The position numbers and the translations under genes were made by a program. From Octopus vulgaris (lineage: Eukaryota), in contig OX597822.1 of the NCBI GenBank assembly GCA_951406725.2, positions 92,752,001 through 92,816,000 on the forward strand: DNA of 64,000 nt, given 5' to 3'. The notes below the pieces were generated by a model. The model was not told the DNA's origin, searched no databases, and worked only from the letters and a program-made list of their open reading frames with translations. Position 1 is the stretch's first letter. The number at the start of each line of letters is the position of its first letter. Positions 1-64,000 of the stretch are shown here, piece by piece.

Positions 1-402
1 TTTGCCAGTGGCATGTAAAAAGTGCTATTTGAGTGTGGTTGATGCCAGTGGCATTAGGAAGGGCATCCAGCTATAGAAACCATGCCAAATCAGACTGGAG
101 CCTGGTACAGCCTTCTGGCTTGCCAGTCCTCCTCAGTCACACCATCCAACCCATGCCAGCATAGAAAACAGACGTTAAACGGATAGTGCTTCTTACATAC
201 CACCGGCATGGGGGGGCCAGTAAAGGGGTACTGGCATCGGCCATGTTCGGATGGTGCTTTTTCCGTGCCACTGGCATGGGATCCAGTCAGGTGGACCTGG
301 CATTGAAGACGGTCCTGGCATCTTTAGTATATTTTCATTTTTATTTGTATTTTTATGTTTTCTTGTAGTTATATTTACATGTTTTATTTTGTTATATTTC
401 AG

Positions 403-462
403 AATGCTCTTGATCCTGCCAGCAAATTTGAACCTGGACATCAACGAGATTTGACCCTACGG
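403..462 (+). CDS. Probable 60-nt internal coding exon of the AKAP9/pericentrin-like gene (NALDPASKFEPGHQRDLTLR)
   Basis: T-rich tract and tttcag acceptor at 400-402, open phase-0 frame of 20 codons, donor CGG|GTAGGT at 463. Joins in frame to the 2862 exon (..DLTLR-IQELEN..). Confidence 0.6.
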
Positions 463-827
463 GTAGGTTATGTATATTTTAAGACAGAGCCATTGTTACT
501 TTTCTAATTATATCAACTGTATCTTTCCTGTTACAAACCCTCCTCTTCGTTGTTGTGTTCCCAGTCAAAAGAAATAGTCTGTTATTGTCGTCATCAGTGG
601 TGTTGCTGCTTGTGGTGGGCTGGTGTAGGCGTGGCTGTCTGGTAGGAAGTTTGCCTCCCAGCCACATGGCTTTAGGCTCAGTCCCACTCTGTGGCCATGG
701 CACCTTGGGCAAGCGTCTTTTACTAGCCCCAGGCCAACCAAAGCCTTGGGAGTGGATTTGGTAGATGTAAACTGAAAGAAGCCATTTGTATGTGTGTGTG
801 TGTGTGTGTGTGTATATATACTATATG

Positions 828-1215
828 CTTTTATTTGTTTCAGTCATTTGACTGTGGCCATGCTGGAGTACCGCCTTTAGTTGAACAAATTGACCCCAGA
901 GCTTACCCTTTATAAGCCTTGTACTTATTCTATCGGTCTTGTTTTGCTGAACTGCTAAGTTACAGGGATGTAAACACATCAGAATCAGTTGTCATGCGAT
1001 GGCGGGGGAACAAACACAGACACACAACCACACACACACACACACACATATACGACGGGCTTTTTTCAGTTTCCATCTACCAAATCCACTCACAAGGCTT
1101 TGGTTGGCCCAAGGCTATAGTAGAAGACACTTGCCCAAGGTGCCATGCAGTGGGACTGAATCTGGAAACATGTGGTTGGTATGCAAGCTACTTACCACAC
1201 AGCCACTCCTGCACC
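828..1215 (-). mobile_element. SINE family 1, full-length, antisense
   Basis: Reverse complement of the 21170-21591 copy across head, internal microsatellite and tail. Confidence 0.8.
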
Positions 1216-1245
1216 TATTATAATATATATATATATATATATATA

Positions 1246-1510
1246 CTAGCTGAGGTACCCGGTAAAAATTACCCGTAATAAGATGTTTGTTGATAGCCAT
1301 GAAACAATTTTCATTAAATTTTGGCATTTTTCAAAAAATTAAAATCGATGCTGATTAAAAATTGATTTAAAAAAAATTCCAAGTGCATAAGTGACCACAT
1401 GGGCATAAGTCCCTCATATGTGTCAAGTTTCATCAAGGTCTGTTGGATAGTCTTGGAGGGGATAAAGTAACAAATTCACAAACACAAACGTGCTATTTAT
1501 TATTATTATT
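1246..1510 (-). mobile_element. Non-autonomous Helitron-like element
   Basis: On the minus strand it ends with a small hairpin (ggtaa-N3-ttacc, 1261-1273) then CTAG|T, and sits in a TA microsatellite. Confidence 0.5.
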
Positions 1511-1751
1511 ATATATATATATGTATATATATATGTTTGTGTGTGTGTTTGTGTGTCTGTATTTGTCCCCCTAGCATTGCTTGACAACCAATGCTGTTGT
1601 GTTTATGTCCCCGTCAGCGGTTCGGCAAAAAGAGACCGATAGAATAAGTACTGGGCTTACAAAGAATAAGTCCCGGGGTCAAGTTGCTCGATTAAAGGCG
1701 GTGCTCCAGTATGGCCACAGTCAAATGACTGAAACAACTAAAAGAGTAATA

Positions 1752-1933
1752 ATATATGTATAAAAAATATATATAAAAATACAAAATGGGACAAGATTAA
1801 TCAGCCAAAATTGCGAGGATGATCCGGTTCTTGACTGAAGATTAGAGGCTTTGAATGACCCGTCCGTTTTTTGTGTTGTCTATTTGAGTGTTTTGCGTTC
1901 TTGTCCCATTTTGTATTTTTATATATATTTTTT

Positions 1934-1943
<10 letters not shown>
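1752..1943. repeat. 45-bp perfect inverted repeat around a ~100-bp spacer
   Basis: atatatgtataaaaaatatatataaaaatacaaaatgggacaaga (1752-1796) is the reverse complement of 1899-1943. Confidence 0.85.
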
Positions 1944-1964
<21 letters not shown>

Positions 1965-2054
1965 GGGAGAGTTTATGAAAAAATCAAAAGACGAAGACAG
2001 GTGGTGTACAAAACAAACAGATGTATTAGTATAACGCTCAGGAATAGAAAAAGT

Positions 2055-2090
2055 CTTTTATGTTTCGAGCCTACGCTCTTCTACAGAAAG
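2055..2090 (-). ncRNA. Minimal type I hammerhead-like motif (variant core) in a short repeat module next to (TA)n
   Basis: Minus strand: cttt-CTGTAGA-a-gagc-gtag-gctc-GAAA-cata-aaag. Stems I and II pair; the core differs from CUGAnGA at position 6. Confidence 0.4.
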
Positions 2091-2861
2091 GGACACGGAA
2101 AAAAAAACAAGGAGAGGGAAAAAGGTGGCAATGACTCAGACCTTTGGTATTATGTTGTGCTTGAGAAGAAGACCCATCAAACTGAGCAAAATCGCAGTCG
2201 CACCCATGTTGGTGGCATGTAAAAAGCACTCATTATACTCTTGGAGTGGTTGGCATTAGGAAGGGCATCCAGCCATAGAAAACCATGCCAAATCAGACTG
2301 GAGTCTGGTGTAGCCTTCCAACATGTCAGCCGCGGTCAAACCGGCCAACACATGCCAGCATGGACAATGGACATTAAATGATGATGATATATGTGTGTGT
2401 GTTACTGTCTCCTTGCCTTGAAATCAAGTGACAGTTGTAAATGAGTGTCACCATCATAGAAGCAGCATTCTTCATTTTCGGTCTTTCATGAAATACACTT
2501 CTGGCCCTGCAGAAACTACCTTATTTGGAACACAGCAATTATTATAAAGGAGATAATAACTTCTAGATTAAAAATGGTGGCGGTTACAAGTTTGATTTTT
2601 AAATAGAATAACGAAAGAGATGTACAGAGTATAAATATTTAATATTTTTATTAATCATTTTTAGTATTCATTATAAAAATCTTAAATTATGTATCCTTAG
2701 GTAGCTGTGTATAGCACCATTTCATCCTCATCAGCATAATATAACCCCTAGGCAAAAAACTGACTCTAATATTTAAGAAAATGTTTTCTTTTCTGATTTA
2801 TACTTTTTTTTTTTGCTTCCTTTTCTTTTCCTGTTCTTGTTATTCCACTGATTGTCTCCAG

Positions 2862-3035
2862 ATTCAGGAACTCGAAAATGCTATCCTAAAGCGAGATGAA
2901 CTTCTGCGCCAGCTGACGTCACGCTTGCAGATGTCATTTCAGGAGAATACCGAGAGAGGATTGCAGCAGGCCTGCTCAGTTGAAACCCAAAAATTGGCGC
3001 AGCATGTCCAGTTATTACAACTACAATTGCAACAG
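2862..3035 (+). CDS. AKAP9: Coding exon of giant coiled-coil centrosomal scaffold-like protein (AKAP9/pericentrin family)
   Basis: Polypyrimidine tract + ccag acceptor, donor CAG|GTGACT, phase 0-0, 58 codons. IQELENAILKRDELLRQLTSRLQ resembles the AKAP9 N-terminal segment (QEFEAAIKQRDGIITQLTANLQ, recalled from memory). Exon call is strong, family call moderate. Confidence 0.8.
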
Positions 3036-4684
3036 GTGACTTGACAACTTTCTAATTTTTTCATTTGGTACACATGTGTGTTGGATGGGGGTGGAATCAT
3101 ATTGGGAATTGTTGCTGCTTTGATTTAAGAGAAGTGTTGTTGGTTTAGACTGGCCCCAATACAGGATATTTAATATATAGCCTAACGAACTGGCAGTCAT
3201 TAGTACGCCAGGCAAAATGTTTAGCTGCATTTTGTCTGTCTTTGTTTTGAGTTCAAGCCCCTCTGAGGTCACCCATCCTTTTGGGGTTGTTAAAATAAAT
3301 ACCAGTTGAGCATTGGGGGTCAGTGTAATAGCTTTACCTCCTCTCTCAAAAATGCTGGCCTTGTGCCAGAATCTGAAATCAATATGTAGCCTGACTACTT
3401 ACGCTCCTGCTACACAGACACACACACACACGTGCGCATACACACACATGTGCATACACACACATGCATGCACACACATATCATGCGTGTGTGCACATGC
3501 CTGCACACACACATCATGCGTGTGTACACATGCCTGCACACACGTGCCCACCGATGTACGAATTTGCACAACCCTTCCTCCTTTGCTATCATCAGAGCAA
3601 GTTTCCTGTCCCAGGAGGATATGCTGATTTCTACTACATGAACTGTAGAGCCAGTGATTGAACCTTTACATTGCCATTTGATCTACTAAAAATCTCAATC
3701 AAATCTCCCTCTTCTCACAACCCTCTGCCTTTTAAAACGAATATACATTAGATTGTGTTTTCTTAGGTACACTATGCATGGAAAAAAGATGGAGTGATCA
3801 TAGCTGGCATGCCCTACTCAAGGTCAACACAGGGCTAGACAAACACGGTTCCTTTGCTTCTTTTACTTACCAAGCTTGGAGGAAGCAATATGAAATAAGT
3901 CATGGTCCCTTCTCTTCCTCTGTTTTAAACTTAAAAAAAAAAAACGAACTGTATTTATCTGTCATTCTTCTTCGTTGTTCTTCTTTGTCTTAACTCATTC
4001 CTGGTTCTCTTTCGTCTGAACAAACTCGATCTTTCGGTCATCTGTAAATTTTATCAGGGGAGATAACTGTGCTAACACCTCAGTAACAACATTCGAAATG
4101 TGAAATTAAAAAATTTGTCTCACAAATATTTCTTCGCAATCCTTTGAATGAAATCAATGCACAAAGAGGAAAGAAGGAAAGAAATAACACAAGCACCTAA
4201 CCATCTGTCATCTCCTGTTTGCCGAGTCACTTCTATTTCTTACCGCTTTCCATACAAACTCATATTTACCTTTGAACGTGTCTTCATCCTTGTTCACCCT
4301 TCACTACATTCACCTCTCCCATCATCTCTAACCATCTCTCACTCCCCTCTCATCATCATCGTTTAACGTCCGTTTTCCATGCTGGCATATATCTCCTTTA
4401 CAGCAAGACGTCTGTTCCTGTGCCTCTATCATTCTTCTGGCTCTGAACACCTGGGGTAAAACCACCACGCCTTTCTCTATTATATTTCCATTCATTTGAA
4501 GAAACTTTTTACATCTTGCAACTTGACGTCCTTGCTAGTGCCGGTGGCATGGAAAATGACCCAGTACACATTTGTGAACTTACTAACTCAATCTTCCCAA
4601 TCTTCTGTCTGTATTTTCTCTCTTCTACTCACCTTGTATTTTGAGGTTTACACCCTGACATTATATCACCACCACCAACTTCAA

Positions 4685-4901
4685 CCCTTTAGCATTTAAT
4701 CCAGCCATATGTGGCCCAAATATTCTACCTGTTTTATGTTCAAAGTGGCCAGATCTGGCCTCTCCCACCTACCCTGCAATGTCATTCTAAAATTAACAGT
4801 CGGTTATCAAAATCTTGAAGCTACGAGATGATGCATGATTAATTCAAAGCAATGAATAAATAAACATTACATTTGACGAGAGTAATCTGAATGCTAAAGA
4901 G
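4685..4901. mobile_element. piggyBac-like TTAA MITE family P1 (other copies ~5353-5540, ~6127-6337 inverted, 47314-47533, ~56525-56745)
   Basis: Termini ccctttagcatt...atgctaaagag, TTAA-like flanks, shared internal sequence among copies. Confidence 0.65.
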
Positions 4902-6513
4902 TTAACTCTTTTCAGCTGCTCCCGTCTACCCATATATATTGCAGGGTAGCCATGTATCTCCTCCACAGCAAAACAACTGTTCCCGTGCCTCTATCATTCT
5001 TCTGGCTCTGAACACCTAGCATAAAACCACCACCTCTTTCTCTACTATATTTTCATTCATTTGAAGAGACTTTTTGCATCTTGCAACTTGATGTCCTTGC
5101 CAGTACCGATGCCATGGAAAATGATCTAATACACTTTGTAATGTGATTTGCATTAGAAAAGCTATCCAGCTGTTGAAACCATATTAAAGCATTGTTCATT
5201 AATATATTCTTTAGAAAATATTAACCCTTTCATTACTATATTTCTAATTAAAACACACCCTTTATGAGTTTCGATTAAATTCTAAAATAATCACGAATTT
5301 AGACTGGTTTCATTAAATATCTGTAACTTTTTTTTATTTATTGACATATTAACCCTTTAGCATTTAAACCGGCCATATCCGGCTAAAAGTATTCTGTCTG
5401 TTTTATGTTCAAACTGGCCAGATCTGGTCTCTCACACCAACCTTACAATATCGTTTTAAAAATTAACAGCTACCTCATCAAAATCTCATAGCTACAAGAT
5501 AATGCATGATTAGTTCAAAACAATGTGGATAAGAAAGTGATTAATTTTGGCATAATATGATTTTTGTGACACAATTGAAGAAAAGGTTTTAATCAATTCT
5601 CTTGCATAACTTTTGTCTCAATGTGACTCTAATTACAGGTAAATACTCGTAAACCACAAGCTGTATTTTTTTCTTGGTTTGTTTACTTTCTGCGTAACAG
5701 TTTGTTTCTGTAGCTTATAAGCTTACATTTGCTTGAATTCTCCATATCCTCCATTGAAAAGCCCTCAAATTCAGAATGACTGTTTCATAGCATGAAACTG
5801 TTAAAGTTGAAAAAAAATCGTCGAAGGAAAAATGTGGAAAAAAAATCTTTCAAAATTAGCAGAGCTCAGATATCATGTCAGACAATGTCAGATACTGTAA
5901 CTCACCTATTTACAAAGAGAAATCGCATGTTTTCACAAATGCACTAACAAAATTTGTGCTGAAATTCACATTTAAATATCAATGGGTTCACTTGACCGGC
6001 TTTGTCTGGGCTGGTTGTTTGTGCCAAAAACTTTTTCAACCGCCTGCGGTCGGGTTGGTAACAAAAGAGTCAAGATCAAGAAGTACAAAACCATGTATTT
6101 TCCCCCCTTCTAGAGTTTGTTTTAATCCCTTTGCATTCAAATTACTCCCCCACATGTAATCCTTATATATTTACATTGTTTTGAATTAACCATAAATTCT
6201 TTTGTAGCTTCATGATTTCAATGATGTGATTGTCTACTTTTAGAAGAGTATTCTTGGGCAAGTGTGAGAGGCTGGATCTGACCAGTTTGAATATAAAACG
6301 GGTAGAATATTTTCACTGGATGTAGCCAGTTTAAAGGTTAATGCATAAAGCAATCACAATTATGGCCACACTGGAGCATCTTATTCTTCATTTCACACTT
6401 TCAAAATTCTTTTTTTTTTTGCATTTGTTTTCATTTTTTTTTTACTCATTTAAATTTTTCTTCATTTGTCTAAATTTTTATTTTTTTAATTTTCCTCTTC
6501 TTTTTCCATTCAG

Positions 6514-6852
6514 GCTGGTGAAAAGCTGAATGGACAGATGAAACAACACTCGGTGTCATCACAAGCTTTACAAGATGCCAAATGTGAGATTCTTAATCTT
6601 CACCAGCGGATCCAACAGAAAGACGAAATGATGTCCCAGCTGACTCAAAAGTTGTCTCAAGTGAATAACAATTATGCTAGTCTACAGTCCACGATGGCCT
6701 TATCTGATCAACAATCTACAGACTACAACCAGCTGTTGACTGAACTCAACATCTTGCAGGAACAGTCGAACACTCTGTCACTTCACCTCAACGAAGAGAA
6801 GGCAAAGAATTCCCAACTTGAAAAACGTCTAATGCAACTTCTTCAACCAAAT
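6514..6852 (+). CDS. AKAP9: Coding exon, AKAP9/pericentrin-like coiled coil
   Basis: Long T tract + ttcag acceptor (6511-6513), donor AAT|GTAGGC, phase 0-0, 113 codons. HSVSSQALQDAKCEILNLHQRIQQKD parallels the recalled AKAP9 segment HSSTAADLLQAKQQILTHQQQLEEQD. Confidence 0.82.
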
Positions 6853-7013
6853 GTAGGCATCACCACATTCCTGATTTTGTGGCTTTAAGTGTTGTTGTTG
6901 TTTAGCTTCAGGTTGCCTCTAATAAAGGTGCAGGTGTCGATTTAATAGGCTTAACCCTATTCCCTCAAATTCCAGGTTCTGTGCCTATCTTAGAAACATT
7001 ATTATTATTATTT

Positions 7014-7455
7014 ATTTCTTTATTACCCACCGGGGGCTAAACATAGAGGGGAAAAACAAGGACGGACAAAGGGTGTCAGTTGATTACATCGACCCCAGTG
7101 CATGACTGGTATTTATTTAATCGACCTCGAAAGGATGTAAGGCAAAGTTGACCTCAGCGGAATTTGAACTCAGAACGTAATGCTAGACGAAATACTGCTA
7201 GGTATTTCACCTGGCGTGCTAATGATTCTGCCAGCTTTATTGATAGCAAGCTGGCTGAAACGTTAGCACACTGGGCAAAATGCTTAGCGGCATTTTGTCT
7301 GTCTTTACATTCTAAGTTCAAATTCCTCCAAGGTCGACTTTGCCTTTCATCCTTTTGGGGTTGATAAACTATGTACCAGTTGTGTACTGGGGATGATCTA
7401 ATCAGCTGGCACCCTCCCCCAAAATTTTGGGCTTTGTGCCTAGAGTAGAAAAGAA
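7014..7455. mobile_element. Head-to-head pair of SINE family 2 (Nin/Deu-domain-like) copies
   Basis: Minus copy 7014-7235 and plus copy 7246-7455. The plus copy shows gagttc-type B box and gcctttcatccttttggggttgataa..gtaccag, which resembles the Nin/Deu SINE domain. Confidence 0.7.
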
Positions 7456-7548
7456 TTATTATTATTATTATTATTATTATTAAGGCAGCGAACTGGCAGA
7501 ATTGTTGACATGCTGGGCAAAATGCTTTGTAGCATTTTGTCCATCCTT

Positions 7549-7930
7549 ATGTGGTTAGGAGATTGCTTCCCAACCACATGGTTCGTGGTTCAGTCCCACT
7601 GCTTGACACCTTTGGCAGGTATCTCTTGCTATAGCATTGGGTCAACCAAAGCTTTGCAAATGGATTTAGTAGATGGAAACTGAAAGAAGCCTGTCGTGTG
7701 TGTGTGTGTGAATGTGTCTTTGAGTTTGTTCCCAACCACTAATTGATAACCAGTGTTGGTGTGTTAACATCCCTGTAACTTAACGGTTCAGAAGAAGAGA
7801 CCAATAAAACAAGTACCAGGCTTAAAAATGAACCGAAGTGCTGGGGTTGATTCGTTTGACTAGAAATGTGTCAAGGCTGTGCTCCAGCATGGCCACAGTC
7901 TGATGACTGAAACAAGTAAAAGATAAAAGA
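7549..7930 (+). mobile_element. SINE family 1
   Basis: Matches the family 1 body and tail (gactgaaacaagtaaaagataaaaga). Confidence 0.75.
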
Positions 7931-8756
7931 TTTGATCAAAATGCACATGAGTGGCTGTGTGGTAAGTACATTGCTTATCAACGACATGGTTCTGGGTCCA
8001 GTGCTACTGTGTGGCACCTTGGGCAAGTGTCTTCTACTATAGCCTCAGGCTGACCAAAGCCTTGAGTAAGGATTTGGTAGACGGAAACTGAAAGCAGCCC
8101 ATCGTATATGTGTATATATATATAACTGAAGAATTAAAATTAATCAAAGAACATACTAAGATTTCTGTAGTTTATTATCAGTGTATTTTGGTGATTTCAA
8201 ATTCAACCGTGGATGACTGTTATTTCCAGCGGGTAGACATACTTAGTATGTCCTATGATTAATTTTAATCTTTCAGCTATTTAATGCTTCTTCTTTTTTT
8301 TTTGAGCCTGTAACCGCCCATATTATTGATTTTGTTATTATCATTTTTAAATTGTTATACTAGATAATTAATAGAGTCAATGGATATCTTCACAAATATT
8401 TTCTCCTGAGTTATTTGTCCCATATTGAAATATATATTTGTGTGAAAGGCTGAAACAAATAAAAGAGTGAAAGAGGAATCCACCCATTTTTTTTCTTCAG
8501 ACACATTGCATTCCAGACTACATTTTATCAAAGCATTTTTTGAAGATGCAATGATGTTATTTTGAGGGTGCATGGGTGATACAGTCATGAGGGTGTTGCA
8601 CTCATGATTTCGGTTTTTAGACCAGACCAAGTTGTGTTTTGTGTTCTTTTGGGGTTGATAAATTAAGTACCAGTGAAATACTGGGGTTGATGTAATTGAC
8701 TAGTTCCTCTCCCCTATAATTTTGGGCTTTGTACCTTTAGTAGAAAGGATTATTAT

Positions 8757-9544
8757 GGCATAGTTTCGGTTGTAGTAGCACAGATTTCCGTCGATTTCCG
8801 TAAAAAACTTTTATTTTTTTACATAAGTAATGAGAGCGAAAGAGACTAAGAGGAAGCGATTTTACGACGAGAAGGTTTCACTTTGAAGTCGGCCTGTGTG
8901 TGTTTGATGGGGTGTGGGAGACAGACAGTATGTTGTGTAAGTGAAGTGCTTCTGTTAGTGTGTGCGAAGAGACAGACATACATATACACATACACCGAGT
9001 ACATACATACATACATACACACACACACATACATAGATACATACACACACACACATACATACATACATACACACATACTTACACACACACACACACACAC
9101 ATAGATACATACACACACACACACATACATGCAGACATACATATACACATACACCGAGTAAAAAATTACGATGAATCGGCCATACATACATACATACACA
9201 CACACACTTACACACACACATACATAGATACATGCATACATACATATACACATACATGCATACATACATATACACATACACCGAGTAAAAAATCAGTTAT
9301 CTCTCTCTTTCACACATTACTCTCTCTGTCTCTTCACACACACTAACAGAAGCACTTCACTTACACAACATACTTTCTGTCTCCCACACCCCATCAAACA
9401 CACACAGGCCGACTTCAAAGTGAAACCTTCTCGTCATAAAATCGCTTCCTCTTAGTCTCTTTCGCTCTCATTACTTATGTAAAAAAATAAAAGTTTTTTA
9501 CGGAAATCGACGGAAATCTGCGCTACGACATGCGAAACTTCGCC
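8757..9544. mobile_element. Non-autonomous Mutator-like (MULE)/foldback DNA transposon
   Basis: ~220-bp TIRs (8757-8976 and 9325-9544) starting GGC, exact 9-bp TSD GATTATTAT (8748-8756 and 9545-9553), interior of CA/CATA microsatellite. Confidence 0.88.
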
Positions 9545-10215
9545 GATTATTATTGAGGGTGGTGAGCTGGCAGAATTGTTAGAACATTGGGAAGAATGTT
9601 TGGTGGTATTTGTTCCAGCTCTTTATATTCCGAGTTCAAATCTTGCTGAGGTCGACTTTGCCTTTCATTCTTTTTGGGGGTTGATAAAATAAGTATGAGC
9701 TGAGCATTAGGGGTCAATGTAATTGACTTACCCCTCCCCCAAAACTGCTGGCCTTGTGCCAAAATTTGAAATTATTATTATTAAGAACACCCACTACACT
9801 CTCGGAGTGGTTGGCATTAGGAAGGGTATCCAGCCATAGAAACCTTGCCAAGTCAGATCGGAACCCAGTGCAGCCCTTCCCCACACCAGCTTACTAGTTT
9901 TCAGTCAGACTGTCCAACCCATGCCAGCATGGAAAGCGGACGTTAAATGATGATTGATGATGAGTTGGCAGAATTGTTAGGACACTAGACAAAATACATA
10001 GTGATATTATATACTGTCTACATGCTCTGATTTCAAATTCAACCTTGGATGACTTTGGCCTTTCCTTCTTTCGGAGTTGATGAAAGAAGTACCAAACACT
10101 GAAGGCAAGGTAATCAACTTATACCCCCCCCCCATAAATTGCTTGGTTTGTGTCAAAAATTTGAAATTCTTATTTATTTATTTATTCATTTATTTTTTTC
10201 CCCCTTTTTTTCCAG

Positions 10216-11392
10216 GTTAATGAAAGTGCTAGCAGTGGAAGCCATTTGGAGTCTACAGCAGAAGGAACTGTCGCAGAAATGGAATTGACCTCAGAGAATT
10301 TACCGGAATATTTTCCTAGAAAGCAACTTGAAGAATTTCACAGACTAATTGAAAAATGTATATTTTTGTATCAATCAAATGATAACACTAGTGACAATAG
10401 TACTGCTACTACTACTACTACTACTAGTAGTAATAGTAGTAGTAGTAGTAGTAGTAGTTGTGAAGAATTAAACCGGTTACTCTTAAAGATCACTTGCATC
10501 ACTCAGGTGTTCTTGAAGAACATTAAAACTGACTCCTTCCAGCGGTCAGATCTGGATCGCGATTTTGCTTGTCAAGTAGATTTAGGAGAACCCTTTGAGT
10601 TGGCTTCTAACAACAGTGAAATACCATCTCCAAATGCAGTTGCCATAAATGAGAACTTGGGAGCAAACTCAGTGTTGGCAGAAAATAATGAACTTTTGTC
10701 GAATGTTGAGACTCTTCAACTGAAGATTGAAGACTTGGCTGTTGAAAACAAGCTCCTCTCGGAGGAAGTTTTCCAAACAAAGACCGAATTTGATTCTTTG
10801 TTGGCTGTGAAAGAAGAGCTTGACGAGAAATGCCAAGCGTCGGAAAGTAAAACAAGCGAGCTGATTACCAAACTGGAACACTATGAGACTGAAATAATCT
10901 CTCTTCAAGAGAAGAATTCAAATTTAACTGCTTGCCTGAAAGATCTTGAAGTTTCTTTTGGTTCGGTAAAAGAATCAGAAATGTCTTTGACACAGAATGT
11001 AGCAGTTTTGAAAAGTGAGAAAGAAGCACTAAATGCATGTCTGCAGGAGAAGGACAGAGATGTTCAAGACTTGACCGAACGGCTGGAGTCCAGTCACCAA
11101 GAGATAATGAACTTGGAGAACATGCGTCGAACACTGGAACAAGAACTGTCAGTGTCTCGACAGGAAACTGTAGACTTCAATGATAAGCTCAACAGACATG
11201 GCACTGAAGCAGAAGAACAGAAGCAGAACGAACTCAATCTCCTTGAAAAATTGGCATCCTCCCAAGAAGAAATTACTGCATTGCAGCAGCAGATGGCATC
11301 CGTGGAAAATGAGAAAAAAGAAACATTGAAACTTGCTGCCCTGGAAGTGGTGGAACTTAATGAAGACATTGCTGCATTACGGAACCAAATTG
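10216..11392 (+). CDS. AKAP9: Large coding exon (poly-T/poly-S tract, then E/K/Q/L coiled coil)
   Basis: ttttccag acceptor, open frame (ORF 10246-11502), donor TTG|GTGAGG at 11393 in phase 1, matching the phase of the next acceptor. Confidence 0.88.
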
Positions 11393-11786
11393 GTGAGGGT
11401 CATACGGTTTTTCTCTTTTGCTTTGCTGCTGGTGTTGAGGTGTGGTTTACTTCCGAATTATGTGGTCTTCAGTTCGGTTCCACTGCATGGTACCTTGGCT
11501 AAGTGTTTCCTACTATTGTCCTGGGCCCTCCACAGCCATGTGAGTGGATTTAATAGATAGTAACTGAAATAAGCCTATTGTGTGTGTGTGTGTGTGTGTA
11601 CATGCGTGTGTGTGTATTTGTCCAAGTGTGTGACTCGGGGGGCCTGCTACTCGACTGGGAAAGGCTCTGTATTTGACTCAAAGGGACTTGGTAGCAACTT
11701 GGACAGGGGACTTGGTACTGATTTCTTAAGACTTGTACCAACTTGGGACTCGGTACTGACCTAAATGTACTGCACCATTGGGTGTT

Positions 11787-11995
11787 AACACTTTACTGTA
11801 TTTATTTTATGTTTCTTTCAATTATTTTAAGTATAACAAAGAATTTAATAAAATAACTTAGTTATCATTAAGCTAGTGTTAGGAACATAAATTGTGACTA
11901 AGGTTTGGTAGAAGATTTTAATTCAGAACTTTTGAAAACAAGACATTTATACTACAGAGCCAGAAGTGGTTTCAGCCAGTTTGGTAACGAAAGGG
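11787..11995. mobile_element. TTAA MITE family P2, partly decayed
   Basis: Shares aagctagtgttaggaacataaattgtgactaag with copies at 34605, 56896 and 57137; ends aaaggg|ttaa. Confidence 0.7.
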
Positions 11996-12170
11996 TTAAG
12001 TGATTTGATGATATTTGAGAGATGTTGCTAGTAGAAGGACATAAACCATTGACCACTTGTTTGGTTGACCAATACTCTGTCAACCATTGACATACTTGAT
12101 GTATGTACCACTTTCTATTCATTTAAAAAATATGCTAGTTTTTCTCTTTCCATGTTTTTCTTTTATCCAG

Positions 12171-15013
12171 CTGAGCTGGAAGAGAATAATTCTCAACAGA
12201 TGAAGAAAATGGCTGACCAGCATACCCATTTAGAAGAAGTGAACCTTCAAGTTTCTGAGTTGAGTGCAAGATTCGAGGAAACTAAACTGACCAATCAATC
12301 ATTAACAAGAGAGAAAGACACACTCAACCAATGGAATGCCTCGTTAGGAGAGCAGTTTTCGAAAATTGCTTCCCTTGTCAAATTGGTGATTGGAGAAGAT
12401 ACTGAGGGATTGAACTTGAGCACCATGTCAAATGATGAAGATTTGGTAAAAGTTGAGGCAGTTGTCAATGAAATGTCTTCAAAGGTGACAAAACACAAAG
12501 AGAACTTACTTCGGCTAGAGTCAGAGAATAAATCTTTGGCTGAATTTCGCATTCATGAGAAAGAGGAGGCCGATAAGATAATGAACGAAAGAGCTAACGA
12601 GATTTCTCTGTACCAGGAAACGGTCAGTGCTTTGGAGGCAGAAAAGCAATCATTGAGTCAAAATTTGGTAGCAGCTGGGAATAATTGCAAAGCTAAAGAT
12701 TTGGAGGTTGAGAGGCTGAAGTGTGTAGTTGAGTCGCTACAGGTGACTGAATCAACAAAGGAACGTTTTGCTGAAATGGATACACTCTTGGTTCAGCGCC
12801 AGCAAGAAGTCAGCCAACTGACTGAAGAATTGACCAGCTTAAAACAGAGCAGTTCAAAAGATCTTGCAACTTTGAGAAAGAGTATTGAGGAATTTGAAGG
12901 AAAAGTTCAGGGAAAAGATGAATGTGTTAGAAATTTGACACACCAGCTTGACGAAGAAAAGGAATTGGCGATTCGTTTGACTCAGCAGCTTGAAGAGGAG
13001 AAAGAATTGGCGATTCGTTTGACACAACAGCTTGATGAAGAAAAGGAATTGGCGATTCATTTGACTCAGCAGTCTGATTCTCAGGCTGAAGAGATTGAAA
13101 AGCTCAAATTACAAATATCTTCTCTTCTAGAGACTGGAAAACATGCAAAAGTGAATTTTGAAGAAAGTAATTCTAAAATTGAGAAGTTTGAAAATGAAAT
13201 TGCAAAACTTAAATCTGTAAATGAAAGCTATCAGCAAGAACTGGAGAAAGTGACACTGGACAAGAAAACACTCGAGAGTAGCTTTGAGGAATTGAAGTCT
13301 AATTACTCAGCTTTGGAATGTGATTATACTGAGTTGAAGCAGAGTTTAGATAAAATAGAATCTGAGAAAACACAATTGATATCTGTGAACGAGGATTTAT
13401 CTAAAGTGGCAGAAGAAAAGAATAAATTATTACAAGAACTTGAAGAATTTCATACAAAAGAAAAGGAAGCTATTCAAAAAATGAATGAGAATTTGAAAAC
13501 TGAAATGGAGGCATTGGAGTCTGACAAAAACCATCTTCAAAATGTCTATGACCAAACAGTTCAGAGTTTGTTGGATAACCAAGAGAAATTGCATAAACTA
13601 AATGAAGAGCATTTAGCGTTGGAAGATCATTTTAAGGTTCAGAGTGAAGAATTTGTTCAAATGAAGAAAGAATTTGAAGAAAGTAAGGAAGCATCTTTGA
13701 AAACAATAGCAGATTTAGAGAAGTCATTGCTTGAAGTAGAATCGAATGCCTCTTCTGAAAAAGCGAGCATGAATAAAGAAGTTCAAGAACTTTTGGCAAT
13801 GAAGGAGTCCTTATTGGTTAAAATTGAAGAGCTTTCTCGTAGCAGTGGTTCTGGTGAAGCACAGCTTTTGGCATCGAGAGAAGCAGTATCTCAGGTGTTA
13901 GGTAAAGCCAATGATGAGCTGGAAAGTTTCAAAGAACTTTGGTCAATTGAGAAAACTGAACTTTGTAATAAAATCAGAAGTTTGTCTGCTGACCTTGAGA
14001 ACTCACAGCAGGAAAAGAATGGTTTGCAACAGGAGAGAGGGCGTTTGCAACAGGAGAGAGGGCGTTTGCAACAGGAGAACGAAAGATTGCAACCAGAGAA
14101 TGAAAGACTGCGACATGAAATGAATAATTTTCAAAAAACGATAGAACAATTGCATCATGAAAACTTAGGATTGCAACATCAAAAGGAGGAGCTGCAATAT
14201 GAAACGGAGAATTTCAGAGACAAGAACAATAGTTTGCAACATGGAAAGGATGGCATGCCGCAGGAGAGAGGAAGTTTGCAACAAGAGATAATTGATTTGC
14301 AAGGTTTGCAACTGGAAAAGAATAGCTGGCTGCAAGAGAAAGAAAGTCTACAACAAGAGTGCGAAAATTTACAACGAGAGAAAGATACCCTGTTGCAAAA
14401 GAACACGAATCTACAGCAAGAGAAAAACTTTTTGTTACAAGAAAATACAAGTTTACAACTGAAAGAAGAACAGCAGGTTTCTAAAATTGATTTGTTGGCT
14501 GAGAACCAGGGTTTGCAGTCAAAGGAAAAGAAGGGTTTTGAAAATGAGGATTTGCAGTCAGAGGAAAGGAAAGGTTTTGAAAACGAGGGTTTACGATGGG
14601 ACAATGATGATCTACAACCGCATCAACAAGAACTACGACTAAGTTGTCTACAGGCTTCAGTTGTACAGACATGTGAAGCAAACCCTCGTGTTCCGGAAAG
14701 TTTTGTATCCAAGGATTTAGGGAGCCACACTGCGAAACGTCAGAGTGTTGAAGTGCCTTTAGAAAAATGCAGAGAAGAGTGTGGTACCACTGTTGGCAGT
14801 AGCAAAGGTGAAGGCAGTGGCAACACCTTTGTTAATGGAACTGAGACCAGCCTCAGTGCTGTGGATACTTTGGAAAACTACAAAGAGCAGTTAGAGATGA
14901 TGGCTGAGAAATATGAAATGGAGTTGAAGTATGTTCGCCTGAACATTCTGTCTGAGTTAGCTGAGGAGAAGGAAAACTTTGAGAAGGAAGTTGAACAGAG
15001 ATACTGTTTGAAG
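12171..15013 (+). CDS. AKAP9: Very large (2843 nt) coding exon, coiled coil with 14-aa and 7-aa tandem repeats
   Basis: ttttatccag acceptor, phase-1 start (G|CT = Ala), 985-aa ORF of heptad composition, donor AAG|GTAAGC phase 0. Confidence 0.9.
12935..13072 (+). repeat. Coding 42-bp tandem repeat, 3.3 units (LTQQLDEEKELAIR)
   Basis: Directly visible at DNA and protein level. Confidence 0.9.
14003..14630 (+). repeat. Coding 21-bp (heptad) degenerate tandem repeat, LQQExxx
   Basis: LQQERGR/LQQENER/LQQEKNF units; DNA ttgcaacaggagagagggcgt is repeated. Confidence 0.8.
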
Positions 15014-15634
15014 GTAAGCTGATCCATTCCATTGTTTGTTTCTAAGTTGGCCCTGTTTAAGCAAGTCATTGATCAATTGTAAAGAGTCCATCCATGACCA
15101 TTCTGACTTTTATTTATTCATTTATTTTTTTCATTCATAGGCATGGCTGTGTGGTTGAGATGCTTGCTTTTTAATCATGTGGTCTTGGATTCAAACTTAG
15201 TGCACAGCACCTTGGGCAAGTGTCTTTTGTTAAAGCCCTGAGCCAACCAAAGCCATGTCAGCAGATTTAGTGGACAGAAACTAAAAAAAATTCCATCGTG
15301 TGTGTGTGTGTGTGTATATACGTTTAGGCTTAACAGCCCTTCCTGTTTGTTTTCGCTGTCCTGTTTGTGTTACCTATTTGGACCCTCCGCAAAATCCCAA
15401 ATTTTATTTAATTTGCTTTGCGGGAGCAACTGTTTTATCAAAAGCGTATATTGTGGTTAAATGCTCGCAATACGAGTCTAAAAAACAGCCAACAACTGAT
15501 GAAGGGTCGTCTTTATGTTGTTTGTTTTGTTTTCCATTTGTGTCTTTCATTGTTCAAAAGAATAGTTCATGTTCCATGTACTCGTGCTTCGTACTTTTTG
15601 TTGTACACACTTCATGAAGTCCTGTGCCCACATA

Positions 15635-15689
<55 letters not shown>

Positions 15690-15694
<5 letters not shown>

Positions 15695-15851
15695 ATGGTT
15701 GAAGATTTGTTTGATGAAGGTTGAAATTTATTTGCAACGGCATGTTGTAAGATGTGAAAGATGAACAGTGCATCAAGTTGGAAGGAAATATTTATTTTCT
15801 GTTACATTGAATGTAATACCTTGCCTTGACGGGCAGGTGATAAAATCCTAG
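15690..15851 (+). mobile_element. Helitron-like 3' end fragment
   Basis: GC-rich hairpin ccttgcc-ttgacg-ggcagg followed 10 nt later by CTAG|T (15848-15851); starts in (TA)n. Confidence 0.45.
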
Positions 15852-16840
15852 TGCATGCGAAGTAAATATAGATATAGATTTTCCTTGCATAGTTTGTGTT
15901 TGTGTTCTCATCATTGTTTAGTAGTAATTACAGAGAGAGAGATAGAATGATGTTGTACGAGAACAGAATTAGAGCTAGTGAGAGTGTGTGGGACGTTGTC
16001 TTTCTTTTTCCCTCTGGCTGTTTGTCTGTCTGCTTCCATGATTCTAGTGGTCGGTTCACTAACTGATGTTAGCTCTCTCTCTCTCAACTCAGGAGTTGTT
16101 ACCAAGTGACTAACTGGTTGAGACGTCACCAAATGACCACTGATTTTTGCTTGGGGGTTCTTGCTTTTATAACTATCCAGAAAGATAGGCATATCATTGA
16201 AAACAATAGATTTAGTTGGTGGTCTTGTTATCTTAATTCTACCTTTTGGTGAAATAGAAGAGGTTAGAAAGGTCAAGTGGTGAAGACATTATTTCGGCCT
16301 AGCTAAGGCAATCTGGCAAATGTAAAGCTGCTGTCACAGAAAAACTATAGTTTTACCGTGTGAAAAGTTTTGTTGAGGTGTTAATTTAAATTTGGCCATG
16401 GTGAATCAAATCTACTTCATGTCTGCAAGATTCATTACACACACATACACACACATATATATATATTTTTTCAATCCAAGGAAAAACAGTTTCCTTTAAA
16501 GGGATGGAAAGCATTCAATTTTCCACTGGTTCTTCAGTTCAATACAACAATATTGTAGAGAAGAATTTATCACAACTGAAGAAGGTATATTTTGAATATA
16601 GAAAGATGAAAAGAAAATAGAGATATGTGATTGATGTATTATAAATTTATTAACATTATAGGCACAGGAGTGGCTGTGTGGTAAGAAGCTTGCTAACCAA
16701 CCACATGGTTCCAGGTTCAGTCACATTGCGTGGCACCTTGGGCAAGTGTCTTCTACTATAGCCTTGGGACGACTAAAGTCTTGTGAGTGGATTTGGTAGA
16801 CTGAAACTGAAAGAAGCCTGTCATGTGTGTGTGTGTGTGA

Positions 16841-18890
16841 TTTTAATCTGCAACGCTAACTTCAGGAAATCAGACAGCCACTTGATAAACTATTAATCAG
16901 GCGACTCTGCTAGCCAGATTGATTTCATCCTCACCAGACAGCGGGACACAAGGTTGCTCTTAAATACAAAGACCCTCCCGGGTGAAGAATGTACCCCCAG
17001 CATAGGCTAGTCATTGGTTACTTTAGGCTCAAGACCAGAAGGATACCAAGAAGCAGACCAATCCAAATAAGGATTTGGAAGCTAAAGAACCCTTCACATA
17101 GTCAGTGATTTAGGGACATCCTCAACAAGAAATTTGATGAGAAGGAGGAGGAGCTACAGACATTAGACATAGAAGGTAGCTCGAAATTCCTATGGGACAG
17201 CTGGCTGAGTGCCACAGACAAAGTCTGCGAATGGTGCAAAGTCCCTTCCAGACTTAAAGTTATGTTGTGGTGGAATAGTACTGTAGACAAAGCCATTAGA
17301 GCAAAGGAACAAGCCTGGAAAGCCTGGAAGGGTGGGGTAGCATGGAACTGTACCAGGTCGCCAAAAGGGAGGCTGGGTGGCAGGTATACATAGCCAAGAG
17401 CGAAGCAGAAAAGAAGTTTGCCAATGTCCAGCGACGTGAGGACCAAAGAACTGAGGTATTTCAGATTGCAAGACAGTGTGTGAGAGAAAATTGTGACATC
17501 ACAGGAGAGAAATGTGTCCACATGGATGATGATACACTTGCTTTTAATGATTCGGAAAAGAAAGAAGCTTGGAGAAGCCATTATGAAAGGCTACTGAATT
17601 TGGAGAATGACTGGGAGAAGGAGGGCCTGCCAAATGTTGACCCAGTAGAGGGACCAGCTATCCATATAGACAGCTCCCTAGTAGATAAAGCAATTAAGGG
17701 TATGAAGCCAGGAATCACTGCTGAGATGCTTAAATCATCTGGTGGTGTGGGCTATGGCCTAGTCACCTACATTGTAAAGCAAGTAGTTCATGATGGAGTC
17801 ATACCCAACGACTGGCGTAGCAGCACCATAGTCAACTGCTACAAGGGTAAAGCTGATGCTCTAGATAGAAATAACTACAGGGGTATCAAACTGCTGGATC
17901 AGGTGATGAAGGTCATGGAGAGGGTCAAAGCCCATCTCATTAGGTAGAGAGTCTGCTTAGATGAGATGCAGTTTGGTTTTGTGCTGGGTAGAAGCACTAC
18001 TGATGCCATATTCCTGGTTTGACAACTACAGGAGAAATACCTAGCTAAAGATAAACCCCTCTACTTAGCTTTTGTGGACTTGGAGAAAGCCTTTGACAGG
18101 GTCCCCCGATCCCTTATCTGGTGGGTGATGCGGAAACTGGGGATTGATGCATGTTTAATAAGGGCTGTACAGTCCCTGTACAGAGAGGCTGTTAGTAAGG
18201 TTAGGATTGGCAATGAGTATAGTAAAGAATTCCGGGTAGAAGTAGGGGTCCACCAAGGTTCAGTCCTCAGTCCCTTGTTATTCATCATAGTCCTCCAGGC
18301 AATAACAGAGAAATTCAAGACAGGTTGCCCCTGGGAGCTCCTCTATGCTAATGACTTGGCCGTCATAGCAGAATCACTGCCAGAACTAGAGGAGAAATTT
18401 TGGTTGTGGAAGCAAGGTTTAGAATCAAAAGGCCTTAGAGTCAATGTAGCAAAGACCAAGTAAGTTGGAAGGTGAACACATTACTCTCAAGTAGGCGACT
18501 CTGCTCAATTTGTAGATAAGGTGTACGTAGAAACTCCATAAGATGTACCCAGTGTAAGCTATGGACACATAAGAGGTGCAACAACATCAAAGGAAGATTA
18601 ACTGAGAAGATAGCTTTCATGTGCGGCAGATGCACAGGTGCAATAAACACCACAGATGTTCAGAAAACAGATTCCATCACACTCCAGGAGGAGAAACTAG
18701 AAGTAGTTGATAGCTTCCACTACCTAGGTGACCAAGTGAGTTTGGGGTGGATGCTCAGAGAGTGTTACCACTAGAATAAGAATAGCCTGGGCAAAGTTTT
18801 GAAAGCTTCTACCCCTACAGGTGACAAAGGGTCTCTCGCTCAGAGTGAAAGGTAGATTGTACGATGCATGTGTGCGAACTACCATGCTTT
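16841..18890 (+). mobile_element. Decayed RTE-clade LINE (end of APE endonuclease, reverse transcriptase with embedded PHD finger), truncated at both ends
   Basis: SGDSASQIDFILTR (APE tail); YKGKADALDRNNYRGIKLL, DLEKAFDRVPR, GVHQGSVLSPLLF, LLYANDL (YADD mutated), FHYLG; multiple stops and frameshifts. Confidence 0.92.
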
Positions 18891-18899
18891 CCTCAATGA

Positions 18900-19080
18900 T
18901 AATAATTATTATAACAATAATAACATCGAAAAGTACCTTAGGAAATAGAACCTAGGTTTGAAATTTCCCCAAGACGCCTGATGAAAGCTGGAGGGTATAT
19001 CAGCCGAAACGTGTTAACAAGCAAGATGAGGACAAATATCCGTCAAATGTAAATAATGTAAATAATTCCTCATCTCTTAA
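18900..19080 (+). mobile_element. Headless copy of the hammerhead-bearing SINE
   Basis: Collinear with the reverse complement of 24407-24575; contains CTGATGA (18978) ... cagccGAAAC (19006). Confidence 0.75.
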
Positions 19081-19135
19081 ACATAGAGCTATATATTATC
19101 TCTGAATAAATTGACTTATTTCATTGTGTTTTCAG

Positions 19136-19333
19136 TTGGAATCCGTAAAGGCAGAAAATGACCGAATGTTTATCGAGAATCTTCAGCAGGTACGTTCTGA
19201 CCTCGAGCTCAAGCACAAGCAAGAGCTGAATGAGTTACGTGTAAGTGTAATGAAGGAATGCCAGTCTATGTCTCCACAGGAGCTGGACACTAAGTTGTAT
19301 GGTATAATGCATGACTTGCATGCCGAGAACCAG
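19136..19333 (+). CDS. AKAP9: Coding exon (LESVKAENDRMFIENLQQVRSDLELKHKQEL...)
   Basis: gttttcag acceptor, donor CAG|GTGAGT, phase 0-0, 66 codons, helical charged composition. Confidence 0.87.
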
Positions 19334-19989
19334 GTGAGTCCCTCCCTTTCCTCTTCAATTAATCAAATTCTTGTTGCAACTAGTGAAATTCTGATCGGAC
19401 TCCAGAATTAAGAAATCATCGTCGTCATCATCATCATTGCTTAACTTCCGTTTTCCTTGCTAGCATGGGTTGGACATTTTGACTGGGGTCTGGAGAGCCA
19501 GTAGCTGCAACAGGCTCCAATCTGATCTGGCAAGGTTTCTACAGCTGGATGCCCTTCCTAATGCCAACCACTCTGACAGTGTAGTGGGTGCTTTTTACAT
19601 ACCACTGGCATGAGGGCCAGTCAGGCAGCCCTGGCAGCGATCACTTTCGAATAGTGCATTTTATGTGCCACCGGCATGGGAGCCAGTTAGTGGGCACTGG
19701 CATCATAAGGGTTGTTTAAGGTGAATTATCCAAACCCCAAAGAATTCCTCTCAACACATGGCAACGATGCTCCCCCACTACTTCTACTCACAATCAGAGA
19801 TGCACATATCGTCAGCCACTAAGGGACATGCTCAACTGGTTATGGTCAAACAACTGAATAGCAAATCTGTGGTGTTGAGCAGAATATTTACTGTAGCCCA
19901 TCTGTTATACCAAGACAAGACAATGATAACACTTCCAAGCAGTTAAGATAAGCAGTCATGAGAGCCACTATCTGGTACTGCATCAGGTC

Positions 19990-20067
19990 ATTTATTACTA
20001 CTACTACTACTACTACTGCCGCCGCCGCCACCGCCGCCACAACCACCACCACTACTACTACTACTAG

Positions 20068-20109
<42 letters not shown>

Positions 20110-20116
20110 CACCACC

Positions 20117-20186
<70 letters not shown>
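19990..20186. repeat. Compound (ACT)n/(ACC)n/(GCC)n trinucleotide microsatellite
   Basis: Directly visible. Confidence 0.95.
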
Positions 20187-20641
20187 TTATTGTCATCGTT
20201 ATTAGGGTGGCGAGGTGGCAGAATCGTTAGCATACTGGACGAAATGCTTAGTGGTATTTCGCCTGTTGCTAAGTTCTGAGTTGAAATTCCACCAAGGTTG
20301 ACTTTGTCTTTCATCCTTTCGGGGTCAGTAAATTAAGTACCAGTGAAACATTGAGGGTTGATGTAACTGACCAGTCCCCTCCCCCAGCATTTCTGGCCTT
20401 GTGCCTTTGAATGTGACCGATGCCAGTGCCACCTGGCTGGCACTCGTGCCGGTGGCATGTAAAAAGCACTCACTACACTCTCAAAGTGGTTGGCATTAGG
20501 AAGGGCATCCAGCTGTAAAAACCTTGCCAAATCAATTTGGAGCCAGGTGCAGCTTCTCGGTTTGCCAGTCTTCAGTCAAACCATCCAACCCATGCCAGCA
20601 TGGAAAGCAGATGTTAAATGACGATGACAACGATGATGATG

Positions 20642-20689
<48 letters not shown>

Positions 20690-21169
20690 GTAATCACTGA
20701 TGGGGGTTGATGAGAGTTTATGGTCTGAGTTCAGAAGCCACAGTGGTTGACTCTTTCTATCTTCCCTGGTTTGATAAAAATAAACACCAGGCTCAAAGGG
20801 TTTAGTTGAACAAATCAACCCCAGTACTACTTAGTTAATTTCTTTATAAATCTGCTACTTACTCTAGCAGTCACTTGACAAACTGCTAAGTTACACTGAC
20901 ATAAACAAACCAACACCAGTTGTCAGGCAGACACAAAGAAACACATACTCTCTCTCTCTCTCTCTCTAAATACACACACACGATGGCCTTCCCCACTGAT
21001 TCTGTCTACTAAATTCACTCATTGTTCAGCCTGGGACTGTAGTAGAAAATACTTATCCAAGGTGCCATACAGTGTGATTGAACCTGAAACCACATGGTTG
21101 CAAAGTGAGTTTCTTAACCACACAACCGTGTCTGGACAAAAAAAAAAAAAGAAAGAAAGATCAGATAAA

Positions 21170-21327
21170 GGCGCAGAAGTGGGTGTGTGGTAAGAAGCTT
21201 GCTTCCCAACCACATGGTTCTGGGTTCAGTCCCACAGTGTGGCACCTTGGGCAAGCGTCTTCTATAACCTCAGGCCGACCAAAGCTTTGTGAGAGGATGT
21301 GGTAGACGAAAACTGAAAGAAGCCCGT

Positions 21328-21369
<42 letters not shown>

Positions 21370-21591
21370 AACACATACACACATGTATTTGTGGTTTTGT
21401 GTTTGTCCCCTCCCACCATTGCTTTACAACTGATGTTGGTGTGTTCATGTCCCCGTAACTTAGCAGTTCGGCAAAAAGTGACCAATAGAATAAGTACTAG
21501 GCTTACAGAGAATTAGTCCTGTGGTTGATTTGTGAGACTAAAGGTTGTGCTGAAGCATGGCCACATTCAAGTGACTGAAACAAGTGAAAGA
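21170..21591 (+). mobile_element. SINE family 1, full-length reference copy
   Basis: tRNA-like head (gtgtggtaag A-box-like, gggttcagtcc B-box-like), gcaccttgggcaag CORE-like motif, internal (TA)n, conserved tail. More than ten related copies in the window. Confidence 0.8.
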
Positions 21592-21919
21592 ATTAATCTT
21601 GGAATTATTTTGTCATCTTTGCATCAACTTGGATGTCAATTCTAACACCAAATGCTTGATGTTAATATCCTAAGGTCACAGCATGTTCTGGAATGATCTA
21701 CTTTACTTTCATATTTTTGTTTCTCATAACGGTGATAATATGGGATTTCATGTCTACTTCAGCTATATTTTAAGATTTTTGTGTACAATTATATCTGAAA
21801 ACACTCACAAGCATAGGGGCTACTATATGATTGCTTGACTTGCTGAAATTGGCAGCTACATTTTCCTCAAACCATGTTCTATTGTCTTAAAAGAACACAT
21901 TTGATATTTTTCTCTTTCC

Positions 21920-22110
21920 ACTTTATGTCAGGTGGCACATAACACTTCCACTCTCTCTCTCTCCCTGTACTGTTAATGGCTGTGTTTTGCACCTGGTCCC
22001 ATGTTTCCCAGCTACTGGCTTGTTTCTCTTTTTCAACAAGTCTTCTCCAGGTGCTCCTGGATCCTCTGTGCTTCCTCTTTCTTCAGGGGCCCTTGTAGTG
22101 GTGTAATTGG
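21920..22110 (-). mobile_element. Old RTE-type LINE 3' fragment
   Basis: Minus strand shows a frameshifted KRK..RSTWRRLVEK-like C-terminal motif. Confidence 0.4.
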
Positions 22111-23084
22111 TCCCTGAAATTCCTCTCCGTTTTAACTCAAGCCTGTTGTATTTCTGTCTCTTTCTACGTTAGGAACCACTGCATTTCTAAACCTGTGGTT
22201 CCTCACCCTCGGAGTGTCTGTTTCGGCAACCGGCAGCTCCTCGGTCGTTCTGTCCCTGCGTCTGTGGACAATCTGCGGCAAACAGGATGTCTCTACATGC
22301 GGGATTGTTGGGGACCGCTTGTGAAATTCATATTCTCACGAAACTTCTTCCACTGCCATAGTTCGAGATGCCTTGAGGGTGGTGGAAGAAGCTGACTCAA
22401 CCCTCTCAGGGTGAATGTCGCCACAAGTACAAGTACCCTTTTTAGTATCCGGGTCAGATCTAAAACCTGGGTTTTTTTTAGAGGTCTGCACCAAAATAAG
22501 TAAAATACAAGTCAAAGAAAAATTTATTATATCTATTGAGGGTCGCTGGAAGGGTGCTTGAGGGTCGCATGCAGCTCTGGGTACCACAGTTCAGAACTAC
22601 TGTTCTAAAGTGTTGGGCATTCTTCTGAGTGTTGGAAGTTTCTATAATGAGAAGTTCTTTGTTTTCAGGATCAGCTGATTAACCTAGTGCCAGATGTTGG
22701 TTTTCTATCAGGGTTTCTTTCTTGTAGACAATTACACTGCTGCCCATTTAAACTAGCTCCCTCTGCCCAGGATTTGAAACTGGAGTTTCCTTCTTGTAGG
22801 TTTATGGCCCTCCAGCCTGACCAGCCTAATCTGAAACTCTTCTCAAAAACTAGTGCTGATAGTGTGTTGGTTGTTTGTACACACTGCTAAGTTAGTTACA
22901 TCTACGTTTGTATCCAATCTATCCTTCCCAGTGACCAGAAGGAGCATCCATATTGACATCACATGAATGTACTATAATGGGGTTCATACAGACCCATAAC
23001 GCTGATTTCTCAGTTTCCATGGCTTTTGATGAAAGGCATTTCAGCCATGACTCTCTTATCTTTTCATATATCCTATACTACTAG

Positions 23085-23315
23085 GGCAGCGAGCTGGCAG
23101 AGTCATTAGCTGGCCGGGCAAAATGCTTTGCGGTATTTTGTCTGTCTTTACGTTCTGAGTTCAAGTTCCGCTGAGGTCGACTTGGCCTTTCATCCTTTCA
23201 GGGTCGATTAAATAAGTACCAGTTATGCACTGGGGTTGATATAATCGACTTGATCCCTTTGTCTGTCCTTGTTTGTCTTCCCTATGTTTAGCCTCTTGTG
23301 GGCAACAAAGAAATA
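23085..23315 (+). mobile_element. SINE family 2 (Nin/Deu-like), full-length; further copies near 9555, 20206, 37020(-), 51670, 59160(-)
   Basis: gcgagctggcagag head, gagttcaagttcc B box, gcctttcatcctttcagggtcgattaaataagtaccag, tail tgtgggcaacaaagaaata. Confidence 0.78.
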
Positions 23316-24406
23316 TATCCTGTACTACTTTGTCAAAAGTGTTCTTTCCTTTTCAAAATAATACAAATGTGTTTTGGTGGAGATTAAACTGCTATTTCTA
23401 GCTAGTCAAACGTCTATTTAATGAATCCCTCGATGGCCCATGTGGGAGCATAGGAAAAATAATGTGAAATAAGTTTAAATAGTCCGAATCGATCAGTTTT
23501 CACTATTTTTATAATAACTTGCATACATGTAAACTTTGCTTGGTTTTATTGTTTGACCACCGTTTTATTTTGTATTGTTATTTTTTGTGCTGTTTTATTA
23601 TTTAAAAAAAAATTCTTTGTCATGTGATTATTATTATTATTGTTGTTGTTATTACTAAAGTCGTTAGAGTGGTGGTGTGTTAAACTATTTAGCTTCCTTC
23701 CCTCTGTCGTAATTTAGCCTCTCGTCACTTGGCATAAAACCCCTTCCTGCGATGCTACACCCCATGGCAGTTGAGGTGAGGGTCTTGCCTTGCAAGTTAC
23801 CTGGTGACCTCACTGTTGCAGGTGCCACATAAAATGCATCCAGTGCACTCTGTAAAGTGGTTGGCATTATGAAGGGCAGCCAGCCATAGAAACTAGCCAA
23901 AGCAGTCATTGGAGCCTGGTATGGTCCTCTGGCTTGTCACCTCCTGTCAAACCATCCAACCCATGCCGACAAGCAAACCAAATGTTCTTTTCTACTTCAG
24001 GCACAAGACCCACAATTTTTTGGGGAGAGGGGCCAGTCGATTAGATTGACTCCTCCCAGTATGCAACTGGTATTTAATTTATTAACCCTGAAAGGATGAA
24101 AGGCAAAGTCGACCCCGGCGGAATTTGAACTGAAACAAAACAAATGTTACATGATGTTGATTATATACACACACACATACAAAAAAAGTGGCAGCCTGGT
24201 AATTTGCTTTGCAACCATCTGGCTTTGGGTTCAGTTCCTTCGTGTGACACCTTGGACAAGTGTCTTTTATTGCTCTAGTTTGACTAACACGTTGTGAGTG
24301 AATTAAGTAGGCAGAAACTGTAATAAGTCCATTGTGTGTGTACTTTACTGGTTTCCATTTCAGCAAAGCAGTGCTGATGTTGATATTACTACAGATCACT
24401 CTGTGC

Positions 24407-24648
24407 ATTATTTACATTATTTACATTTGATGGTTATTTGTCCTCATCTTGTTTGTTGTTAACACACCGTTTCGGCTGATATACTCTCCAGCCTTCATCA
24501 GGTGTCTTGGGGAAATTTCGAACGTGGGTTCTCATTCCTCAGGTATTTTTCAATGTTGTTATTATTATTATTATTATTCAGGCCACTGCCTGGAATCGAA
24601 CTCGGAATCTTGAGGTTAGTAGCCCACGTTCTTAACCACTATGCCATA
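24407..24648 (-). mobile_element. tRNA-derived SINE carrying a minimal hammerhead ribozyme motif
   Basis: Minus strand: A box TGGCATAGTGG, B box GAGTTCGATTCC, (AAT)n linker, body with hammerhead core, tail (aatgtaaat)2. Confidence 0.75.
24461..24506 (-). ncRNA. Minimal type I hammerhead ribozyme motif (Penelope-type)
   Basis: gacac-CTGATGA-a-ggctg-gagagtatat-cagcc-GAAA-cggt-gtgtt: intact CUGAUGA and GAAA boxes, 5-bp stem II, stem I gacac/gtgtt, vestigial stem III. Confidence 0.6.
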
Positions 24649-24899
24649 TTCTGTGCTTTTGAAAACTTGTGGAATCTGTAAATTCTAAAAACAAACAGGT
24701 GAAGGTTGATAACAGGAAGATTATTTGGCCATAAAATCTTGCCTCCTAATCTATTCCTATCCAAGTTATGCTTGCATACAACACCAGATGTTAAACACAC
24801 ACATGATTGATACACAGTTTACACAGAGGCAGTTAAACTTATGTACATTTCTATTTAGTATTTACTTAACTAATTAATTCAACAGTGCATTAATTGCAT

Positions 24900-25250
24900 T
24901 GTTAGTTCGTCCATTGTTATTGACGACCAAGGATAACACCTAGAACAACATAGTGCTGTGTGTCCATCTATGACCAGTCAGTCTGATGCATGTTTGGAAG
25001 ACCCTACTGCATGTCAGGCACTGATGGTCTGTTGGACTGAACGCAAAGAATTGGCTCTAGCCTTGCGTAGTTCATGTTTTCTTCCCCCACCCCCTGCAAT
25101 CCAGTTCTGTTTGTAAGAGGTGGCATCTCTGATGATGCAGCTATGCCAGGCAGGGCGGTCTTGTGCTTGTGTTTCCCAGGTGTTGGGGTTGACCTCAAAG
25201 CTCTTCAGGAAAGCTTTGATTGCGTTCTTGAAGCACTATTTCTGTCCATC
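24900..25250 (-). mobile_element. RTE (BovB-like) LINE 3' fragment
   Basis: Minus strand translates GQK*CFKNAIKAFLKSFEVNPNTWETQAQDRPAWHSCI, typical of the RTE ORF C-terminus. Confidence 0.7.
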
Positions 25251-27329
25251 TTGCTTGTGCAGAGAATCGTGTATCAGGCAATTGAATAAGATGGCATTAT
25301 TAGATATTAGCTTCCACAAGGTTTACTTTGCCTTTCATCCTTTCAGGGTTGATAAATTAAATACCAGTTGCGTACTGGGGTCAATCTAATTGACTGGCCC
25401 CCTCCCCCCAAATTTCAGGCCTTGTGCCTATAATAGAAAGGAATATTAGATAGTGGCAGTATGGGGACTGACAAACAGAGAGAAATAGAGACACACTGCC
25501 ATTTTATATTAATATATAATCTATCATCCTAGCAATGCATGCATGGGAAAACAGATGTAAAACAACACTTGCTCCACCACAGAGATTTGGCTGAGGTTGG
25601 TATTTACCTTTAGTCCACTTACTAATCTTCTATACAACCTGTATCTCCTACCTTTGGCATGCCTTCTGTTGCCACTTCTGCATTTAGCTACACATGTATA
25701 TATGTGTGCTTGGCTATCTGTGTGTGTGTGTGTGTGTGTGTGTGTCTGTGTATCTCTGTGTTTGTGATGGGGGTTTCATTATCATCGTTGCTTTAATGTC
25801 CACTTTTCCATGCTTGTATTGGTCAGACAAAATTTGTTGAGTCAGATTTTCTATGCCAATCCTCACCTGGAAACAGGTGAGGCAATGTCTCTCCTTGATC
25901 AAACATTGAACCTCAGAAAAATAAAAGGATGCCGCTTATATGACAGTGACACTCATTTACAACTATCACACAATGTCAAGGCAATGAGACAGTAACACAC
26001 ACACACAATTATATACATATAACAACCTTATTTCAGTTTCCACCAACCAGATCCAATCACAAAACTTTGGTTGGCCGAAAGCTATAGTAGAAGACTAGCC
26101 CAGGGTGTCACAGAGTAGGATTGAACCAGAAACCACAAAATCACACCTGCACCTTAATATATATAGGGAGAGCTGTGTTTTTGTCTATGTTTGTGTGCAT
26201 GTATGTAACCTTTGAAAATTTATATTTGGAATGGTTTGTTTTCTTTTGATATGACTTCACTTATTGGCACCTCTCACTTGCAATGGGATCGGTTGACACC
26301 TTTAATTTACAATGTCTTTTTCCTATTTTGGTTGCAAAAGATTTTTAATTTTATCTCTGAGAAGCCCTAACAGAAGTTTAATGAAGCTCTTGAAGAAATG
26401 TACCATTGTTATTGCTGGTAGTATGGCACAAAGGAAACCAAGACCTAGTCTTCAGTAATGTAATATTGCTAAAAAAAAAAGAGAAAAAAAAACATCCCTG
26501 AGGGTGATGATAACCATTTCTAATGTAAGCAGAAAGTCGCAAGTTTAGGGGTAAGGGTTTAGTTGACTAAATTGACCCCAGGTTTTGACTGGAACTACAC
26601 ACAAGACGTGCACATGCACACTTTATTTGTGGGTTACAAGGTTACTATTCCCATCCAAAATGGAAATGAGTACTAACATATGGCATGCTTGAACAATTGT
26701 GAAGATCTTTTCACATGAAACCACTGGTAGCCTTCTTGATTCACAAATAAAGAATATTTGTCCACCAGTGTGGTGTTGAGCACTCATTCTTACTGTTCGA
26801 TATCAAAGTGTGTGTATGTATGTGTGTGTGTGTATATATATAGTAAACATAAACACTAGCTTATCTACAGTTTCCTGCCAACACTTGATGTATTCAATGT
26901 TGTTTATTTCATTGCAAGCTCTTTGCTATTGTACCTAGCCATTTCTGGCATCCTGTGAGTTGATGTGCCTTGATTCTCATGCATTTATGTTTATGTATAT
27001 TATCTAGTCAACATTGATTGGTTTATCTGCACCTTAGCACCTAACTGTCTGTGTGCCTTGATGGAAAGAAATCCGGATTGAATACTAATAAATCTCTTTG
27101 ATGTAAACATCACATTTCTCGTGTTTGAAAAATTATTTACCTGTTTCTTCTAACTTAAATAGATAACCAATATCAATATATATCTGTGTGAGTGTGTGTG
27201 TGTGTGTATGCGAACACTTATAATGGCTACACCTGGTGAAGTTGGTATGGTGTAAGTCTATTAACCAGAGACTCAACACTTTGTTTTCATCATCACTCAC
27301 TGCTAATGTTCTGCATTTGTGATCTAGGG

Positions 27330-27519
27330 CAGTGCTCCTCAACCTTTCTTTCAATTGTGGTACATTTATATTCTTTTCAAAAATTCAGTGGCACACCTGA
27401 ACTGAAAACATAACTAAAAGTATAGGGAAAAAAAAATTACATTCAGGTCACATTGCGGAACACCTAGCATCGTCTCATGGCACACCAGTGTGTTGCAGCA
27501 TACCAGTTGCGGGGCACTG
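27330..27519. mobile_element. hAT (Charlie-like) MITE
   Basis: TIRs cagtgctcctcaac / gttgcggggcactg (12 of 14 match); 8-bp flanks only partly match. Confidence 0.6.
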
Positions 27520-27599
27520 ACCTTGGCCATCTACCTCTCCATCCATTTGTTTTCTCCACCCATTATTCCTGGGTGGGTTGTGGGTGTAGAGTACTCACT

Positions 27600-27995
27600 C
27601 ATCTCTTCCAAAGGGTCCTAACAAAAACAGCTGTTATTAAACTTTTCCTGTTGGATTCCCAAGCATGATGAACTGAAACCATGAATATTATCCAAACCCT
27701 TCATTCTTGGTTCAGCCCTGGGTCTCCTGCCACTTGACTTGGCTTAGAGAGTCTGACTTGCAGTTCTTCTCTGTGACATTTTAATTACATCCACAGCACC
27801 AGAGCTGTGACCTCTCAATATGGAAAAGTATCAGCTCAATCTGAGAGACAGCCCGACTCCCTGTTCTCTGCGCTATGCACCCTGTTCAATAAATGTTATT
27901 CCCGAGAATAGAATCGGTAGAATCCCATTTTGGCTGCTTGTATTTGCATTTGAGCTCTTTGTCATTACCCAGCATTCATTACCAGAGGTGAGGAC
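27600..27995 (-). mobile_element. Old RTE (Expander-like) LINE fragment
   Basis: Minus strand cctcacctctggtaatgaatgctgggtaatgac gives LTSGNECWVMT, similar to the RTE LTYGHELWVMT motif; heavily decayed. Confidence 0.45.
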
Positions 27996-28087
27996 AGGCA
28001 AGAAAACTGAATAGGACACATGACTCTGATATGGCTCAGTTTGACTGGCTGTGTATATATACAGTGGCTGTGTATATTATATGTACT

Positions 28088-28469
28088 TGTACTTGTTTCA
28101 GTCATTTGACTGTGGCCATGCTGGAGCACCACCTTTAGACGAAAAAATTGACCCCAGGACTTATTCTTTGTAAGCTTGGTACTTATTCCGGTCACTTTTG
28201 CTGAACCACTAAGTTATGGGGAAGTAAAAACACCAACATTGGTTGTCAAGCGATGTTGGAGGGGACAAACACAGACACAAACCTATCTGTCTGTCTGTCT
28301 ACATATATGATGGGCTTCTTTCAGTTTCTGTCTACCGAATTCACTGACAAAGCTTTGGTTGGCTCGAGGCTAGAGTAGAAGACACTTGCCCAAGGTGTCA
28401 CACAGTGGGACTGAACCTGGGACTATGTAGTTGGGAAGCAAGCTTCTTACCACACAGCCACTACTGCGC
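28088..28469 (-). mobile_element. SINE family 1, full-length, antisense
   Basis: Reverse complement of the family consensus. Confidence 0.78.
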
Positions 28470-28985
28470 TTTTATATATTTTATATATTCAGTAGCCGTG
28501 TATAAGCTGTGTATATTTAAATATACACCTTAACGATAGATACAACTAGTGCTGTAAGCAGCTATTCTTTGTAATGTTGTGATCAAGTTCTTCCCACAAA
28601 TTTCATTTGGAGATGGATGGAAGTATTCTGCTAATCAGATTTGCCCAAGAACCACTGTGAAGATGAAGTCTTCAAGTACTGGCTTTGTTACCGCCAAAAA
28701 AGGGTCGATGGGATATGATAGTTGTGCAGCTGGTGGGGTGGTGAAGGTGATTGGCTTTGGGTGACACTTCTGTGGGGATGGCATTTTAAGAGGGAATAAC
28801 TGTGCAATATGTTGTACCTTCTATGGGGCCCAGTGTGGGAAACAGACTTGGACTGCCCCAGGCAGCACACACTCTAGCTACACCATTGGGACATGGGACT
28901 TATTTTGGGATATGTATGCCCAAATGCTGTGTTAGGGTTTAGCATCTTTATTCTTAATAATTTATTTTCTTCTTGTCTTTTTCAG

Positions 28986-31478
28986 AAACTGGCTGAGTCT
29001 CGAGACTCTCTGCTGAAACAGATTGAACTCCTAAACACCCAGTATGAGCAGATACAAGAAGAACACTTCTCTTTATGGAGTAAGCGTTCGAAAAAACCGA
29101 TGTCTTCATCTCCAAGAGCAAAGCGGAAATTTGACACCTTGCCTCAGGACATAGAGTCAGCGTCCCGAAGTCTGGTGGAAATCAGCCGAGCGAAGGGTTG
29201 TTTTGACAACGAAGAGAAAACTTGCACAAAGCTGGATTGCCAAGGCTACCGCAAACGTTACGAAATAGCCCTGAAAATTTTAACGGAGAAAGGACTCACT
29301 TCATTGGACAATATATCAGAAAAATCATCATTTGAAGTAGATTCTTTGGATGGTTCAGCAAGCATGGGAGACCAACCAAGAGAGGAGCTGTCCATGGAGC
29401 TCCAAGATGAATACAATGAACTCATGGAACGGACTGTTACTGAACCTGTGCTTAGTTCCACTTTCCAAAGGAAAAGCAGTCCTGAGCTGCAATGCCCCAA
29501 CTGTATCAGTTTAGCAGAAGAGAGACTGTCTTTGAAAAAACGTCTAAGTACTCAACTTGAACTTTTTGGTAAAGAACGCTTCCATCTTCTGAGTCGGTGT
29601 GAGAACCTCTCCAATGAACTGGAGAATGTCCAACTGACTCGGGACCAGCTGCAGACCGAGTTGAATATCACAAAGGAAGTCCAACGGGGACAAGACAGAC
29701 ATCCGTCTGAGGTGGAGCTGACAGATATTAAAGTGAAACTAGCCAACACTGAAGACCAAGTAGTGTTCTATCAGAATAAACTAAGTCAGTCTGAGGTTGA
29801 GCATCAGGAGTTGAAATCAAAGATAAACGAGCTGTTTGTAAAAGTGATTGACCAGCAGCATTATATTAATAATTTTGAAGAAGAATATTCTAGATCTCGT
29901 GATGGCTGGAACCACAAAGGAACAATGACCTCTATGGACAATGGTAAAATTGAGTTGGCTCCTGTAGGGGGCCGTCGTCATTCAGAACCAAATAACAATG
30001 TCCGTGACGTAGATCATGAAATGGAACATCATCATCCAATACCACAACACTTGTCTCAGTCCAGCAATAACATTTCCTTAGAATCCAATTTCGCCAACAT
30101 TCCACAGATGCCAAGTCTGAAATCCCCCAAATCTGATCGTGAGACATCCCCAGATTCTTTGAATAAGTCCTCACTGTCTGATAATTCAAGTCCGGCAGGG
30201 GATAGAGACAATTGGATTAACTATCATTCAGAGCATTCGAATAGAAATAACTCCAGTCCAGCCCTGAACCAAAGTGATAGATACAGTGACAGCCTTGCGT
30301 CTCCGCCCAAATTAACCAGATCGACACAGTCTAGTCCGTCTTTGTTGTTACTGAATAAAGAATTTCGTGAGTCTGAAAAAATCCTGTCTGAGTTTCAACT
30401 AGATCAAGGAGACTTCTTATTTGTTCAAGACAAACAAATTGAACTTATTGATGAGATAGCGGAGTTGAAACGGTCACTTTTACAAAGTAAAGAGGACCAT
30501 GTCAAAGAGATAGCCACCATAAAGGAGAAAATTGACCGCTTTAAAAAAGTGAAAGGACTTTGTGATACTCAGAATTTGTTAGATATTTTGGACAGCACTG
30601 ATACCATTTCTCTTTCTGTTGATGTTGTTGACCTTCGAGAAAAAGTTTCATTGCTTCGAGAAACCTGTAACAGATTGACAGAAGACAACAAGGATCTGCA
30701 GAAGAAGCTGTATAATCAAGAGTGTCTTGTGATGAAGGCGAAAATGCTACAGACGAATCCAAAACATTCTGTGACTGCTGAAGATTTAGAGACATCTTTT
30801 GGCAGCCAACTATTGCTACTTCAGAAACATCGTGATGAGCTTGCTGACAAACTCAGTGAAGAAAGACTACTTGAGAACCAATTCACAGAAGTTGTAGCAG
30901 CCAAAACCAGCCTTGATGAGCATCTCCATCGAGAGAAGGAACATGTCCAGCAACTGACTGAAAAAGTACAGATAGCTGAGGCTGAATTGTCCAGCAAGAA
31001 GGCTGAGTGTGATTATATGTTGCAGCAGCAGTTGCGGCTGGAAGAACTCATCAGAGACAAGGAGGAGGTGGAAAAACAACTGATGTCGGAGAAGTTCATC
31101 CTTGAATCCCAACTGACACAGACAAACTATGAACTGGAGACAAAAGAGAGACATCTTCGGGACATAGAACAACGCGTAAACAAATGTGCCAGCGAGATCA
31201 GTCCAGAGACAGGTGTCACTGCTGGCAATGACAATCAACTAAATGATATAGAACTGCAAGAGAAGTTTACACAAGAACTTAACGAAGCCAAATTAGTTAT
31301 TGAGAAACAGAACATTGACAGGTTGGAAGCTCTGCGCAAGGACATGGACGAACATCACAAGCGTGCTGTGGAGTACCTACGCCAGCAACTGCGCAGCGAC
31401 TTCAGCATGCGGGAATCCCGCCTTGAGGAACATCATTCAGCTCATGTTGCCAGTCTTCATTCCATCCACGCAGAACAG
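28986..31478 (+). CDS. AKAP9: Very large (2493 nt) coding exon: coiled coils flanking a Ser/Pro-rich disordered linker
   Basis: tctttttcag acceptor phase 0 and an 868-aa ORF. Probable donor CAG|GTGCAG at 31479 is weak; read-through stops at 31499. Confidence 0.85.
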
Positions 31479-32457
31479 GTGCAGCATTCTTGTTCTTAAT
31501 ATTCTTGTTTCTATCTCTCTAACCAAATTCTTCTCTTGTCATTTCTCATCTATAATAATTCTTTTGTCTAATTTTTTACATTCTCTTTGTTATTTTATTT
31601 TATTTTTAATGTTTAAAAAAAAACGAATATATTTTCATTTACTTTATGTTATTAATTTTGTTGTTGTTTAGTATTATTAATACTTTTGTTAGGGCAGTTG
31701 ATTATAGAATTGGTAGAGCAGCGGACAAAATGCCTCATTTTATTTAGTCCCTCCCTTTCACATCTTGAATTCAAAATCGTTTGCCATAGCTGTCATTGAC
31801 TTTCATCTTTTTAGGGTTGATAAAATAAGTACCAGTCATGTTTTGGGGTCAATTAATCTATTATGCATCTCCTTCAAAATATGCGGCTTTGTGCTTGCAA
31901 CAGAAATTTGTTCTCGCTTCTGGCCTTCCATATCTGCTGATGTGCTGGCATTGAGAGGAACCAGTCTAGTTGAGCACTTGCTTAAGGACTTCTCAAACCT
32001 GTCACAGTATTTGCTGGATGCTGAAGGAACCACTTTTTTCTAATGACAAGAGGTATGATTTGAACTTAGAATCCACAGAGCTGAAACAAATTCTACAATT
32101 CATCCATCCTTATCTCTTGACTGTCTCTTCATTTATCAACCCTAACTGTTGAAGTCAAACCTGTTTGAATTTAATCTCAGAACAACAAAAGCCAAAATGA
32201 ATTCCTACCATTCTTACGACTCTGCCGACTTGATAGGATATTTTATTTTTTAAACATTTACTTGCAGGTAGGTGGACTTGTACACTTTTCATTTTGTTTT
32301 ACTTTTTTTATTGGAACACTTTTCTATAATTTTTATTCTGAATTTATAGATTTTTGCTGGGTTAATGTAGTAAGAATATCAATGGATATAACTGTGTGTG
32401 TGTGTGTGTGTGTGTGTGCATGCGTAACCCCTTGCTAGCATGGGGAAAAGCCCACTT

Positions 32458-32499
<42 letters not shown>

Positions 32500-33599
32500 A
32501 ATCACTTTATCAATCAGACTATCAGATGTTGTTATACATCGCTGGTCACAGTGTGCTTCCTTGTATTGTGGTAGCTTTCAAATGATGCCACCCCACTTAG
32601 CTAGGCTGGCAGGACAGCACGACCCCTGCACAGAGTGCCAGTCTGTCATAAGGTTATCTCTTAACAGCTGAGTGCACTGGAGCAATGTAAAATGAAGTGT
32701 TTTGTTCAAGAATGCAGTCTGGGAATTGGAACCATGGTGTTACATTCTTGAGTGCACAACTTGGTGACAGTCTTCTAATTTGAACTTATGAACTTGTGGT
32801 TAGTAAACTAGCATTTAAACTCACAAATATTGGGTTTTATATGTGTATGCTTGTGTGTGTGTGCATGCGTGTGTGCATGCATGCATATATGTATGTTTGG
32901 AGAGATTTGTTGTTCTGTTTTTTATATATATTTTTAATATATAATTAGTGGTTTTTAATTTAAGAAAATTTTCCATCAAATATTGTGATTTTCTAAAAAA
33001 AATGTTTTTGTCTCACTTTTCAAGTTTCTGTTCATTTCCCACTATTTCCTTCCTTGTCTCTCCTTTTCCAACTGAGGTAACCATATATCTTCCCTACAGC
33101 AAGACACCTGTTTCTCTCTCTCTATCATACTTGTAATTTCTCATTACCTGATATAAAGACACCTTCCTGAATACTTCACCCTTCCCATTTGAGGGGTTCT
33201 TGTCTCTTGAATTACTTGGTAATCTCAGTGCTGCTGGTGCCATGTAAAATGCACCCAGTACACTCTGTAAAGTGGTTGGCATTAGGAAGGGCATTTAGCT
33301 GTAGAAACGATCCAAAGCTTGACACAATCCTCTGGTTCATCTATTCCTGTTTTACTGTCTAACACATGTCAGCATATAAAACAGGCATTAAATGATGATG
33401 GTGATGATATTTCTTTTATTAAGCTGTAAATAATACCAAGGTTGAGAGATTCCTGTGTTGCACTTGTCTAACTTGGTTTGATAAATGCAGTGCATGACAC
33501 TCTGTACTTGTAGCTTTAGAACCAGCAGTTAAATAATATATATTAGGATAATATAAACACAAATGCACGCACGCACACTAATCAGATGGAAACTATAGT

Positions 33600-33968
33600 A
33601 AATCAATTACAATCAAATGTAAACCGTAGTTATGGTCCCTGTACCAGTGGCACGTAAAAAGCCCCATCTGAACGTGGTCGATGCCAACCTTCTTGCCCTG
33701 ACTGGCTTCCGTGCAGGTGGTATGTAAGAAGCACCATCCGAACGTGGCCGATGCCAGCCCTCTCTGGCTGCTGTGCCAGTGGCACGTAAAAAGCACCCAT
33801 TACACTCTTGGAGTGGTTGGCATTAGGAAGGGCATCCAGCTGTAGAAACCTTTCCAGATCAGATTGGAGCCTGGTGCAGCCTCTTAGCTTGCCAGTCCTT
33901 TGTCAAACTGTCCTACCCATGCTAGCATGGAAAGTGGACGTTAAACGATGATGATGATGATGATGATG
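33600..33968 (+). mobile_element. SINE family 3 (RTE-like tail ending (GAT)n, internal ~60-bp tandem units); other copies near 1, 2130, 9786, 19420(-), 20410, 39835(-), 40420, 53200(-), 56005
   Basis: gagtggttggcattaggaagggcatccagctgtagaaac ... cccatgctagcatggaaagtggacgttaaacgatgatg recurs throughout the window. Confidence 0.75.
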
Positions 33969-34604
33969 CTTGCATATGTTATATGCATTCAATATCTGCT
34001 TGTAATAAAGTGTATTGTAAATAATTGCTACATAATTAAATCCTTACCAGTGTTTTACAGAGATAATTTGTGATCTCCAGAGTTAGAAAGAAAAATAGTG
34101 GATAGTTTGAAATGTTTGTGGTCATGTGATAAATGATGTCAGATTGGTACAGTTAACTGTCTATGACTCAGCAGAAGGTCATGGCTGTGCATTACTCAGG
34201 GTAGATGTTATCCTGAATATGTAGCTACCCAGCTTCACTTATTTTCCTGCAGTACTTTTACTGACCAGTCTTGCATGTCAAAACCATAGAACACCCGTGC
34301 TGACTCACAAGATTTACTGACCAGTTTGTCTAACTGACTAGATGTCAGGATAGCATCTTTCTAGACAAACTAGTTCTACTACTTCTCTGATAATCATAAG
34401 GCTTCTGTTCATGTTTTTAGGGTGGTTGATTTGGTAATTGTATTTCTTTCTTGATATCAGTTGTGTATTATTTTACCTCGTTTTAGTATTTCGCCATCCT
34501 GTTAAATGTTGTTTTATTGGAGCACAGAGCACAGATATTAAGAATGGATCAGAGAGTTGCAGCTTCTGCCTTAATGAGAAACTCCACATTATTCACCACT
34601 TAAA

Positions 34605-34827
34605 CCCTTTTGTTACTGTATGTCTTTTGAGATGCTCTGTGTTTCTTTCAATTAATTTTAAATATAACAAAAATTTAGTAAAATAACTTAGTTATCAATT
34701 AAGCTAGTGTTAGGAACATAAATTGTGACTAAAGTTTGGTGGAAGATTTTTAATTCAAAACTTAGGAAAACAAGACATTTGTACTACAGAGCCAGAGACG
34801 GTTTCAGCCAGGTTGGTATTGAAAGGG
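34605..34827. mobile_element. TTAA MITE family P2
   Basis: cccttt...aaaggg|ttaa termini; interior matches the 56896 and 57137 copies. Confidence 0.75.
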
Positions 34828-34974
34828 TTAAACTAATTTGCTGGACGATTGTTGACTTTAACTCTCATGTGATCTTCTTGAAAACACAGAGATTCTGATT
34901 TACATGAAGCCATTTCTTTTGAAGTTGCTGTTGTGTTTAGTTGGCATGACATGTGATTCCTATTTATCCTTTTT

Positions 34975-35785
34975 TTTACTCTTTTACTTGTTTCAGTCAT
35001 TTGACTGTGACCATGCTGGAGCACCGCCTTTAGTTGAATAAATTGACCCCAGGACTTATTCTTTGTAAGCTTAGTACTTATTCTGTCGGGCTCTTTTTGC
35101 TGAACCGCTAAGTGACGGGGATGTAAACACATCAACATCGGTTATCAAATGATGGCGGGGGAGGCAAACACAGACACAAACAACAAACACATACATATAT
35201 ATACTCTTTTACTCTTTTACTTGTTTCAGACATTTGACTGTGGCCATGCTGGAGCACCACCTTTAGTCGAGCAAATCGACCCCAGGACTTATTCTTTGTA
35301 AGCCTAGTACTTATTCTATCGGTCTCTTTTGCCGAACCGCTAAGTTACAGGGATGTAAACACACCAGCATCAGTTGTCAAGCGATGTTGGGAGGACAAAC
35401 ACAGACACATAAACACACACACACACATACATATATATACATATATACGACCGGCTTCTTTCAGTTTCTGTCTACCAAATCCACTCACAAGGCTATGGTT
35501 GGCCCGAGGCTATAGTAGAAGACACTTGCCCAAGGTGCCACTCAGTGGGACTGAACCCTGAACCATGTGGTCGGTAAGCAGGCTACTTACCACATAGCCA
35601 CTCCTGCACCTTTATATATACATATATATGCGACAGACTTCTTTCAGTTTCCATCTACCAAATCCACTCACAAGGCCCGATGCTAGAGTAGAAGACACTT
35701 GCCCAAGGTACCATGCAATGGGACTGAACCCAGAACCATGTGGTTAGGAAGCAAGCTTCTTACCACACAGCCACTCCTGCACCTT
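34975..35785 (-). mobile_element. Cluster of three SINE family 1 segments (full copy at 35204-35610)
   Basis: Tail, body and head blocks repeated in the same orientation. Confidence 0.78.
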
Positions 35786-36162
35786 TATAGCCACTCCTAC
35801 ACATAAAACAAACATATATTGGATTTTACCCCTAAGAGTGGAATAAGCACATTTTTGTTTTTGTATCACAAAATACATATCTCCCTCTCTCCACATCTTG
35901 TTCTTCCTCTCTATCTTTAATAGTAATAATAATGATTCCAAGTTTTGATACATGGCCAGAAAGCTAGTTAATTACATTGACCCTAATTCTTGACTTGTAC
36001 TTTCAACCCTAGAAGAATGTAAAGGAAAGTTGACCTCAGCAGAATTTGAAATTAGGATGTGAAGAGGTAGAAAAACACAACTAAGCACTTAGTCCAATGT
36101 GCTAATGATTCTGCCAGCTCACTGCTTTAATAATAATGATGATGATGTTGATGATGATGATG

Positions 36163-36206
<44 letters not shown>

Positions 36207-36207
<1 letters not shown>

Positions 36208-36985
36208 GAGACGAAGAGTGCGATTTGATTGCAATAGATATTTTATTGGTTGAACGCTATTTCAACAGTAAGTCTGTCTTTTTTAAGTTCAAAATAAGAA
36301 GTGATGAAAATTCAGAATTATAGAAATTTAAATGTAAAGTATGAACGAGAGCAATAAGAGTCCACATGTTGATGGAATGACATCACCAGTCTTTAAGTTT
36401 CAATTTTATAACAGGTGAAAAGAAAAAGACAGAAAAAAAAGAAAGAAAAAAGAAAAAAAGAATATTTAATCAAACAGTTTTGTATAAATTTGATGATATT
36501 CTCCTGTCATTTTATTCATTCCTCCAGAGTGTGATGTTAATAACCCACAAACATATTTCTCCTCATACATTCCGAGAAGTGAAAATGAAGCACATTCAGA
36601 ATATTTTCTGAGAATATGCACTTTCAAGTGTTCTTCAAAATTGCAGCCACTTGAAACGAAATGTTCAGCAAGTTCTGTCGAACTACTGTTATTGTGGCTG
36701 ACGTCGAATCTGTGCCCATTAAACCTTTTGTTTAATTGTTCTGTTGTACAACCAACATAAATCAAGTTGTGTTTCATGCATTCTGCAGTGTACACCAAAT
36801 GGGAATCTTTATATGTTCCACCTTCTGTATAAATCATAACATTTCTGTTATGATTTCTGATAGAATTCACTTGACTCATGTTGTTGCACAATTAATAGGG
36901 CTTACCTCTCTTGTTGCTGTTTTTCATGGTACAGCGTGCAGAAACTCCAATGTTCATTTTTTTGGAGTCAAAAATAGAGTTAAAA
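36207..36985 (-). mobile_element. Penelope-like element 3' remnant with GIY-YIG endonuclease (ORF 36466-36891)
   Basis: LVYTAECMKHNLIYVGCTTEQLNKRFNGH...LAEHF...YEEKYVCGLLTSHSGGMN matches the Penelope GIY-YIG pattern (GIY, YIG, Arg, His, Glu, terminal Asn). Flanked by (AAT)n on both sides. Confidence 0.82.
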
Positions 36986-36991
36986 TATAAT

Positions 36992-37022
<31 letters not shown>

Positions 37023-38595
37023 CCTTTCTACTAAAGGCACAAGGCCTGAAATTTTGGTGGAGGGGACTAGTCGATTACATCAACCCAGTGTTTCACTAGT
37101 ACTTAATTTATCGAACCCCAGAAGGATAAAAAGCAAAATCGACCATGCTGAAGTTTGAACTCAGAACATGAAAATGGGTGAAATGCCACTAAGTATTTTA
37201 CCCTGTGTGCTAACGATTCGGCCAGCGTGCTGCCTTATATAACAATAATAATAATAATGATAGCAATGACCAGCATCCTTATGTGCACAAGGCCTGGAAT
37301 TTTAGGGAGTGGGCTAGTTGATTAAATTGATCCAAGTGTTCATCTGATCCTTATTTCATCATTCCCTGAAAGGATGAAAGGCAGTGGATCTTGGCAGAAT
37401 CCAGGCCAGTATGTACAAGCACCCAATGAGAAATGACTTGGATCGAAATGAACTACCCCAGCCCATTCCAGCAACGAAAGTAAGCACGAAGATGATGATG
37501 ATGTGAATTGCCTCATTGTCTCCCTTCAGAAGCATGTTTTCTTAGTCTGTGAAATAACAGTGACATTATGTGGACTGATGGAGTTATCCTCTCCTAGTTA
37601 CTTCCCTTGGCAAACTATCGCCTTAGTTGTTTGTGAATTACATCTTCCTCAAACTATAACAGTTACGTATCAGCGACTCATTTTTGTGTCGGTTACACGT
37701 GGCTTTGGTTCGCTAATGAAATGATTATGACATGGCACCAATTTGAATTTTAAATTTTATCGAATCTCCAAAGCAGACATTGGTGCTCAGCACAGTTCTC
37801 TGTCTCCTTAGTTCCTGCCAATTGTCCAACCTATGGCAGCATGGAAGACTTGACATTAAACGATGATGATGTCAATAGATATTTAATAATATTGTGCTTG
37901 AAAGTAAAGATTACTGAATGCATAAAACAGATTCAATATAATTTTATTTATCAAGTTCCACACATGCACAGAGCTGGCACCATGTTGTTCCATTTGTATA
38001 TACCAGTGATTCTCAACCAGGGTCTATAAATCCCTTGGGAATCTATATAAGATTATTGATGTTATAATGTGATAATTTCCTTATTATAATCTCACCATTA
38101 CTATTTTGCTACTTGTCACTCTCTGGCTGCACTCGGTCACTCCCATCCTTTCTTCTAAAAGGTGAGTAGTCATGGAGCTCTTTACAGTGAGAAACCTGTT
38201 CTGCTCTGGCCCTTTCTCTCAGGTTTTTGCCCCTCATTTCGACAGGATTTAAAAAGTCTCTGTGTAAAGGGAGGTAATTGGACATTGCAAAGGATTAGAC
38301 CAGCAGTTTACTACTTTTGTCACCCATTGCACCCATGCTGTCCATGCCACATCCTCCAACAACCCCCCAGATACTTCTAAATAAAAAGAATAAGAAAAAC
38401 TTATAATTTCCCAAGTGCAGAAGTATAAATTTCAGAGTCAAGACAACCCTCCAGTTATTGACAGTTAATCAGCAGAGATGGCCACCTTTTGAAGGTCCAT
38501 GCAAAATTGTGATCCTTTTACTATGATGCATGCTTGTGTGTGCACACACACACACACACACACACTGTGTGGTCTACCCCAACTTGGTCTTAGTT

Positions 38596-39095
38596 GACAC
38601 CTCAGAGTTGGATTACTCATCTATTTATGGGGTAGGTACTACTGCAAGGTGCCTCTTGTCAACAAACTCAGTACTGGTGCCCTGGGGTGGCTGGCTCCGA
38701 TTGTCCAGCTGTTGGTGGGTGCCACAGGATGGTTCTGTCTAATTAGTTTCAGGAAGGTATTACTGGGCAGCTCTAATTGTCTAGCTGTGACCACAGGTGG
38801 TCCTCTTCATCTAGGTGTAGGTATGTGCTACAGGCTGATCCAGTCTGTCTTGTTCTGGGTAGGTACCACAAGGTAACTCTATTTATGGCTCTAGATTTGT
38901 ATCAGTGGGTGGATCTCTTAGCTGTCAATAGATACCAAAGGGTGGACATATCAAATTAGTTTTTGCTATGTACCACAGGAAAGCTTAGTTTAAAAAGCTC
39001 AAGGGGCGTACTCCAATTGTGACCCAGTTCATCTAATCTTAATTAGGCACAAAAAAGTTGTCAGTTCATCTGATTTTAGAGAGGTACCACAAGGT
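38596..39095. repeat. Highly diverged ~38-bp-period array with recurring GTACCACAGG-like motif
   Basis: Motif variants at ~38719, 38757, 38788, 38825, 38863, 38899, 38932, 38970, 39008, 39046, 39084. Confidence 0.55.
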
Positions 39096-41603
39096 AAACT
39101 TAGTCAATGTTGTAACATTGAGTGTTTGATTCACATGTACTGAGTATAATTCTTCTCATGAGAAAAAGTTGCCGTGTGATATGTAGACTGATAGTTGGGT
39201 AAAAAAAATCCCCCCAAAACAGACACTCCCATCAGTTACGATGACGAGGGTTCCAGTTGATCACTGGAACAGTCTGCTTGTGAACATGAAAGTGACTCTT
39301 CACTCCACAGATGTGCATACCTTTAACGTATTTCTCAAGGAGTTTCAGTATGATACAGAATGTGACAAAGCTGGCTCTTTGAATTACTGGTAGAATTTAT
39401 TTTTGCCAGCTGAAAAACAAGGTCATGCTCAAGGACACAATTCGCTGGCAGGAATTGAACTCACAACCTTATGATTGTGAGCCAAATGCTCCCAAACCAC
39501 TAAGTTACTTGATTCACTGATAGTTGGGTAGAAACTTGGAGATGGCTAATTAAGACTGGAGATCAGCACCAACCAAAGAGTCTGCAAGAATATGTGAAGG
39601 GCGAGTAAGATAACTTTGAGGAACAAATTGGAGCAATGCCGTTCTAGACATTGCGATGTCATATAGAATGTCTCTATCCTAATCTAATTGTCTTGTTTTG
39701 AATGCTCTGTATTTAAGGAGGGATTAAGGGCCCGAGGAGATTTAGCATAATCCCTTGATGTATGTGTTTTCTATGTTGCTGTTGTTGGTTAACCCATCTC
39801 TGCTCTGATTCATCTTCCCATCTTTTCATAGTTTATCATCATCATCATTGTTTAATGTCTGTTTTCCATGCTAGCATGGGTTGGACAGTTCAGCTGGAGC
39901 CTGGGAAGCCAAGAGGCTGTACCAGGCTCCAGTCTGATCTGGCAGTGTTTCTACAGCTGGATGCCTTTCCTAACGCCAACCACTCCGAGAGTGTAGTGGG
40001 TGCTTTTTTACATGCCACCGGCACAGGGGGCTGGCATCGACCACGATTGGACGGTGCTTTTTATGTGTCACTGGCACGGGAGCCAGTTAAGGCAGCGCTG
40101 GCCTCTAATATGTCCTTCTGTAATTTACACTGTGATTTGGTTGCTATTACAAGCAAGTCAAGTCACCACATAGAGGCTATGTTCTTGTTTGATCTGTTGT
40201 ATGTTATTTTTGTGCTGTAGTTGGGGTTTGACTTAGCCTTACCTTGCAAACCTTTTGTTACCTGGCAGATTGCTTCAGTTATGTTCCCACTATGTTTAGT
40301 TCTTTATCTGCTTACTTGGGAAATTGTCATCCTCTCTGGGGTTGAGCTGAAGGGAAAAAAAGCTAAACAAAATAAAAATAAAATATACATGTAGCCTATA
40401 CCAGTGTTGCTTAACCAACCCATTGAAAAGGTACCTTTGAATCGTTGGGTGGCACACCATGCTTGAGGAGACCTGTTGAGTCAAGTAAAATCAAAATCAC
40501 AATCAAAACTGGAAATTGTAGTTGTGGCCGATGCCAGTGCCACCTGACTGGCTCTCGTGCTGGTGGCACACAGTAAGCACTATTCATGTGTGGGTCATTT
40601 CCAGTGGCGCGTGTCTGGCTCCTTGTGCAGGTAGCACATAAAAAGCACCATCCAAATGTGGCCCTTGCTGCCTGACTGGCTTCCATGCCGGTGGCATGTA
40701 AAAAGCACCCACTACACTCTCGGAGTGGTTGGTATTAGGAAGGGCATCCAGCTTTGAAAATCTTGCCAAATCAGATTGGAGCCTGGTGCAGCCTTCTGGG
40801 TTGCCAGTTCCCAGTCAAACTGTCTAACCCATGCCAGCATGGAAAATGGACGTTAAATGATGATGATGATGATGACATGGAAGATATCGAAGGTATCAAA
40901 GAATACTTACCATAACAATAATGTTAAGTGTCCAAATGTTGAGGTGAAAAATAAATAAAGAAAAATAATTTTATTTCTGTAAATGTTTGTTAAGTCCTAA
41001 GTCATGGAACTGGTGCTTAGCTGCTCTGATCTCTTGAACTTAAATGGAAGAAAGATAAGGGGCAGGTGTGGATGTGTAGTAAGAAGTCTGCTTCTCAATC
41101 ACATGGATGTGGGTTCAGTCTCAAGAACTCCAAAACCATGACTGTATGATCGCAAAACAGGTCACACCTTTACAGGGGGAATAGTATGAGGGACAAAACA
41201 GAACTGATGGTGTGGTCAGTGCTGTGGCTATAATAGAAGAAGACACTTGCCTAAAGTGCCACACAGTGAGACTGAACCTGAACCCATGTGGTTGGAAATC
41301 AAGCTTCTTATCACACAGCCACATCCTGTAATCTTCTCAAAAACTATTCCAAAAATGTGGTCCATTGTTCAATATCTTCTTCAATGTTCTGTTTGCTTAC
41401 ACTCTGCTCTCATGTTTTTCATGTCTGTGCTTGTGTTTTCTCTACCTACAAAAGATAGTGTGACAAATAAAGACACTGTTTAAAATTTCAGTTAGAAAAA
41501 TATATACCTTTAATTAATTTACCTGTGTCTTGTGAAGATTTGCATCCATGTGTGTGCATATAAATTCTTGCATAGATTGGATGAACCCTCTCCAATGTGT
41601 TAT

Positions 41604-42543
41604 CTTGTTTCTTTCCCTTGACATCTTTTTTGTGTGATCCAGCTTCCTTGGATTGGCCTTCCCTACATCTTCCCATGTCTTCCCTGGTCTTCCTCTTGCA
41701 TTGGACCTTTCCACACAAATCTGCTGGTATTTCTTCACCCTCCCATCATCCTCCTTACCCATCACATGTCTCTACCAGAACAGTCATCACACTTGTACAC
41801 CACAGCTGGTTTTTCCTATGCTCAAATTTTTTCTCTCAGCTCATCTCTGCCTTGTTGATGTAAATTCATGTGTCAAACCTAGCAGATCGTGCTCACCTTC
41901 TTCCTTTCCAACTGTTACATGTCTCTCACACAGAGAGAGAGAGGGACTATTTCTCTTTATGTGTACAACAAGACTGAAAGTATTTATGTCAATGATATTC
42001 AACTAATAAATTGTATTCTGTTTCTCTTTCTCTCTCTCTTTCTCTCTCATTGCATATGTATATTTCTGCATGTGTGTGTGGTTGTGTTTGGCTGTCACCA
42101 AAACTGGTTCTATATCCTGTCAACCATTGGCCTAAACAGATGCACTTAACTGTCTCGTCCCAAGATTGTTCAATCATGTGAATAAACTGTAATGCTGCAT
42201 GGCTCTGAGGACCTGGGCACCAAAAGTGGAAGTCATGTAGCAGTTGGAAAGGAAGAAGATGAGCATGATCTGCTGGGTTTGACACATGAATGTACATCAT
42301 CAACAAGGCAGAGATGAACTGAGAGTAAAAACTGAGCATAAGAAGAACCAGCTGTGGTGTGCAAGAGTGATGACTGTTCTGGTAGAGACATGTGATGGGT
42401 AAGGAGGATGATGGGTGGGTGAAGAAATACCAGCAGATTTGTGTGGAAAGGTCCAATGCAAGAGGAAGACCAGGGAAGATGTAGGGAAGGCCAATCCAAG
42501 GAAGCTGGACCACACAAAAAAGATGACAAGGGAAAGAAACAAG
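41604..42543. repeat. ~315-bp inverted duplication of an RTE LINE 3' fragment
   Basis: 41604-41921 is the reverse complement of 42234-42543 with few mismatches; encodes an RGRPGKTWEDV-like RTE tail motif. Confidence 0.88.
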
Positions 42544-43469
42544 TGGTGCCAAAATGGTTGTGCGAAAGCGTCTCATACTGAACAATCTATTCTTTTCTCA
42601 GAAAGAGAGAATCCCTTTGCTGCCAACAGAAGTAATAGCTCCCTAAACTTTCCCCCTCTTTATTCTGACCCCCCTCCATTCTTTCTGTATGCCCTCCCTC
42701 ACTGTTGAATAGGTTGCTGAACTTCCAGAAGCTGTCACCTATTTTTATGGGTCCTTCTCATCATCAGCTGGTTTATTAGGCCTGTCCTTAACCCCAGGCC
42801 TCATATGACCAAAGCTTCAACTGGTTGCCATATCATGTAAGTGACAGAATGCCATGCTGCTCCATTGCAGGTTTGAGTTCTGATGTAATTCCTGGAAGTC
42901 ACATAAAGCTGAATGGACTGGAGCAACAAGCAGCAGAAAATGAAGTGTTTTGCTCAACAACACATCATCTGGTCCAGTAATTGAAACCTTAATCTTAGGG
43001 TTGTGAGTGCAACATCCTAACTACTAAGCCATGTACCTTCTGATTGCAAAGCACTTATTTTGCTGGGTATCTGAGAGCTCCTTCTCTTGTACGACTGCCA
43101 TGGGTGATGTCTTTATTCATGTGTAAAGCAATCACAGGCTCTACTTTCACTTTCTGTCTTCCATATCCACTCTTAAAAGCTTTGTTTGACCTGGCGCTAT
43201 ATAAGAAGGCATTTGTCCAATGTATGGCAGAATTGGATTGAACTTGAAACCTTGTGGTTGCACAGCGAACTTCTTAACATCAAACTATGCTTATGCTTTA
43301 CATAGTGGGCGTGTGTGTGTTATTACCGCTAGCTTGTTGTCAGTTGTGTTTTGCTGACCTGTTGCCATGCGTTACACCTCCAGCCTTATACATTCATTTG
43401 TTTAAGTCTTCCTCTGTGTGTGTGTGTGGAGGACTTAGCCCTCTCCACCTCCCTTTCAACTTGGATAAC

Positions 43470-43870
43470 TGTCTTTGTCTGCCTGCCTGCCTGCCTGTCC
43501 TTTTGGCTCCATTTCTCTCGATTTCTCTCTTCTTCCCCCTCTCTCTCTATCCCACTCCCTCTTTGACTGCCTTTATGTATCTATCTATATATCTACCCAC
43601 CTACCTACCTGTCCGTCTGTCTGTCTATCTACCTGTCTGTCTGTCTATCTGCCTGCCTGCCTTCTGTCTATCTATCTATCTATCTATTTATCTATTATCT
43701 ATCTACCTATCTACCTATCTATCCGTCCGTCCGTCCGTCCGTCTATCTATCTACATGTCCGTCCGTCTGTCTGTTTGTCTATCTAACTGTCTGTCTGTCT
43801 GTCTGTCCATTTATCTATATCTGCTCAGGTACCTCTTTATCTCTGTCTGTTTGTCTGTCTGCCTGTCTTT
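43470..43870. repeat. Pyrimidine-rich tetranucleotide mosaic (CTAT/CTGT/CCGT/CCTG)
   Basis: Directly visible. Confidence 0.9.
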
Positions 43871-43897
43871 CATTAGCTTTTTCATGAAACAAGGGAT

Positions 43898-43941
<44 letters not shown>

Positions 43942-44173
43942 ACATGTAATAGATCAAAGGGGCAGTGGTGTGTGATAGATGTGTGCTGTAGTATTTTCTT
44001 TGTTATTGTCACTATCACTTTCCTACTTAACATCATTTGACGTGCGTATGTGTGTATATATTATGTATGTATGTGTATATATGTATGTATATTCTGCATA
44101 ACTTATCCATTCATATTGTTTTCTAAACTTTACATTTATTGAGCTGGCATCAAAAATACATCATTATGATATT

Positions 44174-44206
<33 letters not shown>

Positions 44207-44381
44207 GTATGTATGTGCATGTAAATATATGTGTGTGTTTGTGTGTATATATATTATAGGAAATCAACTTCACTGTAATTATGTAAGTTAACCAGCTGTG
44301 TCTCGTCTTGTCCAATCCATTCTCTGCACAGTTTCTTTATTATACACCAGTGTGTTTGTAGAAATGTACATATTCAACAGC

Positions 44382-44428
<47 letters not shown>

Positions 44429-44487
44429 CTGTTTGTGTGTATGTTTATATGTATGTGTATATGTATGTATGTATGTGTATGTACTTG

Positions 44488-44541
<54 letters not shown>

Positions 44542-44966
44542 ATGTCTATAATGAAAACAAAAGCCCGAACAGACAGCCAACAAGTATTAAAAGTTAGTTC
44601 CGAAAGTACTTATAATTGTATAACGTATTAAAGAGAAATGCAAACAGACATTGAAGAAATATATATCAGGAACATATAAATAGTAGGAAGTCATGTACAC
44701 AAGCACAAACATACATGCATAAGCGTGTATACACCAGCATTGCATTGACATTGACACAGAAAAGTAAAAGAAAACAAAGAGCCTCTCCCACTTTGCCCAT
44801 CCCTCCTCTCTCGCAACAACAGTAGTTGAGACAGTTTGCTGTTTATTGTAAAGAAGCAGCAGTGGGGTTTTTACTGTCAGGCCAGAGCGGAGCAGAGCCA
44901 GGTAAACCTTTGTATGCATATGTGTCTTGATGTATGTATGTATATGTGTTTGTGCCTGCCTATCTA

Positions 44967-44998
<32 letters not shown>

Positions 44999-45249
44999 TC
45001 TATACACACACACACACATACACACACACATTTATATATACACACACACAAACACAAATGTGATTGTGTAATATATATGTATATGGTGCATATGTGTCAT
45101 CTTTTATCCTTTGTGTTTCACTCGTTAGACTGGCCATACTGGGGCACTGCGTTGATGGATTTTTGTCAAATGAATTGATCCCAGTCTTTTTGCTGGACTG
45201 TTAAGTTGTGGGGATGTAAACAAACTAATACCAGTTATCAAGCAGCAGT

Positions 45250-45283
<34 letters not shown>

Positions 45284-45913
45284 GGGCTTCTTTCAGTTTC
45301 TGTCTGCCAAATCCATTCACAAGGCCTTGGTCGGCCAGAGACTATAGTAGAAGACACTTGCTCAAGGTGCCATGCAGCGAGACTGAACCCTGAACCATGT
45401 AGTTGAGAAGCAGTGTTCTTACCACACAACTATGCCTGCACACACACACGCACATGCACATATGGTTTTTGTGTAACATTCAGGTATATATACACAGTAT
45501 ACGTATCATCATCCATTATTATTATGTCTGTTTTTCTATGATTGCATGGGTTGGATGAGTCATTTCTAAGATAGCATCTTGCCATTTGTTGTACTCATTT
45601 GTCGCTTGTTTTGTGAAATTCAGCACCTCTTCTACCCATGTTTCCCCAGATATTCCGACACTTTGTTTTGCCTCTCTATGATAATGAATAATGAACTTGG
45701 TATATATAGTACTCAGGGGCATTACGACGCCTCAGAAAAAGTAACTGTAAGTGGATGAACAATACGGAGAATAATGCAGAGGAAGTGAATAGAGATTGAG
45801 CCATAAAAAAAAAATCGAAAAAATGGGTAGGGTTGGGAATCAGGTGTACTGTTGTTGAATTTCAGGAAGCATGGAAGTTTTGAAAGATGGAGCACCCTGA
45901 CAACTAACAACTG

Positions 45914-45916
<3 letters not shown>

Positions 45917-45957
<41 letters not shown>

Positions 45958-46041
45958 TTGTATATATATATATGTGTGTGTGTGTATTTGTGTATACATG
46001 TGTGTATATACGTGTGTATATATACGTTTATAGATATATGA

Positions 46042-46079
<38 letters not shown>

Positions 46080-46160
46080 GTGTGTATATATGTGTGTATA
46101 TTTATTTGTGTATATATATGTGTGTATATATTTGTATATATGTGTATATGTATATAAATG

Positions 46161-46195
<35 letters not shown>

Positions 46196-46234
46196 GTATA
46201 TATTATATATGTGTGTGTATATACACACACACAC

Positions 46235-46300
<66 letters not shown>
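45917..46300. repeat. Compound (TG)n/(TA)n/(CA)n microsatellite; similar block at 47755-48110
   Basis: Directly visible. Confidence 0.95.
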
Positions 46301-46305
<5 letters not shown>

Positions 46306-46679
46306 TTTCTAAATCTCTCTAAAGGAGACTATGGCAGTGGTACTGGATATTAATAGTTATCACCAAGCCAACATGGTAGTCCAGGAAAATAGGATGAATG
46401 CTGCCGTTGATTAGCTCTAAGACACCACATATATATATTGTGCCTCCACATCTATCTCGCTCTCTCTCTCTCTCTCTCTGTCTATATATATATATATATA
46501 GATAGATAGATAGAGAGTGTGTCTGTGTATATGTATATATCATCATCAATTATATATTTACAGACAGTGCTTAAGAGCTTCATTGTCCAATGTGCCCTTC
46601 CTTTTGTATAACAGTAGGGTATGATTTGAGGGTGAATTTGCTGCTATTTCTAGCAGGTCAAGTAACTATATATGGTGGT

Positions 46680-47033
46680 GGCACTCTATCGGTTATGACC
46701 ATGAAGGTTCCAGTTGATCTGATCAATGGAACAGCTTGTTTGTGAAATTAACGTGCAAGTGGCTGAGCACTCCACAGACACGTGTACCCTTAACGTAGTT
46801 CTCAGGGCGATTCAGTGTGACAAGGCTGGCCCTTTGAAATACAGGTACAACAGAAACAGGAAGAAAGAGTGAGAGAAAGTTGTGGTGAAAGAGTACAGCA
46901 GAGATCACCTCTCCTCCCACCAGAGCTTTAGATGTTTTCGCTCAATAAACACTCACAACACCCGGTCTGGGAATCAAAACCAAGATCCCACAACCGCAAG
47001 TCTGCTGCCCTAACCACTGGGCCATTGTGCCTC
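46680..47033 (-). mobile_element. tRNA-derived SINE family 4 (related copy ~39222-39505)
   Basis: Minus head tggcccagtggttagggcagc...gattcccagaccgg; body (cactccacaga..cccttaacgtagttctc) shared with ~39300-39380. Confidence 0.65.
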
Positions 47034-47043
47034 CACATCTATC

Positions 47044-47131
<88 letters not shown>

Positions 47132-47313
47132 GATAGAGAGTGTGTCTGTGTACATGTATATATCATCAATTATATATATACACACATGCGACACATGTGT
47201 GTGTGTGTGTGTGTGGATATCAATTAACACAGATGTATATGTTATGTGACAGTGTGTAAGGATTTACATGTACTGTAATAGCATGGGGTGACTTATTGAT
47301 GGATCAGGCTTAA

Positions 47314-47533
47314 CCCTTTAGCATTCAGATTATTCTGTCAAATGTAAAGTTTATGTATTCACACCATGTAAAATTAATCTTGTATCATTTCATGCCTTTG
47401 AGATTTCAATGATGTGATTGTTTATTTTTAAAATGACACAATAAGGTAGCTATGAATGATCATATCTGACTAGTTTGAACATAAAATAGGTAGAATATTT
47501 TGGCCGGATATGGCCGGTTTAAACACTAAAGGG
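47314..47533. mobile_element. TTAA MITE family P1, intact
   Basis: ttaa|ccctttag...ctaaaggg|ttaa with exact TTAA duplication. Confidence 0.8.
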
Positions 47534-47753
47534 TTAAGGATCTAATTACATACGGATAATGATATAGGTGTGTGTGTGTGTGTGTGTGTGCCAAAACAGA
47601 CATAAAGTCCGGGTGGCTCCTGTCAAACCGTCCAACCCATGCTAGCACGGAAAATAGTTGTGAAATGATGATGATGGTGGCGATGATGATAATATATGTG
47701 TGTGTGCATCATACATAAATATACACACACAGGCACCCACATTGCTGGCAATA

Positions 47754-47806
<53 letters not shown>

Positions 47807-47937
47807 CACACACATTGCATAAATTTGATTTTTGGTTTACCTTAGAAGACCTGTCTCTCCCCTCCTTCCCTCCCCTCTATATATATATATATATATATCT
47901 ATGAATGTGTGTGCACATATACAGGCATGCGAATATC

Positions 47938-47981
<44 letters not shown>

Positions 47982-48053
47982 CATACATGTATATATATAT
48001 ATATATATACATACATACATGTATATATATATATATATATACACGCATACATG

Positions 48054-48085
<32 letters not shown>

Positions 48086-50798
48086 TACATACATACATAC
48101 TTGTAAGCATGCATATACATCCCCGTGTATAAATACTTATATATCCCCCATGTATGTTTAAAATATATACACATGAGTGTACTTACACACATGGACACAC
48201 ACATGCATCTATGCTCATACACATGTACATCCATGTACACACCCTAGAAATATACATACAAGCACACACACACACACACGCATGCACTTTCACTTTTACA
48301 CGCCACACTATTCTATCGTCAATGACACAAGCGAAAGAAAAAAGTAACAAGAAAAACAATAAACAAACAAACAAACAAATAAACAAAAGCCTAGCTAATT
48401 AAGTACGGAATATAAAAAAAATCAATCAGAACCAAAATAATTACAAAACATTTTAAAACCTATCAGTGACTCATTATAATACTCTCTCATTTTTTCTGGC
48501 TAGTTACCACCGTCCGTTTATTTATAGGTACGTACATTACTTTTACTCTTGTTGGCCCCGCAGGGGTACTTTCTATAGAGGTCTCGCTGAGTCTATCTTC
48601 CCTCCCTGCTTACCATCTATCTCCCTTGTTGTGCCTTTCTACAAATGATGCTGAATCTGGTTGAAAACTTTGTTGCTTTGAACTCCATCTCCATAACATA
48701 TATATATATATATATATGTGGTGTCCTGTACTCATATATGCATGTATATATACATATAGATGTAGGTATGTACATGTATGTATGCATATGTTTTATTTAT
48801 TGAATTGTTATTATATGTATATATATACATATATTACTTCATGTATGTAACTTTTAAAGAGCATCCCTCCCCCACGGCTCTCCATATTTGTGTGTGTGTG
48901 TATGATCATCATTTAACGTCCGTTTTCCATGCTGGCATGGGTTGGACAGTTTGACAGGAGGTGACAAGGCCAGAGGGCTGCACCAGGCTTCAGTCATCTG
49001 CTTTGGAATAGTTTCTACAGCTGGATGTCTTTCCTAATGCCCACCACTTTACAGAGTGTACTGGATACTTTATACGTGGCACCAGCACAGATGCAATCAC
49101 ATGTACTTTTGTGTGACACTGGCATGAGCACTTCTGTGTCGTGCTGGTTATACACATACATGCATGCACTAACAAACACATATCTACATGTATCTATTTT
49201 ATCTGTCTATCTAAACACACACGCATGACTGGCTCCGTCTAGTTTCTGTCTAACCGAAACCAAGACAAGCCTGTTCTCTCCTCCATGCTGTTGTCTGCTG
49301 TTGCAGTGTTACCATTAGCTTTGCTCACTCTACCTTTTGAAACCTGGCCTCTTCGCTTTGTTCACCTTTGGGCATAAAGGCAAAACAGCTGATGGTCATC
49401 GTCACTATTCAACATCTGTTTTTCCATGCTGGCATGGGTTGCACATTCAACAGGGGCTGGTGAGCTAGAGGTCTGCACCAAACTCCAATATCTGCTTTGG
49501 TGTAGTTTCTACAGCTAGATGCCCTTCCTAATGCCAACCACTTTACAGAGTGTGGACTACGTGGATTTTAGATGGCACCAGCACCAGAGAGGTCACCAAA
49601 TAACTTACAAGACAAGACCCTTCAACTTTTGGGTGAGGGTTATTATTAAGGGAGCTGGCTTTGCGCCTGATGATGAGAGGGTAGCTCAAAAAATGAATTT
49701 TATTTTCTATGATGTACCGGTGGTATATTTGGATGTGAAGCCATATCTGTCCTTGTACAGTGGTGCATTGGTTGGAAGCTGAATCAATTTATGGCACAAT
49801 TCTGAATCTCTTGTACCAGTGATATCCTTGTCCTAAGTTGAATTAGCTAACCATTTGACTCCGTCCCCACCCACCATTTTGCCACTTCTCAAGTTAGTTC
49901 TCTTCATGTCAGCTGACCACACGGCTATGGCTATCTTTCCTTGCCTCTTCAATTACAATATTGACCTGCCATCTGGTCAAGAGAAATCATTAACTATAGA
50001 TTTGTCTCCTCATTAGTAGTTTCTTTCCTCTCCCCTCCCCTCCCCTCCCTCAGCATCTCCTTGCCTTTCTTCTTCACCCTCTCCTCGTTGTTCTCTCTTC
50101 TCCCACTTGCTCTCAATGTGAAGCCTCTGTTACAAACTTGCTTAACTACCTACCTATGTTGTAATAATCACTCCAGCTGTAATTACCAAGATGAACCAAG
50201 CTGAACAGGAAGCTTTCACGTGACATGCTAGAAATAGCAGCCACATCTCACTTGAGTAACACCTTGTTGTTTTAAAGGACACTGACTGATGTAGCCCTGA
50301 GTTTTTTTCTACATCAGTAAAAGGCAGGATGGTCGCAGCTGGAGTACCTGTGATCATTGATTAATATGATCACAGCAGACCTGGGGCTGTACAATAACTT
50401 ATTGACAATATCTAATTTTATTATTATTGTTTTTGCTATTGTATTTTTTAGTTTTTACCATTTGTCTTTCATTGTGTGTGTGTGTATGTGTATGTGTGTG
50501 TGTGAGAGAGAGAGAGAGAGACAGAGAGAAAAATGTGTGTGTGAGTGTATTTTTGTGTTTGTGTATGTTTGTACTGACACCTGTTACGAACACCACTACC
50601 ATCACCACCACAACCATTGCCACCATCATCACACTGTCACTTACGGCTAACAGTTATCACCACCACCTCCTGTACTACCACCACCACCACCACCACCACC
50701 ATCATCATTGCTATCATCTTTGCCCATCTCTCCTGTTTAATTTTATTTTGGTGAATGCTTAGTAGATCATATATAGAACACGTCCAGGTGTTTGTCTA

Positions 50799-50835
<37 letters not shown>

Positions 50836-50963
50836 GTATAGCTGTTACATAAAATGTGTTATTGTGTCAATGTATCGATGTAAGTCTGTACTGAGTATGC
50901 GTGGATGTTTGAAGATAAATGTGTGTGTGTGTGTGTTTCTAATAAAAATTAAGTCTTCCATGT

Positions 50964-50997
<34 letters not shown>

Positions 50998-52770
50998 ATG
51001 TAGATATATTAATCAATGAAATGATTAGGTGGTGGTGGTGGCTGTGGGTGAGAGCGTTAAAGCCTAGTTTGTCCAGAAGAACACAAACACACACACACAC
51101 CCACACATTATATAGTTGTCATCCAGTGCTGCTGTTAGACCTCAACCTTGTTAAAGTGAAGGGGTCGGTCTATTGTGATTGTGGTTGCCGTATCCTTGAC
51201 ACTCTGTGCACTGCTGTTGCTCCTTGTCATATGTGAGTTTAAATGCTGTTGGCCCTTTTAACAATGCTTCATCTGTTTCTATTTTATTCTACATTTTTAA
51301 AAAAGAAAGTTTTGTTGTTGTCCCATGGCCTTAGGTTTGTTCTTGACCAAGCAGGCCGATGAAAAAAAAGAAAAAAAGGCATTAATTACAATCTTGGCTA
51401 TGTTAGGTTTGTTATTTTAGAAGCATAGTGAATTTAGGACCACATTACGCTGTGTGAATTACTTGTTTTTTTTTGTTTTTTGAAGATAGTTGAAGATGGT
51501 AGGATGTGTTTAAGAGAAAGAGATTTTGCTGCTATTTCTAGCTTATCAAGTGAGCAAATAGTCTCTCTTGGTTTGTAAAAGTTAAGCCCTGATGAGAAAT
51601 GAAATTGTAGTCAACTTAATATTATCACTGCTGTTGCCACCACCACTACCACCACCATCTTCTCCTCCTTTGCCTTTCATCCTTCCGGGATCGATTAAAT
51701 AAGTACCAGTAACGCACTGGGGTCGATGTGATCGACTTAATCCCTTTGTCTGTCCTTGTTTGTCTACTCTATGTTTAGCACCTTGTGGGCAATAAAGAAA
51801 TATATCCACCCCACCTTCTTTCCCATCTCTTACTCTCCCATACACTTCTGCAGCTTCTACCCTTCCACATTCTCAGCTCCTCTGGTTCCTCTCACCTCTA
51901 CTCACCTTGTTCCTTGAGGTTCCATCCTGACACCTCATCACTGCTGTTTCTATCTCTTCCCAGCTCCACCCCAGCAGTCCTCACCCTGTCTTCTCAAATG
52001 TGAGTTGCCATGTAGCTCCTCTATAGCAGGGAATCTGTCCTGTTCTGGCCCCTTCCCTCATATATTAACCCAGGGATTCTCAACTTGGTTCCATATGACC
52101 CTTGGACAATAGATTGTTTTTTTACATAAAATGTTAAAATTTTTTTTTATGCAATTCCTAATAATATTTGATAACAAAAATATAAAAGGACTTTTTTTTT
52201 TTAAACATCAAATACTTATGAAGGTCCATCTGAGTAAAAAAAAAATCAAAGGAGTCCTCTGGAAAAAAATGGTTGAGAATGACTTCTTCAACTGCTCCTC
52301 TCTTGGTATAAAGCCATCTCTCTTGGGGGTTTGTAGTTTTGCAAGCTGCATAGTGGCCTTACTATTTCTGGTGCCATGGAAAAATACACTCAGTACAAAC
52401 TGTAAGTTGGTTGGCTTTAGAAAGGACATCCAGATGTAGAAACCATGCCAAAATAGACACTGGAGTACGATGCAGTCCTTGGATCTGCTGGACTTTGGGA
52501 AAACATCAAAATCATTCTTGTATAGAATGTGAATGTTAGATGATGATGATGTGTAAGTGTGTATGTATATGTACTTGTGTGTGTCTGTGTGTGTCCCTGT
52601 ATGTATATATGTATATTTTCTGTGAAAAACATGTCAAAATATGGGGAAAATATTACCTTGCTTGGTAACAGGCAAAGGTTAGTAGCAGGAAGGGCATCCA
52701 ACAGCAGAAAATTACTTCTACAAATTTTGTCTGACCCATGCAATTATGAAAAAGTGGACGTTAAATGACG

Positions 52771-52806
<36 letters not shown>

Positions 52807-54179
52807 TTATCTGTGTGTGTATTTATCTGTGTGTGTATTTATCTGTGTCTTTATTTCATGGGTGTGTGTGTTTTATGTCAGACCCATGTTTTTTTTAATG
52901 CATGTATCGGAGGACACATTCCTATGAAGATATAATAACGATGCTTTACAACAAACATGTATTGAGTACATTAACACTTCCCCCTACCGCTCCACCCCTA
53001 TTACACAGACACACAGATGTATCAGTGTACTTTGTGCTGGATACATGAATAATGATTAATAAATGTGGCCAACTTATGAGAAAGAAATAAGCTTCTTACA
53101 GATGTATTTATATACATTAGCGTCAAGGCTAGACTGGCTTTCTCATTATTCTACAACATTTATTAATCACGTATATATGTGTACATATGTGTACGTGACC
53201 ATCATCATCGTTTAACGTTTGCTTTCTATGCTGGCATGGGTTGGATGGTTTGACTGAGGACTGGCAGGCCAGGAGTCTGCACCAGGCTCCAATCTGATCC
53301 GGTAAAGTTTCTACAGCTGGATACCCTTCTCCTAACGCCAACCACTCTGAGAGTGTAGTGGGTGCTTTTATGTGCCACCGGCACAAGGGGCCAGTCAGGC
53401 AGCACTGGCATTGACCACATTTGAATGGTGCTATTTATGTAGCACTGGCACAGGGGCCAGCTGGTGGGGGGGGGGAGACTGGCATTGACCACATTCGGAT
53501 GGTGCTTTTTATGTGCCACCAGTCAGGTGGAAATAGCATCGCCACATTTGCATGGTGTCTTTTACGTGCCACCGGTGGGCGCATGAGCCAGTCAGGCAGC
53601 ACTGGCATTGACCATGCGACACATGTATTGTAGAAGTTTATTGCATGTAATTTTTAACAAGAAAATTTTATACGGACTCTCAAGGGTCATGTGAACCGTC
53701 ACCCCCTGTGATGGACCATTCTTCCAATCAGGGGAAATGTTGGCCTGCTCAGCTAGACAGTGGGGTGGCATCATTTGAAAGCTAAAAAATGTTGCAAAGT
53801 GCATTGTGACCAGCGATGTATAACGACATTTGATCGTTTGGTCAATCACATGGTATATACACTCATCCACGTCTATATATGCATGTGTCTTGTTCACAGG
53901 AGAAAACAACATGGGCTAACAGCTGAAAGATTGCAATCCTGTTAAGTCTTGTGCACGTGTGTGTCACTTTATGTCTGCTTTCAATGCCATCCATGTTTTG
54001 GATGGATCATCATGAGCTGAGTCAGTTGAGTTGTTAAGGCCTTCCTAGGTGGGAGGGAAATGTATGCTTTTAGTGTGGGGCAAAATAAACTGGACATACA
54101 CTTTAGCATCTGTCTTGTTATGCTTTACTGAAGGGTTTCACACCAACAGATGTTGTGAGCTCCAGTTGAAGGCCGAAGA

Positions 54180-54630
54180 AGGGAACACACACGCATGCAT
54201 ATGGCACACACATGCACATGGCACACACATGCACATGGCACACACACGCACATGCACGTACATGGCACACATGGACATACACAGATGCACATAATGTGAC
54301 ACATGACGCATGCATGCAATGTGACACACACATGACGCATGCACACACACACACATGACCCATGTATACACACATAATGTGACACACACAACGTACACAC
54401 AATGTGACACACAATGTAACACATACACGATGCACACACACACACACACACACACAATGTAACATACATTACACACTCACACAATGTGACACACATGACA
54501 CACAACTCACACACACGTAATGTGACACATGCGACTCAAATACACAATGTGACACACACATACATGACACATACACATATACACAAGGCTCTCTTTCATA
54601 TACACACACACACACACACATGTGACACAG
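54180..54630. repeat. Degenerate CA-rich minisatellite with aatgtgacacac / catgcac units
   Basis: Directly visible. Confidence 0.8.
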
Positions 54631-55057
54631 CTTTGTTTAATGCTGTCCTTCACATAGCAGTAATCATAAGAGGATGATGATGACGACAGGCTGTCTGTCT
54701 ACATTGGTAATGACTATCCATATGAAAGGCTACATTTTGTAAAAGAAGACCATCGTCATCATTTTGTCATCATCCACGATAATAAGAAATTGTTTTATTT
54801 TTAATGAGTGTGTGTGTACAGGTGTGTGTTGCAATTATTACATTTAGGACCTAATTAATCCCTTTTGATACCATCTTACCTGAGACTGCTCATGGTTTTC
54901 TCATACACACTTCTTGTTTTAATGTCATCCAAATTTAAATTGCTTATTAAAATTTCATATTAGTTAATTTTCTAAACATCATCTTAATGATAATAGAAAA
55001 GTTCTTTATTATTTTAAAAATTAATTGAAACTCAGACAGTGGATTTCAACAGAAATA

Positions 55058-55470
55058 TGGTGTAGGTGTGTGGCTGCGTGGTAAGAAGTTTGCTTTCTGT
55101 CTGCATGGTTCCAAGTTCAGTCCCACTGCATGGCACCTTGGGCAAGTGTCTTCTACTTGGTCCAACCAGAGCTTTGAGGGTCGATTAGCAAACAGAAACT
55201 GAAAGAAGCCTGTCATGTATATATATCTTTGTGTGCCTGCCTGCCTGTCTGTCTGTCTGTCTCCCACCACAGCTTGACAGTTAGTGCTGGTGTGTTTACA
55301 TCCCCATAACTTAGCAGTTCGGCAAAAGAGCCTGATAGACTAAGTACCAAGCTTAAAAATGACAAAATAAGCCCTAGGGTCGATTTGTTAGACTAAAATT
55401 CTTGAAGGTGGTGCCCCAGCATGGCCACAGTCTACAAAACTGAAACAAGTAAAAAAAATAAAAGATAAGA
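55058..55470 (+). mobile_element. SINE family 1
   Basis: Matches the family consensus from head to tail. Confidence 0.75.
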
Positions 55471-56895
55471 ATAAAGGTTAGATGTATCAGAAATGCAACA
55501 AAAATGCACACTACCAAGTTGATCCTCATCTTTGCTGTTATCATCATCCTCCTCATCATCATTGCCAAGCACATACCTCACATATTTTCAACTGTGTTTC
55601 TTTTTTTATACCATCATCATCATCAGCTGTATTATCACAGCTATGTTTTTTTTTGTTTTAGCTTTTGTTTATTTGTTTCTTGTGCGAAAGGCAGAGTTTT
55701 GTATATAGATCCTCTCTTTTTCTTTCTCTGTTGTGTCCCTCATATATGGAGTGGTTGCTGGTGGTGGTTATGACAAGAAAGAGTTGATGCTTGTGGTGGT
55801 GGTGGTGGTGGTGGAAGTAATAGGGTGAGATGTTGAGCTTGTTGACTTCTCTATCACATACAGTCGGAACCAAAGTCCATTCTTTCGCTCTCAATCTTAT
55901 CCTTACATGCCACTGCATGCTTGAAAGTCTGTGTGTCTCTCTTGTCTGCTGCTTTCACTATCTCACAATGGAATTAAGAAATGTTGTTATCATTTGGTTG
56001 GTTGGTGGTCATTCAAGTGTGGTCATTGCCAGTGCCACCTGACTGGCTCCTGTGCCAGTGACACATAAAAAGCACCATTTGAGCATGTTTGTTGACAGTG
56101 TCGCCTGACTGGTTCCTGTGCCGCCTGATTGTCTCCCATGCCAGTGGCACTTAAAAAGCACCATTCAAGCATGGTTGTTGCTAGTGCCACCTGTCTGGCC
56201 CTTGTGCCAGTGACACATAAAAAGTACCCACTACCCTCTCGGAGTGGTTGGCATTAGGAAGGGCATCCAGCTGTAGAAATTTTGCCAGATTGGAGCCTGG
56301 TGCAGCCTTCTGGCTTTCCAGCCCTCAAACTGTCCAACCCATATCAGCATGGAAAGTAGACATTAAACAATGATGATGATGACACAGAACCCTTTCCAAC
56401 AAACATGTAGCCTTCATTCACTGAATGCCTCCAGCAGATTGTTTGGCCATCTTGGCAGTGTCCTTCTTAAAAAGGGCCATTCGTCTGGTTCTCCATTACG
56501 CTGATGTTTACCACAACTGTAAACTCTTCAGCATTTAAATCACTCAGTCAAATGCAATGCCTATTTATTCACACAGTTTTGAATTAATCATGCATTATCT
56601 CAGTGGTTTGAGATTTCAATGATGTGATTGTTTATTTTTAGGATGATACTGTAGGGTAAGTGTGAGAGGCCAGATCTAGCTAGTTCGAACATAAAACAGC
56701 TAGAATATTAGGACTGGATATCTCTAGTTTAAATGCTAAAAGGCTAACCAGTGATTCTCATCTGGGATCTCCAGTGACCCTCGGGGGTCCGTAGATTTTT
56801 TTTGGGTAAATATATGCAAAATAAATTAGTTATTCTTATACAATACACAAAATATGTTAATATTCATTTTTATATGTTAACCCAATAATGTTTAA

Positions 56896-57353
56896 CCCTT
56901 TTGTTATCACATTCCTGTTGAAATGCTCTGTGTTTCTTTCAATTGATTGTAAATATAACAGGAATTTAGTGAAATAACTTAGTTATCATTAAGCTAGTGT
57001 TAGGAACATAAATTGTGACTAAGGTTTGGTGGAAGATTTTAATTCAGAACTTTTGAAAACAAGACATTTGTACTACAGAGCCAGAGGTGGTTTCAGCTGG
57101 GTTGGTATCAAAAGGGTTAAATTAATCATTTGTTAACCCTTTTATTACCATATTTCTGTTGAAATGCTCTGTGTTTCTTTCAATTGATTTTAAATATAAC
57201 AAAGAAATTAGTAAATTAAGTTATCATTAAGTTAGTGTTAGGAACATAAATTGTGACTAAGGTTTGGTGGAAAATTTTAATTCAGAACTTATGAAAACTA
57301 GACATTTGTTCTCCATAACCAGAGGTGGTTTCAGCCGGGTTGGTATCAAAGGG
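56896..57353. mobile_element. Two tandem intact TTAA MITEs of family P2 (56896-57116, 57137-57353)
   Basis: Each bounded by ttaa|cccttt ... aaaggg|ttaa; near-identical interiors. Confidence 0.85.
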
Positions 57354-58364
57354 TTAATGATAACAATATAATAGGATTTTTTAAAAATATGCAATGGCTA
57401 TGAGGGGCCATCATAATATAGGAATCAAAGGGTTCCATAGGCAAAAAATGGTCGTAAACCACTGGGTCGAACCACAGGCCAACCAAATTTCCACGTGTCC
57501 CATGTTGATCAGTTTGTGGTTGGTTGTTGCTGGTTGATGTGATAATATGCCAACTGAGAGAGAGAGAGAGATAACAAACCTTGTTCACTGGAAGAGATAA
57601 CACACCTTGAAGATACCATGTTGAAACTGATACACACCTTATTTAAATACCTTGTTGATAATGCAAGCCATTCAGGAAACCTCTGTATGGTTGTTTGATT
57701 GATTAGAAATAGCAGCAAAAATTCCCTCAAATCACATCCCATTGTCCTAGAAAAGATGACCGCATTATATAAATGTGGTCTTGGCTGTACTGAGCCAAGG
57801 CAAAAAGTTGGCAGTTTCATGAACGTAAGATCTATCATCAAAAGTTGGCATGATCAGAACTTACCTGGGGTTAAACTACAGCAACAACTGGTTTGTAAAT
57901 ATGGTAATCCTGTGCCAGACAGTTCAAAATCCTTTAACTTATTCATTGCTAACATAATGTTGTCCTACCATTGGTATTTTCTGTGGTCCCTCTTCAGACA
58001 TTCACTGGAATTGTTAGCATTAATTTGTTTTAGGGTCCATATCACTATGGCAAACATTTACTATCTTCCTTTTCAAATTCTTCAGTTTGTCTGGTAATTC
58101 TTCATCGCTTTTCTCCAAAATACACCATTAGTATGATATTTCTGCACCATTCCTTCCAAAGTCGGTTGGCACCTCTATATCTGTCTGTCTGTCTCTCTCC
58201 ATCTAAGGCAGTCTGTCTGTCTCGCTCTGTTTAACTTCTAATTCTCTTATCCTTCATCTCTCCTGTTTTGGAAACATCTGCTCCCAGTTCTGTATTCCTT
58301 CTTCCTCTGAAAGCATCAAGCCAACAGTTATCTCTTTCTCTTTTCTTTCCTTTTTTTTTGTTTG

Positions 58365-58480
58365 AGAGTCACATGGTTGAGAGGCGGGACCAATGGGAGT
58401 CTAGTAGAGAATAGTGTAAATTCGGAGGAGGAACGAGATAGAGATTGGAGCGGAGGTGGGGTGGGTGGGGGGTGGCAGAA
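58365..58480. promoter_or_regulatory. Possible intronic promoter-like motif cluster (E-box, GC box, two CCAAT boxes)
   Basis: gtCACATGg at 58368, GAGGCGGGAC-CAAT at 58381-58394, ATTGG at 58444, then a G-rich run, in non-repetitive sequence. Confidence 0.3.
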
Positions 58481-61331
58481 GTGTTGATAATAATTATCTC
58501 TGTTTGAAAACTGATTTCTATTTAGATTCTCGTTTAATAGGTTCAGAGTACATTTTAAAAATAACAAAAAGAATATAAAAAGATTGTTGCATAAAGACAG
58601 GAAAACATCCATGAATAAATGCCACCACCCACATACATGCATGATGCAAGCACTGGCTTTTGAGGGTAGTGGTGGTGGTAGAAATAGTAATGCAGTCTGA
58701 TTTAGACTCAAAGCCAAGAATTTTGTGAATAAGATCGGTCCACTACATTGCCCCCAGTATTTGACTGGTATTGTATATTATCAATTCCATTGAATGGAAG
58801 ACAAAGTTGAGTTTGGTGGGATTTGAACTCAGAGTGTAGAGAGCCTGAACAAATACCACAGAGCATTGTTTTTTTTTTTGCCAATTCCTTAACAATTGCT
58901 GTCTTTGATGGTAGAGAAAGAATTGTTTCAAATTTTAACCCAAGGCCAGCAATTTTAGCAGGTGGGTGTTAGTCAATTACTGTGACCTTAGTACTTGAAT
59001 GGTACTTTATTTCATCCACCCTGAAAGGAGGAAAGGTCAAGCTGACCTTGGTGAGAGGCGGAGGGGTCAGTATGCCTCTAAGCATTTTGTCCACTGTGCT
59101 AATGATTCTGCTGGCACACTGCCTTCTTGATGGTAGACATAATAGAAATAATAATAATAATCCTTTCTAAATTTTGGTGGAGGGGACTAGTCGATTACAT
59201 CAACCCCAGTTTTCAACTGGTACTTAATTTATCGACCCTGAAAGGTTGAAAGGCAAAGTTGACCTGAGTGGAATTTGAACTCAGAATGTAGTGGCAGACA
59301 AAATACCGCCAAGCATTTCGTCCAGCATGCTAATGATTCTGCCAGCTCACAACATTGATAATAATAATAATAATGATCCTTTCTGCTGTAGGCACAAGGC
59401 CTGAAATTTGTGTGAGTGTATGTTGGGTTGGGGGTGACCAGTTGATCGCATCAACCCCAGTGTTCAGCTGGTACATACTTTATTGATCCTGAAAGGATGA
59501 AAGGCAGAGTCAACCTTGACAGAATTTGATGGATAAAATGCTGCTAAGCATTTTGTTCAGCTGATAGTTCTGCCAGCTTGTGGCCTTAATAATGGCAGCA
59601 GCAGTAACAACAACAATAATAATCGTAATAATAAAAATGAGATGAAGCCGTGACATATTTGTATTTGATATGGAATGTATGCGCACACCAGTGTAGCATT
59701 AGCAGTAGGGGCATTCTGCCCTGGGTGGCACTTTTGGGTCTGCTGTAGGCAATATGTGTTTTTTGTGGGGTTTGGTGGGTGGCAAATCGAAAAGCCACCC
59801 CGGGTGGCACACACTCTAGCTACGCTAGTGTATGAGCCAGATGTGATCCTAAGATCTGTCTCGAAGTTCTGTCATTCTGTACAAGAACCAACTTTGAACC
59901 CCAACAACCCATCAAACCCATGCAGAGCAGATACCGACAATTATTCAGTTTCTACAATTGATAAGTGATAGGGATCATGGCATTTCTCTGTTTTAGGGTT
60001 CAGTTTTTGAGGGGAGGAGACATTGCCCTCCTCCCCATACTTGACTGGTACTTCATTTTATTGACCCTGAAGAAATGAAAGGTAAAGTTGACTGAGGCTG
60101 GAGTTTGTCTGGCATGGTGACAATTCTGCCAAATTGCTGCCTTGTTTGTGTTTGTGTGTGTATGTATGTACTTCAGAAGACATGGCCATCACAACAGAAT
60201 TGAGATTCTAAAATGACGGTTCCACTTAAAAAGCATTGGTGTTGGTGATGATGCTACTTAAAAAGCACCCAGGACATTCTGGGGGAGTGGTTGGCATTAG
60301 GAAGGGCATCCAGCCATAGAGACAGACTATGGAACCTGGTGTGGCCCCTGGCTTTGCCAGTTCCTGTTGTGCCATTCAGCCCATGCATGGAAAATGGACA
60401 TCAATTGTCAATAATGATGATGATGATATATATATGTGTATGTGTCTGTGACCATTATTTAAGCAGTTTCCTTTGTTTCGAATTTTACCTTATTTGGGAA
60501 TAGGTGAGGGTTGGTGACAAGAAGAGCTTCCAGCCATAGAAAACCTCCTTCTGCAAATTCCGTCCGACCCATGCAAGCATGGGAAAGTGGATGTTAAACA
60601 GTGATGTGTATTTAATTGTTAAACCAAAATATGTAAGTTTGTATGTGTGCGAATTTAAGTATGCATTTGCATGTCCATATGAATAGATTTTTCTCTCCTA
60701 ATTTACAGTCTCTTCTTCATTCGACCCATGAATACATCCAGTAGTTTGTTTGACTGCTTATTCATTGTATTCAGTGTGTAGGTCACAGTTGTATTGTGCC
60801 CACAGTCCATGTGAGCTGTTCTGTTAGAATCTCATTCTTTTGTTAGTCTCTCGTCATAATTAACGCTATTTTCATTATTCAAACAATCCAACAAACACAG
60901 ATAAACAAAGGAAGCAATAATTTTTTTATTGCTGCGGAAATAAAGAAATGGTATGTCAGGAATGGTGAAGTGCCAGACAAAATACCATAATTATCTTCAG
61001 CACCATTTTAGACATCTGCTTTCTCTTCAGTTGGTTCTTATCACTTCATACCAGTAAAATACTGGGGGATTGATTGATGTGGTTTTGTACCTTCTCCTAA
61101 ATGGACTTTGGAATCACTATGTGTCTGCAGAGGTGTTCCAAAGTCCCTTTAGGAAAGTGCCTTCTCCCAGTTCTTATTGGCAGCCTACAGCTATCCCTAA
61201 TTTCCTCATCAAGTAATATTTAAGAAAAGGACATGGACCGAGATAAAAAGCTCTGTCCTTGACATATTAGACATGGTTGGTAGCTGGACCTGTCCTTCAT
61301 GTGGTAATCGCTGTTAGACGTAAACCCTTAA

Positions 61332-61566
61332 CCCTTTTCTTACCATATTTCTGTTGACATATGTTGCTTTTGTTTCAATAAATTTTAAAAATAATAAAAA
61401 ATTTGAAAAACAACTTTCCCATTATTAAGCTGGGGTTTGGAATAAATTAGCATAAAATTTTGATGGAAGATTATAATTTAGATAATAATTATAATTTAGA
61501 CCACTTTATAACAGTAAGTTTGTCATAGAACCTGGGGTAGCCTCAGGTGGGTTGGTATCAATAGGG
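61332..61566. mobile_element. TTAA MITE related to P2
   Basis: ttaa|cccttt ... ataggg|ttaa; interior is a diverged version of P2. Confidence 0.7.
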
Positions 61567-63289
61567 TTAAATCAGCAACATGCAGATGCAAGGTGTGTGT
61601 GTGAGAGAGAGTGAGAGAGAGAGAGATGGTTTCATCATCCTGTGCACAGGTACTGGTTACTCTGTTATGACCATTCGTGTACAGCATATCTTAAATAACC
61701 AAAGCCCGTCATCTGTAACCCTGATAGACCAGGGACTTTTGGAAAATGTCCATAATCCCCAATGTGAAATTTTTTTTTAAGTGACTACTTAGATTGTTGT
61801 AATTGTTCCCCAGAATCATTTCCAGATCACTATTGCTTATACCTTCCATGTACCCTCTTTCAAATGTGAGGGTTGACAGAAGGCAGTGAGTATCTGGCAC
61901 CATTCTGAATGCAAAGACCTCGCTTGCAAATCAGTCAAAGAAATGACCTATTATCAGACCTGTCCTGCAAACAGTGACCACATCTATTCACCATTGTCAT
62001 TGTCCAGGAGTCTCTAGAGATGTGCCAGTCACAACGTATTGCCTTGTGTTTCATCAGCCACACCATCCTGAGACCTCACTGTTGTGGGCATTGGGAGCAG
62101 GTTGACCCCGCCAGGCCTGCAGAACCTACTCCTTTTACAAGAAGTAAAAGGCCATACACTCCAATCAGGTTAGATGTTTCCTGGGACAGGTTATGAGAAA
62201 GAGGCAAAGCTCTGTGGACATGTGTTACTTGTGCCCAACTTTCTTGAGACAGCTTCCCCTCAGCCCATTTCTAAGAAATGAAATTGGTTATTCTTCTTAT
62301 GACCACTTCTCAGTCTTTATCAACCAAGAGGAAAGAACATCACAGTTGACCCTCAGGTGTAAGTTGAGCCAGGAGAGTAAAGGGTCATGATTAGAAGTGT
62401 CATAAGAAAGAATCTCAAGATGGACTCTTCAAGCCAAGTCAACTGGTGGGAAGACCTAGGGGTTGACCAAGAATGAAATGCTTGGATAATATCCGTAATC
62501 TCAACTGATCATGCTTTGGAATTCAGTAGGAAAGCATAATGATGGTTCCTTATGGTAAGACCCCATGGAAGAGGTGAATGAGGACTCTACCCTCTCCACC
62601 CCAGGAATTGTTGGCAGGGAAAATGGATGGATGGGGGGGGGGTCAAGGGACATAGTTATTATATGTTGTTTCCAAGTATTTAGAGCAGCACTTTATTGTT
62701 TCTGCCACTGTACTTCCTTTTAGGTAGTAGTAATAATAATAATAATAATAATAAAGAAGATGATGATGAAATTAATAATGATATGGTTTATTTGGCACAA
62801 AGCCTATAAAATGTTAAAGAGGAATGCACCGATTAATCTGGCCGAGAGTGTGATTTTGGCAAGAGAGAGTGTACATGTACCTACACACACATGCACACAC
62901 ACTAATCTGTATGTACATACATTCATATGTGCACTACTTGTGCATGTGTAAATGCACATCAGGGTGTGCATAGTGCATAATATTTATGGACACGTGCAAG
63001 TATACATACATGCATGCATGTTCGCATATACACAGATTTGTTTATGAAAATCTTTCAACATTACATACATACATACATACATACATATGTGTGTGTGTGC
63101 ATGTGTGTGTATGTGTGCGTGTGAAATATCTCATTACACTTCCGCTAATAGCTTTTCCTTAATTAGCTTACAAGCAATGATACAAAGAATAACATGAACC
63201 AACATAGAGAAAGGAGGAAAAAAAAAAGAGAGAGACTGGGAGACTAGAAGCATGCATTGATTAATAAAGTACTGTTACCTTCTTGCTGT

Positions 63290-63299
63290 TACTACCATC

Positions 63300-63397
<98 letters not shown>
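63290..63397. repeat. (ACT)n/(ACC)n microsatellite
   Basis: Directly visible. Confidence 0.95.
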
Positions 63398-64000
63398 ATT
63401 GTTGGTATTTTGTTGTTAATTTTGAATGTTTCAATTGTATTTCTTCGTTGTGTGTGACTTGTGAAAGGGAAAAGTAAAAATAATTTTAAAATATTAAAAA
63501 AAAAAGATATTTTGTGAATATTACAGCTTAAAGAGTGTAAAGAAAAGATATTTTTAAAGATGAGTGATAGGGGATGATTTAGGGGGTGTGGAGGAGGAGG
63601 AGGTGGTAGTCTGGTAAACAGGACAGTAAGTCAATTGTCATGACTTCTTCCCCCACCCCAGTATGTGTGTGTGTGTGTACACACATTGAAAACAAAACAA
63701 AAATATAGCAAATTCTGATAAAAAAAAATAAAAAAAACCAAAGTCATTTTGAGGGAACTGTGTAAAGAAAAATGCTCCCCCCCTCCAAGAACCCCCCCCC
63801 ACCCACCGAAAACAATCAAAATACAATTACAAAATAAAGATCTATGGAACTGCTTTAAGCTTGAGGCATGCCACTGGTTTGCATGGCTTCAACTGTTTTT
63901 ACTGATAGGAAATTGTGTTTGTCAAGAATCGACTTGTCTCAACTTGAACCCACACTAGGCTTGTTATAGTGTGTGTGTGTGTGTGTTTTGGCTGCCTGCC

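What the first reader, a model, noticed from the sequence alone, without database searches (positions are those of the whole stretch)
24407..24648. Candidate system: Pol III tRNA-headed SINE carrying a Penelope-type hammerhead ribozyme
Seen (- strand): tRNA-like head with A and B boxes, (AAT)n linker, then gacac-CTGATGA-a-ggctg[10]cagcc-GAAA-cggt-gtgtt and a short tandem tail; a second copy lies at 18900-19080. Known: minimal type I hammerheads with vestigial, often palindromic stem III are characteristic of Penelope-like element termini and can work as dimers; a SINE-like hammerhead repeat exists in Schistosoma (Sm-alpha). Most SINEs borrow LINE tails instead. Inference: a non-autonomous retroelement transcribed by Pol III, processed by its own ribozyme and possibly mobilised by a Penelope RT/GIY-YIG enzyme; a Penelope remnant is in this window. 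This copy has AACGGT where a palindromic AACGTT would be expected, so it may itself be inactive.
Basis: partly seen in the sequence, partly recalled or inferred. Interest (0 to 1): 0.75.

Follow-up and report, generated by a model that had tools for sequence, protein, structure and literature searches.

The report
Penelope retrotransposon end with tRNA promoter
This short repeat is the end piece of a protein-coding jumping gene (a Penelope-like element) that carries a tRNA-type promoter and a hammerhead ribozyme motif, and the whole element is likely read by RNA polymerase III, the enzyme that normally makes only small non-coding RNAs.

Summary
The anatomy is real: tRNA-like head with A and B boxes, (AAT)n, a minimal type I hammerhead; about 40,000 loci. 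It is not a separate SINE. The unit is the terminal repeat (pLTR) of an autonomous Penelope/Poseidon-type element: the head lies about 30 nt behind the ORF stop in 26 of 30 ORF-anchored loci, and the hammerhead body encodes the ORF's first ~52 codons. Insertions show Penelope hallmarks: head-to-head pairs (58 of 89), a 28-nt tail at one end only (45 of 51), 9-15 bp duplications around the whole pair. The window's own GIY-YIG remnant is another family. The unusual part is the promoter: 110 of 129 copies that reach the A box stop within 25 nt before it, and the ~2.8-kb element has no inherited run of four T, unlike five control families (obs/exp 0.18 against 0.9-2.0). Polymerase III transcription of a protein-coding retroelement is therefore likely but not shown. 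This copy's hammerhead is broken (U16.1 to G). RNA reads show no cut ends but an A-to-G excess, as expected of edited inverted pairs. The scan reached the same reading before on other DNA of this genome (e1-8669850); I tested it here.

The parts
24650..24656 (-). Candidate target-site duplication, left copy (7 bp)
   Evidence: Same 7 letters at 24400-24406; weak, since its first five letters also occur as a variant of the element's 3' end
24579..24649 (-). tRNA-derived head of the pLTR; A box 24646-24636, B box 24602-24592; the copy starts 3 nt before the A box
24555..24578 (-). (AAT)n linker, of variable length between copies and a landing site for other microsatellite-targeting elements
24407..24535 (-). 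First codons of the Penelope ORF (ATG at 24535); in this copy a stop after 33 codons
   Evidence: the same frame in L414 matches the N-terminus of an 847-aa PLE protein P0006, 37% over 119 aa, E 3e-20
24461..24506 (-). Minimal type I hammerhead motif inside the ORF start; U16.1 changed to G at 24467, so predicted inactive
24407..24425 (-). 3' end at the first of two family end points (9-nt repeats; no 28-nt tail)
24400..24406 (-). Candidate target-site duplication, right copy (7 bp)
18895..19090 (+). Second, head-less copy of the same pLTR with the 28-nt tail; 3-nt loss at the cleavage site and a stem II mismatch; abuts an RT-bearing LINE remnant
36200..36990 (-). Remnant of a different Penelope-like family (GIY-YIG end, own U3-A8 hammerhead); not the partner

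Best explanation
The stretch is a solo terminal repeat (pLTR) of an autonomous Penelope-like retrotransposon, made of a tRNA-derived head, an (AAT)n tract and the hammerhead-bearing first codons of the element's own ORF, and the head likely acts as an RNA polymerase III promoter for the whole element. Shown: full elements read head - (AAT)n - ORF (RT, then GIY-YIG-type end) - stop - 30 nt - head - (AAT)n - hammerhead - tail, about 2.8 kb from head to head; most insertions are only the ~280-nt repeat, often as a head-to-head pair inside one target duplication. Inferred: Pol III starts 7-14 nt before the A box and reads through the T4-free ORF; the protein binds the ORF-start region and primes reverse transcription at two internal sites 28 nt apart (as shown in vitro for the anole element PAc); priming in the 5' copy of that region, or on short Pol III transcripts of downstream or solo repeats, gives cDNAs that run only to the RNA's 5' end; a staggered cut of both strands lets two cDNAs, one with and one without the tail, join head to head. 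The hammerhead is inferred to be a dimer- or protein-dependent motif not needed for insertion; this copy's is predicted dead. The family is about 5-7% diverged and no complete ORF was seen, so it is probably inactive or nearly so now.
For: Head follows the ORF stop in 26 of 30 ORF-anchored loci, body follows in 22 of 30. Body runs straight into the ORF in 16 of 30 loci picked by the ORF's N-terminal DNA; frame homologous to P0006. 569-aa frame with RT (Pfam RVT_1 E 2.7e-6, below the cut-off) and 2914 database homologues at E<=1e-20. Of 89 loci picked on the 3' part only: inverted partner 58, partner includes the 3' end 51, tail at exactly one end 45 of 51, Fisher p 1.3e-8; flank repeats of 9-15 bp in 30 of 89, 26 of them within 6 nt of both ends, against 1.5 in shuffles; control SINE inverted in 6 of 120 hits. 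These match PLE hallmarks in PMC8557442, PMC3846280 and PMC11167929. Pol III: intact A and B boxes; of 164 head-bearing pieces, 129 reach the A box and 110 of these stop within 25 nt before it, 18 run on into the ORF; two of the three head-bearing long elements start at that boundary with unique flank (L432, L439); T4+ runs 0.36 per kb against 1.96 expected in 105 ORF pieces (101 kb), none shared between copies, while TTT is near normal (5.9 against 6.8); five other families give 0.9-2.0 times expectation, four of them with shared runs.
Against: No Pol III transcript or start site was seen: the RNA runs are unstranded, fragmented, and 84-85% of laid reads run on into unlike sequence, i.e. mostly copies inside host transcripts. 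The T4 deficit reflects essentially one ancestral sequence; synonymous-codon shuffles of four single copies were not significant (P 0.11-0.61). A small palindrome sits at the 5' boundary and palindromes at pLTR 5' ends are known from other PLEs, so a structural stop could make part of the boundary. An uncapped Pol III RNA would be a poor mRNA; how the ORF is translated is unexplained. Pfam GIY-YIG did not score on this family's own copies; 3 of the 120 listed homologues carry it. No tree was built for clade placement.
Confidence: 0.7

Rival explanations
1. The unit is the PLE's pLTR, but the element is read by Pol II (from the pLTR or from upstream) as in Drosophila Penelope; the tRNA-like head is a passive relic of an old SINE or tRNA insertion, and the fixed 5' end comes from a Pol II start or from RT stalling and folding back at the small palindrome.
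For: D. virilis Penelope has an internal TATA-less promoter in its pLTR (PMC2377424). Several junctions show fold-back copies of the head's first bases. The head no longer scores as tRNA. A capped RNA would explain translation. Codon shuffles of single copies do not show a significant T4 deficit.
Against: A and B boxes are intact in the majority sequence and the boundary lies where Pol III would start; the stronger hammerhead stem II stops only 3 of 59 truncated copies; the T4 deficit is specific to this family among six.
Confidence: 0.17
2. One reading: most solo copies come from a non-autonomous, SINE-like lineage, i.e. solo pLTRs transcribed by Pol III from their own head and copied in trans by the PLE protein, independent of ORF-bearing masters.
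For: Solo units far outnumber ORF-linked ones: ORF end upstream in 3 of 30 head-anchored loci, ORF DNA in 1 of 60 random 10-kb stretches against 9 loci with the unit. Each solo unit carries promoter and priming region. Two subfamilies exist and one variant is commoner in ORF-linked copies (15 of 28 against 24 of 117, p 0.0008). PLE pLTRs can act in trans (PMC3846280).
Against: Majority sequences of 28 ORF-linked and 117 solo units agree but for three variable positions, both subfamilies have ORF-linked members, and no frame-breaking change marks the solo set; the solo set was picked by patterns that favour one subfamily, so the allele skew is biased. The 9-nt end repeats keep the reading frame. 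Internal priming on the long RNA gives the same product.
Confidence: 0.1
3. Retrozyme-like cycle: the hammerhead cuts multimeric RNA to monomers that circularise and are reverse-transcribed.
For: Complete minimal hammerhead with palindromic AACGUU in the majority sequence; 7 of 59 truncated copies start at or up to 3 nt behind the cut (p 0.015); some partial tandems.
Against: Copies end at two fixed points 59 and 86 nt behind the cut, start at the head, and are not permuted at the cut; no unit-length arrays among the loci read; an equal peak of starts lies at an unrelated position; core positions decay nearly as fast as the rest (5.1% against 7.0%) and 23 of 89 copies keep an intact motif; in PAc cleavage is not needed for insertion.
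Confidence: 0.03

Closest known systems
Poseidon_Ac (PAc) of the green anole, Penelope/Poseidon clade (Frangieh et al. 2024, PMC11167929; parts 1-2 of 4 of the text read)
   Same: Hammerhead overlapping the ORF start; two RT start points inside the ORF that give an optional tail; both strands cut and extended; no RNA reads ending at the hammerhead cut.
   Different: No tRNA-derived head or Pol III promoter is described for PAc in the parts read; here the ATG lies about 35 nt before the hammerhead core, and solo repeats with a fixed 5' end dominate.
Adineta vaga Pen2/Pen2a (Arkhipova et al. 2013, PMC3846280; passages read) and general PLE structure (Craig et al. 2021, PMC8557442; passages read)
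   Same: pLTR includes the first codons; inverted 5' copy; 30-40 bp tail at one end; 8-10 bp duplication round the whole insert; palindrome at the pLTR 5' end.
   Different: Putative TATA/Inr (Pol II) promoter there; tRNA-type A/B boxes and a T4-free ORF here; duplications here 9-15 bp.
Minimal PLE hammerheads (Cervera and De la Pena 2014, PMC4209133; parts 1-2 of 4 read)
   Same: Helix I of 5 bp, extra base between 9 and 10.1, G10.1-C11.1, palindromic 15.2-16.2, mostly single or opposite-strand pairs 100-700 bp apart.
   Different: Nothing in the motif itself; helix II is 5-6 bp here against 7-8 bp in the Schistosoma families.
Schistosoma Sm-alpha / Sj-alpha SINE-like repeats (via review PMC6765202, passages read; originals not read)
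   Same: Pol III-type promoter followed by a hammerhead.
   Different: Those are described as tandem, non-coding and with a canonical hammerhead; here the unit is part of a coding element, has a minimal hammerhead and forms inverted pairs.
TRIMp3: Cassandra, Helenus, Ajax (Kojima 2024, PMC10886601; abstract and two passages seen)
   Same: A small-RNA-derived Pol III promoter placed in the terminal repeat of a retrotransposon, possibly by SINE insertion.
   Different: Those are non-autonomous LTR elements; this is an autonomous, protein-coding PLE.
Octopus tRNA-derived SINEs OK/OR1/OR2 (Ohshima and Okada 1994; not held; only its title and mentions in PMC4758252 and PMC4824008 seen)
   Same: tRNA-derived, high-copy octopus retroposons; this unit could be one of them.
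   Different: Could not be compared; the two citing papers file OR1 or OR2 as CORE-SINEs and mention no hammerhead or PLE link in the passages seen.

Membership tests
EN+ Penelope-like element (pLTR of) | Single ORF with RT and C-terminal GIY-YIG-type endonuclease attached to the repeat | tested here: met
   RT below Pfam cut-off, GIY-YIG motif seen by eye and in 3 of 120 listed homologues, not scored by Pfam on this family's copies
EN+ Penelope-like element (pLTR of) | Repeat present at both ends and including the ORF start | tested here: met
EN+ Penelope-like element (pLTR of) | Inverted 5' copy head to head, tail at one end only, short duplication round the whole unit | tested here: met
   58 of 89; 45 of 51, p 1.3e-8; 30 of 89 against 1.5
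Penelope/Poseidon clade | No CX2-5CXXC linker between RT and EN (present in Neptune/Nematis) | tested here: met
   absent in L401, present in L201 and L211; one decayed copy tested by script
Penelope/Poseidon clade | Placement in an RT tree with named members | not tested
   no named reference proteins among the listed hits; no tree built
Minimal type I hammerhead of PLEs | Core CUGANGA/GAAA, helices I and II, palindromic helix III, NUH triplet (family majority) | tested here: met
   intact in 23 of 89 copies; no Rfam hit
Minimal type I hammerhead of PLEs | A15.1-U16.1 pair and palindrome in this copy | tested here: not met
   G at 24467
Minimal type I hammerhead of PLEs | Self-cleavage as dimer or with protein | not testable with these tools
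   needs in vitro assay
Minimal type I hammerhead of PLEs | Covariation or selection on the structure | tested here: inconclusive
   copies are a star-like decay of one or two masters; core 49/960, stems 120/1812, other 514/7358 changes; no diverged relatives at DNA level
tRNA-derived SINE (SINE2) | tRNA-related head with A and B boxes | tested here: met
   isotype uncertain, only 35 tRNA sequences of a few isotypes compared
tRNA-derived SINE (SINE2) | A unit of its own, not a segment of an autonomous element | tested here: not met
tRNA-derived SINE (SINE2) | LINE-derived or A-rich 3' tail and LINE-type insertion | tested here: not met
   3' end is the PLE ORF start; insertions are PLE-type
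tRNA-derived SINE (SINE2) | Transcription by RNA polymerase III | tested here: inconclusive
   indirect support from 5' boundary and T4 deficit; RNA runs cannot show it
Non-LTR retrozyme | Tandem unit-length repeats, each with a hammerhead, no ORF | tested here: not met
   definition from bioRxiv 10.64898/2026.07.22.740005 (part 1 of 5 read) and PMC7229834 (passages)

The most novel reading that the evidence does not exclude
An autonomous, protein-coding retrotransposon that captured a tRNA promoter and is transcribed end to end by RNA polymerase III, with its 2.5-kb ORF purged of Pol III terminators; its terminal repeat doubles as a built-in SINE that outnumbers the coding form about ten to one, showing one way a SINE can be born from its own motor element.
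Probability: 0.55. Interest if true: 0.78.

Novelty: new variant of a known kind. Interest (0 to 1): 0.6.

Why it matters
Known PLE promoters are Pol II-type, and known Pol III promoters in terminal repeats belong to non-coding elements. A coding retroelement read by Pol III would pose a direct question (how an uncapped Pol III RNA is translated, and whether the hammerhead or a second promoter solves that) and gives a natural marker of the RNA's 5' end, which makes the unsolved PLE insertion mechanism (inverted pairs, one-sided tail) easy to read from tens of thousands of copies. It also warns that some annotated tRNA-SINEs are PLE ends. The inverted pairs look like a large source of double-stranded RNA for A-to-I editing in an animal known for heavy editing.

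Tried and rejected
Rfam and ARAGORN: no hammerhead or tRNA hit; whole-window hits were microsatellite artefacts. Window GIY-YIG remnant as partner: its 3' end has a different U3-A8 hammerhead and no similarity to the body; where the unit lies beside it (L062, L077, L080 of 20 loci) that element sits in the (AAT)n tract; proteins 21-28% alike. Pfam GIY-YIG search of the genome returned Neptune-like families with other hammerheads and missed the true partner. Search with the 52-aa body peptide for longer proteins gave 3 hits among 5 candidates, all gene models that swallowed a copy. Starts at the cleavage site: 7 of 59, not above the next peak. Run search listed no holder on record as RNA; three raw RNA runs added by species label were laid and showed no place where many molecules begin or end, which such libraries could not show. 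Codon-shuffle test of T runs on single copies was not significant. The 3' end of L432 was not recovered in 1.2 kb beyond its locus, and L439 lacks the last body, so no full element with both ends and a duplication was seen; a larger set of long copies could not be fetched. No complete ORF among 150 best C-terminal matches (longest open frame 569 aa). Literature: nine answered searches and one search listed no paper on a tRNA-headed pLTR or a Pol III-read PLE; PMC13282606 (O. vulgaris repeat annotation, parts 1-2 of 3 read) does not mention it, but its Zenodo library and supplement, Repbase, Dfam and SINEBase were not seen; PMC5785218 and Ohshima and Okada 1994 were not held.

Full report
Observation. 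The change is U16.1 to G, which removes the A15.1-U16.1 pair and two of four pairs of the dimer helix. The second copy is on the + strand at 18895-19090, has no head, and lacks 3 nt at the cut. Rfam and ARAGORN see nothing here. The genome is 2.8 Gb; gene models named for two Octopus species contain translated pieces of the repeat, so the host is inferred to be an octopus.

Family. Exact 35-mers of hammerhead, head and 3' part occur 1598, 1038 and 2889 times, reversed controls never. In 60 arbitrarily placed 10-kb stretches, 9 held the unit (13 body hits, 8 head hits), which scales to about 42,000 loci (Poisson range about 19,000-80,000; my arithmetic). Of 30 loci picked on the head alone, 25 have the body behind it on the same strand. 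Copies differ from the majority by 7.0% at ordinary sites, 5.1% at core sites and 23% at CpG; 23 of 89 copies spanning the motif keep it intact. This is decay after insertion and gives no covariation. The head matches tRNA-Arg(UCG) best among 35 tRNA sequences from 30 genomic tRNA loci (z 8.2; next 7.0, also Arg); few isotypes were sampled.

Insertion pattern. Among 89 distinct loci picked on the 3' part only (90 fetched, one duplicate dropped; all from one chromosome), 58 have an inverted copy at the 5' side, 51 of these include their own 3' end, and a 28-nt extension is at exactly one end in 45 of the 51 (both 1, neither 5; Fisher p 1.3e-8). Flanks share 9-15 identical letters in 30 of 89 loci, 26 within 6 nt of both outer ends, against 1.5 in shuffled pairs, so a pair is one insertion event. 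A control tRNA-type repeat was inverted in 6 of 120 hits. Inverted 5' copies, a one-sided 30-40-bp tail and short duplications are the stated marks of Penelope-like elements (PMC8557442, passages; PMC3846280, passages). In the anole element PAc the tail is the stretch between two internal RT start sites inside the ORF, both DNA strands are cut and extended, the hammerhead overlaps the ORF start, cuts only with protein, and is not needed for insertion (PMC11167929, parts 1-2 of 4).

The partner. The GIY-YIG remnant in the window heads a family of its own with a U3-A8 hammerhead and no likeness to the body; a young 781-aa family is also different. I had seen shared sequence upstream of the head in five loci and then tested it. 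That sequence translates to an RT thumb and GIY-YIG-type end. A protein search found 150 scored matches of 4980 candidates; in the 30 best, the head begins about 30 nt behind the stop in 26 and the body follows in 22. One copy has a 569-aa open frame with RT, 2914 homologues and no Neptune-type cysteine linker. At the other end, the body's frame (ATG 23 nt into the body, through the hammerhead and tail) runs on into the ORF in L414 and in 16 of 30 loci picked on N-terminal DNA; it matches the N-terminus of the 847-aa protein P0006 at 37% over 119 aa, E 3e-20. L439 runs 2768 bp from one head to the next. So the unit is the pLTR. ORF-linked (28) and solo (117) units have the same majority sequence but for three variable sites; three linked variants define two subfamilies, both with ORF-linked members; the skew between sets (15 of 28 against 24 of 117) is confounded by how I picked loci. 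Solo units dominate: 3 of 30 head-anchored loci have the ORF end upstream.

The promoter. In loci not picked on upstream sequence, 164 head-bearing pieces were mapped: 35 start inside the head, 98 at -20 to 0 from the A box (peaks at -14 and -7), 13 at -45 to -21 (mostly fold-back copies of the head's first bases), and 18 run on into the ORF, 8 of them beyond the 500 nt examined. Thus 110 of 129 that reach the A box stop within 25 nt. Position -7 is where a tRNA would begin. Two of three head-bearing long elements also start there with unique flank. The sense strand lacks Pol III terminators: 105 ORF pieces (101 kb) hold 0.36 runs of four or more T per kb against 1.96 expected from base content, none shared among copies at 12- to 59-fold coverage, while TTT is near expectation; five other retroelement families from the same loci give 4.01/4.40, 3.46/1.75, 3.38/1.87, 1.23/1.20 and 2.92/2.39. 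Against this: the signal comes from about one ancestor; codon shuffles of four single copies gave P 0.11-0.61; a small palindrome lies at the boundary, as in other PLEs; and D. virilis Penelope uses a LINE-like internal promoter (PMC2377424, abstract and discussion). That Pol III stops at T4-T5 runs and starts just before the A box is established knowledge, recalled.

RNA. The run search listed 24 runs, 20 holding the unit, under five organism labels; none of the holders is on record as RNA. Three raw RNA-seq runs of one label gave 9248, 7547 and 6800 laid reads of about 12 million read each, both strands alike, 84-85% running on into unlike sequence, and no place where many molecules begin or end. 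They show A>G at 21 and T>C at 13 places of the body against 1 and 1 in contigs of a run of the same label; for example 25%, 12% and 14% of reads at three sites where 3 of 87, 0 of 95 and 0 of 97 genomic copies differ that way. This fits A-to-I editing of inverted pairs inside host transcripts; it needs DNA of the same animal, and contigs drop rare variants.

The ribozyme's role. The majority motif fits the minimal PLE hammerhead point for point (PMC4209133, parts 1-2 of 4), folds stems I and II and would need a dimer or protein. Seven of 59 truncated copies start at or just behind the cut (p 0.015 for this site chosen beforehand, but an equal peak lies at positions 32-35), so processing before insertion is at most a minor route.

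Verdict. The pLTR identity is shown; Pol III transcription is a well-supported inference; trans-copying of solo units is open. Closest are PAc and the Adineta Penelope elements for structure, Sm-alpha (review PMC6765202, passages) and TRIMp3 (PMC10886601, abstract) for a Pol III promoter joined to a retroelement end. Ten paper searches listed no description of a tRNA-headed pLTR; repeat databases, the 1994 octopus SINE paper and supplements were not seen, so the sequence itself may already be catalogued as a SINE. New variant of a known kind; interest 0.6.

Noticed in passing
window 36200-36990 (-); L061-L080, L206-L210: A second Penelope-like family (4338 candidates) with a U3-A8 minimal hammerhead; it ends in (AAT)n/(ATT)n tracts and in 3 of 20 loci sits directly at the linker of the element studied here.
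   Followed up: partly
L201-L205 (for example G000:C5:1040000-1049999): Young Penelope-like family, 98-99.5% alike, with an intact 781-aa RT/GIY-YIG frame, a cysteine linker, an upstream 479-aa frame of no Pfam family, a long repetitive 3' UTR and a U3-A8 hammerhead; many full frames genome-wide.
   Followed up: partly
L415 and L039, L056, L099, L107: A LINE with a restriction-like endonuclease end (R4/Dong-like by recall) lies in the (AAT)n linker and separates head from body; this explains some head-less copies.
   Followed up: no
L090:1453-1625, runs X21-X23: Strong A>G and T>C excess in RNA reads of the family, consistent with A-to-I editing of head-to-head pairs.
   Followed up: partly
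window 19006-19018 and family-wide: A 3-nt in-frame loss at the hammerhead cleavage site recurs in about a tenth of copies (7 of 28 ORF-linked, 10-12 of 117 solo) and about 9% of RNA reads; slippage or a ribozyme-dead sublineage.
   Followed up: partly
P0001, P0003: Public octopus gene models begin with the translated pLTR frame fused to host proteins; either annotation artefacts or exonised copies.
   Followed up: no
window 10165-31496 (+): Both copies lie in introns of a large coiled-coil protein gene with exons up to ~3 kb; copy 1 is antisense to it, copy 2 ends about 45 nt before an exon and abuts an RT-bearing LINE remnant at 17300-18894.
   Followed up: no
window 7078-7441: A head-to-head pair of another tRNA-type repeat; only 3 such pairs among 120 hits of that family.
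   Followed up: no
L128:7082 (-), L131:8363 (-), L135:7470 (+), L161, L167, L220: Further minimal hammerhead-like motifs of other families, some with variant cores, in arbitrary genome stretches.
   Followed up: no
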